The notes under the pieces: generated by a model
Told to the model about the DNA's origin: nothing
What the model saw: only the letters and a program-made list of their open reading frames with translations
Databases searched by the model: none
Position numbers and translations under genes: made by a program
Sequence record: MT446416.1
Direction: 5' to 3' (one strand)
Length of the DNA stretch: 64,000 bases
Shown: in pieces, positions 1 to 64,000 of the stretch
Layout: every line of letters starts with the position of its first letter
How positions within the stretch are numbered: the first letter of the stretch is position 1

Positions 1-193
1 ATTCGTATTTGTATTTGTTCAGATCAGTGATTTTAACAGCAGGTTCATCACCTGCTCCAATAACCACCAAATCCAGACCTTCAGTTTCTGCTAAAGCAAG
101 TGCTTTAGAGATTGCCATGACTTCACTTTTACCTTCCGTAACTAGACGGACAGTTTTTGCGGTGATTTCGTTATTGGCAATAATAGATTTCAT
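1..193 (-). CDS. infC: Translation initiation factor IF3-like protein (N-terminal domain; runs off the window edge)
   Basis: Manual translation MKSIIANNEITAKTVRLVTEGKSEVMAISKALALAETEGLDLVVIGAGDEPAVKITDLNKYKYE matches the IF3-N pattern (INxEIxAxxVRL...ALxxAExxGLDLV.....PV.KI.D..K..YE). A GGAG SD lies upstream. Not in the ORF track. Confidence 0.8.
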   Translation of the reverse strand, partial: MKSIIANNEITAKTVRLVTEGKSEVMAISKALALAETEGLDLVVIGAGDEPAVKITDLNKYKYE

Positions 194-262
194 GTAATAA
201 AAGCTCCGATATGGTTTTAATGTTCAATTCGATAGTAATTATAGCTAAGAACTAATGTTCTG

Positions 263-457
263 TCAAGCACTATCATTATGTTTTTTAATTGCTTCACAGA
301 TTGCTTGAACTTGCACTAGATAAGTTTTAGCAAACTCTGCTTGAGTACGCACACGTGGATTTGGTGCGTCTTTGATCATAAGTTCTAAGTCATAAACTAC
401 TTTATCGAAAACACCCTTGTCTTCAATAATACGATCATAAAAGGTTTTGTCAGTCAT
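263..457 (-). CDS. hypothetical protein
   Basis: 64 aa ORF with GGAG SD, co-oriented with neighbours. Confidence 0.6.
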   Translation of the reverse strand: MTDKTFYDRIIEDKGVFDKVVYDLELMIKDAPNPRVRTQAEFAKTYLVQVQAICEAIKKHNDSA

Positions 458-480
458 GTCAAGAACTCCATGTGGTTAAA

Positions 481-1047
481 TTATAATTTTACGTAAGAAA
501 CTACAGCAGCATCAGTTACAGAAGGTACGTTTAAGTACACATTCTCGTACTCAATGAAATCAACAGTGGTAGTAGATAGTGCATCTTTAACACGTTGGAT
601 TGTTTTCTGTACAGAAATTTCTTCATTCTCAATTGCGTTAGTACCATTACCTTTAAGTGATTCGTTTAACAATTCTTGAATAACTTCTGCTGCTTTAGCA
701 GTTTTAAGATCAACAGTGGTTAGTGCAGCTTGTTCTTCAACACTTAGAGTGCTTAGGAATGGCTCGTAGCTGATATAACCCACATTGATGGTTGCACCAG
801 TTGGAATAGTTGCTGCTGTGCCTGGGGTAGCAAATTCAACAGTACAATACACTGGGACAGAATAAGTTGATAGTAGACGTGTAACTTGTAGGTAACGTAG
901 TAGTGCTACAGACTTGTCAATTGTTTGTTGGTCGGTTGGTGCAGTTGTTGGGGAAGATGAATCATAATCTTCATACATATAATAAGGAATATTATCTAGA
1001 TTTGTCCCTGCAACTTCAATTTTGAATACTTGTAGTAAATTGTTCAT
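481..1047 (-). CDS. hypothetical protein, probably virion-associated
   Basis: Start moved to ATG 1047 (GGAG SD). A TAAATA late-type box is upstream at ~1083-1090. Thr/Val/Ala-rich. Confidence 0.55.
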   Translation of the reverse strand: MNNLLQVFKIEVAGTNLDNIPYYMYEDYDSSSPTTAPTDQQTIDKSVALLRYLQVTRLLSTYSVPVYCTVEFATPGTAATIPTGATINVGYISYEPFLSTLSVEEQAALTTVDLKTAKAAEVIQELLNESLKGNGTNAIENEEISVQKTIQRVKDALSTTTVDFIEYENVYLNVPSVTDAAVVSYVKL

Positions 1048-1130
1048 TGTATATTCTTCTCCATAATACAAAACACTTTTGATTATTTATTGTTAAGAAT
1101 CAAAATTATTTGTGTATATCATATAGTCTA

Positions 1131-2474
1131 TTAGAATCGTGCATTCTGACGCAACATAACATTGTAACGCGGTCGTGTCATAGCAGTGTATAGGATTCTG
1201 CATTTTGTATCGTTAGTTCCGATACGCTCAATAAAATCAGTATCAAACCAGATGTTATCGAATGTACTTCCTTGTGATTTGTGAACAGTTGTTGCATAAG
1301 GATAGTTGATAATATGTAATTTGTTTTTAATCACATAGTAATCTTGCCACATATATGGTTTCTTTGTCAATGGATTGATTTCTTTTTTCTCAATATTTTT
1401 AACTAGTTCATCGAGTTTAGCTTCCATTGCAATTCTCGTTTCTGGTCCTACACCTAAGATGTAGCTACCATTTGGTAAACGGAATTGCCAACAATCAATA
1501 CCCATGAAACTTTCGGTTTTCACATCAGGACATTGGATGATTTGCTGAACCACATATGGACTGTTCTCAGTGATGCTTTCAAAGACAATCGGTTCACCTT
1601 TTGTGAATTCCTCTGGTACTTCAAACAATTGGCTACGAATGTAGATGTTAGCCAAGTTCACACGGTAGTTGGTGTATGCCAAGATTTTATTTTCATTAAC
1701 AAAATCAAATATCTTCTTAGCTGAACCTTTGTTCTCCATAATGAATTCACGGTAAACTTCCAAGAAAAGATCTTCATCTTCAATTGGTGTAATAGTACTC
1801 AGACCATGTGTCTGGTGCATAATATCAAACGGGTTCTTGGAAGTACCTATACACTCGCGGATTGCAGTTGCAATTGCAAGTATAGGGTTATCCAACGCTT
1901 GACGTAAAACTTCTGTTAATTCATATTGTACTGGAACATCAAAAGCAGGGGAAAGCTTAGTTTCTCCTATTGTGCCTTCTGATTCAACTGGAGGCAACTG
2001 ACAGCGATCACCGATGAATAAAACCGCTCGGCGAACACGCCACAATTGATCCTGAATGTGTTGAAACAGTTCTTCTGAAATCATACTACATTCATCGACA
2101 ATTAGAATATCAACATTAGTATTACTAACTTTACTTTGTGGGTCATGCTTCAGTACTTGACGATTCTTTTCATATACTAGTTTTAAACCTAGAAATGAGT
2201 GAATAGTACTAACCTGTGCATCTTCTTTAGTTAACCCAGCATTGTTGATTAGCATATTGCGAATAACAGAGTTTGCCTTGTGTGTTGGCGATGTTACTGC
2301 AATATTGTAATTTTTACACAGTGCTTTAACAATCTCAGCAGTAGTGAAAGTTTTACCTGTACCCGCTGGTGCTGACAGTACAGATATAGTTTTACCTGCA
2401 TAATTATAAACACGATCTACAAAATTATCAAAAATTTCTTGTTGCTTATCCGTAAGCTTGATTTTACTCATCAT
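1131..2474 (-). CDS. dda: Dda/RecD-like SF1B DNA helicase
   Basis: Walker A APAGTGKT, Walker B LIVDECSM, IGDRCQLPPV, YATTVHKSQGSTF, LYTAMTR. Confidence 0.88.
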   Translation of the reverse strand: MMSKIKLTDKQQEIFDNFVDRVYNYAGKTISVLSAPAGTGKTFTTAEIVKALCKNYNIAVTSPTHKANSVIRNMLINNAGLTKEDAQVSTIHSFLGLKLVYEKNRQVLKHDPQSKVSNTNVDILIVDECSMISEELFQHIQDQLWRVRRAVLFIGDRCQLPPVESEGTIGETKLSPAFDVPVQYELTEVLRQALDNPILAIATAIRECIGTSKNPFDIMHQTHGLSTITPIEDEDLFLEVYREFIMENKGSAKKIFDFVNENKILAYTNYRVNLANIYIRSQLFEVPEEFTKGEPIVFESITENSPYVVQQIIQCPDVKTESFMGIDCWQFRLPNGSYILGVGPETRIAMEAKLDELVKNIEKKEINPLTKKPYMWQDYYVIKNKLHIINYPYATTVHKSQGSTFDNIWFDTDFIERIGTNDTKCRILYTAMTRPRYNVMLRQNARF

Positions 2475-2496
2475 TCCCTCGACTGATTATTACACT

Positions 2497-3805
<1,309 letters not shown>

Positions 3806-3882
3806 TTATTACTTTAACTCCATATAAACTATCAAAAAAACGTAAATTTGGGTAAATACTTTATAAAAATAACAATAAGATT

Positions 3883-5336
<1,454 letters not shown>

Positions 5337-5338
5337 AA

Positions 5339-6743
<1,405 letters not shown>

Positions 6744-6745
6744 TC

Positions 6746-6774
6746 ATTATAGCACAGTTCTGGTGTTTGTCCTA
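6746..6774 (-). promoter_or_regulatory. phage-type promoter TAGGAC-N17-TATAAT (extended -10 TG)
   Basis: Read directly; one of ten similar sites. Confidence 0.7.
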
Positions 6775-6778
6775 AATT

Positions 6779-6946
6779 TTATTCGGCTGGTACAAACATG
6801 ACAATGTGTGCCTGAACGACTCTAGTACCATCTACCAGTACAAGGCCATTGGGACAAACATCAGATACTGCACCAGTTACCTTAAATCCACCAGTTAGGT
6901 AGAAGTCATAGATAACATTACGCTCAATTGTAAAAATATCACTCAT
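6779..6946 (-). CDS. small Sm/Hfq-like protein
   Basis: FYLTGGFKVTGAV vs Hfq Sm1 IYLVNGIKLQGQI; RVVQAHIVMFVP vs MVYKHAISTVVP; 55 aa. Confidence 0.5.
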   Translation of the reverse strand: MSDIFTIERNVIYDFYLTGGFKVTGAVSDVCPNGLVLVDGTRVVQAHIVMFVPAE

Positions 6947-6994
6947 ATAAATTCCATAAGAAAAGGGATTCATAGAATCCCTGTTAGTTTTATT

Positions 6995-8119
6995 TTATAG
7001 TTTAAATGGAGAGAATGTATCTCCTTGGATATCATTCACAATACCACCAATGATATAAGAACTGATTTCAGTTTCTTGTGGTGCTACCTGTACAGAACTA
7101 CCACTTACCCAGTGTTCAGTCCACGGTAGTGGGTTACTCTTGGATACAGTATATGGACATTTGATACCAAGTGCCGTCATACGCTTAGAACCAATCCAGC
7201 GGACATACTGTTTAAGAATTTCAGAGTTCAATCCAATAATAGAACCATCTTTAAAGAGGAAATCTGCCCATGCTTCTTCTTGGCGAATAGCAGACATAAA
7301 CATTTCCAGTACTTCATCATAGCACTCTTCGGCAATTTTTACCATATCTGGATCTTCTTTCTTTAGAAGACGTAAAATCATTTGTGTTGCTGCTAGATGA
7401 AGGTTTTCATCACGACAAATTAGACGGATAATCTTTGCATTACCTTCCATGAGGTTGTTCTCTGCAAATGCCCATGAACAAGCAAAACTAGCATAGAAAC
7501 GAACACCTTCAAGAATGTTAATACTATTCAAACATAACCATAGTTTTTTCTTTAGGTCATACATATTAATTTCAATAGTTTTACCATTAACAGTATGAGT
7601 GCCTTCACCCAATGCACGATACAATGTTCCGAGTTCATCAAGGTCATCATAGTATTTTGAAACATCAGCAGCACAATCAGTGATTTCTGGAATGTCCAAC
7701 ATAGTATCAAAAACTTCAGATGGATTAGGATAAATGTTACGAATAATATGTGTATATGATTTACTATGAATAGCACCTTCAAAGAACGCCCATGTTTCAA
7801 TAAAGTTTTCAAGTTCAGGTAGAGATGCATATGGTAGTAGCATTAGGTTAGGACCACGACCTTGAACTGAATCAAGAAGGATTTGACGTTTTAAGTTTGA
7901 TGTAAAGATATGCTTCTCAGAATCATTGAGGTTAGCAAAATCAATTTTATCTTTAGATACGTCAACTTCACCTGGTGTCCAGAAGAAACTTTTCTGTTGT
8001 TCTGTTAGTTTCTCAAGTGTAGAGTATTTGTTACTTTCAAAGCGTTGGATATCAACACTTTCATCAAAAAACATATTCTTTTCTAGGTGAGACTTCTCAT
8101 TAATTTTGAAAACTGACAT
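6995..8119 (-). CDS. nrdB: Ribonucleotide reductase class Ia beta subunit
   Basis: LKRQILLDSVQGRGP, EGAIHSKSYTHI (radical Tyr), LEGVRFYASFA, RDENLH, VAPQETEISSY. Confidence 0.97.
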   Translation of the reverse strand: MSVFKINEKSHLEKNMFFDESVDIQRFESNKYSTLEKLTEQQKSFFWTPGEVDVSKDKIDFANLNDSEKHIFTSNLKRQILLDSVQGRGPNLMLLPYASLPELENFIETWAFFEGAIHSKSYTHIIRNIYPNPSEVFDTMLDIPEITDCAADVSKYYDDLDELGTLYRALGEGTHTVNGKTIEINMYDLKKKLWLCLNSINILEGVRFYASFACSWAFAENNLMEGNAKIIRLICRDENLHLAATQMILRLLKKEDPDMVKIAEECYDEVLEMFMSAIRQEEAWADFLFKDGSIIGLNSEILKQYVRWIGSKRMTALGIKCPYTVSKSNPLPWTEHWVSGSSVQVAPQETEISSYIIGGIVNDIQGDTFSPFKL

Positions 8120-8147
8120 ATATATTCCTTTATATTTGGAAAGATTA

Positions 8148-8165
8148 ATCCCGCCGAAGCGGGAT
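8148..8165 (-). terminator. hairpin with C(UUCG)G tetraloop after nrdA
   Basis: ATCCCGC-TTCG-GCGGGAT on the minus strand. Confidence 0.7.
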
Positions 8166-8171
8166 CTTTAA

Positions 8172-10490
8172 TTAGATCTTACAACTATCACAATCACCTT
8201 CATCTAAGTCAGGTAGTGTAGGCAACACAAACTGTCCTGATTCTGGTTTTGCAGCTTCTTTTAGTACTTTCTCAACATCCACTTCATCAGAACCATCATT
8301 AGTATTATGATAATACAGATTTTTCAAACCAACTTTGTATGCATACATTAGTTCAGTTAGTAGTGTTGACATTGGCAACTTACCATCAGGGAAGTGTGCT
8401 GGATTGTAACTGGTATTCACACTAATACTTTGGTCAATGTATTTCTGAAGAACACCACAGATTTGTAGATAACCGATGTTATCTTTCTGATCCCATAGTA
8501 AATCATATTTGTTTTTCAACTTATTGATTTCAGGAACGACTTGTTTAAGAATACCATCTTTAGATAGTTTCTTAGTTACAAGTGAACGAGGTTTCTCAAT
8601 ACCATTAGTACTGTTACTGATTTGTGCACTAGTTTCTGCTGGCATCAGTGCCATAGTTGTTGCGTTACGAATACCATATTGTTTGATATCCTGACGCAAT
8701 GTTTCCCAATCTTGTTTTAGTTCAGGAGATACCAACGCATCAATATCTTCTTTATAGGTATCAATTGGTAGAATACCTTTAGCATATTTTAGTGTATCAA
8801 AACCTTCACACTTACCTTTCTCTTTAGCAAGCTGTACAGAAGATTTAATTAGATAATAAGACCATGCTTCAGCCCACTCGTTAACTGTTTCCAATGCAGC
8901 TTCATTGTAACGTAAACCACGTTTAGCAAGGAAGTATGCAAAGTTAATGATACCAACACCTAATGGGCGATACATTTTCGTTGCACGGTCAGCATGAACT
9001 ACTGGGTAGTCTTGATAATCCAATAAAGAATCAAGAGCACGTACAGAAAGATCACATGCAGTTTCCATATCTTCTGGACGATCAAAGTTGCCCCAGTTGA
9101 TTGCACTCAAAGTACATAGACTAATCAAACCTTCACCAGTATTAATATCATCAAATGGCACAGATGGTAGTGCGATTTCTTGACACAAGTTGGATTGTTC
9201 AATTGGTGCAATTGATTCAATAAAGGTTGAGTGTGTGTTTGCATGGTCAATGTTTTGAATATAGATACGACCAGTTTCTGCACGCTCAGTCATTAGAGTA
9301 CTGAATACTTCAACAGCAGATACCGATTTTTTACGAATGCTTGGATCAGCTTCATACTTCTTGTACAGCTTTTCAAATTCTTTTTGGTTAGAACAGAATG
9401 CTTCATATAGCCCAGGAACTTCATTAGGACTAAAGAATGTAATATTCTTGCCATCAACTAAACGTTGATATAGTGTTTTGTTCACTTGGAAACAATAGTC
9501 AAGTTGTCGAACACGGTTGAACTCAGTACCTTTGTTATTTTTTAGTACTACAAGATTGTCAAATTCCAAATGCCACAATGGGAAGTGGACGGTTGCTGCA
9601 CCACCACGTACACCACCTTGAGAGCAGCTTTTAACGGTCTTAGCAGTTGATGCAATGAAAGGAATCAAACCAGTGTGTACTGCATCACCCGAACGAATCT
9701 CGGAGTCCAGAGCACGAATGCGGCCCATATTGATACCAAGTCCAGCTTTACGGGAAATATAACGTAGGATAGCGTGGTTAGAAGAACCAATACTATCTAG
9801 ACTATCTCCAACGTTTAGTACTACACAAGAACTAAACTGACGTGTATTAGTACGTAGACCAGCCATGATAGGAGTCGGGAGACTGATATCAAAGTTACTA
9901 ACAGCATCATAAAACTTCTTAACATAAGACATACGTACAGAGCGATCATACTCCATAAAGATGATTGCTGCAATGGTCATATATGCCATTTGTGGAGTTT
10001 CGTAGATTTTCTTAGTTACGCGATTCTTATATAGATACTTTCCTTCCCACTGACGCATAGCAACATAAGTGAATTTATCATCACGTTTATGTTTAATGTA
10101 ACGTCCAAGCTCTTCAATTTCTTGAAGTGTGTATTTCTCAAGAATTTCTGGATCATAGATTTTTGTATCTACCATTTCTTGTAGATGTGCAGTGTACTTG
10201 ATAGGGTCATAGTCACCATACACTTGCTTACGGATACTATAATTTAGTAAGCGACCAGCAACGTATTGGTAGTTTGGTGTATCTTCAGAAATAAGTTCTG
10301 CTGCTGATTTAATCAGAATATCATGAATAGTATTTGTTTCAATACCTTCAAAGAATTGAAGTTGTGCACGAATTTCAATTTCGGAAACAGATACACCACT
10401 CAGCCCTTCGGCAGCAAAAAATAAAATTTGATGGATCTTATCCAAAGATAACGGTTCTTTTTTTCCATTACGCTTGGTTACGTTAATCAT
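8172..10490 (-). CDS. nrdA: Ribonucleotide reductase class Ia alpha subunit
   Basis: ATP cone VTKRNGKKE, PTPIMAGLRT..RQFSSCV, SCSQGGVRGG, QSNLCQEI, C-terminal CDSCKI. Confidence 0.97.
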   Translation of the reverse strand: MINVTKRNGKKEPLSLDKIHQILFFAAEGLSGVSVSEIEIRAQLQFFEGIETNTIHDILIKSAAELISEDTPNYQYVAGRLLNYSIRKQVYGDYDPIKYTAHLQEMVDTKIYDPEILEKYTLQEIEELGRYIKHKRDDKFTYVAMRQWEGKYLYKNRVTKKIYETPQMAYMTIAAIIFMEYDRSVRMSYVKKFYDAVSNFDISLPTPIMAGLRTNTRQFSSCVVLNVGDSLDSIGSSNHAILRYISRKAGLGINMGRIRALDSEIRSGDAVHTGLIPFIASTAKTVKSCSQGGVRGGAATVHFPLWHLEFDNLVVLKNNKGTEFNRVRQLDYCFQVNKTLYQRLVDGKNITFFSPNEVPGLYEAFCSNQKEFEKLYKKYEADPSIRKKSVSAVEVFSTLMTERAETGRIYIQNIDHANTHSTFIESIAPIEQSNLCQEIALPSVPFDDINTGEGLISLCTLSAINWGNFDRPEDMETACDLSVRALDSLLDYQDYPVVHADRATKMYRPLGVGIINFAYFLAKRGLRYNEAALETVNEWAEAWSYYLIKSSVQLAKEKGKCEGFDTLKYAKGILPIDTYKEDIDALVSPELKQDWETLRQDIKQYGIRNATTMALMPAETSAQISNSTNGIEKPRSLVTKKLSKDGILKQVVPEINKLKNKYDLLWDQKDNIGYLQICGVLQKYIDQSISVNTSYNPAHFPDGKLPMSTLLTELMYAYKVGLKNLYYHNTNDGSDEVDVEKVLKEAAKPESGQFVLPTLPDLDEGDCDSCKI

Positions 10491-10556
10491 GTGTCATCCT
10501 TGTTATTTTGTTTATACAGTTCTTAAATTTTGTGGAAGAAAAAGGCGGGACGCCTT

Positions 10557-11138
10557 TTAAGGTTTGTCCCACCCACGATATACAAATTCTATGTGGTATC
10601 CTGAATTTAAATAATCCGCATTAACTATGTCAAATTGCATATTTCCAGTACTTGAATCATAAACTGGATTACTAAACAGAATAGATAAAATTGCATCAGT
10701 ACGATTTGTGTTATTCGACTGTGCAATCATTGTTGAAGAACCAGCAGCAACAATTTGCACTGTACCTGATTCTAAAATAGTCTCATTGCTATTATACGCG
10801 ATGTAGTCGATGAATACACGACTTTCACTTTCAATAATAACTTCAACACTCTCTTGGTTTTGTGGAATGTCTACTTCAAATGGACGGTTGATGATTTTGG
10901 ATACCGTTCTCCACGGTGAGAATTCGGTAATTATTTCCACGTTCTCTTTACCAGAGTTTGGAACAGTTTCCCATGTACGCCCAGCAACTAAGCTTGCAGG
11001 GTCTGATGAGGAAGGTAGGCCGATGAATACACGACCCACATCAGTACTGAATCCTATCTGGCCTTTTTCCAACGCGTCTGGTAAGTCACGTTGCTTACCA
11101 GTTCTTACTTGCTGTAACGCAATTTGTTGTTGTGCCAT
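10557..11138 (-). CDS. virion structural protein (fiber/baseplate-type N-terminal motif)
   Basis: LQQVRTG...LEKGQIGFSTDVGRVFIG motif of phage fiber N-termini; TAAATA box upstream. Confidence 0.5.
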   Translation of the reverse strand: MAQQQIALQQVRTGKQRDLPDALEKGQIGFSTDVGRVFIGLPSSSDPASLVAGRTWETVPNSGKENVEIITEFSPWRTVSKIINRPFEVDIPQNQESVEVIIESESRVFIDYIAYNSNETILESGTVQIVAAGSSTMIAQSNNTNRTDAILSILFSNPVYDSSTGNMQFDIVNADYLNSGYHIEFVYRGWDKP

Positions 11139-11166
11139 AAAAACTATCTCCTATAGTATTATAGGA

Positions 11167-11706
11167 TTATTTAGCGTTTTCTTTAACTTCAGCAATACGC
11201 TCATTGATTAGTTGAGATACAACAGAGCTATCAACGGAAGAAAGAATTGATTCAGGAACTAGGGATTTCAAGTGTTTTACATAGTTTGCAACACTTTTTA
11301 GTTCTTTGGTTTTTAGTGCTTCTTTGATAATATCCAAATCTTCTTTTGAAGCTTCAACACGTTCAATAACAACAACGTCTTCTTCTTCAACAACAGGTGC
11401 TAGTTCTTCAGCGATTACTTGTACTTCTTCAGATACTTTAATTTGTTCTTCAGTATCTACTACATATGATTCGATTACTTCTGGTGCAACATTACGAGAT
11501 ACTTCGTCAACACTAATATCTTCAGCAATTTTCTCTTTGATTACTTCTACTGGTTTTGCACCGCGAGATTTATAATCTTTAATATTAACTAAAAGTTTAT
11601 TTGAAAGTTGTAGTTTGTCAATTTCTTCATCACTTAGTTTGATTACTTCATCTAAGGAGTAGCCTTTACTTTCTAGTGCACGAATTGTATATAGGTCTTG
11701 TTTCAT
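11167..11706 (-). CDS. hypothetical protein, HhH-like N-terminus and acidic linker
   Basis: Start moved to ATG 11706, just after the upstream stop. Confidence 0.55.
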   Translation of the reverse strand: MKQDLYTIRALESKGYSLDEVIKLSDEEIDKLQLSNKLLVNIKDYKSRGAKPVEVIKEKIAEDISVDEVSRNVAPEVIESYVVDTEEQIKVSEEVQVIAEELAPVVEEEDVVVIERVEASKEDLDIIKEALKTKELKSVANYVKHLKSLVPESILSSVDSSVVSQLINERIAEVKENAK

Positions 11707-11710
11707 TTGT

Positions 11711-12430
11711 TTATGCTGTTCCATTTGATTCAATTTCTCCACGTAAAATATAGTATTGTTCAACTCTACCAATCCACATATCAACCGCATCTTTGAAGTC
11801 TTGTCCTTCAATAACGAATTCTTGATATTGTAAATTGTTAGGATCTTTTCTTACACAGATGAAAATTACACCACGCTCAATATTTGTTCCAAACATTTGA
11901 TTATGCGATAGTGCATATGCAGCGATTTGCATACGGTAATTTTCGATATGTTCCCATGTCTTTAATTTACGGGAATTCTTATAGTCCATGATAGAAGGAA
12001 TCCCATCATGAACCCCAACTAAGTCAGTTGTCCCAGCCCATAATCCTTCATAGAATAAGGGAACTTCCTGACCCCACACTTCATTGATTCTAGGCCATGC
12101 TTCTTCTTGAATTTTGTCAGCCATTCTACGGGCCAGAACTCGTATCGGCATACCACCTTGGTGGTCAGGCTTTCCATCCAGACGATATTCTAAGTTCTCG
12201 TGCATAAAAGTACCAACAGTACATGCTTCTAATGTAATCTCATTAGCTTTCTCTTCACCAACAAATTCTCTCCATTTTTTCAACCCCTCATTGTCAGAGG
12301 TGGCACTAAGAATTGTTGTTACTGACGGCAGATTCCCTGTTGGAGTTGAATAAAGGCGACCTTCGGGGCCGCCTTCAATTCTTTTGTAATCAACGTATGT
12401 ATATCTGCTAACAATTGGTGGTGTGTACAT
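11711..12430 (-). CDS. PD-(D/E)XK exonuclease
   Basis: LPSVTTIL, GTFMHENLE, EVPL...AGTTDL...IMDYKNS, QIAAYA. Confidence 0.82.
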   Translation of the reverse strand: MYTPPIVSRYTYVDYKRIEGGPEGRLYSTPTGNLPSVTTILSATSDNEGLKKWREFVGEEKANEITLEACTVGTFMHENLEYRLDGKPDHQGGMPIRVLARRMADKIQEEAWPRINEVWGQEVPLFYEGLWAGTTDLVGVHDGIPSIMDYKNSRKLKTWEHIENYRMQIAAYALSHNQMFGTNIERGVIFICVRKDPNNLQYQEFVIEGQDFKDAVDMWIGRVEQYYILRGEIESNGTA

Positions 12431-12476
12431 CCGTGTACTCCTAATTATAGCATCGTATTTTTGTTTGTCTCAGTTT

Positions 12477-12806
12477 TTATTGCTTATTTGCTGCAACAGC
12501 AGCTTTTGTTGCCCAATCTTCAACTTGGTCTTCAGAGTTCTGTTCAACTTCACCAGTACTTTCTGAATCATTACCAGTAAATGTTACAACATCCGAATTC
12601 GCATCTTGCACAAATGGCAAAGAGTTTAGAATATCCATCATAACATTATAAGGAACATCAATGTTGGTTCGCTTTTTGATTTCAGCGATTAAAGATTGTA
12701 GGTTCACTTCTTCGCGACCCGATGATACTAAAGACAACGCAATAGTAGTAATCATATTGCGTATGTCTTTACCAGGAGCCTCTTCTGTAAGATCTTGAAA
12801 TCTCAT
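12477..12806 (-). CDS. hypothetical protein (putative head protein)
   Basis: Compact ORF with SD in the co-oriented cluster. Confidence 0.6.
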   Translation of the reverse strand: MRFQDLTEEAPGKDIRNMITTIALSLVSSGREEVNLQSLIAEIKKRTNIDVPYNVMMDILNSLPFVQDANSDVVTFTGNDSESTGEVEQNSEDQVEDWATKAAVAANKQ

Positions 12807-12822
12807 TTAGATTCATCCTTAA

Positions 12823-13455
12823 TTATTTTTTAACGTATCCTAGTACACGTTTAACTTTCTTCTCGTTCTCAGATAGCCAAGTTTTCATTTCTTCTTTGTT
12901 TTTGAAGAATTTAGTACCTACAGTACCGCGAATACTTTCCATCTTAATACCAATTTGAGTTGGTTTTACAGATTCTTTCATTTCACGCTCAGTTGGGACT
13001 GGCTCAGAAATAATATCTTCTTCGAAATCAGCATCAGCACCCATGTCGAAAGTTGGGGTGTCAGCCGCAATGTCGATATCAACATCTTCACTACCAATAT
13101 CAGAAACTGCTGGGCCATCTGTGATATCACCAGTTAGTTTTAGAGTTTCAGTACTGATTTTGTCTTTAACATCCATTAGAGTAGTAACTGCATGTTGAAG
13201 TAGGTGACGAACGCTATCACTAAAGTTCTGTGCAGCATCAAGACCCTGTTCCGCTTTGATACGGTCAAGTAGTGGGCCTAGAACGTCAACGCCCATGTTG
13301 TTGATTACTTCAGACTGACGTTGTAGTTTGTCAACGATTTCACCTTTAACAGAGAGAACGATTTCAGCTTTCTCAATATTAGATTCGTTCAATTTGATGA
13401 ACTTCATTGCTTCAACACGTGAAGCAGATTCCATTAGTTTTTTGTAGTTAGACAT
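12823..13455 (-). CDS. hypothetical acidic protein (putative internal head protein)
   Basis: LMES, LNES, MKES, KMES motifs. Confidence 0.6.
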   Translation of the reverse strand: MSNYKKLMESASRVEAMKFIKLNESNIEKAEIVLSVKGEIVDKLQRQSEVINNMGVDVLGPLLDRIKAEQGLDAAQNFSDSVRHLLQHAVTTLMDVKDKISTETLKLTGDITDGPAVSDIGSEDVDIDIAADTPTFDMGADADFEEDIISEPVPTEREMKESVKPTQIGIKMESIRGTVGTKFFKNKEEMKTWLSENEKKVKRVLGYVKK

Positions 13456-13488
13456 TTGAATTTCCTTATAAAATATCACTAAATTTAT

Positions 13489-14166
13489 TTACTTTATATA
13501 ACCTTCACTCTTTAGAAAGTTCAGTACACGCTCTTTGAGTTTGTATGCTTCAGCTTTCTTTTCAGCGATGATGATATCTAAATCTTTTGCTTCATCGTAC
13601 TTCGACTCATTCAGAACACGTTGACGTTTCTGTGCAGCTTTCAATGCTTCGGTAATTACATTAGTATATTGTAAACCGGAACTGATGATACCAAGAACTT
13701 TTGCATCTGTCAACATTCTTCCTTCGTTGAGAAGGTTTACTAGTGTTAGTGCAGCTTCATACATCATAATATTATTCATGATAACTTGAGAACTATGATT
13801 ACATTTAACACTGTATACTTTTGTTGATTTAGTACCTTGAATTTTTTCTTCTACTAAACTCCAGTTAGTTTTAGGTTTAGCAGGTGCACGTTGTACAACA
13901 GGTTGTGCTGGTTGGTGACCAAGCATGTGTTCATTGTATGGGGCGTGGAATGGGACAACATGTGGATGTGTCTGTTCTGGATCAACACCATAATTCATAC
14001 CAGCTTCATTTAATGATGTCAATATGTCGGTCATTGCACCGATATCACCACCTGACTTGTAAGGAACACCAGACGCATTATGGGTTGCACCAGCTTCAAT
14101 GTCATTCAAACCGCTTAACAAATCAGCCATCTGATTAACTGATTGTTGATCGTACTCGTAATTCAT
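13489..14166 (-). CDS. hypothetical protein
   Basis: 225 aa, GGAG SD, LNES motif. Confidence 0.6.
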   Translation of the reverse strand: MNYEYDQQSVNQMADLLSGLNDIEAGATHNASGVPYKSGGDIGAMTDILTSLNEAGMNYGVDPEQTHPHVVPFHAPYNEHMLGHQPAQPVVQRAPAKPKTNWSLVEEKIQGTKSTKVYSVKCNHSSQVIMNNIMMYEAALTLVNLLNEGRMLTDAKVLGIISSGLQYTNVITEALKAAQKRQRVLNESKYDEAKDLDIIIAEKKAEAYKLKERVLNFLKSEGYIK

Positions 14167-14381
14167 TTATTACTCCTAACAGTTGAATACTCTTCAGTAC
14201 CGTCATCTTTCTCAACAATATTTAGGACTCCACGAGATACCATTTTATCCGCTAGTTCCTGATAGTATTCGTTTACTTTTTCAACTGGCACGGAACCTCG
14301 TGCCTTAATTTTCTGTAATAGTCTATATTCTTCGTTGGAAACCATAGTGTTGTGACCATGAACATTAGGTACAGTTCTCAT
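14163..14381 (-). CDS. small hypothetical protein
   Basis: Translationally coupled to both neighbours. Confidence 0.6.
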   Translation of the reverse strand: MRTVPNVHGHNTMVSNEEYRLLQKIKARGSVPVEKVNEYYQELADKMVSRGVLNIVEKDDGTEEYSTVRSNK

Positions 14382-15343
14382 TATCGGCCTCGCATACGGT
14401 GACAGAAATCAATGATTTGATCTACCATCTCATCATTCTCTTGTTGTGCAGAGTTTGCCATTACACTTTCATCACCATAGATATCATCTTCTTTTTCGAT
14501 ATCAGCGATAGCATGAATCATTTCACCCATACCTGGTGCGTGTTGTGTTAGTGGAGATGGTGAATTTGGATTACCGTCTGGTTCCATACCAGGCTCACCC
14601 ATCACTTCACTGTTAATTTCTTGTGGAGATTTCTCTTCACGAATTGTAGTACTTTGATTTTGATTGTCAACTGGAGTTACATCACTCAAAGGAAAAACAT
14701 TCAATTCGTTTGGCTTAGTGCCACTTTTAGTTACTACCAAAGATTGCTGTGGGTTTTGACCAGCATCGATACCAACAACAGGTTCAATTGAATCAGTCCC
14801 ACTTTGATTCCCAGGAACGCTAACTTTAATGTTATTAGCATTACGTTGTAGTTCTGCTTGTTTAAGTTTTGCTTGGGTTTGTGGATTAACTTGCTGTTGT
14901 TGCTGGGACACATTCATCTTAGCAATCTGTGTAGATTTCAATTGGTTTTCAGGATTTTCCAAGTTAGAGGATAAATCTTCAAACACAATAGTTTTTAATT
15001 CTTGAATACTCAACTTAGAAACATCAGAGTATGTGAAGTTACTTTTGTATGCTTCAACTAAGTCTTTCATTGTCATAGAATCAACTGTCTTATGCCAATC
15101 AGAACTTTCAACAATATGTTTAGTTACATTGTCAGTACTGAAGTATGAGAAACTTTCACTCAGTTGTGCTTTGTACTTTTGTAAAATTTGAAAAATTTCA
15201 CGGTTATCTGAATTATCCATAGCGGCATTTAGTGTGATGAAATCACCTGCATCCATATTATCCAGAACAACAGAAACATCAACATTCAAATTATGTGCGT
15301 CAGCAAACTTCTGTAGCTCCGCTGCTGTTTGATTTATATCCAT
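14381..15343 (-). CDS. hypothetical protein, Gln/Pro-rich (putative internal head protein)
   Basis: 320 aa; LSES and IVES motifs; GATAAATA box upstream. Confidence 0.6.
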   Translation of the reverse strand: MDINQTAAELQKFADAHNLNVDVSVVLDNMDAGDFITLNAAMDNSDNREIFQILQKYKAQLSESFSYFSTDNVTKHIVESSDWHKTVDSMTMKDLVEAYKSNFTYSDVSKLSIQELKTIVFEDLSSNLENPENQLKSTQIAKMNVSQQQQQVNPQTQAKLKQAELQRNANNIKVSVPGNQSGTDSIEPVVGIDAGQNPQQSLVVTKSGTKPNELNVFPLSDVTPVDNQNQSTTIREEKSPQEINSEVMGEPGMEPDGNPNSPSPLTQHAPGMGEMIHAIADIEKEDDIYGDESVMANSAQQENDEMVDQIIDFCHRMRGR

Positions 15344-15400
15344 AATTACTCCATATAAAATAAAAAAGACCTCTGTCTTGCTTTATGATATTTATCACAA

Positions 15401-15793
15401 TTAAGAAAAGGTCTGTTTGCTGATGCTAATATTTGTATCATTACCTGTTGTGATAAATTTTGTAATTCTTTTACCATTTAATTCTGTAGGTAAAACTAAT
15501 GGTATTCCATTCAAACGCAAATCAACATCCATTGGTATTGCGAATTTGAAAGTACTAAGAGTACATTTACCCCATGAAACTGGAAGATTATAGAAAGATG
15601 CGTTGTTATCTTTATATAGATCTATTTCAGTTTTTACTACACTTACCATCATGGGATAATCATGTACCATAATAGCCTCCAACAATCTCGACAAATTCAT
15701 AGCACCGGTGAACTTAGAATCGATGATTGTTGGAGTTGTACCATCACCTATATCTACAACAGTATTAATTGTGTAGAAAGTATATGGTTTCAT
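15401..15793 (-). CDS. hypothetical protein
   Basis: 130 aa, coupled to the upstream ORF. Confidence 0.55.
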   Translation of the reverse strand: MKPYTFYTINTVVDIGDGTTPTIIDSKFTGAMNLSRLLEAIMVHDYPMMVSVVKTEIDLYKDNNASFYNLPVSWGKCTLSTFKFAIPMDVDLRLNGIPLVLPTELNGKRITKFITTGNDTNISISKQTFS

Positions 15794-15957
15794 TCATTAT
15801 CCTTATTTTTAGTCTCAACAACTTTATATCCAAAGAAATTTGTAGGAGGCATTCTTCGAAGTAATGGGTAATTTAATCCAGTACTAACCGATGCTACTGC
15901 ACCTGCTGATGTAGCACCAGTAGAAGCATTTTCTTTTAGTTTAGTTTTCTTCTTCAT
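15790..15957 (-). CDS. small protein resembling the capsid protein N-arm
   Basis: LKENASTGATSAGAVASVSTGLNYPLLRRMPPT vs MCP LNESATSGATTAGNIATLNKVILPIMRRVMPT. Confidence 0.6.
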   Translation of the reverse strand: MKKKTKLKENASTGATSAGAVASVSTGLNYPLLRRMPPTNFFGYKVVETKNKDNE

Positions 15958-15958
15958 A

Positions 15959-16231
15959 TCAATTCCCTTTATTACGTTTTTCGTCAAGTGCTATGTTCTC
16001 CAAGCCCTTCTGAAACTTTTTATAATCTCGATTCTTAATACTAAGAAATAAACGTTTCTTCAAATCTTCAGCATCAGTTTGGTTAAATTCATCTTCGATA
16101 CTCTCCAATAAATGAATAACAGAGTTGATTGCATGATCTGCACGATTACCAAAACTCTGTAACGTATCTTTCTCTGGTGTATAGTCAACTATACTATCAA
16201 GTAGATTCTTTTTATTGGATTTACTAGACAT
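15959..16231 (-). CDS. hypothetical protein
   Basis: 90 aa helical ORF immediately after the helicase. Confidence 0.6.
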   Translation of the reverse strand: MSSKSNKKNLLDSIVDYTPEKDTLQSFGNRADHAINSVIHLLESIEDEFNQTDAEDLKKRLFLSIKNRDYKKFQKGLENIALDEKRNKGN

Positions 16232-16234
16232 TCA

Positions 16235-17755
16235 TTATTTCCTTTGATTTAACCATTGCTTCATTGCATTTACACGATCAGTACCAATGTGAGGCTGTTG
16301 AGGCTGGGATTCAGTTTGTGTAGAAGTGATTGGATCACTATCTGTATTTAGTGTTACGCTTTCAACACTTGATGTAGTGCTTGGTTTAGGAGCACCAGAC
16401 AGCGTATGACGCAATGTTTGCATCGTACTTGGTGGCATTGCCATATTACCACCACCAACCTTAGAGACACCACTATGACGGAATCCTGACCCATCAGTTT
16501 CTAGTTGTTGGATTGTTGTTGCATGATCTAAAACACGAAGTGAATCAATATCGTAAGACATACGCAAACGTGAACCAACTGCACTACTGTTACGTGTTTT
16601 CTGGAAGTCGAACCAAAGTTCACCAGTTTCTTTACGTGCTTCAATGTAGATTACGTTATCCGCAGTATAGATTTTAGAAATACCACCAGCAATCTGACTT
16701 TGACTTTTCTTGTCTTCATCCATACCACTACGGTTAAACTGTGACGCAGTGAATACGGTCAAATCCATTTTGGTTGCTAGTGCACGCAATTCTTCAGATA
16801 CAAATTTATCTTTTGTAAATGTATTAGATTTATCATTAGGACCAAGACGATTTGATGTTAATAGGTCAAGGTAGTCCACACAAACATAATCTAATTTGAC
16901 TTCCATTTTAATTTGCAATTCACGAAGATAACTTTCAATATCATCAGTGGTTGTTACGGATTCTGGTAAACGTTTAATACGCAATATACCACTATCCTTG
17001 CCTTCCATTTGAACTCGTAGACCAATCTTTTCAGCTTCGTTCTTAACGTTACTTAGCTTAGATTCAGTCATCATACCATAGATACGAACGGCTACCAACT
17101 CTTCTGCTAGTTCTAGTGAAATGTATGCACCATTCATACCAGCCTTAGCAAAGTTAACTGCTAAGTTCTGTAGTACTACTGATTTACCACCACCAGACGC
17201 TGCTGCAAAGATTTCAAGTTCACGGCGACCAAAACCACCGAATAGTTTATAGTCAAGGGTTTCCCATCCACTCTTGAATGAACCTTGCATAGTGCTCAAT
17301 GAACGAATGGTATCTTCTGGATTTTCAAAGATATCAAGACCCAACTCATTCTGTACAGATACTAACATAGCTTCACGAATGAGTTCTTCGATGCCACCAT
17401 ATTTTTTCTGATGTACTAATTCCATACCTTTCTCTACTGCTAGAGCTAGAGCTTTGTGACGGCAAAACTCACTACAGGTATCCAGTACTGCCTGTTTATG
17501 AAGTTCTTGTACTTCATACTGATCATACTGATAACCACCTTTCACTTCGATATCTTTCAGTGTAGGGGATGAACTATATTTTGCTGCATAATCATGAACG
17601 TACTGAATACTTTCATGAAATGTTTTATCAAAATATTCTGGCTTTAGAATATTTTTACAACGTACAAATAAATCTGGATTACTGAAAACTTGGGATAGTA
17701 AGTATTGTTGTGCATTAATCCCATACTGTTTGACGTCCACTGTGCTTTGAATCAT
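16235..17755 (-). CDS. gp41: Replicative DnaB-like helicase (gp41)
   Basis: AAASGGGKS, YISLEL, VCVDYLDL, TASQFNR, GGISKIYTAD, KTRN. Confidence 0.9.
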   Translation of the reverse strand: MIQSTVDVKQYGINAQQYLLSQVFSNPDLFVRCKNILKPEYFDKTFHESIQYVHDYAAKYSSSPTLKDIEVKGGYQYDQYEVQELHKQAVLDTCSEFCRHKALALAVEKGMELVHQKKYGGIEELIREAMLVSVQNELGLDIFENPEDTIRSLSTMQGSFKSGWETLDYKLFGGFGRRELEIFAAASGGGKSVVLQNLAVNFAKAGMNGAYISLELAEELVAVRIYGMMTESKLSNVKNEAEKIGLRVQMEGKDSGILRIKRLPESVTTTDDIESYLRELQIKMEVKLDYVCVDYLDLLTSNRLGPNDKSNTFTKDKFVSEELRALATKMDLTVFTASQFNRSGMDEDKKSQSQIAGGISKIYTADNVIYIEARKETGELWFDFQKTRNSSAVGSRLRMSYDIDSLRVLDHATTIQQLETDGSGFRHSGVSKVGGGNMAMPPSTMQTLRHTLSGAPKPSTTSSVESVTLNTDSDPITSTQTESQPQQPHIGTDRVNAMKQWLNQRK

Positions 17756-17781
17756 TTATGTTCCCTCATTTATATCCTGTG

Positions 17782-18837
17782 TTACATCCACTTATCCGTT
17801 TGTGCTTTAATATAGAAAGGCTCGTCAACTATACTATCATGTATCAGTTGTAAACAAAATAATCTTCCAAATCTAGCACATGCTTCGTCAAAATCTTTAA
17901 TGTGACGTATAGTACTTCCAACACGTACTGCCCCAAAATCTGGGAAAGAAACACTAAATCCATATTCGAGTGCTTGTTCGATTGTTTGTAATCCATCCTT
18001 ATCACGGTCTGGTACGATAACAATCTTTTTACCTTTTTCTTGTGCAGCTTTAAGTACATCTATTTGTACTGCTGACAATTTAAAGTTATTTGCAGAAACA
18101 CCACCCATTAGTGCTGCATCCATTGGACCTTCACAAACTAATATAGTTTTAATTCGTTCATCTTGTAACAGATCATAATTATATAGAATATTAGTACTGA
18201 CCTGATTAATAAAACGATAGGTACTTCCTGGGTCTTTAAGTTTGTGTCTAGCAGTATATCCGATAATTTTACCGTTCATAACGTATGGTATGATAAATCG
18301 GTCATACATTTTATGTTCTTTAGCTGGACTCCAATACAATTCTAAATCTAATAGATATGGATTTCGCTCATTCACATGATTCAGAACACTAATAAATTCT
18401 TGTGGTATTTGCTCTTCTGGTAACGATGCCCATTCCCAGAATGTTTTTGAGTTCGGTGGTAATTCACGAACAGTTACACGTTGATATAGTTTAGATGCAG
18501 TAGTTTCTTGTTCTGCAAAGTCTCCACTATCAACCATTTCTTTAATGTAAAATTTAGCTAGTTCTATTTCCTTATCCTGTGCACCAAAAGAAATGAGCAA
18601 AGACTCCATATCTTTGCTCATATATTTTCCAGGTTGCCACCCAGTTTTTAGACTACAGTTAAAACAGTTATAAGAAACAGAACCATCTGCGTTAAACATA
18701 TGATTGCCTCGATTTTTAGTATCGGGGCGTGAATGACCACGGAACACACAAGCAGGACAATTGTGATGTGTCCACATACCAATTCCTGGTACTGGGTCAT
18801 TCATGATTTGTGCCATGATGTTTTGTACAGCGTTCAT
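17782..18837 (-). CDS. gp61: DNA primase (gp61-like)
   Basis: Zn motif CPAC...CFNC; TOPRIM VCEGPMDA and VPDRDKDG. Confidence 0.88.
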   Translation of the reverse strand: MNAVQNIMAQIMNDPVPGIGMWTHHNCPACVFRGHSRPDTKNRGNHMFNADGSVSYNCFNCSLKTGWQPGKYMSKDMESLLISFGAQDKEIELAKFYIKEMVDSGDFAEQETTASKLYQRVTVRELPPNSKTFWEWASLPEEQIPQEFISVLNHVNERNPYLLDLELYWSPAKEHKMYDRFIIPYVMNGKIIGYTARHKLKDPGSTYRFINQVSTNILYNYDLLQDERIKTILVCEGPMDAALMGGVSANNFKLSAVQIDVLKAAQEKGKKIVIVPDRDKDGLQTIEQALEYGFSVSFPDFGAVRVGSTIRHIKDFDEACARFGRLFCLQLIHDSIVDEPFYIKAQTDKWM

Positions 18838-18866
18838 AATTTAATCCTTGTTATTTCTCACAAATG

Positions 18867-18895
18867 ATTATAGCACAAACACTTGTTTTGTCTCA
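18867..18895 (-). promoter_or_regulatory. promoter TGAGAC-N17-TATAAT upstream of primase
   Basis: Read directly; TG extended -10. Confidence 0.72.
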
Positions 18896-19870
18896 CCTGC
18901 GAATCAAAATTTTAGGAACTGACAGTAGTGGGTCATAGACTTTTCTTACTGCCGCATAGTCATAAGGAACTGGAACGATCTTAGGATGAATACAAACAAC
19001 CAATCGCAACCACATGTAATTACCTTTAAAATTAAATGCTTGAATCCCATCTAACGCTTTAGGGAATCCATTTTCATCAATATCATTTTCGATATATTCT
19101 TTACCATCCAATTTAACAATAAACCATTTATAGTTTTCGTTATCAGTTGGTACGTTATTACACAAACATCCTTGTAATTGAATTCTACCAATGAATTTAT
19201 CAAAGTACATTGCAATAGTACTAAGACCATCAACTAACCCATACTGCATTTGTGCAGGAAGAGGTGATGTTGCCATTATATCATATTCACCAATAACACC
19301 ACGAGCGATTGGTTCATGATACAAGCGTTTGATAGTAGTCCATGCTGGGTTTTTATTAACAGATACTTCAATACTTGGCACAAACACAGGAGCAGCTTGG
19401 TCGGAAATGATCAATTCAGCAGATGCTTCATAGTCAAGACCAGTGTATAAGTACTGTGTTGGTTCAATCAAGGAACCATCCATTGTTACTTTAGTAATAC
19501 TCCATCTATATTTTGAACCAGGACTAGTATCCTGAATTACACCAGCAGGAACAATACATCCATAATATACTTTTTTACTATTACCTAATGTTTGTCTTGC
19601 TTGTCCACTTTCTGATAGCCATGATGGTTTTTGTTTATCCAGAACTACATCGAATAATTTAGTATTGTTTCTAGCATCAAAAATCATGAATGTTAGATAT
19701 TCGTTATCTTTTAGTAATGTATATTTTCCATCAGCGTTGTGCACTGTGAATGATAAATTGTTATTTGCACCTCTGTATATTGTAAGTTTCTCATTGCTGT
19801 ATGGCATATTAAAATTGCCCAATGATACTTCTTGGTTATAAGGGTACATAAACACGCCGTGATGAGCCAT
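18893..19870 (-). CDS. hypothetical protein, probably structural
   Basis: Start moved to ATG 19870 (GGAAGG SD); IYRGANNNLSFTV; beta-rich. Confidence 0.55.
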   Translation of the reverse strand: MAHHGVFMYPYNQEVSLGNFNMPYSNEKLTIYRGANNNLSFTVHNADGKYTLLKDNEYLTFMIFDARNNTKLFDVVLDKQKPSWLSESGQARQTLGNSKKVYYGCIVPAGVIQDTSPGSKYRWSITKVTMDGSLIEPTQYLYTGLDYEASAELIISDQAAPVFVPSIEVSVNKNPAWTTIKRLYHEPIARGVIGEYDIMATSPLPAQMQYGLVDGLSTIAMYFDKFIGRIQLQGCLCNNVPTDNENYKWFIVKLDGKEYIENDIDENGFPKALDGIQAFNFKGNYMWLRLVVCIHPKIVPVPYDYAAVRKVYDPLLSVPKILIRR

Positions 19871-19927
19871 AGTTTTTCCTTCCATAAATAATAGGTATAA
19901 ATTTATACTAATATTTATGGAACTCAT

Positions 19928-20281
19928 ATGAATCAATATAATACTATTCCACCATTTATCACGGTAGTTCAGTGTGATGGTAAAACTTTCATTGGTATTA
20001 TCAAGATAAAAAGTAAACAGTATACTACTCTTTACTGCTTTGAAGATATGGATGAACCAATGCAAGATGAATTGTTGGGTATAGCACATGATTGGTGGTG
20101 GCAAAGTAACAGGTCAATTCCAGTCTGTCTATTCTTCCAAGAAGAGATGGAGAAATTTGAACCTTACACACAGAGATTCGATACCCCTGCGGTGAATTTC
20201 GTTTGTGGTCCAGTAGTTTCTTTAAGTGATTTGCCACAAAAACGCATCAAGCGTCGTAATGTGGCTCTTAAGAAGAAGTAA
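19928..20281 (+). CDS. hypothetical protein
   Basis: Isolated plus-strand ORF with a CATAAATA box upstream; WWWQSNRSIP motif. Confidence 0.65.
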   Translation: MNQYNTIPPFITVVQCDGKTFIGIIKIKSKQYTTLYCFEDMDEPMQDELLGIAHDWWWQSNRSIPVCLFFQEEMEKFEPYTQRFDTPAVNFVCGPVVSLSDLPQKRIKRRNVALKKK

Positions 20282-20906
20282 GATGTTCAACTAAAGCGTT
20301 AAGTTGAACTACAATCATTAAGCTGTATGCATAAGCATGTGGCTTTTTGAAATATCGTAACTTATTTCCTGCTTGGTCTGTGCCAATAGTACTGTAATCC
20401 CATATAGTGGATTCAACTTCACTCCATGTATTCATACTTTGGCACTGCCTTTTTCCAGGACGAATCATTGCAATAAACATTGCAAGTTCATCTATGGATT
20501 TAGGTTTCCACACATTTAATAATGTAACGTGTTTTTTAATCTGTGAAAGATGTTCAACTATTTCTGGTTCTAACAGAAGATCCCAATTAGGTTCCTGATT
20601 CATTAGTTCTTTTAAATGTGCTCTATCACGAACATACTGGTAAGCCGATTGTGACAGGATATCTACCTTTTGATATCCCAAGCGTTCGGCTTCTTTATAT
20701 TGTATGCTGGCTAAACCAGTGATAGGGTCAATTGGTATATTATCAAAATGAACACCACTGTTATGGGGGATTAAACCATCCTCCGTAATTTTTTCTGTAC
20801 TTCGTACACAAGGAAGCTGTGCAATCACTGACTTACTATCTTTAAAGTCAATGTCGATATCAGTTCGTGCTTTGCGGTACGAATTAGAATTTGTCGAATC
20901 CTGCAT
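20268..20906 (-). CDS. stand-alone mini DnaE (Pol III alpha catalytic core)
   Basis: RTDIDIDF (PDxDxDF), HNSGV (HAAGV), QKVDIL (KxDxL), FKKPHAYAYS (FNKSHAAAYA). Confidence 0.78.
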   Translation of the reverse strand: MQDSTNSNSYRKARTDIDIDFKDSKSVIAQLPCVRSTEKITEDGLIPHNSGVHFDNIPIDPITGLASIQYKEAERLGYQKVDILSQSAYQYVRDRAHLKELMNQEPNWDLLLEPEIVEHLSQIKKHVTLLNVWKPKSIDELAMFIAMIRPGKRQCQSMNTWSEVESTIWDYSTIGTDQAGNKLRYFKKPHAYAYSLMIVVQLNALVEHLTSS

Positions 20907-21213
20907 TTTTTATTTGCTCCTGCAATTTGTTTACAGTGTTAGATAATTTGGTTACCTGATTTTCTAACATTGTACACTTTTGTTTAGTCTTTGACAACTC
21001 TTGACTTAGACTAAAAAAACGTTCCTCATGCCTTTCAACCATACTGATAATTTTTTCAACACGAACAGGATCGTGCACCTGAAATGTTTTACCATCAAGT
21101 GTGATTTCCGTTATAGAGCCTTGTCTAAGCAATGATAAAGATTTAGATTTATCTGCTTTAGGCACAGGTACATACCCTTCTGGTATTTTATTATATATAC
21201 TTTTTCCATTCAT
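20884..21213 (-). CDS. hypothetical coiled-coil protein
   Basis: Heptad-rich C-terminal half. Confidence 0.6.
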   Translation of the reverse strand: MNGKSIYNKIPEGYVPVPKADKSKSLSLLRQGSITEITLDGKTFQVHDPVRVEKIISMVERHEERFFSLSQELSKTKQKCTMLENQVTKLSNTVNKLQEQIKNAGFDKF

Positions 21214-21920
21214 AATCCAGCCTCACGTAGCATACTTTTTATTTCATCACATTCCTTTTTGTACTTTATAGTTTTAACCTCAAAGTAACTAGGATCAATG
21301 TATTTAAGTATATACTTGATTTCAGAGTTAGAGAGATTCTTGAAAAACTTATTAGTACTTTCTTTTGGTGCTAACCAGATAATCCAAGGTGAAATCTTAC
21401 CACTCTCAATCCATGCAATTGCACGGGCAGAACTCACATTGGAAAAAAACTTATTCCACTCCAAGTTCAGATTCTGGCCCCATTCCACCATTGCAACAAC
21501 ACTACGGGAAACAGCGGCGGTGGGAGATTCAGAACGGATACAATCTAATATCCATTCATCCTTTGCTTTATAAGTACTCCATTCCATAATAGGACGGTTT
21601 CTTACAATTAGACTTTTTACAAAACCATCAATATCTAAAATATCACGGTTGTTCAAATAATAAATTGCAAAATCATAAAAATCACTAAAGTACTTTGATT
21701 TTATAAAAGCCATTAATGGTTCAACTCCCTTCTTGAAAGGGAAATGGTTTAACTCCATGAATTGCATATAAATGCGAAAAGCCTCCCTCATGGGGCGGCT
21801 ATCACGATCTTCGTAACGGTCACGTTTAACACACTTATGTGTGTTAACTGTGTCTTCGCGTTTAAATTCTTTATCACAGAACTTACATGTGTATACGGGA
21901 CTACTTGATTTCTTTGCCAT
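21210..21920 (-). CDS. C2H2 zinc-finger protein
   Basis: YTCKFCDKEFKREDTVNTHKC. Confidence 0.65.
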   Translation of the reverse strand: MAKKSSSPVYTCKFCDKEFKREDTVNTHKCVKRDRYEDRDSRPMREAFRIYMQFMELNHFPFKKGVEPLMAFIKSKYFSDFYDFAIYYLNNRDILDIDGFVKSLIVRNRPIMEWSTYKAKDEWILDCIRSESPTAAVSRSVVAMVEWGQNLNLEWNKFFSNVSSARAIAWIESGKISPWIIWLAPKESTNKFFKNLSNSEIKYILKYIDPSYFEVKTIKYKKECDEIKSMLREAGL

Positions 21921-22746
21921 ATTTCTTACATTCTTCTTTAAATAATTTCATCATTGATTTCATTTCTTTCTCTTGCAAACCTATGTCTTCAAGGAAAGAC
22001 TCGAATGTTTTTTTGTTATATTGCAACAAAACAATTTTATATTCATCTTCGTTCATTTGAGTTGCTATTGAATCTGGCTGTGTACTTTTAATGAGTTCAA
22101 ATAATTCATTATTAGCACGCTTGAAACTCTTGGAAAAGTTTAACCAGTTTCGTGGCAATTCCTTACCACCCAACATATCATGAACCGAACATAGTAGTTG
22201 ATATACAAGTTCAGGGTGTTCTTTCATATCCCAGAACCCATCATTAACCATATCATTCAACATAATCAACTGATAACGTACAACGTCACTGTCAACCAAT
22301 GAGATGATCTGTCCACCAGCAATACTAAATTCAGTCATTGCTGCAATCAACTTGTTAGCATCATCATTACTTTGTACGGCAAACTTGATACGCCAATCAT
22401 AGTCACTATGACAGTACTTAGTAACTGATGTTACATTAACACCAGTACTATTGAGTTCTTTGACAAGTTCAGTGAGTGCTTCTTTACCACCAGCTTTCCA
22501 CTTACCAAATACGTTTTCCACTTTACTACTAGGGAAAGTTACTTGGAGGGAGTCATCAAGTGAACTTACCCAACGAAGTACAGTATAAGGCGTAAATTCC
22601 TTACGCTCATCTTCGGTCATGTCATTATAGTATTTGTAATCTGCACGGTCAATATGTTTTAGAAATTCAGCAATAGAAAATGTATGCTGGGTTGGTTTAT
22701 CGTTTTCGTCTACTGACTTAGCTTTAATATTACTGAAATCTAACAC
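21901..22746 (-). CDS. putative clamp-loader small subunit (gp62-like) with internal insertion
   Basis: FTPYTVLRWVSS and LNDMVN..FWDMKEHPELVYQLL resemble gp62-family segments. Confidence 0.45.
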   Translation of the reverse strand: MLDFSNIKAKSVDENDKPTQHTFSIAEFLKHIDRADYKYYNDMTEDERKEFTPYTVLRWVSSLDDSLQVTFPSSKVENVFGKWKAGGKEALTELVKELNSTGVNVTSVTKYCHSDYDWRIKFAVQSNDDANKLIAAMTEFSIAGGQIISLVDSDVVRYQLIMLNDMVNDGFWDMKEHPELVYQLLCSVHDMLGGKELPRNWLNFSKSFKRANNELFELIKSTQPDSIATQMNEDEYKIVLLQYNKKTFESFLEDIGLQEKEMKSMMKLFKEECKKYGKEIK

Positions 22747-22748
22747 TA

Positions 22749-23246
22749 TTACACTCCTAGATACAAATCTTGAATTTTCTCGTTCTCATCTGCAAAGTAA
22801 ACACAAGGTGGATTGTTACCACTGTGCAGAGGAACACATAGTAAGTTCTTCTTAGGCAGCATAGGGATCTGCCATTTAGTAGTGAGTGCGAATACACGCA
22901 GCACTTTTACAGGTTCGAACTTAGGATACATTGAACGGATTGGATTGTAAACAAAAGCTTTAGGTTCTTTCATATTAAGAATGTTTTCAATAGTACACAT
23001 CTCAACCATACCTGTCTCTTCATCACCCAACATGATTTGCCAACCCAATGGTACTTGGATAATCTTTTCACCAATCTGCAAATCAGCACTGATACTATTA
23101 AATGACACAGTGTTTAAAATGTGGCGAAAATAAAAGTCAGAGTCACCGTTTGGACTCAAATCTAAAACACAATACATTTCTGATGGAATGTGTTCAGTTA
23201 CTAAATCCATATCAAATGAATTATTTTCTGGGGTTAATACGTTCAT
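22749..23246 (-). CDS. hypothetical beta-rich protein
   Basis: 165 aa with GGAG SD. Confidence 0.6.
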   Translation of the reverse strand: MNVLTPENNSFDMDLVTEHIPSEMYCVLDLSPNGDSDFYFRHILNTVSFNSISADLQIGEKIIQVPLGWQIMLGDEETGMVEMCTIENILNMKEPKAFVYNPIRSMYPKFEPVKVLRVFALTTKWQIPMLPKKNLLCVPLHSGNNPPCVYFADENEKIQDLYLGV

Positions 23247-23255
23247 CTCATCTCC

Positions 23256-23684
23256 TTAGTACTGGGAATCTTCATCTTCATCGTAGTAATCTTCTTCATC
23301 TTCATCTGATGTACCATAGAATTCAAGACCATACGTTTCACACATTTCTTGAATCTTATCAACATCAGTATCTAAGTAAGAATCAAAATTACCACTAAGA
23401 CTAACTACATCAATAAACGTTGTAGTATCAGTACTTGCATAGATGATATCATATTTTAATGATTCAACTTTCGAGTCAATTCTGGTTTGCAATTCATAGA
23501 TATTAATCCATGAATTAGTGTCAATATTACATCTCCAAACATTAGTATCGTCAGTTTCTAGTTCAGGTATATAGTCAAGTGAAGATACCATGTCATCCAT
23601 AATACCATCACCATTCAACAATACATCAATTACATCTAACGTTTCTTGGTCACAGATAAAAGCAATACTAGATCTTAATTCCAT
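23256..23684 (-). CDS. highly acidic hypothetical protein
   Basis: Tail SDEDEEDYYDEDEDSQY; own promoter at 23720-23748. Confidence 0.6.
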   Translation of the reverse strand: MELRSSIAFICDQETLDVIDVLLNGDGIMDDMVSSLDYIPELETDDTNVWRCNIDTNSWINIYELQTRIDSKVESLKYDIIYASTDTTTFIDVVSLSGNFDSYLDTDVDKIQEMCETYGLEFYGTSDEDEEDYYDEDEDSQY

Positions 23685-23719
23685 TTTTATTTTACTTCCT
23701 TGTTGTTGTCATACGACAC

Positions 23720-23748
23720 ATTATATCATGTACAGCGGGATTATCCCG
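23720..23748 (-). promoter_or_regulatory. promoter variant CGGGAT-N17-TATAAT overlapping the uvsW terminator hairpin
   Basis: Read directly; overlaps the inverted repeat TACAGCGGGATTATCCCGCTGTA. Confidence 0.5.
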
Positions 23749-25225
23749 CTGTATTTTCCCAATCCTTAACATCTATGATACTATGAGGATATTGTGCTTC
23801 CTTATAGTATTGTAAACGTTCACGTAAGTGTTTTGCACTATATTTGTTTGTACCACTGATATCAAAGATTTCCACGTGGTCTTTGTCTTCTGCACGACGC
23901 AACCCACGACCAATGGACTGTATTGTACGAACGAAGCTTTTTCCTGGTTCGATTAGAACGACATTATACAAACGAGAAATACTGATACCAGTACTTGCTA
24001 CCCCATAGGTTGCAATGAGTATTTTGTTATCAGCCCAGCGAATTTCACCATATGAAGATTCACGGTCTTTCTTTTTGGTTTCCCCACGAACAAATTCTGA
24101 CTTAGGAATACCCAAAAATTCACAAAGCAATTCACCAGCTTCAAGTCTATCAACCAGTACTAAAGTGTTTCCAGATTCTGCTAACGCACCTATCAGTGAT
24201 GCTACATATGCCATTCTATCACGGTCAGTAACTAAGTACTTTAATTCTTCTGCATATGACGCGAACTTTAAATTACTTTTAAGTTTAATACAGTTCACAT
24301 TACATGTGCTTAGTATTTTTTTATCTTGTAATTCTTTAGCTGTGATTTTAAATATCACATCACCAACGTTACATTTAATCTTCGCAGCGACAACTTGGTC
24401 TTTAGGGATTGTACCAGTTAATCCCCAGCGAAGTGGGACGTTATTCATAACTTTAGAGAGTACTTGAACTAATGCATCACCACCAGCACCTTGACACTCA
24501 TCGACAATCACACAAACCACACCATCAATAAAGTCATGAACGTCTTGTTCAGTCAGTTCAATTTCACCTTTCTTTGTTTTCTTCCACAAAGAGTTGAATG
24601 ACTGCCAGGTAGTTATTGTGTGTTGGTGACCAAAGTCTTTCTGTGCACCATAGAACACTCCAGTGTCAAGACCACACATAACATAGTCATCATATGTTTG
24701 CTGCACCAAATCAGTACTAGGTACGATAATCACAGAACGTCCATACTCTTGTACCTTCTTGGATAATGCCGCTGTGATGAGCGTTTTACCAGCCCCTGTA
24801 GCTGCTAATAATAAACCATGTGGGTTTGCAAGGCAAGCATTAACTGCGTTCACCTGATGCTCTCTGAGCTTGATTGACTTACCTTCCATGTGGTGTCCAG
24901 CACCAAACACAACATCACTAAAAATATCTTCATCAATTGGTTCAAAATTGAATCCATAATTGACACGATGATCTTCAAGTTCAATATCAATTTTTGCTTC
25001 ATCTAAGATTGGCAACAACTTATCCAACATGTGGTAGTAAGTACTGCCACCTAAGTTCATAAACTGTACCTTACCATCCCAACGACCAATACGACCAGCA
25101 GGGGTGAACTTAGCGTATGGAAGTACATATTCTGTTGCACGAATCATCTTCTGACGAATTGAGGGATCTAGTCCCTCAAATTTACAATTAACCTCGTCCA
25201 GTAAGGTTAGCTTACAAGTTTTCAT
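23741..25225 (-). CDS. uvsW: UvsW-like SF2 helicase
   Basis: LREHQ, ATGAGKT, VIVDECQ, GLTGT, QSIGRGLR. Confidence 0.9.
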   Translation of the reverse strand: MKTCKLTLLDEVNCKFEGLDPSIRQKMIRATEYVLPYAKFTPAGRIGRWDGKVQFMNLGGSTYYHMLDKLLPILDEAKIDIELEDHRVNYGFNFEPIDEDIFSDVVFGAGHHMEGKSIKLREHQVNAVNACLANPHGLLLAATGAGKTLITAALSKKVQEYGRSVIIVPSTDLVQQTYDDYVMCGLDTGVFYGAQKDFGHQHTITTWQSFNSLWKKTKKGEIELTEQDVHDFIDGVVCVIVDECQGAGGDALVQVLSKVMNNVPLRWGLTGTIPKDQVVAAKIKCNVGDVIFKITAKELQDKKILSTCNVNCIKLKSNLKFASYAEELKYLVTDRDRMAYVASLIGALAESGNTLVLVDRLEAGELLCEFLGIPKSEFVRGETKKKDRESSYGEIRWADNKILIATYGVASTGISISRLYNVVLIEPGKSFVRTIQSIGRGLRRAEDKDHVEIFDISGTNKYSAKHLRERLQYYKEAQYPHSIIDVKDWENTAG

Positions 25226-25240
25226 CCATGAATACCTTTA

Positions 25241-26059
25241 TTAATTAGTTCGAGTATTATATTCGTACTCAAATGTATATACTAAATCTTTATCACAGTT
25301 TGGGTTACTTGCATCAAGGATATCACTATTACTAATCATCCATTCAATATAGTTCAATGGAACAGTTTCCATTGGTTCACCTTTGTGTTTACCGAATGGC
25401 ATGAATTTATAACGCATTGGTGTATTACAGAATGTTACTATTTGTTCACCAATGTCACCATTAGGGTCAATATGACCACGTTCAATAGCAACTTCAATCA
25501 ATTTGATTAGAACTTGGTAACACATGAATACGTCATCTTTTGCTGCGTGAGCATTCACTGCACGATGTACGTCACGATAGCAACCAAATTTATACCACAA
25601 ATAACTTAGAGTTAAGTTTTTGAATTCAGTGTCTTCTGCAAACATCTTCTTAGCTAAACGAAGGGTACAAATCCATTTATCTTCATCGAGCAAGTACTGC
25701 GAAACTGAGTTACGATATTTATATTCGTTATCTACCATCATTCGGCGGTCAAATTGAACGTTGTGTCCAATAAAATAATCACGACACCCCATGAGTGCGT
25801 CGATGTTTTCTAAGTCATCTTTATAACCAATGCAGTTTGCTACATCTTCAGTACTGATAAAATGCACAGCACTTGCTTCGGGTGGTATATCTTTTAGTGG
25901 TTTATAACGCAAAGTGTAGTTATCAATAGTATCAATATTCTCATGTGCACCGTGAGGATATGAAATACTAAATTCAATAATATCATCTTCACTTTCGACA
26001 CCAGTTGTTTCGGTGTCTAGTACTGCTACATTTGATAAAAACGCATCTAATTTTGTCAT
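25241..26059 (-). CDS. DEDDh 3'-5' exonuclease (ExoX/DnaQ-like) with DUF3820-like C-terminus
   Basis: VLDTETTG, GHNVQFD, HAAKDDV; MPFGKHKG..VPLNYIEW. Confidence 0.82.
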   Translation of the reverse strand: MTKLDAFLSNVAVLDTETTGVESEDDIIEFSISYPHGAHENIDTIDNYTLRYKPLKDIPPEASAVHFISTEDVANCIGYKDDLENIDALMGCRDYFIGHNVQFDRRMMVDNEYKYRNSVSQYLLDEDKWICTLRLAKKMFAEDTEFKNLTLSYLWYKFGCYRDVHRAVNAHAAKDDVFMCYQVLIKLIEVAIERGHIDPNGDIGEQIVTFCNTPMRYKFMPFGKHKGEPMETVPLNYIEWMISNSDILDASNPNCDKDLVYTFEYEYNTRTN

Positions 26060-26096
26060 TTTATTCTCGCATAGAAAAAGGACGCGAAATGCGTCC

Positions 26097-26816
26097 TTAT
26101 GATATATTTTCTAGAACAATTTGAATATGATCTTCATCGTATTTTATTCTCAACAATTTAATATTATTTTGATTACAATAATCATTCTTTATTTTATCAT
26201 TTTTCTGAGTTAGTTTTAGTTTTTCTTTACCACCCCAACCACATGATTCAAAATGTTGAAGACCATCATATTCAATACACATATTAAACGTTGGAAGATA
26301 AAAATCAAATCTCAAAGGAAGTATATTTTTACAATCATCAAACGTTTTTTCCATTACACACGATACATTTTTCATATCCAAAATGTTACGTATGTCTTTA
26401 ACTGCCTTTGACATTTTATCAGATATTGCACATTTAATACAACCCTTTCCTGATAAATGGTCATTTGCTCTTTGTAAAAAATCACCATGTATTTTACAAG
26501 TTATAGTGAGTTTTTGTTTGTTGTTTTTGCCATATACAACTTTATCATAGTTATATCTATCACTATGTATTTTATAAGATTCCTCAATGAAGGTTTCAGT
26601 TGTATGTTTGGAACGTCTTGAACATTTAGTACATCCAGCACCTCTGTAATGGACTTTAACAAATTGCTCATAATCACCATGTATTTTACAAGTTACAATA
26701 ACTTTTGAATTTACATTCTCATATACTGTTTTATCATATAAGAATATATCACCATAAATTGATTTTGATTTTTCTATAAATTGTTCTGTTGTTTGCTTTT
26801 TATTATTTGCACCCAT
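26097..26816 (-). mobile_element. free-standing putative homing endonuclease (CxxH/CxxC repeats plus Vsr/DUF559-like nuclease)
   Basis: Two repeats of T..FIE.S..I...Y.YDK.VY...VTCKIHG.F.Q...H..G.GC.KC; FDFYLP...IEYDGLQHF. Confidence 0.7.
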
Positions 26817-26876
26817 AACCGTATCACCTAACAAAAAAGACAGTTTTATATAAAACTGTCTTTTATTTAATTTATA

Positions 26877-27338
26877 TTAGTCTAGTCGGCTATCTTCAAT
26901 ACCCGCAGCACGTAGTCTCACAATATTGTTTAACTGAAAAGCTTTCATCTCTAAGGATTTAACAATACTGGAATATGTGTTACGGATATATGATACTTCA
27001 TTTATAAGTTCAGATAATTCACAAACTTCTTTATCACCCTCAACATACTTTTTACAGTCAGAGGATGATAGTGCTCGACGATATGCTTCAAGGAAATATT
27101 TAAACTTTTCAGCTTGTAGTTGACGCATTTCAATTTCTAGCATTTCAAGTACAGCTTCAAGTTCTTGAAGCTGGCTGAGACGTGTCTCATGCCAGCCGGG
27201 AATCTCCTGTGCAATCTTCTCAATAATGCCAATCTTCTTAACTTCACGACGAGCTTCTTCAGTTTCTTTTTCGAAGTACTCAATCATGTCGATAATTTTA
27301 GATTTGTCATCTTTGATAATCCAGTGCCAAGGTTTCAT
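26877..27338 (-). CDS. uvsY: Recombination mediator UvsY
   Basis: Helical; YRRALSSSDCKKYVEGD; ends LRAAGIED; follows uvsX. Confidence 0.72.
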   Translation of the reverse strand: MKPWHWIIKDDKSKIIDMIEYFEKETEEARREVKKIGIIEKIAQEIPGWHETRLSQLQELEAVLEMLEIEMRQLQAEKFKYFLEAYRRALSSSDCKKYVEGDKEVCELSELINEVSYIRNTYSSIVKSLEMKAFQLNNIVRLRAAGIEDSRLD

Positions 27339-28456
27339 TATTCCTCACTAGTGTCGATATCAGTACCAAATGATTCATCACCTTTTTCTTCTTCTTTGAC
27401 GTCTTCAATCAACGGGTGACGTTTGAATTGATTCATAACTAAATCAAGGCAAGAATCTTCGTTACGCATCCATTCTTTACGATATTTTAGAATCTGTTCA
27501 CCAGTGTCTATATCAACGTACATTAGACGGTTACCCGATTTAACGATAAGTTCATATTTCTCAAACATATCTAGTAGACCACTGCGTGGGTCCATACCTT
27601 TATCCCAAGGAATTTTAATCTCAACATCTTCAAATGGCTTGTTGTAACGAGTCTTCATGACTTTACATTTAGAACGAATACCACTTACATCTGAAGTCTT
27701 GTTGCCTTCTTCATCTTCTTTAAGTTTTAGTTTACCCATTGCGATAACCATAGAAGATGCATAAATCAAACCACTACCACCAGATACTTTTGGGTCAGGG
27801 TTGAACATATCTTGGGATTCATAACTATGGTTTACACAAACCATACCAATGTTAAGTGAACCAATCGAGTTTACGCAGTTGGTGATGTAAGCTTTAAGCT
27901 GTTTAGGTTTGTGACCCATATCACCTTTCAAGTTACCAGCTTTCATCTGGTCATTAGCAACTTCAGTATTCAACATACCAATTGAGTCGATAATGAATAA
28001 TACTTTTTGACGTTCTTCTTTAGGAGTATTTTCGTATTCTTTACGATACCCTTCGATGAACTCATAGGTAAATTTAGCAACATCACCAATCATACCCATG
28101 TTTACTTTTAGTAGTTTTTCTTCTGAAGTGTCTACGCCTAGTGCTTGTAGCCAATCTGAATCCAATGCGTTCTCGGAATCAATCATAACAACAAAGATAC
28201 CTTGTTGTTGTGCTTCACGGGCGATGTTTCCAGAAACGATAAATGATTTACCAGAACCAGATTCACCAGCAAACATTGTTACTTTACCTAGTGGAATACC
28301 ACGGTCAAAATAACCACTAATACGATAGTTCAAAGCAAAGTTACCAGTACTAATCCATGTATCAGGATCATGAAAGCCTACACTAACACCAGTATTCTTT
28401 TTAACACTACCAGTACTATTTTTTAGAATGTTTGCAAAACCACTTGTCATTTTCAT
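27338..28456 (-). CDS. uvsX: RecA-like recombinase UvsX
   Basis: ISTGNFALN, AGESGSGKS, IDSENALD, IIDSIGML, VSGGSG. Confidence 0.92.
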   Translation of the reverse strand: MKMTSGFANILKNSTGSVKKNTGVSVGFHDPDTWISTGNFALNYRISGYFDRGIPLGKVTMFAGESGSGKSFIVSGNIAREAQQQGIFVVMIDSENALDSDWLQALGVDTSEEKLLKVNMGMIGDVAKFTYEFIEGYRKEYENTPKEERQKVLFIIDSIGMLNTEVANDQMKAGNLKGDMGHKPKQLKAYITNCVNSIGSLNIGMVCVNHSYESQDMFNPDPKVSGGSGLIYASSMVIAMGKLKLKEDEEGNKTSDVSGIRSKCKVMKTRYNKPFEDVEIKIPWDKGMDPRSGLLDMFEKYELIVKSGNRLMYVDIDTGEQILKYRKEWMRNEDSCLDLVMNQFKRHPLIEDVKEEEKGDESFGTDIDTSEE

Positions 28457-28525
28457 AATTCGCTCCTTGAATTTTATGAAATAAAACGGGGCAAACTCCG
28501 TTGCCCCTTAACTTTTCAAATACTA

Positions 28526-29593
28526 TTACTTACCTTGTTGTTTCAAACGAGCAACTAGTGCAGATGCAGAAAGTTGTTCTTTTGGAGCTTCAGCTACTGG
28601 TGCTGGTGCAGTAGCTACTGGTTCAGCAGCAGGAGTAGGAGTAGCTACTGGTGCTTGCGGTGCAGGAGTTTGTGCAGGAGCAGGTTGTTGTACTGGAGCT
28701 TGTGGAGCAGGTTTGTTTTCACTAATAGTACCAGTTGTTGGTTTTTGTACACCTGCTGGACGGTAAGCGAAAGCCCAACGTGCAGGGTCATAAGGTTTAC
28801 CATCAACAGATGCTTCGAACATTTCTTCGATAGCTTTTAGTTCTTCTGGAGTTGGTTGTTTTGGCATAAAATCATTTAGATTATATAGACCAAACTTTTC
28901 AATCGCTGCTAGTTCTTCTTCATTGAGTGGACGCTCGGACATGGAGAATTGAGACATGTCATAGCTATTGTAACCACCACCATTCTTAGTTTTAACAATA
29001 CCAAAGTCACGACCATGAATATAGTGAGTTGGTAGTTCTTTGATGCCTGGATTTAGCAGGATAGATTTAACTTTATCAAAGATATCTTTGTTAGCTAGGA
29101 TACGACGGATTGGGTTTTCTGGAGCAATATCGTCTTTTACTGCTACGCTATCAGGAGCAACGAAACATTGCATTAGATAGGTTTTCTTTTTCCAGTAACG
29201 ACCAGCCATTGCTTTCAGTTCTTCGTTTCCAGTTTCATTCGCACTTTGGAACCATTGACGTACTTCTTTAAGAATTGGACATGATTTAGGAACCCACATT
29301 TCGTTACATGGTACTTGAACGGTAACTTTATCAGTGTGCATACCAACAATACCTTGGAACGTTAGGTTGATCATATCACGTTCACGCCAGAAGAATGGGT
29401 TAGACTCATCAGCATCTGGTAGAAAACGTAGGTTTAGTGGTTCATTGTAAGGGACATTCCAGAAAGCTAGGAAAGAATCGGCTTTACGGTCGCCTGTAAA
29501 TGTACCATTCTTCTGTGCTTCTGCTTTTTCTTGTTCAGCTTTTAGTTTTGCACGAATTTCAGCTAGAGTTTGCATATTGGGCTTCCTTGTCAT
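28526..29593 (-). CDS. gp32: Single-stranded DNA-binding protein (gp32-like)
   Basis: LRFLPD, Zn site VPC...SCPI, YWKKKTY; Pro/Ala-rich linker. Confidence 0.8.
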   Translation of the reverse strand: MTRKPNMQTLAEIRAKLKAEQEKAEAQKNGTFTGDRKADSFLAFWNVPYNEPLNLRFLPDADESNPFFWRERDMINLTFQGIVGMHTDKVTVQVPCNEMWVPKSCPILKEVRQWFQSANETGNEELKAMAGRYWKKKTYLMQCFVAPDSVAVKDDIAPENPIRRILANKDIFDKVKSILLNPGIKELPTHYIHGRDFGIVKTKNGGGYNSYDMSQFSMSERPLNEEELAAIEKFGLYNLNDFMPKQPTPEELKAIEEMFEASVDGKPYDPARWAFAYRPAGVQKPTTGTISENKPAPQAPVQQPAPAQTPAPQAPVATPTPAAEPVATAPAPVAEAPKEQLSASALVARLKQQGK

Positions 29594-29662
29594 TAGTTTG
29601 TTTGTTAAGTTTTAACGGGCTATTAACGTTGATTTGTCTTCATTGACTCATCAACAATTTAC

Positions 29663-29691
29663 ATTATATCATGGGATTTTTAACCGTCCCA
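29663..29691 (-). promoter_or_regulatory. promoter TGGGAC-N17-TATAAT upstream of gp32
   Basis: Read directly. Confidence 0.7.
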
Positions 29692-29737
29692 AGGTTTTTT
29701 ACTCTGTTTGTCAAGGCTCATTGCCCTGACAAACATC

Positions 29738-34993
<5,256 letters not shown>

Positions 34994-35115
34994 GATTTGA
35001 TAAATAATATCATAGAGATCAGGGAATATTGCCTTAAATTTAAATGTGGTTTATATTTTTTGATAAATAATATTAAGCAGGGTGTTCCTGCACAAAATTT
35101 GACAAGGAGATTTTT

Positions 35116-35715
35116 ATGAGTCTTAATTCTTTTAACCGTAACTATGGTATGTCTGCTACTGCTCGTGAATACTGGGGTGGTAACAATGGTTTCGTAACCA
35201 TCGTTGTTGATCTACCAGCAGATGTTGAAGTTGGTACTACCGCTGTTACTTCTGACGGTTCCGAAATTCAAGATGAAGCACTACAAACTGCAATCAGTAA
35301 TGCTCAATACAACCAATTCATGATTACCCAACTACTACAACAACGTGCAGTACTAGTTACTACTTCCGTACTAGCTCTAGACACCGCTGTTGTTATCCCT
35401 GCTGACTTTAAAACCGTTGGTGGTAACGTAATCGCGTTTGGTACTAGTGGTACTGATGTTGCAGGTGGTGCTGGTTCTGTTGCTCTAACCTTCATCTGTG
35501 AACGTCAAGACGTATTTGACAAACAAGAAGTTCGCCCAGGTGCTGCTTACTCTGTTCCAGTTGATCCAACTGTTGAACTAGCTAAAGCAATTGCACAAGC
35601 TAAATTCTTCCGTACCAAATCTTATGTTGCTCTAGGTACTGATGGTGTTGGTGATGCTGCTGCGGCTGACGCTGTTGCAATTAAAGTTCGTGCTGCTCTA
35701 CCAGTACAACTATAA
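35116..35715 (+). CDS. abundant virion structural protein A
   Basis: AAGGAG SD, TAAATA boxes, very biased codons; paralog of the next gene. Confidence 0.65.
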   Translation: MSLNSFNRNYGMSATAREYWGGNNGFVTIVVDLPADVEVGTTAVTSDGSEIQDEALQTAISNAQYNQFMITQLLQQRAVLVTTSVLALDTAVVIPADFKTVGGNVIAFGTSGTDVAGGAGSVALTFICERQDVFDKQEVRPGAAYSVPVDPTVELAKAIAQAKFFRTKSYVALGTDGVGDAAAADAVAIKVRAALPVQL

Positions 35716-35730
35716 TAGGGGGACTACAAT

Positions 35731-36420
35731 ATGTCTAATACTAATACTTCTTTTGAACGTATCAATGGTTATTCCTTTGATAAAATTCTAGGTTACTTCT
35801 GTGGTAAAAACGCCCTAGCATCTATCGCAATTAGTAAAATTGGTAATGTTAACGTGCGTGTTACTGGTGCAGTTGGTTCTTTCGCTGGTCTACAACGTTT
35901 CCTAAACACTGACGTAGCTGATGAAATCGTTGCATATCTAAACGAAAAAGGTATCATCCGTATCGATGGTACTCCATTTGAAGCAGCAACTCTAGAAGCT
36001 GATTATAACGCTGCTTACGCTGCACAAACTAACGTTAAACGTATCGTTGATGTTGTTCAACAACGTGCAGTTATCATCGCTACTTCCGAAATCGCTGGCA
36101 ACGACGCTGAGCCATTTGCAGTTACTGGTTTTACCAACGCTGCTGACGGTATCCTAAGTGTTGGTGCTGTTGATATCGCTAGTGCTTCAGTAGTTACTTT
36201 CCTCGTTGAACGTGCTAACGTATTTGATAAAGATATTCAATCTTTCCAAGGCGTTCCGAGTACTGAGATCGAAGAAGGCCGTCTACTAATTGATGACCTA
36301 ACCGCAGTTCCACTACTCGCTAAAGATGGTGTTACTGAAGTTGTTCTACGTTCCCAAGCTGCTGATGCTGCTGGTGACTTCGGTATCAAACTATTCAAAT
36401 TCATCCCAGCGATGGTTTAA
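35731..36420 (+). CDS. abundant virion structural protein B
   Basis: Shares QQRAV...TS and TF..ER..VFDK with the previous gene. Confidence 0.65.
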   Translation: MSNTNTSFERINGYSFDKILGYFCGKNALASIAISKIGNVNVRVTGAVGSFAGLQRFLNTDVADEIVAYLNEKGIIRIDGTPFEAATLEADYNAAYAAQTNVKRIVDVVQQRAVIIATSEIAGNDAEPFAVTGFTNAADGILSVGAVDIASASVVTFLVERANVFDKDIQSFQGVPSTEIEEGRLLIDDLTAVPLLAKDGVTEVVLRSQAADAAGDFGIKLFKFIPAMV

Positions 36421-36437
36421 TAAATTAAAGATAAAAG

Positions 36438-36465
36438 AAAAGGAGAGCTTTTGCTCTCCTTTTTT
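36438..36465. terminator. bidirectional intrinsic terminator
   Basis: AGGAGAGC-TTTT-GCTCTCCT with A and T runs. Confidence 0.8.
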
Positions 36466-37189
36466 ATTTGTATGAACGGAACCCTTCAGGTAAACCAGGT
36501 AGATTCTCTAACCCTTCGTTCGCATTCACTAGCTTTACGTCATAATCATCACTGAAATCATCCGTAGCTAGTTTACGCCCCATGTCTCTAACGAAGTTGT
36601 CAATAATTTCTTCTTCGTCATTACCTGGATGACCTTCCGCTTTTAACTTTTTCCAAAAGTATTCATTATAATCAAAAACAAATTCAACTTCATTTGTTTC
36701 TGGATTAAGTACTACATCCAAATCAATCCAAGGTTCTTTACGTAAAGTAAAGATTTCCTTTGAATACTCTTGTTGTGTAATCTCTTCATAACGATATGCA
36801 AACTCGATAGCTTTAAGACGTTTGTCATCACCATCAGGCATTAGTTCGATTACTTCCATATCATACTCTTTTTGAGTAATTGCACCAGTACTCAATTTGG
36901 CATCAAGTAATTTTACATTATACTCATCACGGGTAATCTTGGAATACTTCAATTGTACATCTGCCTGTGCTATTAGATAATCAAGAGTTTCTAATACATT
37001 GTATTTCTTTTTGATATCCAACTGTGCTACATCAACTTCATATGGTGTTAGATATGTAAGTTCTGCAACTAACATATCAGCTTCATAATCATCGTTATAG
37101 TAGTATGCTTTCGCAATCTCTTTCGCTTTTCCAGAAAGTCCCCAGTGAGCGGGGACCATCCAGAAAGGAATAAACCTTTTTTTAGCCAT
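36464..37189 (-). CDS. hypothetical protein
   Basis: Start moved to ATG 37189; PFWMVPAHWGLSG. Confidence 0.6.
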   Translation of the reverse strand: MAKKRFIPFWMVPAHWGLSGKAKEIAKAYYYNDDYEADMLVAELTYLTPYEVDVAQLDIKKKYNVLETLDYLIAQADVQLKYSKITRDEYNVKLLDAKLSTGAITQKEYDMEVIELMPDGDDKRLKAIEFAYRYEEITQQEYSKEIFTLRKEPWIDLDVVLNPETNEVEFVFDYNEYFWKKLKAEGHPGNDEEEIIDNFVRDMGRKLATDDFSDDYDVKLVNANEGLENLPGLPEGFRSYK

Positions 37190-37484
37190 TTGATTTCTTA
37201 CCAAAAATTTCTTCAATTTTCATCACATAATATGTGTCTTCACCACCACCAAGATCTTCAGTGATAGGAGTGTTTAGTGATGAACGACCGAATACAACCA
37301 TATCACCAACACAAATATTATGTTCTGCAATTTGTCCATTAGGTAGTACTTTACCTTCACCAACTGAAATCACCATACCAACACATGGTGGTTCAACGTT
37401 TCCTAGGATAATACCACCAGTACTTTTATTCTGTGCTTCAATTTGACGAACCAGTACATAATCGTTAATCATTTTAATTTTCAT
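37182..37484 (-). CDS. groES: GroES-like co-chaperonin
   Basis: IKMINDYVLVR, KSTGGIIL, GMVISVGEG, VGDMVVF. Confidence 0.88.
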   Translation of the reverse strand: MKIKMINDYVLVRQIEAQNKSTGGIILGNVEPPCVGMVISVGEGKVLPNGQIAEHNICVGDMVVFGRSSLNTPITEDLGGGEDTYYVMKIEEIFGKKSNG

Positions 37485-37485
37485 A

Positions 37486-37692
37486 TCAGTAACCTCCAGT
37501 GTTTGCAAACCATTTACCACGGAAATAAAGATTAGCACCTTTATCACCTGGGGTAAAAACTTCCAACTTCATAGTCTTCTCACCATTACATTGTGGACAA
37601 TCATGAGGTTCTTCACGATTGGCAATTTTTACAATCTTTTCTAAACTGTGTTTACATTCTTCTTTTTCACAACGATATGTATATAATGGCAT
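37486..37692 (-). CDS. FmdB-like zinc-ribbon protein
   Basis: MPLYTYRCEKEEC...CPQC...F.GKWF..GY. Confidence 0.75.
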   Translation of the reverse strand: MPLYTYRCEKEECKHSLEKIVKIANREEPHDCPQCNGEKTMKLEVFTPGDKGANLYFRGKWFANTGGY

Positions 37693-37760
37693 TTTTTTGT
37701 CTTCCTTTACTTATTTTTAAATCAAAAATTTGGGGAACTCCATGTTCCCCATTATTTATA

Positions 37761-38492
37761 TTAGCAACCAGTTACGTAAATCTTGTATACCGCAATACCA
37801 GTGTCTAGAGTTACGTTTAGCATACCAGTTTTGGTAATACCTAGGGTAACAGATTCTGCGTTAGAAACGCGAGATAGAGCTTGTAGAACACGGTCAATGT
37901 TATAACCAAAACCAAGACCTAGTTCACCTTCAGTTTTAGAGAATGCTAGTGCACCAACGTGGTTACTTTTGTTCTTCTCACCAACGTGGAAGTAAAGAGT
38001 ATCACCTTCAGTGTATGGAGTTACTAGAGAACTGAAAGATTTAAACACACCAGAGAAGCTTTTTAGTTCCTGAACTTTAGCTGCACTAGGTGTAACCTGT
38101 ACGTCATATGGTTGTTCGTGGAAACGAGGCTGGGCTGGAATTAGTTTTTCTGGTTGAACCATGAAAGTAGTACTTGCATCTTCTGCTTTGAATGCTAGGC
38201 TCTTAACTGCACCATCTTTCAAATTAGAAGTGATAGTAGTTCCTTCAGTACTATAAGTTTTTAGAGACATTAGACCCTGTAGAAGACCTAGGTTACCAAG
38301 ACCAAAACGACCTTGAACTTCTGGTACGTTTTCTTTAGTGTGAGCACGCATAACTAGGGTGCGGTCATCGGTGTATGCTTCCATGTAAACACGCTGTCCA
38401 TCACCACGGTCTTCACTGCTAACTGCGATACAAGAAAAGTCGATGCCGTTGGTAGTGTTAACTAGGTCACGTAGTACGTTGCGTAGATCCAT
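37761..38492 (-). CDS. gp45: putative sliding clamp (gp45-like)
   Basis: 243 aa two-domain alpha/beta pattern; FGLGNLGLL; close to gp43. Confidence 0.55.
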   Translation of the reverse strand: MDLRNVLRDLVNTTNGIDFSCIAVSSEDRGDGQRVYMEAYTDDRTLVMRAHTKENVPEVQGRFGLGNLGLLQGLMSLKTYSTEGTTITSNLKDGAVKSLAFKAEDASTTFMVQPEKLIPAQPRFHEQPYDVQVTPSAAKVQELKSFSGVFKSFSSLVTPYTEGDTLYFHVGEKNKSNHVGALAFSKTEGELGLGFGYNIDRVLQALSRVSNAESVTLGITKTGMLNVTLDTGIAVYKIYVTGC

Positions 38493-38559
38493 TATATAAT
38501 TCTCCGTTTTATTTGTTAATCAAAAATGTTTTTGTATGCTTCAGATTACTACAAGCACC

Positions 38560-38588
38560 ATTATATCTCGTGAATGATGCTTGTCTCA
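38560..38588 (-). promoter_or_regulatory. promoter TGAGAC-N17-TATAAT
   Basis: Read directly. Confidence 0.68.
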
Positions 38589-38596
38589 ATTTTTTA

Positions 38597-38899
38597 TCAG
38601 TATTTTGTGTTCCAACGTTTAAGGTACGGCTTATCAGAGTTTGCACCTGCACCAATGTTGAATTTGTAACGTAGATGTTCTAAGTCTTTTAACGTGTTAA
38701 CATCTTCAACAATGACAACTTTGCGTTTCTTTTCAATAGAATAGACGTCAACAATCTCACCGTCAATTTCAACAGAACCAGTTCTGGTGAAACCAGCAGA
38801 CATTAGAACAACTTCATCATCATTATTGTATGCAAGTACTGAATTTACGATAGTACTATCTTCCAGTACTGCACCAACACGCTTATAGATATTTTCCAT
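38597..38899 (-). CDS. hypothetical protein
   Basis: Start moved to ATG 38899 (AAGGAG SD). Confidence 0.55.
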   Translation of the reverse strand: MENIYKRVGAVLEDSTIVNSVLAYNNDDEVVLMSAGFTRTGSVEIDGEIVDVYSIEKKRKVVIVEDVNTLKDLEHLRYKFNIGAGANSDKPYLKRWNTKY

Positions 38900-38900
38900 A

Positions 38901-39041
38901 TTACTCTCCTTGGGATGCACTCCATAAAACGTACTGTTCCCACGCCTCGTTAACACTGTCCTCAGACAGTGCTAGTGATTCATCAGAGAATACGTCATTT
39001 ACTTCGTCATATTTTAGTTTAGTTTCGTCTGCAATAATCAT
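38901..39041 (-). CDS. small acidic hypothetical protein
   Basis: AAGGA SD, 46 aa. Confidence 0.45.
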   Translation of the reverse strand: MIIADETKLKYDEVNDVFSDESLALSEDSVNEAWEQYVLWSASQGE

Positions 39042-39051
39042 AATATTTTCC

Positions 39052-42000
39052 TTACCAGGTGAAGAATCCGTTATTAACGGCTGCTGTACTTTTCTCATGA
39101 ATACCAATATCCATATCCAGAATACCAAAAATGTTTTCTAATTTTTTAGTTAGAACTATTTCTTCCATTTTCTCTGTATCAAATGGTAGTTCTAAGAACC
39201 ATTCAGGTAGATATTCCACACAGTCAATTGGATAACCTACTGCTTTGATACCCATCGGGTTATCTTTTAAGTTACATACAATTACTTTTGTACCATCAGT
39301 TACTTCAGGTACAGATTTGTCATCATATACTTCACGTAGACGGTTCCATTGAATACCTGCTAATACGTGACCAACTTTACATTTACCAGAAACTTCATAT
39401 TCTGCTTCTAAGTTGGTATAGTTCTTAACAGTTTTTGGTGAACCCTTTTCGTGTACTGGCATGTCTTTAAATACCTCTTTAAAGTCACGTACACGCTGTT
39501 TAAGTTGAGCCTCAGACTCACCCACCAGCAATGCAATTAGAGTCTCTTCTAGGAAGTTCTGGATGTATTTTGGTGTGTCTGAACGTTTAATTTCAAGACC
39601 CATCGCTTTAATTTCACCAGGCTTACCATCAACATCTTTACGGAAACCATCTTCCCAGTACTTGAGAATTGCATAACGCTTTTTCTTCAGGAATAGACCA
39701 CGGGAACCGACCATCTCTAGGTCTGCACCAACAATCTTACCTTTCTCAATACCAGTATTGAACATTTCGTTCATGAATGAAGGGAATGATTCACCAACTT
39801 CATCACCGATTTTGATATACATGTCAACGATTTCTTCTTTAGAAAGATTATATGGAATACCTTGTTCTTTCAGGTAATGAGTTACACTGAAATAAACGGA
39901 GTCGGTATCACCGTAAATCACAGAGCCACCTTGGTGATTATAAACGCCAGTAGTGATTTCATTGATACGGCTTGCCATATGTTTAGTCATAGAACGACCA
40001 GTTAAGGTAACGGACTGACCTAAACGCTTATCAAAGAAACGTGAACCTTTGTTCAATAGTGCACCATATAGACTGTTTAGAAGAATCTTACGAATTTGCT
40101 GGTTCTGTTTCCAGAATGCACTTTGCTGTTTGAAGTAATTCTTATCTTCCGTTGCACAGAAAATACGACCATCTTTTAGTACTAAACCATTTTCAACAAT
40201 GAGTCTTGCAACTTCTTCCCATTGACCTTTGCCAATAGCAATACGTAATAGATATACAGGGTCATTGTCATGTAAGTTTGTACGGAACATTGTACCACTT
40301 GTGTAGTTAGATAGCAAAGGTTCAACCTTCTCAGAACCATTGAATTCCCACCCATCACTATACATGTGTTTGTAGTCGATTACCATTTTTTGTTGTGCTT
40401 TACGCTCAGAATACCATTGAGTAAGAATATCTGGGATTACACCATACTTAGACTTATCAAAAAGTGTTCCGTTAGCACTTAGTACAATAGTACTGTCTTC
40501 AGCAAAGATAATATCATACAATTCTTTACCAGTTGCATTGAACGAACTACCATCTTCTAAATCAACAATCAAAGTTTTGTCTGATTTTTCATGAACCATT
40601 GTAAATTCTACAGCAGCAAATAAACCATGCCATGCGGCGGTCCAATCAGGTTCAAACGCTTTAGATTTGGATTTAGCTTTTTGTTCTTGTACTTTAGCAG
40701 CAAGATATGCATCAGTGTAATCTTGACGAAGTTGACCAAGAATACATTCAGTACTCATGCCAAGTGTACGTAGTACAGTTGGATACAATGAGTTAAAGTC
40801 TGTACATCCCAAATCGCTAACAAGGCCAAGAACTGGATCTTGAACCCATGCACCAGCAGCTTTTGCACTGATTTTCTCATCTTCTTCATCACCTTCTTCA
40901 CCATAGTACTCCATCTCTGGATCTAACTCAATGTCATCTTTCGGTGCTTTGTTAAAAACAACTTCACCGCGACTGTGAGCAAGGTTGATGATAGCAGTGT
41001 CGATTAGTGCAACCGAACCCATTGTAGTACTAATTAGTACACATTCTTTATGTGCAAGACGGTTATGCAGGTTGATAAAGTCACATTTAGCATCAATTTT
41101 CTTTAGAAGAATACTATCCTGCTTAGAATAACGCAAGAATGTAATGTAATCTTCGCGGTATAATTTATCCAAAGAACCTTCATAGGATACTTTGTTTTCT
41201 TTAGTTACCTTTTCAGCAATATAATCTAGTTTGTACGACTGTTCAACTTGACCAGCATGTTTCTTATAAAGAGCAAGATAGTCTAAGTGTACACGACCAA
41301 TAAGATCATATGTTACTACAGTTTTACCAAAGTTATCAGCTTCACGAGCATTTGGTTTTTTATTCCACAAGCACCAACGAGCAGTAGTTGCTTCGTTGAA
41401 GATTTTCTTGGTACGGTTTACCATATATGGAATATCAAAGAATTCACTGTTCCAACCTGAAATTACATCAGAGTCATCGATTAGACTAAAGAACTCCATA
41501 AACATTTCTTTCTCATCCGTATAAAGGATGACAGTACTGTTAGGGTCGTTAGTTTCTTCGTTTAACTGACGAACAATATCTTGTGCTTCGTACATTTCCA
41601 TATCAGTTGGTGGCAAAGTCAATACATAATCCTTACCAGTCCATGATTGATAGAGAGAAATTGCAGTTACACGGTTGAATGGATCTGATGGTGGAGCATA
41701 ACCAAACTTCTTATGGAAGTCGGTTTCGATATCGAAAAATGCTACGTTCAAATCCGGCGATCCTTTACCCATGTATTCTCTAGCCAACGTTTTGAAGGTA
41801 ATGTTGCAATCACTTTCAAAAATACGTAGACCTTCATTTTTATGTTGCTCAACGCTTTTATTCATCTGTGATTGAGTTTCAAACTCCAAATGCTTTGCGT
41901 TGGTTCCATAAATTGTTTTGTGTTCACCAGTAGGAGATTCAACATAATATTCATATACTGGGTCCAACTGACGTAGAATACGTTTACCGTTTTTACGTTC

Positions 42001-42057
42001 TGCTACGTGCAAAATATCACCAGTACGTTTACGTTCCATATAAGCATCGATATACAT
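39052..42057 (-). CDS. gp43: Family B DNA polymerase (gp43-like)
   Basis: Exo FFDIETD and GWNSEFFDIPY; pol DFNSLYP, KILLNSLYG, YGDTDS. Confidence 0.96.
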   Translation of the reverse strand: MYIDAYMERKRTGDILHVAERKNGKRILRQLDPVYEYYVESPTGEHKTIYGTNAKHLEFETQSQMNKSVEQHKNEGLRIFESDCNITFKTLAREYMGKGSPDLNVAFFDIETDFHKKFGYAPPSDPFNRVTAISLYQSWTGKDYVLTLPPTDMEMYEAQDIVRQLNEETNDPNSTVILYTDEKEMFMEFFSLIDDSDVISGWNSEFFDIPYMVNRTKKIFNEATTARWCLWNKKPNAREADNFGKTVVTYDLIGRVHLDYLALYKKHAGQVEQSYKLDYIAEKVTKENKVSYEGSLDKLYREDYITFLRYSKQDSILLKKIDAKCDFINLHNRLAHKECVLISTTMGSVALIDTAIINLAHSRGEVVFNKAPKDDIELDPEMEYYGEEGDEEDEKISAKAAGAWVQDPVLGLVSDLGCTDFNSLYPTVLRTLGMSTECILGQLRQDYTDAYLAAKVQEQKAKSKSKAFEPDWTAAWHGLFAAVEFTMVHEKSDKTLIVDLEDGSSFNATGKELYDIIFAEDSTIVLSANGTLFDKSKYGVIPDILTQWYSERKAQQKMVIDYKHMYSDGWEFNGSEKVEPLLSNYTSGTMFRTNLHDNDPVYLLRIAIGKGQWEEVARLIVENGLVLKDGRIFCATEDKNYFKQQSAFWKQNQQIRKILLNSLYGALLNKGSRFFDKRLGQSVTLTGRSMTKHMASRINEITTGVYNHQGGSVIYGDTDSVYFSVTHYLKEQGIPYNLSKEEIVDMYIKIGDEVGESFPSFMNEMFNTGIEKGKIVGADLEMVGSRGLFLKKKRYAILKYWEDGFRKDVDGKPGEIKAMGLEIKRSDTPKYIQNFLEETLIALLVGESEAQLKQRVRDFKEVFKDMPVHEKGSPKTVKNYTNLEAEYEVSGKCKVGHVLAGIQWNRLREVYDDKSVPEVTDGTKVIVCNLKDNPMGIKAVGYPIDCVEYLPEWFLELPFDTEKMEEIVLTKKLENIFGILDMDIGIHEKSTAAVNNGFFTW

Positions 42058-42139
42058 CGTTTGTATTCCTTTACGTTTATTAAGTTAAAAATAAAGCCCC
42101 CATTCATTGGAGGCTATAAAGTTTAGTTTTTAGTACTTA

Positions 42140-42445
42140 TTAGTAATCGTCATCTGCTTGTGGCAAATTGTTAGTAACACTTAGGATAGTTTCGATGTTA
42201 TCGAGTTTGTTTTGTTTATCAAAGTAATCGCCTTTGTAGATACGTTGAGCGGCTTGTTTGATATCGGATGCATCAATACCTAGTTCATCAGAGATGGAAC
42301 TAATGAAATCTGCATAGGATGCTTTGGTGTCGTCAATAAAAGTAAGTTGTACTACTGCGTTGTTTAGTGCATCACCTAGACGTTTACGTTGTTCATCATT
42401 TAGGTCACGAATTTCAACTTTAACTTCTTTTTTAGCTTTTGCCAT
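42140..42445 (-). CDS. dsbA: DsbA-like dsDNA-binding protein
   Basis: DELGIDASDIKQAAQRIYK vs T4 DsbA DELGVDGKMFNRLLALYHK. Confidence 0.6.
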   Translation of the reverse strand: MAKAKKEVKVEIRDLNDEQRKRLGDALNNAVVQLTFIDDTKASYADFISSISDELGIDASDIKQAAQRIYKGDYFDKQNKLDNIETILSVTNNLPQADDDY

Positions 42446-42506
42446 TTGTTTGCTTCTCCATGTGTTTTGAAAAAATGTCATCTCACAACCGCTGTAAGAT
42501 GACTAC

Positions 42507-42535
42507 ATTGTATCACTACTTACGATTTTGTTCCA
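42507..42535 (-). promoter_or_regulatory. promoter TGGAAC-N17-TACAAT upstream of dsbA/gp43
   Basis: Read directly; variant of the consensus. Confidence 0.55.
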
Positions 42536-42543
42536 AAAAACTT

Positions 42544-43062
42544 TTAAACAGGTTTAACAGGGAACGAAAACTTCTTCTTACTAAATTCAGATGTTGTTAG
42601 AGATGATAGCTCAAGAACATATGCTTTCAACTTAGGAAACAGTTCTATTTCATAATCAGTTGCTACCTCAAGATCTATCGCCATCTTAATGTTATTCAAC
42701 TCATTAATTGCTACAGTTCTTAATTCTTGGTGCTCAGATGATAGACGTTTGATCTTTTCATCAGTAGATTCAACATAATCAGAAATTTTACTTCCATCAT
42801 AGATTTTACCAACTACTTCATCTTCATCTCCATCATGCTCCAACTCAGAAACACTGTATCCATACGGTACTAACAATGTTACATCATATGATGCTTGTGC
42901 AATATAACCATCGTCAGAGTACTGAACTTTTAAAGTATCTTGTCTGAATTCGTTTTGACAATCATACCAGTCAATACCCTCATCTGACAATAGATAAAGA
43001 ACATTATCTCCATGTTTTTTTTCTACTGGTATATATTTTTTGAAATTTGTATACGTTTTCAT
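42544..43062 (-). CDS. Tail fiber assembly chaperone
   Basis: YLLSDEGIDWYDCQNEF..DTLKVQY.DDG; helical C-terminus typical of Tfa. Confidence 0.78.
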   Translation of the reverse strand: MKTYTNFKKYIPVEKKHGDNVLYLLSDEGIDWYDCQNEFRQDTLKVQYSDDGYIAQASYDVTLLVPYGYSVSELEHDGDEDEVVGKIYDGSKISDYVESTDEKIKRLSSEHQELRTVAINELNNIKMAIDLEVATDYEIELFPKLKAYVLELSSLTTSEFSKKKFSFPVKPV

Positions 43063-43063
43063 A

Positions 43064-44692
43064 TTAAGACTCCACTACTACGTTAGTCCATACACCATTT
43101 ACAAGTTTTTGTGTATATCTCCAACTCAAACCTTCAACGTGTGTACCTGAACTACCATTTACTGAAATAAACAACCCATCAAGTGTAGCACCTTCAGGTA
43201 CATAGTTCCAAGAAGAATCAGGAACACTTCGCGTAGTTGTTCTTTTACTTAAACGAACATCTTGTACAGCACCTAGTGTTAAAGTTACGTTACCGTTTAC
43301 ATCAGCGTTGTTACCGTTAATAGATCTTACGATGTTTTTACTGGCAACAGTTGCAGTGTTTCCAGAAATAGACAATGATGCACCAGTAACTGATGGGGCA
43401 TAAAGTACACCAGATGAGTTAATTGTAACTTCCGAACCACCATTACTTCTCAAACGTAATGTATTTGTTGATGAACTATGATAAATTGCTGCACGTTCAG
43501 TAGTTCCTGCCGCGTTACGGAAGTAAAGTACCAAAGATGTGTCGTCTGAACGAATTGTTGCACTGTTAGCAATAGTCAATGAACCAGTCATTACATCACC
43601 AGTTTTCAGTACATAACGGGTGTTTGCAACTTTTTCACTCAATGCAACGTTAGACTCAGCAATGTTATATAAGTATGCCACATTAAAGTGTGGTACGTCA
43701 ATATTGCTAATTCCGTGGGTATGTGCTTGTCCACTACCAACGGTATTGGTTGAACCACTGAATCTATGCACGTGATCAGGTGCTTCGTTAATGTTATTAA
43801 TTACAGTTGGAATACCATTATCTCTACTCGATGTTATTGCATTTAGACCACTACGGTCATTACCTTTTAGTGCTTGGCTATGACCATGACGACCAGCAGC
43901 ACCAGTAGTTCCACTGAAACTAAATGAGTGCGGTGGAAGTTGATCAATTGATATCGCAGTACCACTAATTGATGCACTACTTGCAATCACACTATCAGTT
44001 TTAGTTACGCCTGATGTGGTAATGCCTTTCAAGTATGCTTCTTGGTTAAGATTTGGAACTTGTTTAGTGATTGTACCATTTTCACCAACCCATTGCCACC
44101 ACATTCCATCAGCAAAACACCAACCATCAGAAGTTTTCCACGGAGAACCTTGTGAACCATTACGACCACTTTGACCATTAGTTGCTCCAGACATCTGTTC
44201 ACGAATACTAGCAACAGTTTGTCCAGAAGTCAATGAGTACTGGGTAATTGCACCAGGCTTCATTGAAGTGTAAAGACCTGTTGGTCCAGTACCGCTACTT
44301 GATTGAGTAGGGAATACGATATTTAAATTCGTACCACTAATGCTCGCACTTGGGACAGCACTACTACTATATGTTACTGTTTCAACTTTTAAATTCAATT
44401 TACGGTTCACTTCATCGAGTGAAATACGGATTGGTTCAAGAATTGTATCAGTATCATATACTGCAATCCAACTTGTACCGTTGTGGTATTTTAACACCAA
44501 CTCATTTCTATCAAATACCATAGCACCTTGCTCACCTGCTGGCAATGCCTGTACGGGTAAAATGACAGAAGATGAATTAAAACGAATAGGTCTTGGATTA
44601 GTTGGTGTACCACCAAGCACTATTAGTTCTAAAGATCCATTAGCACCAGTACTAGTCATAGTATCCAGTGGGTTATTAAAACTTATGCTCAT
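43064..44692 (-). CDS. Tail fiber protein with collar-like domain
   Basis: GWCFADG..VPNL; SIDQLPPHS..HVH repeats; YVLKTGDVMTGSL; VQDVRL...YTQKLVNGVWTNV. Confidence 0.8.
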   Translation of the reverse strand: MSISFNNPLDTMTSTGANGSLELIVLGGTPTNPRPIRFNSSSVILPVQALPAGEQGAMVFDRNELVLKYHNGTSWIAVYDTDTILEPIRISLDEVNRKLNLKVETVTYSSSAVPSASISGTNLNIVFPTQSSSGTGPTGLYTSMKPGAITQYSLTSGQTVASIREQMSGATNGQSGRNGSQGSPWKTSDGWCFADGMWWQWVGENGTITKQVPNLNQEAYLKGITTSGVTKTDSVIASSASISGTAISIDQLPPHSFSFSGTTGAAGRHGHSQALKGNDRSGLNAITSSRDNGIPTVINNINEAPDHVHRFSGSTNTVGSGQAHTHGISNIDVPHFNVAYLYNIAESNVALSEKVANTRYVLKTGDVMTGSLTIANSATIRSDDTSLVLYFRNAAGTTERAAIYHSSSTNTLRLRSNGGSEVTINSSGVLYAPSVTGASLSISGNTATVASKNIVRSINGNNADVNGNVTLTLGAVQDVRLSKRTTTRSVPDSSWNYVPEGATLDGLFISVNGSSGTHVEGLSWRYTQKLVNGVWTNVVVES

Positions 44693-44733
44693 GTATAAAT
44701 CCCTTTAATGATTAATATATACTATATTTATTA

Positions 44734-45042
44734 CTATAGCAAGTCGTTTTCCATATCGTCAAGAACAGAATCGACGATGTTCGCTGCTATCTTCTTAGGC
44801 ATCTTGAACCACTCGGTGTTAGGTTGCCTTACTGCGTTCATTTGTTTTAGTCTTTTGTGAATTTCTTTCTCTGCTAAACGTGCATCTTCAAAGTGTACTT
44901 CATGGTATACCACAAAATCTCTAAAAGGTGTAGCAGTTTGATATGTCCTTAAACGTTCTGTCATTTCAGATTTACTGGTAAATCCTATCTTAACATAATC
45001 AGGCCATGCATCATTTACTATAACATAACATATCTGTGACAT
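44734..45042 (-). CDS. T5orf172/GIY-YIG-like domain protein
   Basis: CYVI...YVKIGFT..ERL..YQT..P...AEKEIH. Confidence 0.72.
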   Translation of the reverse strand: MSQICYVIVNDAWPDYVKIGFTSKSEMTERLRTYQTATPFRDFVVYHEVHFEDARLAEKEIHKRLKQMNAVRQPNTEWFKMPKKIAANIVDSVLDDMENDLL

Positions 45043-45081
45043 AGAAAATATCTCCATCAGTAATATGAAGATATTTATTAA

Positions 45082-45432
45082 TCAAGTAATTCGGAAATTT
45101 ACCCCAGCATCAATTAGGCGTTGGAATGGGTTTTGTGGCTCGAATTCAGAAGGAGTTTTTGAAATGTTCAGTACTGGAGCATCAGCATGTAACTTTGACA
45201 TACGTTCTTTGTACTTATCTAAGTATTCTTCATACAACATATCTTCAGTGTTACTATTAAGTATGTCTTCGATAAATGAATCAATACTATAGTCCAGTCT
45301 ATCATCATTATAATACAAAGTTTCACTAGCTTCATCATAACCAACTAAAGTTCCGTATGGAACATTAATCTCAATTTTTGAGTACTGACTCTTTAAGTAC
45401 TCTTCTTTCTTAAAAATGTATACAGTTAACAT
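45082..45432 (-). CDS. hypothetical protein
   Basis: AAGGAG SD; ATG 45432. Confidence 0.55.
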   Translation of the reverse strand: MLTVYIFKKEEYLKSQYSKIEINVPYGTLVGYDEASETLYYNDDRLDYSIDSFIEDILNSNTEDMLYEEYLDKYKERMSKLHADAPVLNISKTPSEFEPQNPFQRLIDAGVNFRIT

Positions 45433-45455
45433 CCGTGTCAACTCCTTATGGTTGT

Positions 45456-46454
45456 TTACTTAGTTTTCCATTCTTTTATCATGGTTAGTACTAAATCCAA
45501 ATCTTCTTCATTGAAAGTTTCAGTGTATCCATCTGGAAAATCTTCTTTTTCAACAACTTTATTAGTTATAGTACCTTTTATTTTTTGTTCGAGATCTTGT
45601 GCTTCTCTTCGTGTTTCAAAGTCCTCAATTAACAAAACATCGTGTTCAGTATGAGCATAATGTTTTTGTTGACTAATTCTACGGTTGATATCATTAGTTA
45701 CACCCAATTTATAAAATACACCTTTTGTTGGGTGAGTTATTTTTTGTACATATAAAGTTGATGGCTCACGCATAGTACCTTCACTTTCGTTACATACTGG
45801 ACAATGTTCTCTATCAGTTTTTCTGAAATTCGCTAGGGTTTTATGTATTTTTACATCTTTATGTAGTGTGCATCCAAAAACACATTCAGTATGGTGATAA
45901 TCATAAGTTTCGTCATACTGAAAATCATCATAGGTGTACTTGTCACCATGAATTTTCTTCAACTCTTTCGTTATATCATTAGCATCTTTTCGTTTGGAAG
46001 AAATCGTTCGTTCTTTACCACACTCATAACATCCACTAAACCTACCTAAAAATTCATCAAATGATAAGACGAAATGCTTCTTATGTTTTTTACAATTAAA
46101 TTCAACATCGGATTTTTTCTTACCTATAAATTTAACTACTTGTACGAATTCCCAAGGTTTGTTCTCATTTGCTATCCTAGTTAAACATGCGTGTTTGTAT
46201 TGGCTGGCAGTTTTTGGGACACTAGTTCCATTTTGTTGTTTCATTATACCACAATGTTGACATTTTTTTCTCGATGAAAAGTTGTCTATACTACATGACA
46301 ATATAGAAGACTTACAATCCCAGCATGTGTATGAAAAATTACTTTTGGCATTTTTAAAATTAATTATTTTATGAAATACAATGTTTAAGTTATTAGTTTT
46401 TATTATGTTAAGTATCTTATCCACATAATGTTGTTCATCTAATTTTGAAGCCAT
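45456..46454 (-). mobile_element. free-standing putative homing endonuclease (Zn repeats plus C-terminal GIY-YIG-like domain)
   Basis: CWDC/CQHC/CYEC/CPVC; TLYV....YKLGVTNDINRR; LEQKIK..GYTETF. Confidence 0.68.
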
Positions 46455-46530
46455 AATTAAAATCCTCGGTTACAATAAAATAATAATATCACAAAATGAT
46501 GCACACCACAAGTATATTTACAAAAGAAAA

Positions 46531-46548
46531 GGGACTCCGAAGAGTCCC
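46531..46548 (-). terminator. terminator after major capsid gene
   Basis: GGGACTC-TTCG-GAGTCCC followed by TTTTC. Confidence 0.85.
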
Positions 46549-46592
46549 TATTGTTTTTAATTTCTTGATTAAATCTTTTAAATCTATTACAA

Positions 46593-47768
46593 TTACATGA
46601 AAGTAACGTTTTTGATAGCGATTTTGCTGTAGTAGTCAGCAGCATTACCAAGAGATGAAGTACTGTCGGTTAGCTGAACGTAGCCATAGCGTGTTAAAAA
46701 TGTCGTGACTAGCTCACCAGTGTTAGGGTCCATTACAGTACCGGAAGCCATTAGTGGGATGTATGGGCAATAGAACACACCAGCATCAGTTTCAGCATTA
46801 CCTTTATAACCAATCAAAATGTCCTCGACATCGCTGGCATACGTGTCTACAAAAATACGCATGGTGCTGTTTAGAGTACCAACAAATTTAACGTTAGTTG
46901 GAGCTTCGAAAGTACCTTCAGTAGTACGTGCAAAACTAGAAGTAGTTGCAGACTGTAGAATGGTTAGAGCGGTTGGAGAAACAACAGCCCAGTTCGCAGC
47001 ACCACGTTTGGTACGACGAGCAACTTCGTTCGCTTGACGGTTGATTAGGGTAGCTAGAGCAGCGTGCTCGTCACCAACGAAGGTCGCAACACCAGTAACT
47101 TTAGATTGGTCATAAGTTACAGCAGCAGCACCAGGTAGTGCACGTAGACGGCTTAGTAGCTCTTGGTCGATTTCAACGGTAACTTCTTGAGCGATTGCAG
47201 CCATTAGTTCAGCTTCAACGTCGATACCATGTTGGGATTGTGCATCTTGTGCAGATTCAACAGTCCAACGTGCAGATAGACGACGAGATTTCGCTTCAAC
47301 AGTTTCACGTAGAATACGGATGTTAACGCGACGACCCATAGTACCTTCTAGTTGACTAGTAGGAGCAGCTTGTGGGTTGCTGTTGTCTGCGTTTAGGTCA
47401 CCAGTATAAGACTTAGCGATTTTGTATGGAGAAAGCATTTCTTCACCAGCGATAACACCAGGAGCGTTGTCAGCATATTGAACACGTAGGGTGTGGATCT
47501 GACCAACTGGGCCAGTCATTGGCTGAACACCGATGATTTCGTTAGCGATTACGGTTGGCATAACACGACGCATAATTGGTAGAATCACTTTGTTTAGAGT
47601 AGCGATGTTACCAGCGGTGGTTGCACCAGAAGTAGCAGATTCGTTTAGCATTAGTTTACGATGGTTATCAAGTACGGTTTCCATTACGGACTTACGAGTA
47701 CCTTGTAGACCTTCAACTAGTTTCTCTTTAACTGCTACCCATTTGGATTCATTTAGTAGTTGTGACAT
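46593..47768 (-). CDS. gp23: Major capsid protein (gp23-like)
   Basis: RRVMPTVIANEIIGVQPMTGPVGQIHTLR, KSRRLSARWT, EIDQELL, FYCPYIPL, TRYG. Confidence 0.96.
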   Translation of the reverse strand: MSQLLNESKWVAVKEKLVEGLQGTRKSVMETVLDNHRKLMLNESATSGATTAGNIATLNKVILPIMRRVMPTVIANEIIGVQPMTGPVGQIHTLRVQYADNAPGVIAGEEMLSPYKIAKSYTGDLNADNSNPQAAPTSQLEGTMGRRVNIRILRETVEAKSRRLSARWTVESAQDAQSQHGIDVEAELMAAIAQEVTVEIDQELLSRLRALPGAAAVTYDQSKVTGVATFVGDEHAALATLINRQANEVARRTKRGAANWAVVSPTALTILQSATTSSFARTTEGTFEAPTNVKFVGTLNSTMRIFVDTYASDVEDILIGYKGNAETDAGVFYCPYIPLMASGTVMDPNTGELVTTFLTRYGYVQLTDSTSSLGNAADYYSKIAIKNVTFM

Positions 47769-47812
47769 TATTATCTCCTTAAAGATGTTATATTCGTTTT
47801 TCAGTATGATAT

Positions 47813-47820
47813 TATTTATA
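47813..47820 (-). promoter_or_regulatory. T4-type late promoter TATAAATA upstream of gp23
   Basis: Exact T4 late consensus; gp55 is in this window. Confidence 0.8.
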
Positions 47821-47858
47821 GAACTGAAAAATTTGATTATTAAAATGCTTTAAAATGT

Positions 47859-48974
47859 TTATTTTTTATTGATACCAGAAAGAACATCGAGTTCTTTTAG
47901 GAATGCCATATCGTCAGCGGTCATTTCTTCGCTTTCAACAATAGCCTGACGGTTGCCAGTGATTACTTTACCTTCTGCAAGAGTTCTCTTAGCGGAAGAC
48001 TGAACTGCTTGACGAGTGGTAGCAGATTCATTTACTTTAGTACCGTTAAGTACTGACTTATGGTACTTGCTGAAATCGTCTTTAAGCTTTTCTGTAGGAG
48101 AAGTAGCTAGAAGGGATTCCATAATTTGTTTCTGTTGTGTAGTTAGTGGCTTAACTAGTTCAGACATAATCGCATTACGAGCTTGTGAATCTTCCATAAT
48201 ACGTAGTTTGGTTTTAGCAGCTTTAACTTCACTTACAGTTTCATTTAGTTCTTTCTTAACTTGAGCAATTTCGTCTTCTTTAGACTTGATTGATTCAGTT
48301 AGGGAACGTAGTAGTGAATTCTCATTAAATTGTTTGACATTAAACTCTTGAGCAAATGCTTCAAAGATTTTACGACCAAACATATTTTGTTTTGCTTCAA
48401 CAAGATCTTCTTTCAAAGCGTATAGGTTTTTCTGAGTAGTTTCTGCAATATATTTAGCAGCACTTTCAGATGTACGTTTGATGAAGTTGTTACGTGCTTC
48501 AGCAATTTGACGGGAGCCTTCAGCTAGTAGTTTAACGCGAGTTTCAACTAGTTGACGTTTCTCGATGTGGAATTCTTTTAGCTCTTCTGCTAGGATACCG
48601 TTAGAGAAATTAACGAATTTACCCATGCATTCTTGAAGATGCTTACGTTCTTTACGCATTTGTTTAACTTCTTCAGCCAAAACAGAGTTAGAAAACGCAG
48701 AGAAATTACTTAGGGTTTTGCGGAGAGTTACACGATCTTCTACAAGACGTTTTTTCTCTTCATATACTGCACCCATTTCTTCAGCGATAACTTGAGTAAC
48801 CATAGTATTTAGACCTTCGGTTAGCTCAGACAAATCTTGTTTGTAGCGGCCTTTCATTTCTTCACGCATTTCTGCGGCAAGTGTGTTTTTTTCTTCATTC
48901 CATGCTTCCTGAATTAGCTGTTTTGCCTCATCAGAAAGAGATGATTCTTTTAGAAGCTTTTCTAATTTAGACAT
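47859..48974 (-). CDS. gp22: Prohead core scaffold (gp22-like)
   Basis: Coiled-coil, between protease and capsid genes; several xxES sites. Confidence 0.8.
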   Translation of the reverse strand: MSKLEKLLKESSLSDEAKQLIQEAWNEEKNTLAAEMREEMKGRYKQDLSELTEGLNTMVTQVIAEEMGAVYEEKKRLVEDRVTLRKTLSNFSAFSNSVLAEEVKQMRKERKHLQECMGKFVNFSNGILAEELKEFHIEKRQLVETRVKLLAEGSRQIAEARNNFIKRTSESAAKYIAETTQKNLYALKEDLVEAKQNMFGRKIFEAFAQEFNVKQFNENSLLRSLTESIKSKEDEIAQVKKELNETVSEVKAAKTKLRIMEDSQARNAIMSELVKPLTTQQKQIMESLLATSPTEKLKDDFSKYHKSVLNGTKVNESATTRQAVQSSAKRTLAEGKVITGNRQAIVESEEMTADDMAFLKELDVLSGINKK

Positions 48975-49021
48975 TCGTTCTCTCCTTTAAGTACTGAAAT
49001 ATCTGTACTTCAACATACAAA

Positions 49022-49029
49022 TATTTATA
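49022..49029 (-). promoter_or_regulatory. late promoter TATAAATA upstream of gp22
   Basis: Exact consensus. Confidence 0.75.
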
Positions 49030-49040
49030 TTTTTAAAATG

Positions 49041-49661
49041 TTAACCTTTTAATTTCTTGAAAAAATCGTAAATTTCAGAATCTACATTATTTACTGTTTT
49101 AGATTCTGTGATTTTTTTAGGACTATTACAAGGTGATCCGTACTTACTCATCAGAGATTCAAAAACCGCAGTAGGGTATGCCTCTGGAGCACTAGGTTGA
49201 GCAACAATATCAATTGTGATAATTTCAAAATCAGAAACTATTCCATTGTAATCCACGTTACCGGAACCACGAGAACTTACACCAAGTTTCACACCAGCTT
49301 CTAGCATTTTACGAATATTAGTACCATGAGCAGTATCAAGTAGTTTGATTTCTGCCATGCCGTTAGCACCTTCCATCCAGACCTTAGTAATCATTGCTGC
49401 TACACGGTCAAGGTTAATTGTTAGTGTTTCGGGGTGGTCACATTCAACTAGAATACTTTCACCTTTAGCCAAACGTTGAGCCATATTATTAACAGCTTTA
49501 GTAATTTCGGCTAAAGGGTAAATTCTCTCATTTAAATTTCTTTGGTCGGCTTGAATAGCAATACCACGAAGATAGCAATCACGCCCACCAAGTCCATTAT
49601 CACGATGTTCCAAAACAACTTTAGAATCATTGAATGAAGACCATTCACGAATCATACTCAT
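49041..49661 (-). CDS. gp21: Prohead protease (gp21-like)
   Basis: YLRGIAIQAD..N.NERIYP, ECDHP, GVSSRGSG, TIDIVAQPSAPEA. Confidence 0.93.
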   Translation of the reverse strand: MSMIREWSSFNDSKVVLEHRDNGLGGRDCYLRGIAIQADQRNLNERIYPLAEITKAVNNMAQRLAKGESILVECDHPETLTINLDRVAAMITKVWMEGANGMAEIKLLDTAHGTNIRKMLEAGVKLGVSSRGSGNVDYNGIVSDFEIITIDIVAQPSAPEAYPTAVFESLMSKYGSPCNSPKKITESKTVNNVDSEIYDFFKKLKG

Positions 49662-49692
49662 AATGATCTCCTTTCCTTTTCTTTATTTAGTG

Positions 49693-50499
49693 TTAGATTT
49701 TTGGTTGTGATTTTGGTAGTGGAGAGCGAGATTTAGAAGCAGTATTTTTTGGCTTCGCAACATCTTTCATTTCGCCACGAGCATTTTTACCTAGGTCTTC
49801 ATCAGTGTGAGACATAGCATCTTCGTTTTCAAAATCATAATCTACTTGTTTTTCGGAAGCTTTAGCGAATTTCACTGGAGCAACACCTTGAACTGGAGAT
49901 TTAGCTTCTGGAGCAACTGGAGACTTGGTATTAACGCCAGCTTTTTCTTTCTTATCAACCGCAGCAACTTGCTTAAGTTTGAAAGACTCACCAACTTTCT
50001 CATCACCGAATTGTACATCAGCAAATTCGTCTTCAGATTCTTCACCATCAGCACCAACTTCAACTTCGTCTTCAGAACCTAGGTCAACTTCATCACCGCC
50101 GATTTCGTCAAACATTTGTTGTAGGCCACGGAAAGCATCTTGAATAGATTCCCATTGGTCTTCGGAAGGAACTTCTGCACCAACTTCTGCTTCAGCGTCA
50201 ACTTCTTCGCCATCAGCATCAGCAGAGAATTCAACTTCTTCTTCTGCACTTTCATCTTCTTCACCTAGGGTGTATTCGATTTCAGCATTTAGACCTGCGT
50301 CGGGTTGAACATCAAAATCTTCGTCAAGTTTTTCTTCGTCTTTGACTTCACATTCTTCTTCGTCCATGCTTTCTTCTAGTTCTTTATTGATTTCTTGAGC
50401 TTGCTCAACAAAGTACTTACGCATTTTTTTATCAGCAACATCTTGTTCGCCGTTTGCAAACGCTTCAATTGCTTCTTGTAGTAGTTTTAAATTCGCCAT
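49693..50499 (-). CDS. acidic prohead core protein
   Basis: Extremely Glu/Asp-rich; between portal and protease, the gp67/68 position in T4. Confidence 0.6.
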   Translation of the reverse strand: MANLKLLQEAIEAFANGEQDVADKKMRKYFVEQAQEINKELEESMDEEECEVKDEEKLDEDFDVQPDAGLNAEIEYTLGEEDESAEEEVEFSADADGEEVDAEAEVGAEVPSEDQWESIQDAFRGLQQMFDEIGGDEVDLGSEDEVEVGADGEESEDEFADVQFGDEKVGESFKLKQVAAVDKKEKAGVNTKSPVAPEAKSPVQGVAPVKFAKASEKQVDYDFENEDAMSHTDEDLGKNARGEMKDVAKPKNTASKSRSPLPKSQPKI

Positions 50500-50599
50500 T
50501 ATATCCTCCATAGATATATTACATTCATATAAAGTATGATATTATTTAGTACTGAAAAATTTCGCCATTTTTAAAAGCTTTAAAAAGTGCGATTTTTGT

Positions 50600-50830
50600 T
50601 TACATTAATCCTGAACCATCACCGGATGGTGCTGCTGCTGCATAAACAACAGCGACAACATTTTTGCGTCGTTGTTCTTCATTAGCTTTAAATTCACGGT
50701 ACTTTCTTAAATTATTAAGTACTTGTAATGTTAGTTTTGGTTTTCTGGAATCAGTAATTTTATATACGTTCTGATCATCTTCAGGGTCGTATAAAGAATC
50801 ACTGCTAGATTCAAAGATGTCCTTTAACAT
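50600..50830 (-). CDS. small hypothetical protein
   Basis: RKPKLTLQVLNNLRK; follows the portal gene. Confidence 0.6.
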   Translation of the reverse strand: MLKDIFESSSDSLYDPEDDQNVYKITDSRKPKLTLQVLNNLRKYREFKANEEQRRKNVVAVVYAAAAPSGDGSGLM

Positions 50831-50903
50831 TTCATCTCCTTTGAATATGCATTATAATGAGGGCAACTAATGTACCCTCATTCTTATACATTGTTATTTA
50901 TGA

Positions 50904-52640
50904 TTAAAAAGAATCGCCTAAATTATTCGGGTTAAAACCTGCACTTCCTTGTTGTTCTTGGTATTCAGCATCGGCACTTTCTAAGTTACCGTCACCATCA
51001 ATACCCAAATCCATACCAGGATCGTTAGGAGCATCTATACCAACAGATTGCAACCCAGCAGCATCTTCTTCACCACTTGACGGAGCGGAACCATCTTGTG
51101 GATTTTCTTGGAGCCACATTTGCTCATTCTTAACAATATCAGCTTTAGAGAAGCCCATTTTTTCAAGAATAGTTTGTTTTGCCATATATGGCAGATCGTT
51201 AAGTGGGAGATAGGTGTTAATTAGTTTAGCATCTAGTTCCGCTTTACGATAAGAAGCCAAGTTAATAGGTGGATTCATAATTACTTCAAAAGATGAAGTA
51301 CTAATGTTATATCCATTTTTAACCATAAAACGTTTAAATTCTGCATCAAATAGTTTTGCAACCAAACGTTGATAACGCATACATTGGTTATTAAAACGTA
51401 ATTCACTTGCCATTGCTTGTGTTGCACCATCACCAAATAGTGATACACCACCATCATCTGGACCTTGCGGTAGATATGAAGCTGGGATTTGCAATCCACG
51501 AATCAATTTATTGTTGAAGTAACGCAAGTCATCAATCTGACCTAAGTTATCACCACCAGGAAGTGTTTGTACATCTGAACCACGACCTTCAGAAGTTTGT
51601 GGGAAGAAGTAATCTTCTAGAATACTTAATGGATTATATGCTGCATCCATTAGAGAAGTACTGCCACCTTTATTTGAAGGAATACGNNNNNNNNNNNNNN
51701 NNNNNNNNNNNNNNNNNNNNNNNNNNNNNNNNNNNNNNNNNNNNNNNNNNNNNNNNNNNNNNNNNNNNNNNNNNNNNNNNNNNNNNNNNNNNNNNNNNNN
51801 NNNNNNNNNNNNNNNNNNNNNNNNNNNNNNNNNNNNNNNNNCTTTGAAAACATCTTCAAGTATACTAGTACCGAAAGGCCAAACTCCATCTTGTCCTGTA
51901 TTTAGGGTTAGATGAATTACGTGTTCTGCACCAACTGGAATAACATCAAGACGACCGTTAGTACTGAATGGGTCAGCAGAGTTTCCTTGGTTAGTAAAGC
52001 CAGATGCACCACCTGCTGCCACTGAACCACCGCCACCTAATGTGGTAGGGATTGCACCAGGGTATGCAGTTTTATCAAATCCAACTTGTAAGTTACTAAA
52101 CACTTTATCTTTAAGATTCAAAGATACGTCACGAATATAATAAATTACAGGGGTTTTTCCGGTTGCTTCGTTAACGAATACTTGTTCAACGTTTTTTGGG
52201 CTTACCCAGTACCAGTCAAATGTTTCTGGGTCACGAATGAAGAATTGGTCACCGTATTTTAATAGGCCACGTACAATTTCATACATTCGGGTTTTAAAAT
52301 CATTTTGTTCAGTCCATGCATCCAAACGGTCTTCAATAGTAGAAACTTCGGTATCACCAATATCATCTTTGTATTTGATTTTATATGGAAGACCGAAATC
52401 TTCAGTACTTTGTGTACAGAAGTCAGCAATGATATTAAGTGCTGTTCTAATTTCAGGGTCTTGGTCCATCTGGTCATACTGACTATAACGTTCAGTACGG
52501 TTAGCTAAACCATTGTATACTACTGGAAGATAGGAAGCGAAATTTGATTTCGTTCCTATTGATTTGTTGCTATTACTGGACTGATTTGGGACGACCGATA
52601 ATTTCGATCTCCCCATTGTCATATGTCGTTTCCAACTCAT
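50904..52640 (-). CDS. gp20: Portal protein (gp20-like; spans N gap)
   Basis: YDQMDQDPEI, EDYFFPQTSEGRGSDVQTLPGGDNLGQIDDLRYF..KL.RGLQIP. Confidence 0.93.
   Translation of the reverse strand: MSWKRHMTMGRSKLSVVPNQSSNSNKSIGTKSNFASYLPVVYNGLANRTERYSQYDQMDQDPEIRTALNIIADFCTQSTEDFGLPYKIKYKDDIGDTEVSTIEDRLDAWTEQNDFKTRMYEIVRGLLKYGDQFFIRDPETFDWYWVSPKNVEQVFVNEATGKTPVIYYIRDVSLNLKDKVFSNLQVGFDKTAYPGAIPTTLGGGGSVAAGGASGFTNQGNSADPFSTNGRLDVIPVGAEHVIHLTLNTGQDGVWPFGTSILEDVFKXXXXXXXXXXXXXXXXXXXXXXXXXXXXXXXXXXXXXXXXXXXXXXXXXXXXRIPSNKGGSTSLMDAAYNPLSILEDYFFPQTSEGRGSDVQTLPGGDNLGQIDDLRYFNNKLIRGLQIPASYLPQGPDDGGVSLFGDGATQAMASELRFNNQCMRYQRLVAKLFDAEFKRFMVKNGYNISTSSFEVIMNPPINLASYRKAELDAKLINTYLPLNDLPYMAKQTILEKMGFSKADIVKNEQMWLQENPQDGSAPSSGEEDAAGLQSVGIDAPNDPGMDLGIDGDGNLESADAEYQEQQGSAGFNPNNLGDSF
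51687..51841. other. assembly gap (N run)
   Basis: 155 N inside the portal gene. Confidence 0.99.
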
Positions 52641-52652
52641 TATTGTTCGTCC

Positions 52653-54854
52653 TTAACTGTTTCTCTCACCTTGGGTGTTTTCAGAGATAGTTCTTAGATA
52701 ATTATTTGTCTGTTGTACAGCAGATAGTGATTGTTCATTAACATCGGCAAGCTTTTTGAGTATTTCTTTCATTTCATCAGAAATCGGTGCTGGTGGACCA
52801 GTTCTCGATGTCACTGCACTACCATTATTTATCATCTTCTTAATTGCCTCTGTATCGTCAGGTTTTGGTGGAACTGGTGGTTCACCTGGTGCCCATGCAG
52901 TTTTATCAAAATCTTTACGAGATACAGTTATTTCTGGAGCAACGTTATTTGTTTTTTCAATAACAGGGCGAATGCGTTCTACACCTGGACGGTTGAATAA
53001 ACTGTCAGCATAGTCAGATGGTAGTGGTGCTGGTTCTTTGTAGTTACGTGCGGTGTTCCATTTATTGAACTTATCCCACATTCCTGCAAAATAATCACTA
53101 ACACTATTTACTCCATTGTCAATGATGCTGTTTACGCTTTCTGCTGGGGTTTCAGTACTGTTATTGAGTTTTATCTCATTATCAGAACCACCACCGAACC
53201 AACTTTTAACAGAATTCCATAGGTTACCAGGTAAATCCATTAAGTTATTCATAAAGGTATCAAATGCTTCTGACACTTTAGTGTAACCTGAACCGAATAT
53301 ATCTGCACCCAATCCATCCAACCAAGCTGTAAATTCAGCACCAATACGATCAAGGTAAGCAATTGCATCTTTAGCAATAGGTACTAACCCAAATCCATCA
53401 AGAGCCAATTCCCCAATAAACTCCCATGCACCATCAGTTCTGTCTGCAATGTCAGAAAGATAATCCACAATTGAATTTTGTGTATTAGCATACATTATAT
53501 TAAATGGTTCAGTGAATTCTTTACTAATCCACATATTGAAGCGGTTGGTAAATTGAGTTAATTTATCAGCCGGATTATTTTGTGCAGCATTGAATCTGGA
53601 TTCTGCGGCTAGAAGTTCTTTAATTGCAGCAGCAGAAGCAGCCCCTTCAGAACCACGTTGTTGTTGATAATACAACTCCATTTCCAATTCACTTTTATTC
53701 TTCTTGGTATATTCCATTATTTTGCGTTGTAAATCAACGGAACTGGTCCCAGATCTAACAAGTTCAGAAACGTAATTACTAAGATCGAACAATTCAGGAG
53801 CTAATATATCATCAGGAAGTGCTCCAGTTGTGATTTTGGAGTTTACTATGCTTAGAAGTTTTGGTCCAAAGTCACCCATTGCTGCGGAAGCTTCAACTAT
53901 ATTCTTTGCCGCAGTTGCTGCTGCATCAGAAGTTAGTCCACCTACATGTTCAAGTGATATTGCAATTGATTTTGCGTCAAGTGAATCATCAAGAGAACTA
54001 GTTTTATTCAACAGTGAATCTACCGACTCACCCATTGCTTTACTGAAAGTGGTTATTGTTTTTATAAATTGTTCAGTACTGCGTTCTTGGTTAGAACGCT
54101 GTAGTAATTCTTTACCACCCAATATTTTTTGAACTTTAATATTCCTAGCAGTGAGATCAATTAGTGTTTTTTGAGATATGCCATATAAACCAAGTTCTTT
54201 CTGTGCAAGTTGGACATTACCAACTAAGTTTGCGAATGCCATTGTTCCATCGCCATACAACGCACCCAACTGGTTTACTGCTTGGGCATGAACTGACACT
54301 GCCTCAGAAAACTGATCAACACTCATCATCGCTGCACCAGCACCTTTCAGTACTGAACCATAACCTTCAGCCAATGCAACACCAGCACTGTTAATTCTGG
54401 TGTATACTTCCAATTGTGCATTAAGGGCATTGTATACAGCAAGACCAGCACCAGTAACGAGTTTAAATGCTGCTGCCGCTGCACCAATTGGACCTGGCAT
54501 CATTGCTAATGAACCAGCAAATGAGGATGCACTAACGCCTAATGAGTTTACTACAGTACTTACGTTGTTACTGGAGTTCATCATTGTTTTGCTTACATTA
54601 GAAACTTCAGAAGATAGTGATTTGAACAATTTACCAAATGCTTTCCCGTCATCGGCTTGTGCACTTCCACGAGTTCCACGATTACTGGAAGAACTGGAAC
54701 TGGAACCATTCTTTTTACTATTTGAACCTGATTTTTTCTTATCATTCTTTATATTTTCAGCTAATAACTCACGGATAGCAGTCAAACTATCATTGTTATC
54801 TTTAGTTTGATTAACCAACTGCTGTAGTAGGTAATCACTTGTATTGACAGCCAT
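52653..54854 (-). CDS. putative tape-measure/baseplate hub protein
   Basis: 733 aa, helical, Ala/Gly/Ser-rich; start ATG 54854; divergent from the gp26-like gene. Confidence 0.55.
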   Translation of the reverse strand: MAVNTSDYLLQQLVNQTKDNNDSLTAIRELLAENIKNDKKKSGSNSKKNGSSSSSSSNRGTRGSAQADDGKAFGKLFKSLSSEVSNVSKTMMNSSNNVSTVVNSLGVSASSFAGSLAMMPGPIGAAAAAFKLVTGAGLAVYNALNAQLEVYTRINSAGVALAEGYGSVLKGAGAAMMSVDQFSEAVSVHAQAVNQLGALYGDGTMAFANLVGNVQLAQKELGLYGISQKTLIDLTARNIKVQKILGGKELLQRSNQERSTEQFIKTITTFSKAMGESVDSLLNKTSSLDDSLDAKSIAISLEHVGGLTSDAAATAAKNIVEASAAMGDFGPKLLSIVNSKITTGALPDDILAPELFDLSNYVSELVRSGTSSVDLQRKIMEYTKKNKSELEMELYYQQQRGSEGAASAAAIKELLAAESRFNAAQNNPADKLTQFTNRFNMWISKEFTEPFNIMYANTQNSIVDYLSDIADRTDGAWEFIGELALDGFGLVPIAKDAIAYLDRIGAEFTAWLDGLGADIFGSGYTKVSEAFDTFMNNLMDLPGNLWNSVKSWFGGGSDNEIKLNNSTETPAESVNSIIDNGVNSVSDYFAGMWDKFNKWNTARNYKEPAPLPSDYADSLFNRPGVERIRPVIEKTNNVAPEITVSRKDFDKTAWAPGEPPVPPKPDDTEAIKKMINNGSAVTSRTGPPAPISDEMKEILKKLADVNEQSLSAVQQTNNYLRTISENTQGERNS

Positions 54855-54990
54855 AACATTCCCTTTTAATAGATGTATTATAGAAATATTTATGAATCTA
54901 TAACGAATAAAAAAGACCCATCTATAACATTTGTCCCATTTTTTGGTAATAAATACTACAGAGACATTTATTACATGGAGATTTAATAAA

Positions 54991-55827
54991 ATGGCAATGA
55001 ACCCACTAGCTAAGTATACTAAAATTGAAGAACTTGGTACAAAATTGGTCACAAATGGCGTGATTCCTTATAAAGAAGGAGTTCTTGGCTCTAAAGGTAT
55101 CAAATGTGGCATTTGTGCTCGTAGTGCACGTGATGAAATGACACTCAATACACCAGATATGCTTCTAAATGGTGATGCAATTGCTCGTGTTATTGAAAAC
55201 TGCGTACCTAACGTACTTGATGCAGATGAACTTTATGTAAATGACGTAGAGCTACTACTTATCGCTATTAAAGTAGCTTCTAAAGAAGAATCATATGATA
55301 TTAATGTGACATGCCCTGAATGTAACAAAGAAGGCCGTTTTGAGCGTAGCTTATCATATCTACTAGAAACAGCACAAACTTTCAGTGAAGTTCCTACTGT
55401 GCAATTGGATAATGGACTAAGTTTAGAGTTTAGACCACTTACTTGGAAGGAATATTCTAACTTCGCAGAAAGAATGTTTACAGAACAACAAAAAACTAAA
55501 TTCCTTGAAACTGCCGAAATGGAGCAGGAAGAAAAAGTTAAAGTGTTTGGTGAAGTATTTGAAAGTATGGCACAACTCAACTTTGATATGATCGCAGGAG
55601 TTATTGCTAAGGTAATTACACCTGAAGGTGATGAAGTAACTGAAAACGAATTCATTTCTGAATGGCTAGGTCAGCAGTCCAAAGGAACACTTAAAATAAT
55701 TCGTGAAAAAATGGATGAAGTACTTGAAATTGGTGTTTCCCATACTATGGAAGTTGAATGCAGTGACTGTAATCATCAATGGGAAATTAATGGACTGAAA
55801 TATGACCCAAGTCATTTTTTCGCATAA
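54991..55827 (+). CDS. gp26: Baseplate hub assembly chaperone (gp26-like)
   Basis: NPL.KY, DEMTLNTPD.LLNGDA..VIENC, LLIAIK.AS, CPEC..CSDC, ends HFFA. Confidence 0.75.
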   Translation: MAMNPLAKYTKIEELGTKLVTNGVIPYKEGVLGSKGIKCGICARSARDEMTLNTPDMLLNGDAIARVIENCVPNVLDADELYVNDVELLLIAIKVASKEESYDINVTCPECNKEGRFERSLSYLLETAQTFSEVPTVQLDNGLSLEFRPLTWKEYSNFAERMFTEQQKTKFLETAEMEQEEKVKVFGEVFESMAQLNFDMIAGVIAKVITPEGDEVTENEFISEWLGQQSKGTLKIIREKMDEVLEIGVSHTMEVECSDCNHQWEINGLKYDPSHFFA

Positions 55828-56036
55828 TGCTTCTCCACTCATCTCCTGAAGAAATACAAGAAGTACTTAAGGAATTTGAGTTGAATAAGTCAGATATTAA
55901 AACTGCATTAATGGAGTGTTCTGTTTATATGGAAAGTGTTGATTACGGAACACTACTTAATATGCCACTAATTGATAGAGACTTATTAGTTAAGTCTTTT
56001 AATAAGAAAATTAAAAAACAAAACGAGAAGCACTAA
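55827..56036 (+). CDS. gp51-like small protein (possibly a -1 frameshift extension of gp26)
   Basis: LLNMPLIDRDLLVK motif; TAATG overlap; T TTT TTC at 55815. Confidence 0.6.
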   Translation: MLLHSSPEEIQEVLKEFELNKSDIKTALMECSVYMESVDYGTLLNMPLIDRDLLVKSFNKKIKKQNEKH

Positions 56037-56045
56037 CTCACAAGG

Positions 56046-56075
56046 AGCCAGCACATTGTTGCTGGTTTTTTTTTT
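56046..56075 (+). terminator. intrinsic terminator
   Basis: CCAGCA/TGCTGG stem followed by T10. Confidence 0.8.
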
Positions 56076-56294
56076 GGTTTTAAACTACAGAATTGATTGA
56101 ATTGAATTTTGAAAGGAATTAATTATTTTATAGTGAACTCATCTAACTCATTTCATTCGTTAGCTGAAGAATATTCGTTACTACGTAACTCATATTCATT
56201 TCTTATAATTAATTATAAAGAACTTTAAAAGATTTAATACTTGACGGGATTTGTTGAAGACATTTTCATCCCCCCGCAGGGGAATGAAGACAAT

Positions 56295-56747
56295 AAAAAA
56301 GAGACAATTAAGTCTCTTAATTCTTGACGCTGATGGTTTCAGCATTTATTGTATTGCGAATTTCTTAAAATTCATTAAGAACGAAAGCGGGTTGCTCTGT
56401 TTCTCTCTATCGCAGTCATGTGCAACGGTCGTCAGTCTTAATCATCCTGACACTCACCTGAAAGTCTATACAATCAAACTTCAGGCTGTTTATTAAATCA
56501 CTTAATAAACTCCCTTAGCAAATCTGGTAAGGTGCGATCCTTATACATCTATCGAGGAACTCTCTGTATGCTTATCGGAGTTCTTTATTGAGCCGTGTCG
56601 CCGTGAGGGGTTCAAACTATGCCCACATCTAACGGGTTTCTTCTGCTCATCGCACTGTTGAACTGCTCATCTGCCATCTACATTTTCGATAGGATCAGGT
56701 TCTAATTTATATGCATTTCTGCATTCAACAGGATTGTCATCACTACA
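56295..56747 (-). ncRNA. candidate ~450 nt structured non-coding RNA
   Basis: Own promoter (56754-56782), terminator AAGAGAC/GTCTCTT plus T run (56295-56318), at least six hairpins, no minus-strand ORF of 60 aa or more. Confidence 0.55.
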
Positions 56748-56753
56748 ATTAAC

Positions 56754-56782
56754 ATTATAGCACCAAATTCAAAAGTGTCTCA
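56754..56782 (-). promoter_or_regulatory. promoter TGAGAC-N17-TATAAT firing into non-coding DNA
   Basis: Read directly. Confidence 0.7.
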
Positions 56783-56875
56783 CTATTATGGTAAAAAATT
56801 TATAAAAAGTACATAATTCTTGTTATCTGAAGTAACGCATAAATATTTTGATAAGAATTAGTTTAGTGGGGATTT

Positions 56876-57370
56876 ATGAAGAAAAGATTAAAAGATAGTA
56901 AAGAAGCTGCAAACTATCGAAATGAATTACTAAAGAAGCAAAAAGGAATTGATCCTATAATTAAGGAACCAATAACTAAGCCAGTACTTGATCACTATCA
57001 CTTCGAGAATCAACACTGTCGCGGGGTACTCCAGAATGAGATAAACGCCTTTGAGGGTAAGGTTTCCAACGCATGGAACCGATATGGAAAGCATTTAACT
57101 GATATGCCATTACATGAAGTACTAAGAAATCTGGCAGATTATCTTGAAAAGAACAATAACATTCCACCTGAAGAGCAAGTCATACATCACACTGCACTAA
57201 CTGTGGATGTTAATAAGTTTAAAAGGCTTCCAGCAACACAGCAAAACGCGATTCTGGAAGGGTTAGGAGTTGTCCCTGGTAGTAACGTCAAGGAGAGAAC
57301 TAAGCAAGCCAGAAGGCTCATTAAGGACGGTAAATTAAATATGGTAGATGTAAAAAGAGATACAAAATGA
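56876..57370 (+). CDS. gp49: Recombination endonuclease VII-like
   Basis: KKQKG...VLDHYH...RGVL...NAFEG aligns with T4 EndoVII; catalytic D, H, N, E kept. Confidence 0.72.
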   Translation: MKKRLKDSKEAANYRNELLKKQKGIDPIIKEPITKPVLDHYHFENQHCRGVLQNEINAFEGKVSNAWNRYGKHLTDMPLHEVLRNLADYLEKNNNIPPEEQVIHHTALTVDVNKFKRLPATQQNAILEGLGVVPGSNVKERTKQARRLIKDGKLNMVDVKRDTK

Positions 57371-58389
57371 AAATATCATTACCAAACGAAATAAACTTAA
57401 AACACATAAATTACAATACAAAAATGCCACAAGAATATTTTGATGATTTAAGTAAGAGATTATCAAAATATGACATTATTTTTAATGGATTTATAATTGA
57501 AGATGAATGGAAAGGTAATAACACGTTAACTTCTATAGAATGTGAAGGAAACCTCTACAACAACTATCGAATTAATAAATTATACAGATATATTAAACGT
57601 ATGGATACAAAAGGATATCAGAAACCTAAAGGTTTTAACTTAACCCCTGAACTATTGGTACAAAACGTCAACGATGAATGTATAAAACGTGGTGGTAAGA
57701 TTGAATTTATTGGTTATAAACAATTTAATGGTGCAAAAACATATTTGGAATTGAAATGTAATGATTTGGAATCACATGATGAACCATATGAGTGGTGTTC
57801 AACGATTTATGATAGTTTTGTCGGAAACAATAGACATTTGAATGGTTGTCATAAATGTTCAGGTAGATATCATTACACTATAGAAGAACTTAACAATAAT
57901 ATAAATTATTTTTGTGAAACACGTGGATTCGTAAACCCAGTATTGATAACTAATGAAACTATGAATGGTGTTAATAGTATTGTTTCATTCACCTGTCATT
58001 GTGGTGAGAAAGCAACGATGACATATGATAGTTTATCACGTGCTCGTTTTTGTATATTATGCAGCGAAGGTAGTTATAAACAATATATTCCTGGTTCATT
58101 GTATGTATTAGAAGTATATAAAAATGATAAACATGTGGCATATAAATTTGGTATATCAAACTATGTCCCAAAACGCCTCATGGAATATGGAAAATCTCCA
58201 TGTAATGTTAAGATTATTCATCAATATGATTTTGAAGATGGTTCTATTCCATATAAAATTGAAAATAAAATAAAAAACTCATTACCAATCAGATATCTTA
58301 CCAAAAATGAGTTCGGTGTAGGATATACAGAAACGATAGATACAACTTTATACGAAGATTTAATTAATATTATAAAAAAGGGAGCATAA
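57367..58389 (+). mobile_element. free-standing putative homing endonuclease (C-terminal GIY-YIG-like domain)
   Basis: CHKC, CHC, CILC; SLYVLE...YKFGISNYVPKR; IENKIK..GYTETI. Confidence 0.65.
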
Positions 58390-58400
58390 GCTCCCTTTTC
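58376..58400. terminator. bidirectional terminator between convergent genes
   Basis: AAAAGGGAGC-ATAA-GCTCCCTTTT. Confidence 0.8.
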
Positions 58401-58405
58401 TGTTA

Positions 58406-60553
58406 TTAATAGATATCATCAATTGTACAGTAACTTATAGTACTAAAACCATCTTCTTTAGTTACTTTAAGTATATGTTCAGTCTTAGAAACTAGTTCTT
58501 CTCTATGAGAGATGATATATACATTTTTATTTCTGATAGCAGCCATGTCATTGAAGATTGACCACACTTTAACAACACCACTTGAATCAAGACCAACATC
58601 ACAAGCTTCATCTAGTGCTATTAGATTGATACTTTGGTATAATGACTCATATGTATCACGGAAAGCACATGATAAAGCAATGTTTACCCTTGTACGCTCA
58701 CCACGACTAAGCTGTTTATAGTCAAAGTACTGACCACTTTTCTCAATTTCTACACTCAAATCATTCAAGAACACAACATTATGTTCAGAACCACACATAT
58801 CAATGTAATATTGAAGACGTGTATTCAGATACGAAATGTTTTGTTCAATAATACGCTTACGGACATAAGAATCCTTGTTTAACAACAATTTAACCAAGAA
58901 ATCTTGGTGATTTGCCATCTTATCAAGGTTATTATAGTCACTATAGTCGATTGGTACTAATGAATCGGTAGTAAGTGTATTAATTTGTCCAATAAATGTG
59001 TTAGTAGTTTTCAATTCACGATCTAATTGCTGTGATAATGAAGTTACTGTCATTTCTAACTCTTTTACTTCAGATTTATTCAATGTATCTGGTACTTCTT
59101 GAAGAACATGTGCGTTCAGTTCTTCATATGATGACATAAGTTCATTAGCATAGATGTTAATTTGCTCTTCTTCACTCTTTTTAATAAGTTCTTGAAGCTT
59201 ATGCTCATGCATTTGTGCTTCAGTTAGTGTAGAATAGAATGTCACAGGCTTAGGTGGCATATCAAAAATCTCAATACTATCAATTTCCTGAAGTATTGTT
59301 TCAATTTCAGAAGTGGAACTATCAATTTTCGATTGAAGTTCATTAATAGTATTTTGAATTTTATCTTTAATAGACGAAGTATGTTCATTATGTTCTAATT
59401 CGGACATACAAAGTGGACATTTACTACTCTCCACTGTTGCTAATTTGTCCACCTCAGCACGTAACGAACTCTCATGACCATTTAAAGCCACCTTTAATGC
59501 GTTAAGTTTTTGTTCTTTGAAACGTTTTTGGTTATTATTCTCTTTTAGAATACCCTCCAATTGTTTCCATATCTCCAACTCATTGTGATTTTCTAATTCA
59601 GTACTGATATCAATAGTTTTTAGCTTATCAATACTTACATTTAATGCTAATTTTGCTGTTGCTAGTTCACGGTCATATGCATCATACTTCAAAGCTAACT
59701 CTTGCACACGTCTTTCTATTTGATCACGAGCAGCATTATGAATAAGAGCTTTCTCTTTCACTTCTGCCAAATCATAGAGATCGTTGAAGTCTAAAGTTTT
59801 GTAGATATTCAATTCTTCAGTCAACTTAGATACTCTATTATTTTTATCAATCTCAAATTGGTTAGCTTGTTCTTGTAATGATTCAATACTTTTTTGAATA
59901 CGTTCATTACTTGCAGCCACAGTTTCAATTTTGAACTTTTCTTGTTCAGCTAAACGTTTAGAATCTTTATACATATCCTTTAATAGTTCAGCTTTCTCTG
60001 TTAATTGTGTGATGCCCAGAAGTTCCTCAATCATATCACGTTGTTTCTGTGATGATAATGCAAGAAACGGCTCTACGTTAGCATTAAGTACTACAATATG
60101 TTCAAATAGTAGTTGAGAAATCCCAAGAATCTCGTTTAGATCTTCTTGTGTATCTTTCTTCTCCCCTCTTGACTCATCTTCGACCTTATTATCTTTACCT
60201 AATGTAATAAAGTTGAAATACGTGGGACTTCTCCCACGCTCGACGAGATATTGTACACCATCTTTCTCGAACTCAACAGATACTTCACAGTTTTTAGCAT
60301 TAGTTTTATTAACTAAGTTTGGAATTTTGATATCGTTACCAATACTTTTTCCAAACAAACCAAAAACTAAACCTTGAATGATGGCACTTTTACCAACACC
60401 ATTACGGCGACCGGAACTATCACCACCTTCAATAACTGCATCATTGTTTTGACCAAGAACTAACGATATATCAGCACCAGACAAATCAATTACTTGTGGT
60501 GCATTGCCAAATGAAAAGAAGTTCCTCATTGATATACGTGTAATGTTTAGCAC
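58406..60553 (-). CDS. gp46: Rad50/SbcC-like recombination ATPase (gp46)
   Basis: RNFFSFGN, NGVGKS, Zn hook CPLC, LSRGE, LDE...LD. Confidence 0.92.
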   Translation of the reverse strand: MLNITRISMRNFFSFGNAPQVIDLSGADISLVLGQNNDAVIEGGDSSGRRNGVGKSAIIQGLVFGLFGKSIGNDIKIPNLVNKTNAKNCEVSVEFEKDGVQYLVERGRSPTYFNFITLGKDNKVEDESRGEKKDTQEDLNEILGISQLLFEHIVVLNANVEPFLALSSQKQRDMIEELLGITQLTEKAELLKDMYKDSKRLAEQEKFKIETVAASNERIQKSIESLQEQANQFEIDKNNRVSKLTEELNIYKTLDFNDLYDLAEVKEKALIHNAARDQIERRVQELALKYDAYDRELATAKLALNVSIDKLKTIDISTELENHNELEIWKQLEGILKENNNQKRFKEQKLNALKVALNGHESSLRAEVDKLATVESSKCPLCMSELEHNEHTSSIKDKIQNTINELQSKIDSSTSEIETILQEIDSIEIFDMPPKPVTFYSTLTEAQMHEHKLQELIKKSEEEQINIYANELMSSYEELNAHVLQEVPDTLNKSEVKELEMTVTSLSQQLDRELKTTNTFIGQINTLTTDSLVPIDYSDYNNLDKMANHQDFLVKLLLNKDSYVRKRIIEQNISYLNTRLQYYIDMCGSEHNVVFLNDLSVEIEKSGQYFDYKQLSRGERTRVNIALSCAFRDTYESLYQSINLIALDEACDVGLDSSGVVKVWSIFNDMAAIRNKNVYIISHREELVSKTEHILKVTKEDGFSTISYCTIDDIY

Positions 60554-60565
60554 AATAAATTTCCC

Positions 60566-61597
60566 TTATAGTGATCTGTAAATTTGGATTAGAAGATTTT
60601 TATCGAACATAGGTGAATCAATTTCCATGATTTGTTGTAACACAATCTCATCAACTGACTCAGTACTTTCAAAGCTTTCACCATCTTCAATAAGTTCTTT
60701 GATACTTTGCTTGCTAGTAACAACGTTAAACTCACGAATGTTATAAAGTTTAGTAAAAGTATCACGAATAAAACTAATCTCATCAGTAGTGATAGCAATA
60801 TCAACTTGAACCTTTGAAATAGTATTGTCTTGAAGATAGTAACTTGGATCTGTTAATAGTTCTGAAAGTGTAAATGTTCTATATTTTGGTGCTTCTGACC
60901 AAGAATGGAAAGTTGGTTCTTTACCATGTTCTAAAATCATCACACCTCTTGCATCATCCCATGTATCAGAAAAGTTATGTGGGAAACAGTTACCTGTGTA
61001 AATTACACGAGTTCCTTTAGATGTTGTTTTTGCTTGTCTCTTGTGGAAATGTCCACTAAAAACATACTCACAACCACCAAAAGAACCTTCAGTCTCTTTA
61101 CCATGATCTGGCATCTCAACCATTTTATTGAGCAAGTATCCAGGTAACTCTAAGTGACCAAAAACATACTTACTTTTAAGTTGAGGTAGAACTTTGTATT
61201 CATCTTCAATCATAAATGGAATGAAAGTACAATCATCAAATGTTGTGATTTCATTAATGAACTCGATGTTCTCATAAACTTGTGCCATATTAATACTAGT
61301 AATGTCACGTTTATTTTTATGATACATGTCATGGTTCCCAACTAAGAAGTAAACCTTATCGAAGTTGTCATTTAGTAATTGTAGAATTTGTAAACCATAG
61401 TTTAATGTTTGAATGTTAATATTACTGCGGTTATGGAAGTAATCTCCCATAAACACGCATACAGTAATACCATTTTTCTTAGCAAGTTCAATCATAAACT
61501 TGATGAAGTTCAAACAATCTTCGTTGTGCTGCTTGCTGTTATTCTTTAATCCTAAATGAATATCAGTAAATGTAATTGCTTTATCAAATAGAGCCAT
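60566..61597 (-). CDS. gp47: Mre11/SbcD-like nuclease (gp47)
   Basis: FTDIHLG, GDYFHNR, VGNHD, GHLE, FSGHFH. Confidence 0.92.
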   Translation of the reverse strand: MALFDKAITFTDIHLGLKNNSKQHNEDCLNFIKFMIELAKKNGITVCVFMGDYFHNRSNINIQTLNYGLQILQLLNDNFDKVYFLVGNHDMYHKNKRDITSINMAQVYENIEFINEITTFDDCTFIPFMIEDEYKVLPQLKSKYVFGHLELPGYLLNKMVEMPDHGKETEGSFGGCEYVFSGHFHKRQAKTTSKGTRVIYTGNCFPHNFSDTWDDARGVMILEHGKEPTFHSWSEAPKYRTFTLSELLTDPSYYLQDNTISKVQVDIAITTDEISFIRDTFTKLYNIREFNVVTSKQSIKELIEDGESFESTESVDEIVLQQIMEIDSPMFDKNLLIQIYRSL

Positions 61598-62423
61598 CTT
61601 CGTTTTTCCTTTCAATCATGTTCATTTCAATTTCGATTTGACGAGTGTGTGATGGTGTAAAACCATGCATCTCAAGTAAATCGTCTCGGATGTTACGAAC
61701 ATTTTTCTCACTATTAAGAATCGAACGGAAACTATTGTTAACGAACGAAGTATAGTAAGAGAAAGGATTCAACTGTACTGCTGGTTTATCTTTTTTGTAA
61801 AGAATACTCTCTTTAAAGAGAAGTGCGTTTTTAACTAATTGTATTCTGGCATCACCCATCATTTCATCCAAATATGTATAGTTTCTATAGTTGGATTTGT
61901 GTGAGATTTCCTCTGCCAGTTTAATGAACATTTTACCTAGTTCATTAGTGATTTTACCATGAACAGTACTGAATTCTCCGTCTTCAAGATCACCTTTCCA
62001 GTGAGAACGAACAACTTCGTACAGAATACCTTCTTCATCTACAATGTAATGTTTGAATGGTTCAAAATTAACTCTTGTATCTGCTGGGATATGATCATCG
62101 GTAATTACACGAATAACCACCTCATCGATAGGTACATCAGTCAGTACTAAATTGTGCTCATCTGCGTATTCCTTCGCTTTCTTCGCACTCATACCTTCTT
62201 TTTCACGAATTGCATCAAGCATTTCATTGTTGAGACGTTTAATACGTGCTGCTTTAGCTTTATCTAAAAGTTCTGCTGTAATTTCGGATTCATCAAAAAC
62301 TATATAATCATACATACTGTAGCACTTATCAAGTAACCAGCAATATGAGATTTTACTTTTTTGTATCTCACGAAGTAAATCAGCATTGTTAAGATACTTT
62401 TTACGCTTCGGCCTATTTGTCAT
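61584..62423 (-). CDS. gp55: Late transcription sigma factor (gp55-like)
   Basis: YLNNADLL..I; ELGKMFIKLAE..NYRNYTYLDEM; NPFSYYT...NSF. Confidence 0.87.
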   Translation of the reverse strand: MTNRPKRKKYLNNADLLREIQKSKISYCWLLDKCYSMYDYIVFDESEITAELLDKAKAARIKRLNNEMLDAIREKEGMSAKKAKEYADEHNLVLTDVPIDEVVIRVITDDHIPADTRVNFEPFKHYIVDEEGILYEVVRSHWKGDLEDGEFSTVHGKITNELGKMFIKLAEEISHKSNYRNYTYLDEMMGDARIQLVKNALLFKESILYKKDKPAVQLNPFSYYTSFVNNSFRSILNSEKNVRNIRDDLLEMHGFTPSHTRQIEIEMNMIERKNEDGSI

Positions 62424-62480
62424 TATTTCAACTCTCCATGTTTTAAATCCAATAGGTACATTCCTTGTACCATCAATGTT

Positions 62481-62509
62481 ATTATAGCACCAAAAACGTC
62501 TTTGTCCCA
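62481..62509 (-). promoter_or_regulatory. promoter TGGGAC-N17-TATAAT upstream of gp55-47-46
   Basis: Read directly. Confidence 0.7.
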
Positions 62510-62511
62510 CG

Positions 62512-62519
62512 TATAAATA
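62512..62519 (+). promoter_or_regulatory. late promoter TATAAATA
   Basis: Exact consensus upstream of baseplate genes. Confidence 0.78.
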
Positions 62520-62554
62520 CATCAAATGTTCCCTTCTTATGGAGAATCAAAAAG

Positions 62555-63286
62555 ATGATTGATCGTAGAATCCGATTAAGACCTAAAACCGCAGGTGCTA
62601 ACTATGTGTATGGTGATTTTGGCAACAGTTCAGAACCAACATTGCTATCGTTTCTGCGTCCAACAAATGGTTTGGTTTGGACTGTAACCCCAACTGTAAC
62701 TGAACAAAGGTCTGTTCAATATGAAACACAGTCCCCTATACATACTAACAGTAACTATAACAACTACAAGAATACAACAAACACTGTTTTCACTATCCAA
62801 GGTGAGTTTTATGCGAACACTGCTGCTGAAGCAATGTATGCATTGGCTTGTGTTCATTTTATTCGTTCCGTGTCCTTAATGGACTTTGGTCGTCAAGCAG
62901 CATCTGCTAATAATCCCGAACTAGCAATTGCAGGTGCACCACCACCAATTTTACTATTAAGTGGGTATGGTCGTTATACATATAATGATATTCCTGTTAT
63001 TTTGAAAGCATATAATTTTACATATCCAAATGATGTGTCTTACATTCAGGTTCCATTGGATAGTAGTGATAGTACTTTTAATTTATCTGATATGGATAGT
63101 CGTAAATTCTTCGAACAGCTTAGAAGTACTGGATATATGAATCCACAAGATGAGGTATGGGTTCCACAGAAAATATCGGTAACGCTTCAACTTGAAGAAC
63201 AACCAACATCTGATTACATGACTAAAAAGTTCAACCTAAATGCATTTAAGCGTGGTGAACTATTACGTAATGGAGGATTTATCTAA
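62555..63286 (+). CDS. baseplate/tail-tube initiator-like protein
   Basis: GAPPPILLLSGYG..YNDIPVIL..Y.F.YPNDV; late promoter; precedes gp53-like gene. Confidence 0.6.
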   Translation: MIDRRIRLRPKTAGANYVYGDFGNSSEPTLLSFLRPTNGLVWTVTPTVTEQRSVQYETQSPIHTNSNYNNYKNTTNTVFTIQGEFYANTAAEAMYALACVHFIRSVSLMDFGRQAASANNPELAIAGAPPPILLLSGYGRYTYNDIPVILKAYNFTYPNDVSYIQVPLDSSDSTFNLSDMDSRKFFEQLRSTGYMNPQDEVWVPQKISVTLQLEEQPTSDYMTKKFNLNAFKRGELLRNGGFI

Positions 63287-63600
63287 TGTCCAATTATAGT
63301 CAATACTCTCCTTATGCAAAGGTTAAACAAACGTGGTATCTTGGTTACAATTTACCACGTGATATGGTTCCTGCTGATACTGACGACTTCTATGTAATTC
63401 CATTGAAGTATGAGCATCAACCTTGGCGTTTAGCATACGAAATGTATGGTAATGAACGTCTGTATTATGTATTTGCCCTATTGAATCCTGATATATTAGG
63501 AGAAGACCCAATATACAATTTTAATAGTGGTATCACAATTCGTGTTCCCTCAAATCAACGAGTGCAAAACTATTTGAACGGTACTCGTAACATAGGTTAA
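63286..63600 (+). CDS. gp53: Baseplate wedge protein gp53-like (LysM-like)
   Basis: RLAYEMYG...YYVFALLNP....DPIYNF..G..IRVP. Confidence 0.75.
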   Translation: MSNYSQYSPYAKVKQTWYLGYNLPRDMVPADTDDFYVIPLKYEHQPWRLAYEMYGNERLYYVFALLNPDILGEDPIYNFNSGITIRVPSNQRVQNYLNGTRNIG

Positions 63601-63611
63601 TGGAGTAAAGT

Positions 63612-64000
63612 ATGGCAGATTTACAAAGTTCTGTTGATAATTTTAAAAATGATATTTCAAACATCACAAGTTCTGCAAAGGCAGCAAAAGAAACTGCAAC
63701 AAGTACTATTGAAAGCTTAAAAGCCACTGCTAATACTTTGCAAAATGATCTTGAAAAAGTAAAAAACAATTTTAAAGCTAAGGTTAGTAACGTACAGTCT
63801 TTACCAAAGCAAAGTGCAAGCGTTGACCAAGTGTATGAAGACTTGGATCTAAGTGAGTTTGTTATTCCTTATGACAATAAATTGTTAAAGTATGACAATC
63901 CAACTTGGCACTTTTCCCTTTTCGCATTAGACAAGGATGATTTCAAAAACTTCTGGCTTTACCCAGATGCTGAAGTTCAACGTCATGTCATCTCTGAAAG
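63612..64000 (+). CDS. putative baseplate protein (partial, runs off the window)
   Basis: GGAG SD, ATG 63612, open to the end of the window. Confidence 0.55.
   Translation, partial: MADLQSSVDNFKNDISNITSSAKAAKETATSTIESLKATANTLQNDLEKVKNNFKAKVSNVQSLPKQSASVDQVYEDLDLSEFVIPYDNKLLKYDNPTWHFSLFALDKDDFKNFWLYPDAEVQRHVISE

Follow-up and report, generated by a model that had tools for sequence, protein, structure and literature searches.

What occupies the widest gap between genes in this stretch of a jumbo-phage genome, and what does it do there? The window analysed, 64,000 nucleotides of record MT446416.1, comes from Escherichia phage TH47, an Asteriusvirus (Rak2-like jumbo phage). Within it, 839 bp separate the stop of the ORF at 55827-56036 from the start of an endonuclease VII gene at 56876, and when ORFs of at least 90 aa are counted this gap measures 1048 bp against 520 bp for the runner-up. 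An initial annotation, made from the sequence alone, had picked out these roughly 840 bp as the largest ORF-free interval and had proposed an unannotated structured RNA gene of ~450 nt with its own promoter and terminator. Every item that it listed was located where it had been placed, and covariation, promoter conservation and the lack of a conserved ORF bear the proposal out. The interval is a real gene for a pseudoknot-rich non-coding RNA of ~450 nt, which belongs to a family without known relatives. We are highly confident of the fuller description, namely a minus-strand, intergenic RNA gene at 56747-56295 with a predicted product of ~453 nt whose ~16 helices, four of them pseudoknots, surround many unpaired nucleotides that do not vary. 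TH47 carries four paralogues, this one included, of a family found, among the searches made, in Rak2-like jumbo phages and a few enterobacterial islands.

Folding of the single sequence (minimum free energy z-score -2.55, with 1 of 100 shuffles folding as well) is modest evidence for such a structure; the decisive evidence is covariation. Fifty copies from 11 genomes, aligned in three domains (A1, A2 and A3), hold ~16 helices in common, four of them pseudoknots, and compensatory changes were seen in 71 of the 89 pairs tested, long-range pseudoknots included. The proportion of cells paired was 91.0% in A2, 92.3% in A3 and 89.1% in A1. The corresponding covariation scores were 0.400, 0.452 and 0.493 against 0.135, 0.133 and 0.177 for shuffled alignments (0/500 each), and slid controls gave 0.097 at most. 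Furthermore, G-U cells exceed A-C cells (359 vs 82), which fixes the minus strand as the one that is transcribed.

These results also dispose of the view that the locus is not an RNA, that is, a repeated DNA element (protein-binding, recombination or packaging signals with incidental helices) or a set of small-protein genes. Such a view draws on records that carry short hypothetical CDSs (e.g., fEgEco12) or a 'repeat_region' over the interval, which has no annotation in most records and contexts examined. However, the pairing is preserved by two-sided changes, and the conserved G-U pairs would read A-C on the opposite strand. Moreover, all ORFs inside the 839-bp gap are of 81 aa or less and none is conserved; across the copies, no ORF on either strand keeps its frame or position, and the lengths of indels do not respect triplets. 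In TH47 an antisense ORF reaches 81 aa, for example, but it is interrupted even in the G17 copy, which is 95% identical. The DNA-element or small-protein reading is effectively refuted by the covariation, and we give it a negligible probability.

The structured core spans 56747-56325 on the minus strand and corresponds to RNA positions 1-423, where RNA position p lies at window position 56748-p. From the 5' end it is built of P1/PK1 (RNA 17-24/86-93), P2 (50-60/70-77), P3 (82-84/94-96), P4 (99-103/155-159), P5 (113-116/144-147), the pseudoknot PK4 (150-152/201-203), P6 (165-170/186-191), P7 (205-208/217-220), P8 (238-259) and P9 (261-272/281-292). These are followed by the pseudoknot PK2 (274-280/394-400), P10 (296-298/316-318), P11/PK3 (322-326/353-357), P12 (334-338/389-393), P13 (341-345/361-365), P14 (368-372/381-385) and P15 (405-409/415-419). 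Six stems had been named from the TH47 sequence before any comparison. All are present and correspond to P15, P14, P10, P9, P8 and P6, the last being the GAACTC/GAGTTC stem, and five of the six recur across the 50 homologues. P6, P9, P10 and P14 show compensatory changes; P8 recurs and is too variable for column-wise counting, and P15 forms a hairpin in each copy with a register that shifts between copies. The direct repeat CTGCTCATC at 56643 and 56663 is likewise present, its units lying in the 5' strands of P3 and P4, but it is specific to the TH47/G17 lineage and was rejected as a family feature, not being repeated in other copies. The idea that the 5' CUGAUUGA pairs with CGUCAG, the 3' repeat, was also dropped, as an all-against-all covariation scan pairs the CUGAUUGA strand with the P3 loop (PK1).

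The fold itself suggests one class of function. The RNA could be a trans-acting ornate RNA of the middle phase of infection, either a ribozyme or an RNP or RNA-only scaffold, whose copies provide dosage or specialised variants and whose downstream sequence is a 3' extension or processing region. At more than 420 nt, the RNA has four pseudoknots supported by covariation, peripheral hairpins capped by GAAA and long joining regions without variation, a signature of catalytic or scaffold RNAs such as RNase P, group I introns and GOLLD/ROOL (bioRxiv 10.1101/2024.12.08.627333). In addition, the loop sequences of PK2 vary from one paralogue to another yet match inside each copy, which also fits homo-oligomeric kissing contacts, and several copies have a terminator directly behind the folded core. 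We nevertheless consider this reading somewhat unlikely, for reasons that lie in the remainder of the module and in its distribution.

No known family accounts for the RNA. Rfam searches at gathering thresholds found no match in the whole window, and at the locus Rfam 15 returned, at E values up to 10, terminator-like matches only, all far below gathering and placed either beyond the RNA body or at its 3' edge. A further ten copies, drawn from phages and from one island, were without a match at E values up to 0.1. The families tested included GOLLD, ROOL, HEARO, OLE, RNase P, tmRNA, group I and II introns and 6S, and ARAGORN found no tRNA or tmRNA gene in the window; the initial view, which saw no hallmarks of tRNA, tmRNA, RNase P or group I intron, thus stands. 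A group I intron was rejected on the further ground that the element is intergenic and has its own promoter. Transposon guide RNAs (the omega RNAs of IscB/TnpB and the bridge RNA of IS110) were also rejected, as the gene neighbours differ from one phage copy to the next and neither HEARO nor any other Rfam family matched. Phage PA5oct, a distant relative, has four ncRNAs defined by RNA-seq; an nhmmer search against the region holding its ncRNA001 and ncRNA002 was blank, and the covariance model had no match in the entire PA5oct genome. A literature search found no paper matching the RNA.

The conserved unit is larger than the interval first reported and runs from ~56783 down to ~56140. It begins with the leftward promoter noted at the outset, which a consensus scan recovered on the minus strand at 56783-56754 with a score of 10/12: a -35-like TGAGAC (56782-56777), a 17-nt spacer ending in TG and the -10 box TATAAT (56759-56754). 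The scan read it as GTGAGA/GAGACA followed by a TG-extended TATAAT, with a full -10 region of TGcTATAAT. TATAAT is kept in 28/28 copies of the first alignment, and in every copy the promoter lies 6-40 nt upstream of P1 and the element is intergenic. It is of the 'TGAAAC(G)/TGGGAC' type, a divergent RpoD-like class in this phage, with six sites in the window and 31 in the relative G001, all of the latter on the main coding strand. The TGAAAC(G) class has been described for phages CBB and GAP32, and in CBB its members lie mostly upstream of a region with DNA-synthesis genes (PMC5259590). The T4-type late promoter TATAAATA, by comparison, is not enriched in the window (5 seen vs 7.8 expected).

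Downstream of P15, whose 3' edge carries the first copy of a direct repeat (CGUCAAG, 56329-56323; CGUCAG in other genera and CUUCAAG in RaK2), lies the intrinsic terminator T1 at 56317-56295 (AGAGAC-UUAAUU-GUCUCU followed by U6). It appears in the terminator scan, the alignment and the minimum free energy fold, and coincides with the terminator first placed at 56295-56318, the scan giving a minus-strand hairpin at 56318-56299 and then the T-run. T1 is present in copies of types C and D, takes a variant form in B and is absent from A and E. Conservation extends ~250 nt beyond it. A C4/G6 hairpin, P16, follows at 56288-56265 (UUCAUUCCCC-UGCG-GGGGGAUGAA, with a near-invariant GGGGGGAUG and no U-run after it), its pairs being formed in 41-50 of the 50 copies. 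The idea of a conserved short reading frame after GGGGGGAUG was rejected, as the spacing is 14, 15 or 16 nt depending on the copy. Next comes the second CGUCAAG (56246-56240) inside the conserved block ACAAAUCCCGUCAAG; in the alignments the two CGUCA(A/G) copies co-vary between lineages.

Immediately 3' of the second repeat is a very AT-rich spacer (56239-56190). The GC content of TH47 56180-56237 is 0.17, and the first 40 nt after the repeat average 0.22-0.25 over the 50 copies, compared with 0.41 in the RNA core; the core had been described as more GC-rich than its surroundings, which agrees with the values for its immediate flanks (0.17-0.26) and for the whole window (0.36). Near-matches to the motif ATAAATA also occur immediately 3' of this repeat. 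The conserved hairpins at 56189-56143 then close the module: GUUAC-GUA-GUAAC (56189-56177), a C-GNA-G triloop, and CUAAC...GUUAG (56163-56143), which flank AACGAAUAUUCUUCAG. At least one perfect C-GNA-G hairpin (at least 4 bp, within 220 nt) is found in 37 of 50 copies, compared with 0.02 per copy in shuffles. The boundary is marked by the plus-strand terminator of the convergent operon (baseplate hub and a 69-aa ORF), which the scan places at 56042-56075, outside the RNA family, and which the G17 record annotates at the equivalent place. The result is a self-contained module of ~650-700 bp comprising, in order, the promoter, the RNA, an optional terminator, the C4/G6 hairpin, the repeated CGUCA(A/G), the AT-rich stretch and the GNA-triloop hairpins. 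The predicted transcript is ~453 nt long from the promoter to T1 and ~510 nt to the second CGUCAAG. Contigs of the RNA libraries X2 and X4 span 56243-56797; because the same libraries likewise contain 18-45% of a 10-kb structural-gene stretch, this coverage is unspecific to a discrete, abundant transcript.

The ~250 conserved nucleotides past T1, including the 40 nt of low GC content, favour an action in cis, since a terminated trans-acting RNA would have no need for such sequence, and they are left unexplained by a ribozyme or scaffold. The arrangement of the copies points in the same direction. Every Rak2-like jumbo phage examined has three to five diverged copies, those of TH47 (n=4) lying at 49.5, 146.2, 262.1 and 345.7 kb, and more than 280 phage copies exist alongside those from metagenomes; copy positions are syntenic across genera, and several genera keep all five paralogues, as expected if each locus is needed. 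In 8/8 five-copy genomes the spacing is even, with minimum gaps of 49-67 kb and P values of 0.0004-0.01 under random placement, although these genomes are related and do not constitute independent tests. The spacing is marginal in TH47 (P = 0.047) and not even in G17 (0.06) or RaK2 (0.13). Similarly, every copy is on the main coding strand (67 of 79 ORFs in the window, ~85% of those in G001), and the window copy of TH47, antisense to its immediate neighbours, still follows this rule. Synteny, regular spacing in five-copy genomes and fixed orientation all count for a function at the locus, possibly that of an origin. A trans-acting ornate RNA leaves unexplained the syntenic, evenly spaced positions, the retention of all copies and the orientation of the neighbour-antisense copy.

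The RNA could also act in cis on transcription. The nascent RNA could stay with its polymerase and render it termination-resistant, as HK022 put does, or the module could be an infection-responsive cassette driving co-directional phage arrays and island genes. The RNA lies directly behind a phage-class promoter, a terminator follows in several copies, all copies are co-oriented with long gene arrays, and island copies read inward from an edge, converging with a CI-like repressor gene in two islands. Nevertheless, the RNA is present behind just 5 of the 31 promoters of its class in G001, and the window copy of TH47 faces a convergent operon and a bidirectional terminator, with no gene in the sense direction for 1.2 kb downstream. 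The antiterminator RNAs that are known measure 70-120 nt, and no boxA/boxB-type consensus is conserved, TH47 alone resembling boxA by eye. A transcription element of this kind has a low probability.

Outside the phages, Citrobacter, Serratia and E. coli (LR-29-1) contain AT-rich integrative islands, 10-18 kb in size, with a whole module at the edge, one copy each and reading inward; no copy was found in the plasmid collection. The module has been captured by islands at least three times, promoter included. Island copies keep every structural feature and have acquired compensatory changes of their own. In two islands, that of Citrobacter and one in an Enterobacteriaceae MAG, the module and the CI-like repressor gene point towards each other. 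Three island copies adjoin or lie near large serine integrases and the E. coli island has a tyrosine integrase, whereas phage copies have none beside them. The 165-aa ORF beside the Citrobacter copy, the one neighbour ORF tested, has no phage homologue, and no recognisable replication gene was found among the annotated island genes. A pattern match in a Pantoea MAG was rejected as a chance match without a module. Capture of the complete module, its position at the edge and its inward reading are counted for a cis or origin function; capture together with promoter and downstream part is not predicted by a trans-acting ornate RNA.

A further reading is that the RNA works in trans against host defences or in host takeover (as a decoy, sponge or inhibitor), with the island copies serving as decoys or dominant-negative competitors against the phage. 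Consistent with this are the defence gene GmrSD in the Citrobacter island, the defence-like genes of the S. fonticola island (an HNH nuclease and an IrrE-like HTH/peptidase protein), a DNA invertase in 3/3 and a CI-like repressor in 2/3 of the fully annotated islands, and the confinement of the family to mobile elements. There is, however, no identifiable target, and both the positional regularities and the downstream conservation are left unexplained. Moreover, a degenerate decoy is hard to reconcile with the intact structure of the island copies and the compensatory changes that they have made on their own. We regard this explanation as very improbable.

Among the functions suggested in the initial annotation, the evidence weakly favours an origin primer, and the reading that we tentatively prefer, while stopping short of calling it probable, is that the module may be a cis-acting replication origin, working where it lies and resembling ColE1 RNA II or T4 oriF. 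Host RNA polymerase would start at the putative middle-type promoter, and the folded transcript would be a pre-primer analogous to RNA II. A persistent RNA-DNA hybrid would be seeded at the G-run and AT-rich region, ~470-550 nt downstream, and extended by the T4-like phage replisome as at oriF/oriG. Each module would send forks the way it is transcribed, which is also the way most genes run, and infection by such a phage would lead to replication of any island that carries the module. The association of the promoter class with the DNA-synthesis region of CBB is counted for this origin function. GC skew in a complete 366-kb relative follows gene orientation only and gives no signal at the five sites, which neither supports nor refutes the model because a unidirectional, co-oriented scheme also predicts none.

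Several observations speak against a pre-primer. A four-pseudoknot fold with many invariant unpaired bases far exceeds the needs of known primer RNAs and is of a complexity typical of ribozymes or RNP scaffolds. In C- and D-type copies, including the window copy of TH47, T1 lies upstream of the G-run and AT-rich stretch, so that most transcripts should end before the proposed hybrid site. In addition, the marginal spacing in TH47 and the uneven spacing in G17 and RaK2 weigh against origins placed at intervals. A bolder version, which we think unlikely, is that Rak2-like jumbo phages mark each of several origins with a homologous folded pre-primer RNA that possibly makes its own primer end, and that islands have repeatedly pirated the cassette to be replicated, and perhaps spread, on infection.

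RNAs this large with such a conserved tertiary architecture are rare and are mostly ribozymes, guide RNAs or unusual assemblies. The present one is plentiful in coliphages that are therapeutic candidates and have been sampled well, and the three to five diverged variants that nature provides in each genome already chart its fold. Where the copies lie along the genome suggests an action at the site of encoding, and their presence in islands as well points to an interplay, so far unrecognised, of jumbo phages with chromosomal elements. Should the origin model be true, it would explain the initiation of replication in 350-kb phage genomes; should it be false, the RNA would still be a strong candidate ribozyme or RNA machine of a new kind. 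Pirated origins, if real, would make this a class of origin RNA not seen before, and the islands the first satellite-like elements known for jumbo phages whose hallmark is a non-coding module.

Comparison with known systems places these readings in context. GOLLD and ROOL are likewise large, elaborate, covariation-supported ncRNAs tied to phages or prophages. They are single-copy and often lie beside tRNA genes, whereas the jumbo-phage RNA has three to five copies per genome, none seen adjacent to a tRNA gene (the nearest in G001 is 4.5 kb off), and no homology to either, with no Rfam match even at an E value of 10. The putL and putR RNAs of HK022 are paralogous cis-acting RNAs of ~70 nt with two stem-loops, situated just 3' of phage promoters and 5' of terminators. 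Paralogous RNAs between a phage promoter and a terminator are common to both systems, but the RNA described here is six times larger and pseudoknotted, and its window copy has no downstream gene in the sense direction.

The RNA II of ColE1/pMB1 measures ~500-550 nt, has its own sigma-70-type promoter and requires correct folding. Its hybrid with the template forms close to a G/C-run that immediately precedes an AT-rich start site and is then processed by RNase H and extended by DNA polymerase, and the cassette of promoter, RNA and origin is autonomous wherever it is placed. The module resembles it in the length of the RNA and in having its own promoter. In RNA II the promoter is ~550 nt upstream of the DNA start site and a G-run/C-run interaction occurs near the 3' end; a similar geometry would be given here by the invariant G6 run at RNA positions 473-478 and by an AT-rich stretch, the putative start region, from ~509 onwards. 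Unlike RNA II, to which it has no sequence or structure homology and which it does not match through Rfam, the phage RNA is pseudoknotted, several copies have an intrinsic terminator before the G-run, and the element is multicopy in the genome of a lytic phage. Promoter scans and alignments revealed no conserved antisense promoter comparable to that of RNA I, the antisense regulator transcribed inside the primer region of ColE1; the plus-strand promoter-like sites at 56324-56352 and 56447-56474 fall in copy-variable helices and are thus not conserved.

The other close parallel is T4, where oriF and oriG each consist of a middle-mode promoter and a downstream AT-rich unwinding element, the transcript priming leading-strand synthesis, and where at least five origins fire and origin-bearing plasmids replicate in infected cells (PMC3016281). 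The early-promoter origin oriE is grouped with them for this comparison. T4 origins share no sequence motif, ~100 bp suffices and there is no structured RNA, whereas all copies of the jumbo-phage module are homologous and have ~470 nt of conserved folded RNA between the promoter and an AT-rich stretch (GC 0.17-0.25) that lies ~500 nt downstream, not within ~100 bp. There are also likenesses. Rak2-like phages are T4 relatives with a T4-like replisome, and their module combines a variant -35 box (TGAGAC/TGAAAC), a 17-nt spacer and a TG-extended TATAAT, of putative 'middle' timing, with an AT-rich stretch, is present in four to five copies per genome and is carried by islands.

At 836 bp, the gap between a 69-aa ORF (behind a T4-type baseplate hub gene) and an endonuclease VII gene is the most extensive ORF-poor interval of the window, as recognised in the initial annotation. 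It matches Escherichia virus TH47 at 100% identity (MT446416; window 56040 is record position 261765) and further Asteriusvirus jumbo phages, for example 121Q, PBECO4, G17 and fEgEco12, at 92-99%. Most records leave the gap unannotated, a few place short hypothetical CDSs in it and UE-S1 carries a 'repeat_region'. Consensus scans recovered both minus-strand signals that had been proposed, namely a promoter with a TG-extended TATAAT at 56759-56754 (10/12) and a terminator at 56318-56299, and the six named stems and the CTGCTCATC direct repeat are all present in the sequence. The interval was also rightly described as richer in GC than its flanks (0.41 vs 0.17-0.26). Since the MFE z-score of the single sequence is only -2.55, the case for an RNA gene (minus strand, 56747-56295) rests on comparative evidence. 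Between the endonuclease VII gene and an SbcC-like gene lies a 340-aa ORF (57367-58389, plus strand), whose MUG113 domain, which we take to be GIY-YIG-related, makes it probably a free-standing homing-endonuclease-type insertion. This ORF is missing at the equivalent place in fEgEco12, G17 and UE-S1, and a 45-nt inverted match (57470-57514 vs 61192-61236, 76%) may point to a nearby paralogue.

An all-against-all column scan for pairings in an alignment of 50 copies from 11 genomes recovered nested helices as well as long-range pairings. The structured RNA postulated from the sequence was borne out when three domains were aligned separately by the tool and the pairs then counted, as covariation was found in each (0/500 shuffles in every case). 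In the 5' domain (A2) 91.0% of cells are paired, with covariation of 0.400 vs 0.135 shuffled and slid controls at or below 0.091; the corresponding values are 92.3% and 0.452 vs 0.133 for the middle domain (A3), and 89.1% and 0.493 vs 0.177 for the 3' domain (A1), where 427 cells are doubly changed vs 121 expected. Both-sided changes occur in 71/89 pairs. There are four pseudoknots among the pairings: PK1 joins the 5' strand CUGUUGAA to the P3 loop, PK2 the P9 loop AUUGUAU to AUACAAU 114 nt downstream (97.6% paired, 6/7 pairs compensated), PK3 GUUGC to GCAAC across P12 and P13 (100% paired), and PK4 RNA positions 150-152 to 201-203. Copies of the B type lack P9 and, fittingly, the sequence that would partner it in PK2. 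The pair G273-U280 is G-U in 41/41, and such conserved G-U pairs, together with 359 G-U vs 82 A-C cells overall, fix the minus strand as the transcribed one. No conserved ORF exists on either strand; the gene itself is a structured RNA encoded on the minus strand. A sub-motif of ~35 nt, (G)UACAAUAUAGAUCCGUCCAAAAUUUGAG, sits in P8 (RNA positions ~240-258) of some paralogues, in P14 (368-385) of others and in both in the 255-kb copy of G17 (L006), with a further example in the 93-kb copy of phage BF (L038), and looks like a portable module for tertiary contact or protein binding.

No Rfam family matches this RNA, and neither a tRNA nor a tmRNA was found, in agreement with the initial annotation; both identities were rejected, as was kinship to the ncRNAs reported in PA5oct, which are unrelated. 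The searchable literature, including term searches of the PA5oct, UE-S1 and CBB genome papers, yielded no prior description. Because it displays the defining feature of no known RNA family and no earlier description was found, we regard it as a new RNA class; its function, by contrast with the gene itself, is inferred.

In two related genomes, a DNA search turned up four homologous places each, at 72-82% identity and in a single orientation. In the phage collection there are 72 matching records, all of them Rak2-like jumbo phages of Escherichia, Salmonella, Klebsiella, Erwinia, Yersinia, Serratia, Cronobacter, Pectobacterium and Xanthomonas, with 4-5 places per record by blast and 1-2 in Klebsiella phages. 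Whole-record searches gave five copies in Munch, Serratia phage BF, GAP32, XbC2 and four IMG/VR genomes, four in G17, TH47 and the IMG/VR genome G005, and three in RaK2. The TH47 copies lie at 49.5, 146.2, 262.1 (the window copy) and 345.7 kb, all on the minus strand. The copy between the endonuclease VII and hub genes is syntenic across genera, and a tree of the 50 copies recovers paralogue clades shared across genera: types A and B are orthologous throughout, and types C, D and E are partly homogenised within lineages.

All copies occupy the gene-rich strand, which holds 67/79 ORFs in the window, and the complete relative G001 is almost wholly plus-strand; the window copy conforms although its immediate neighbours lie on the opposite strand. 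Circular gaps between copies are 49-86 kb in the eight five-copy genomes, with P = 0.0004-0.01 for five random points holding such a minimum gap, but these tests amount to about one observation rather than eight because the genomes share ancestry. The P values for TH47, G17 and RaK2 are 0.047, 0.06 and 0.13. GC skew tracks gene orientation and gives no signal at the copy sites, and no tRNA genes adjoin the copies. Elsewhere, ARAGORN calls a tRNA with a four-base anticodon (ctgg) in the tRNA cluster of G001 (L112:1949-2034, ~301.9 kb).

Conservation extends past the RNA, and the conserved unit occupies the gap to ~56140, adjoining the terminator of the convergent operon. CGUCA(A/G) lies 3' of P15, followed by an intrinsic terminator in C- and D-type copies, a variant in the B type and none in the A and E types. 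Further 3' stands a C4/G6 hairpin with near-invariant GGGGGGAUG, then a second copy of the repeat within ACAAAUCNCGUCA(A/G), which varies in step with the first between lineages. Beyond it GC falls to 0.22-0.25 over ~40 nt, and hairpins closed by C-GNA-G triloops are present in 37/50 copies vs 0.02 per copy in shuffles. Directly 3' of the second CGUCA(A/G) (window 56240-56232), a sequence close to ATAAATA stands in many copies, followed by AT-rich sequence. ATAAATA is the proposed late-promoter motif of CBB and GAP32 (PMC5259590); judged by motif, a late promoter here might start a short second transcript across the triloop hairpins. For the complete T4 motif TATAAATA, the window shows no enrichment.

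The module also occurs in bacteria. Scanning one genome of each prokaryotic species with an exact pattern recovered full-length modules, one per genome, in Citrobacter amalonaticus, Serratia fonticola, Serratia sp. and an Enterobacteriaceae MAG, and blast found it in 2 of 5,426 complete E. coli genomes, the site being unannotated in the one annotation of the two that was inspected. No plasmids carry it. It always lies at the edge of an AT-rich island within GC-rich core DNA (10-18 kb in two islands measured), reading inward in 4/4 islands from the pattern scan. Integrative islands with the module at their edge include those of C. amalonaticus P55 (L154:1846-11148), S. fonticola (L156:2800 to L150:5000) and E. 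coli LR-29-1 (L158:9997-20341, beside ffs), all three with a DNA invertase. The islands encode large serine integrases, that of E. coli having instead a disrupted tyrosine integrase next to ffs; several add regulators (CI-like and Cro-like), a DNA invertase, ParB-like proteins or genes of defence type. CI-like repressors are found in the Citrobacter and S. fonticola islands, with a Cro-like regulator also in Citrobacter, and the defence-type genes of these two and of E. coli LR-29-1 comprise GmrSD, an HNH nuclease and an IrrE-like HTH/peptidase protein. Island copies retain the promoter, all helices with compensatory changes of their own, the G-run hairpin, both repeats and the triloop hairpins. 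They fall in at least three phage paralogue clades, so exchange of the module took place repeatedly, and since the ORF adjoining the Citrobacter copy has no phage homologue, the module seems, at least there, to have moved alone. The islands may be satellites of Rak2-like jumbo phages, or defence islands responsive to them. The RNA could also be read as countering defence, which we think quite improbable. Capture of the whole cassette by small islands would be superfluous for a diffusible RNA and argues for action at its own locus.

TATAAT is present in 28/28 copies of the first alignment, mostly preceded by TG, with a -35-like TG(A/G)(A/G)AC box 17 nt upstream. G001 has 31 such motifs, every one on its main coding strand and five of them driving the RNA; the window has six (12480, 18903, 29699, 38596, 56790 and 62517, minus strand). 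The same class ('TGAAACG instead of TTGACA') has been described for CBB, where 11 of its 18 sites precede a region that includes DNA-synthesis genes, and it also exists in GAP32 (PMC5259590). Given this recurrence, the RNA's promoter is a regular phage promoter, probably of middle type. TGNTATAAT motifs in the window lie on the minus strand in 12/13 cases, and with the six promoters they can serve as a map of the probable middle promoters of the phage. A-type copies (for example L040, BF 30-kb, and L037, Munch 41-kb) have a strong terminator-like hairpin and U-run, GGACAGC...GCUGUCC UUUUUU, directly behind the -10 box and ahead of P1, which places it at the extreme 5' end of the transcript. 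Contigs matching 56243-56797 occur in RNA libraries (wastewater, 'whole organism metagenome'), among them exact pieces of 227-252 nt, together with contigs of paralogues; as the same libraries hold 18-45% of a 10-kb structural-gene stretch and contigs give neither strand nor ends, these are compatible with transcription without proving a discrete RNA. That the transcript serves as a put-like transcription element is a reading we consider improbable, if somewhat less so than counter-defence.

Conserved non-coding sequence beyond the terminator would likewise be superfluous for a diffusible RNA, as would the fixed, spaced and co-oriented placement of the copies and the fact that all are retained, and these again point to action in cis. 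Of the cis models, a replication origin is the best defined, and we propose it tentatively, at less than even chance. T4 relatives begin replication at R-loops formed by promoter transcripts over AT-rich DNA, and T4 has at least five origins, with origin-bearing plasmids replicating in infected cells (PMC3016281). Forks primed at the module would move with transcription, which fits the placement of copies on the main coding strand. Against an origin, the terminator precedes the G-run in the window copy, and the fold is far more intricate than priming requires; that intricacy keeps alive a role as ribozyme or scaffold, which is unlikely on balance and ranks behind the origin. For the origin model, the module's succession of a promoter, a folded RNA of ~470 nt, a G-run and then AT-rich DNA is reminiscent of ColE1 RNA II.
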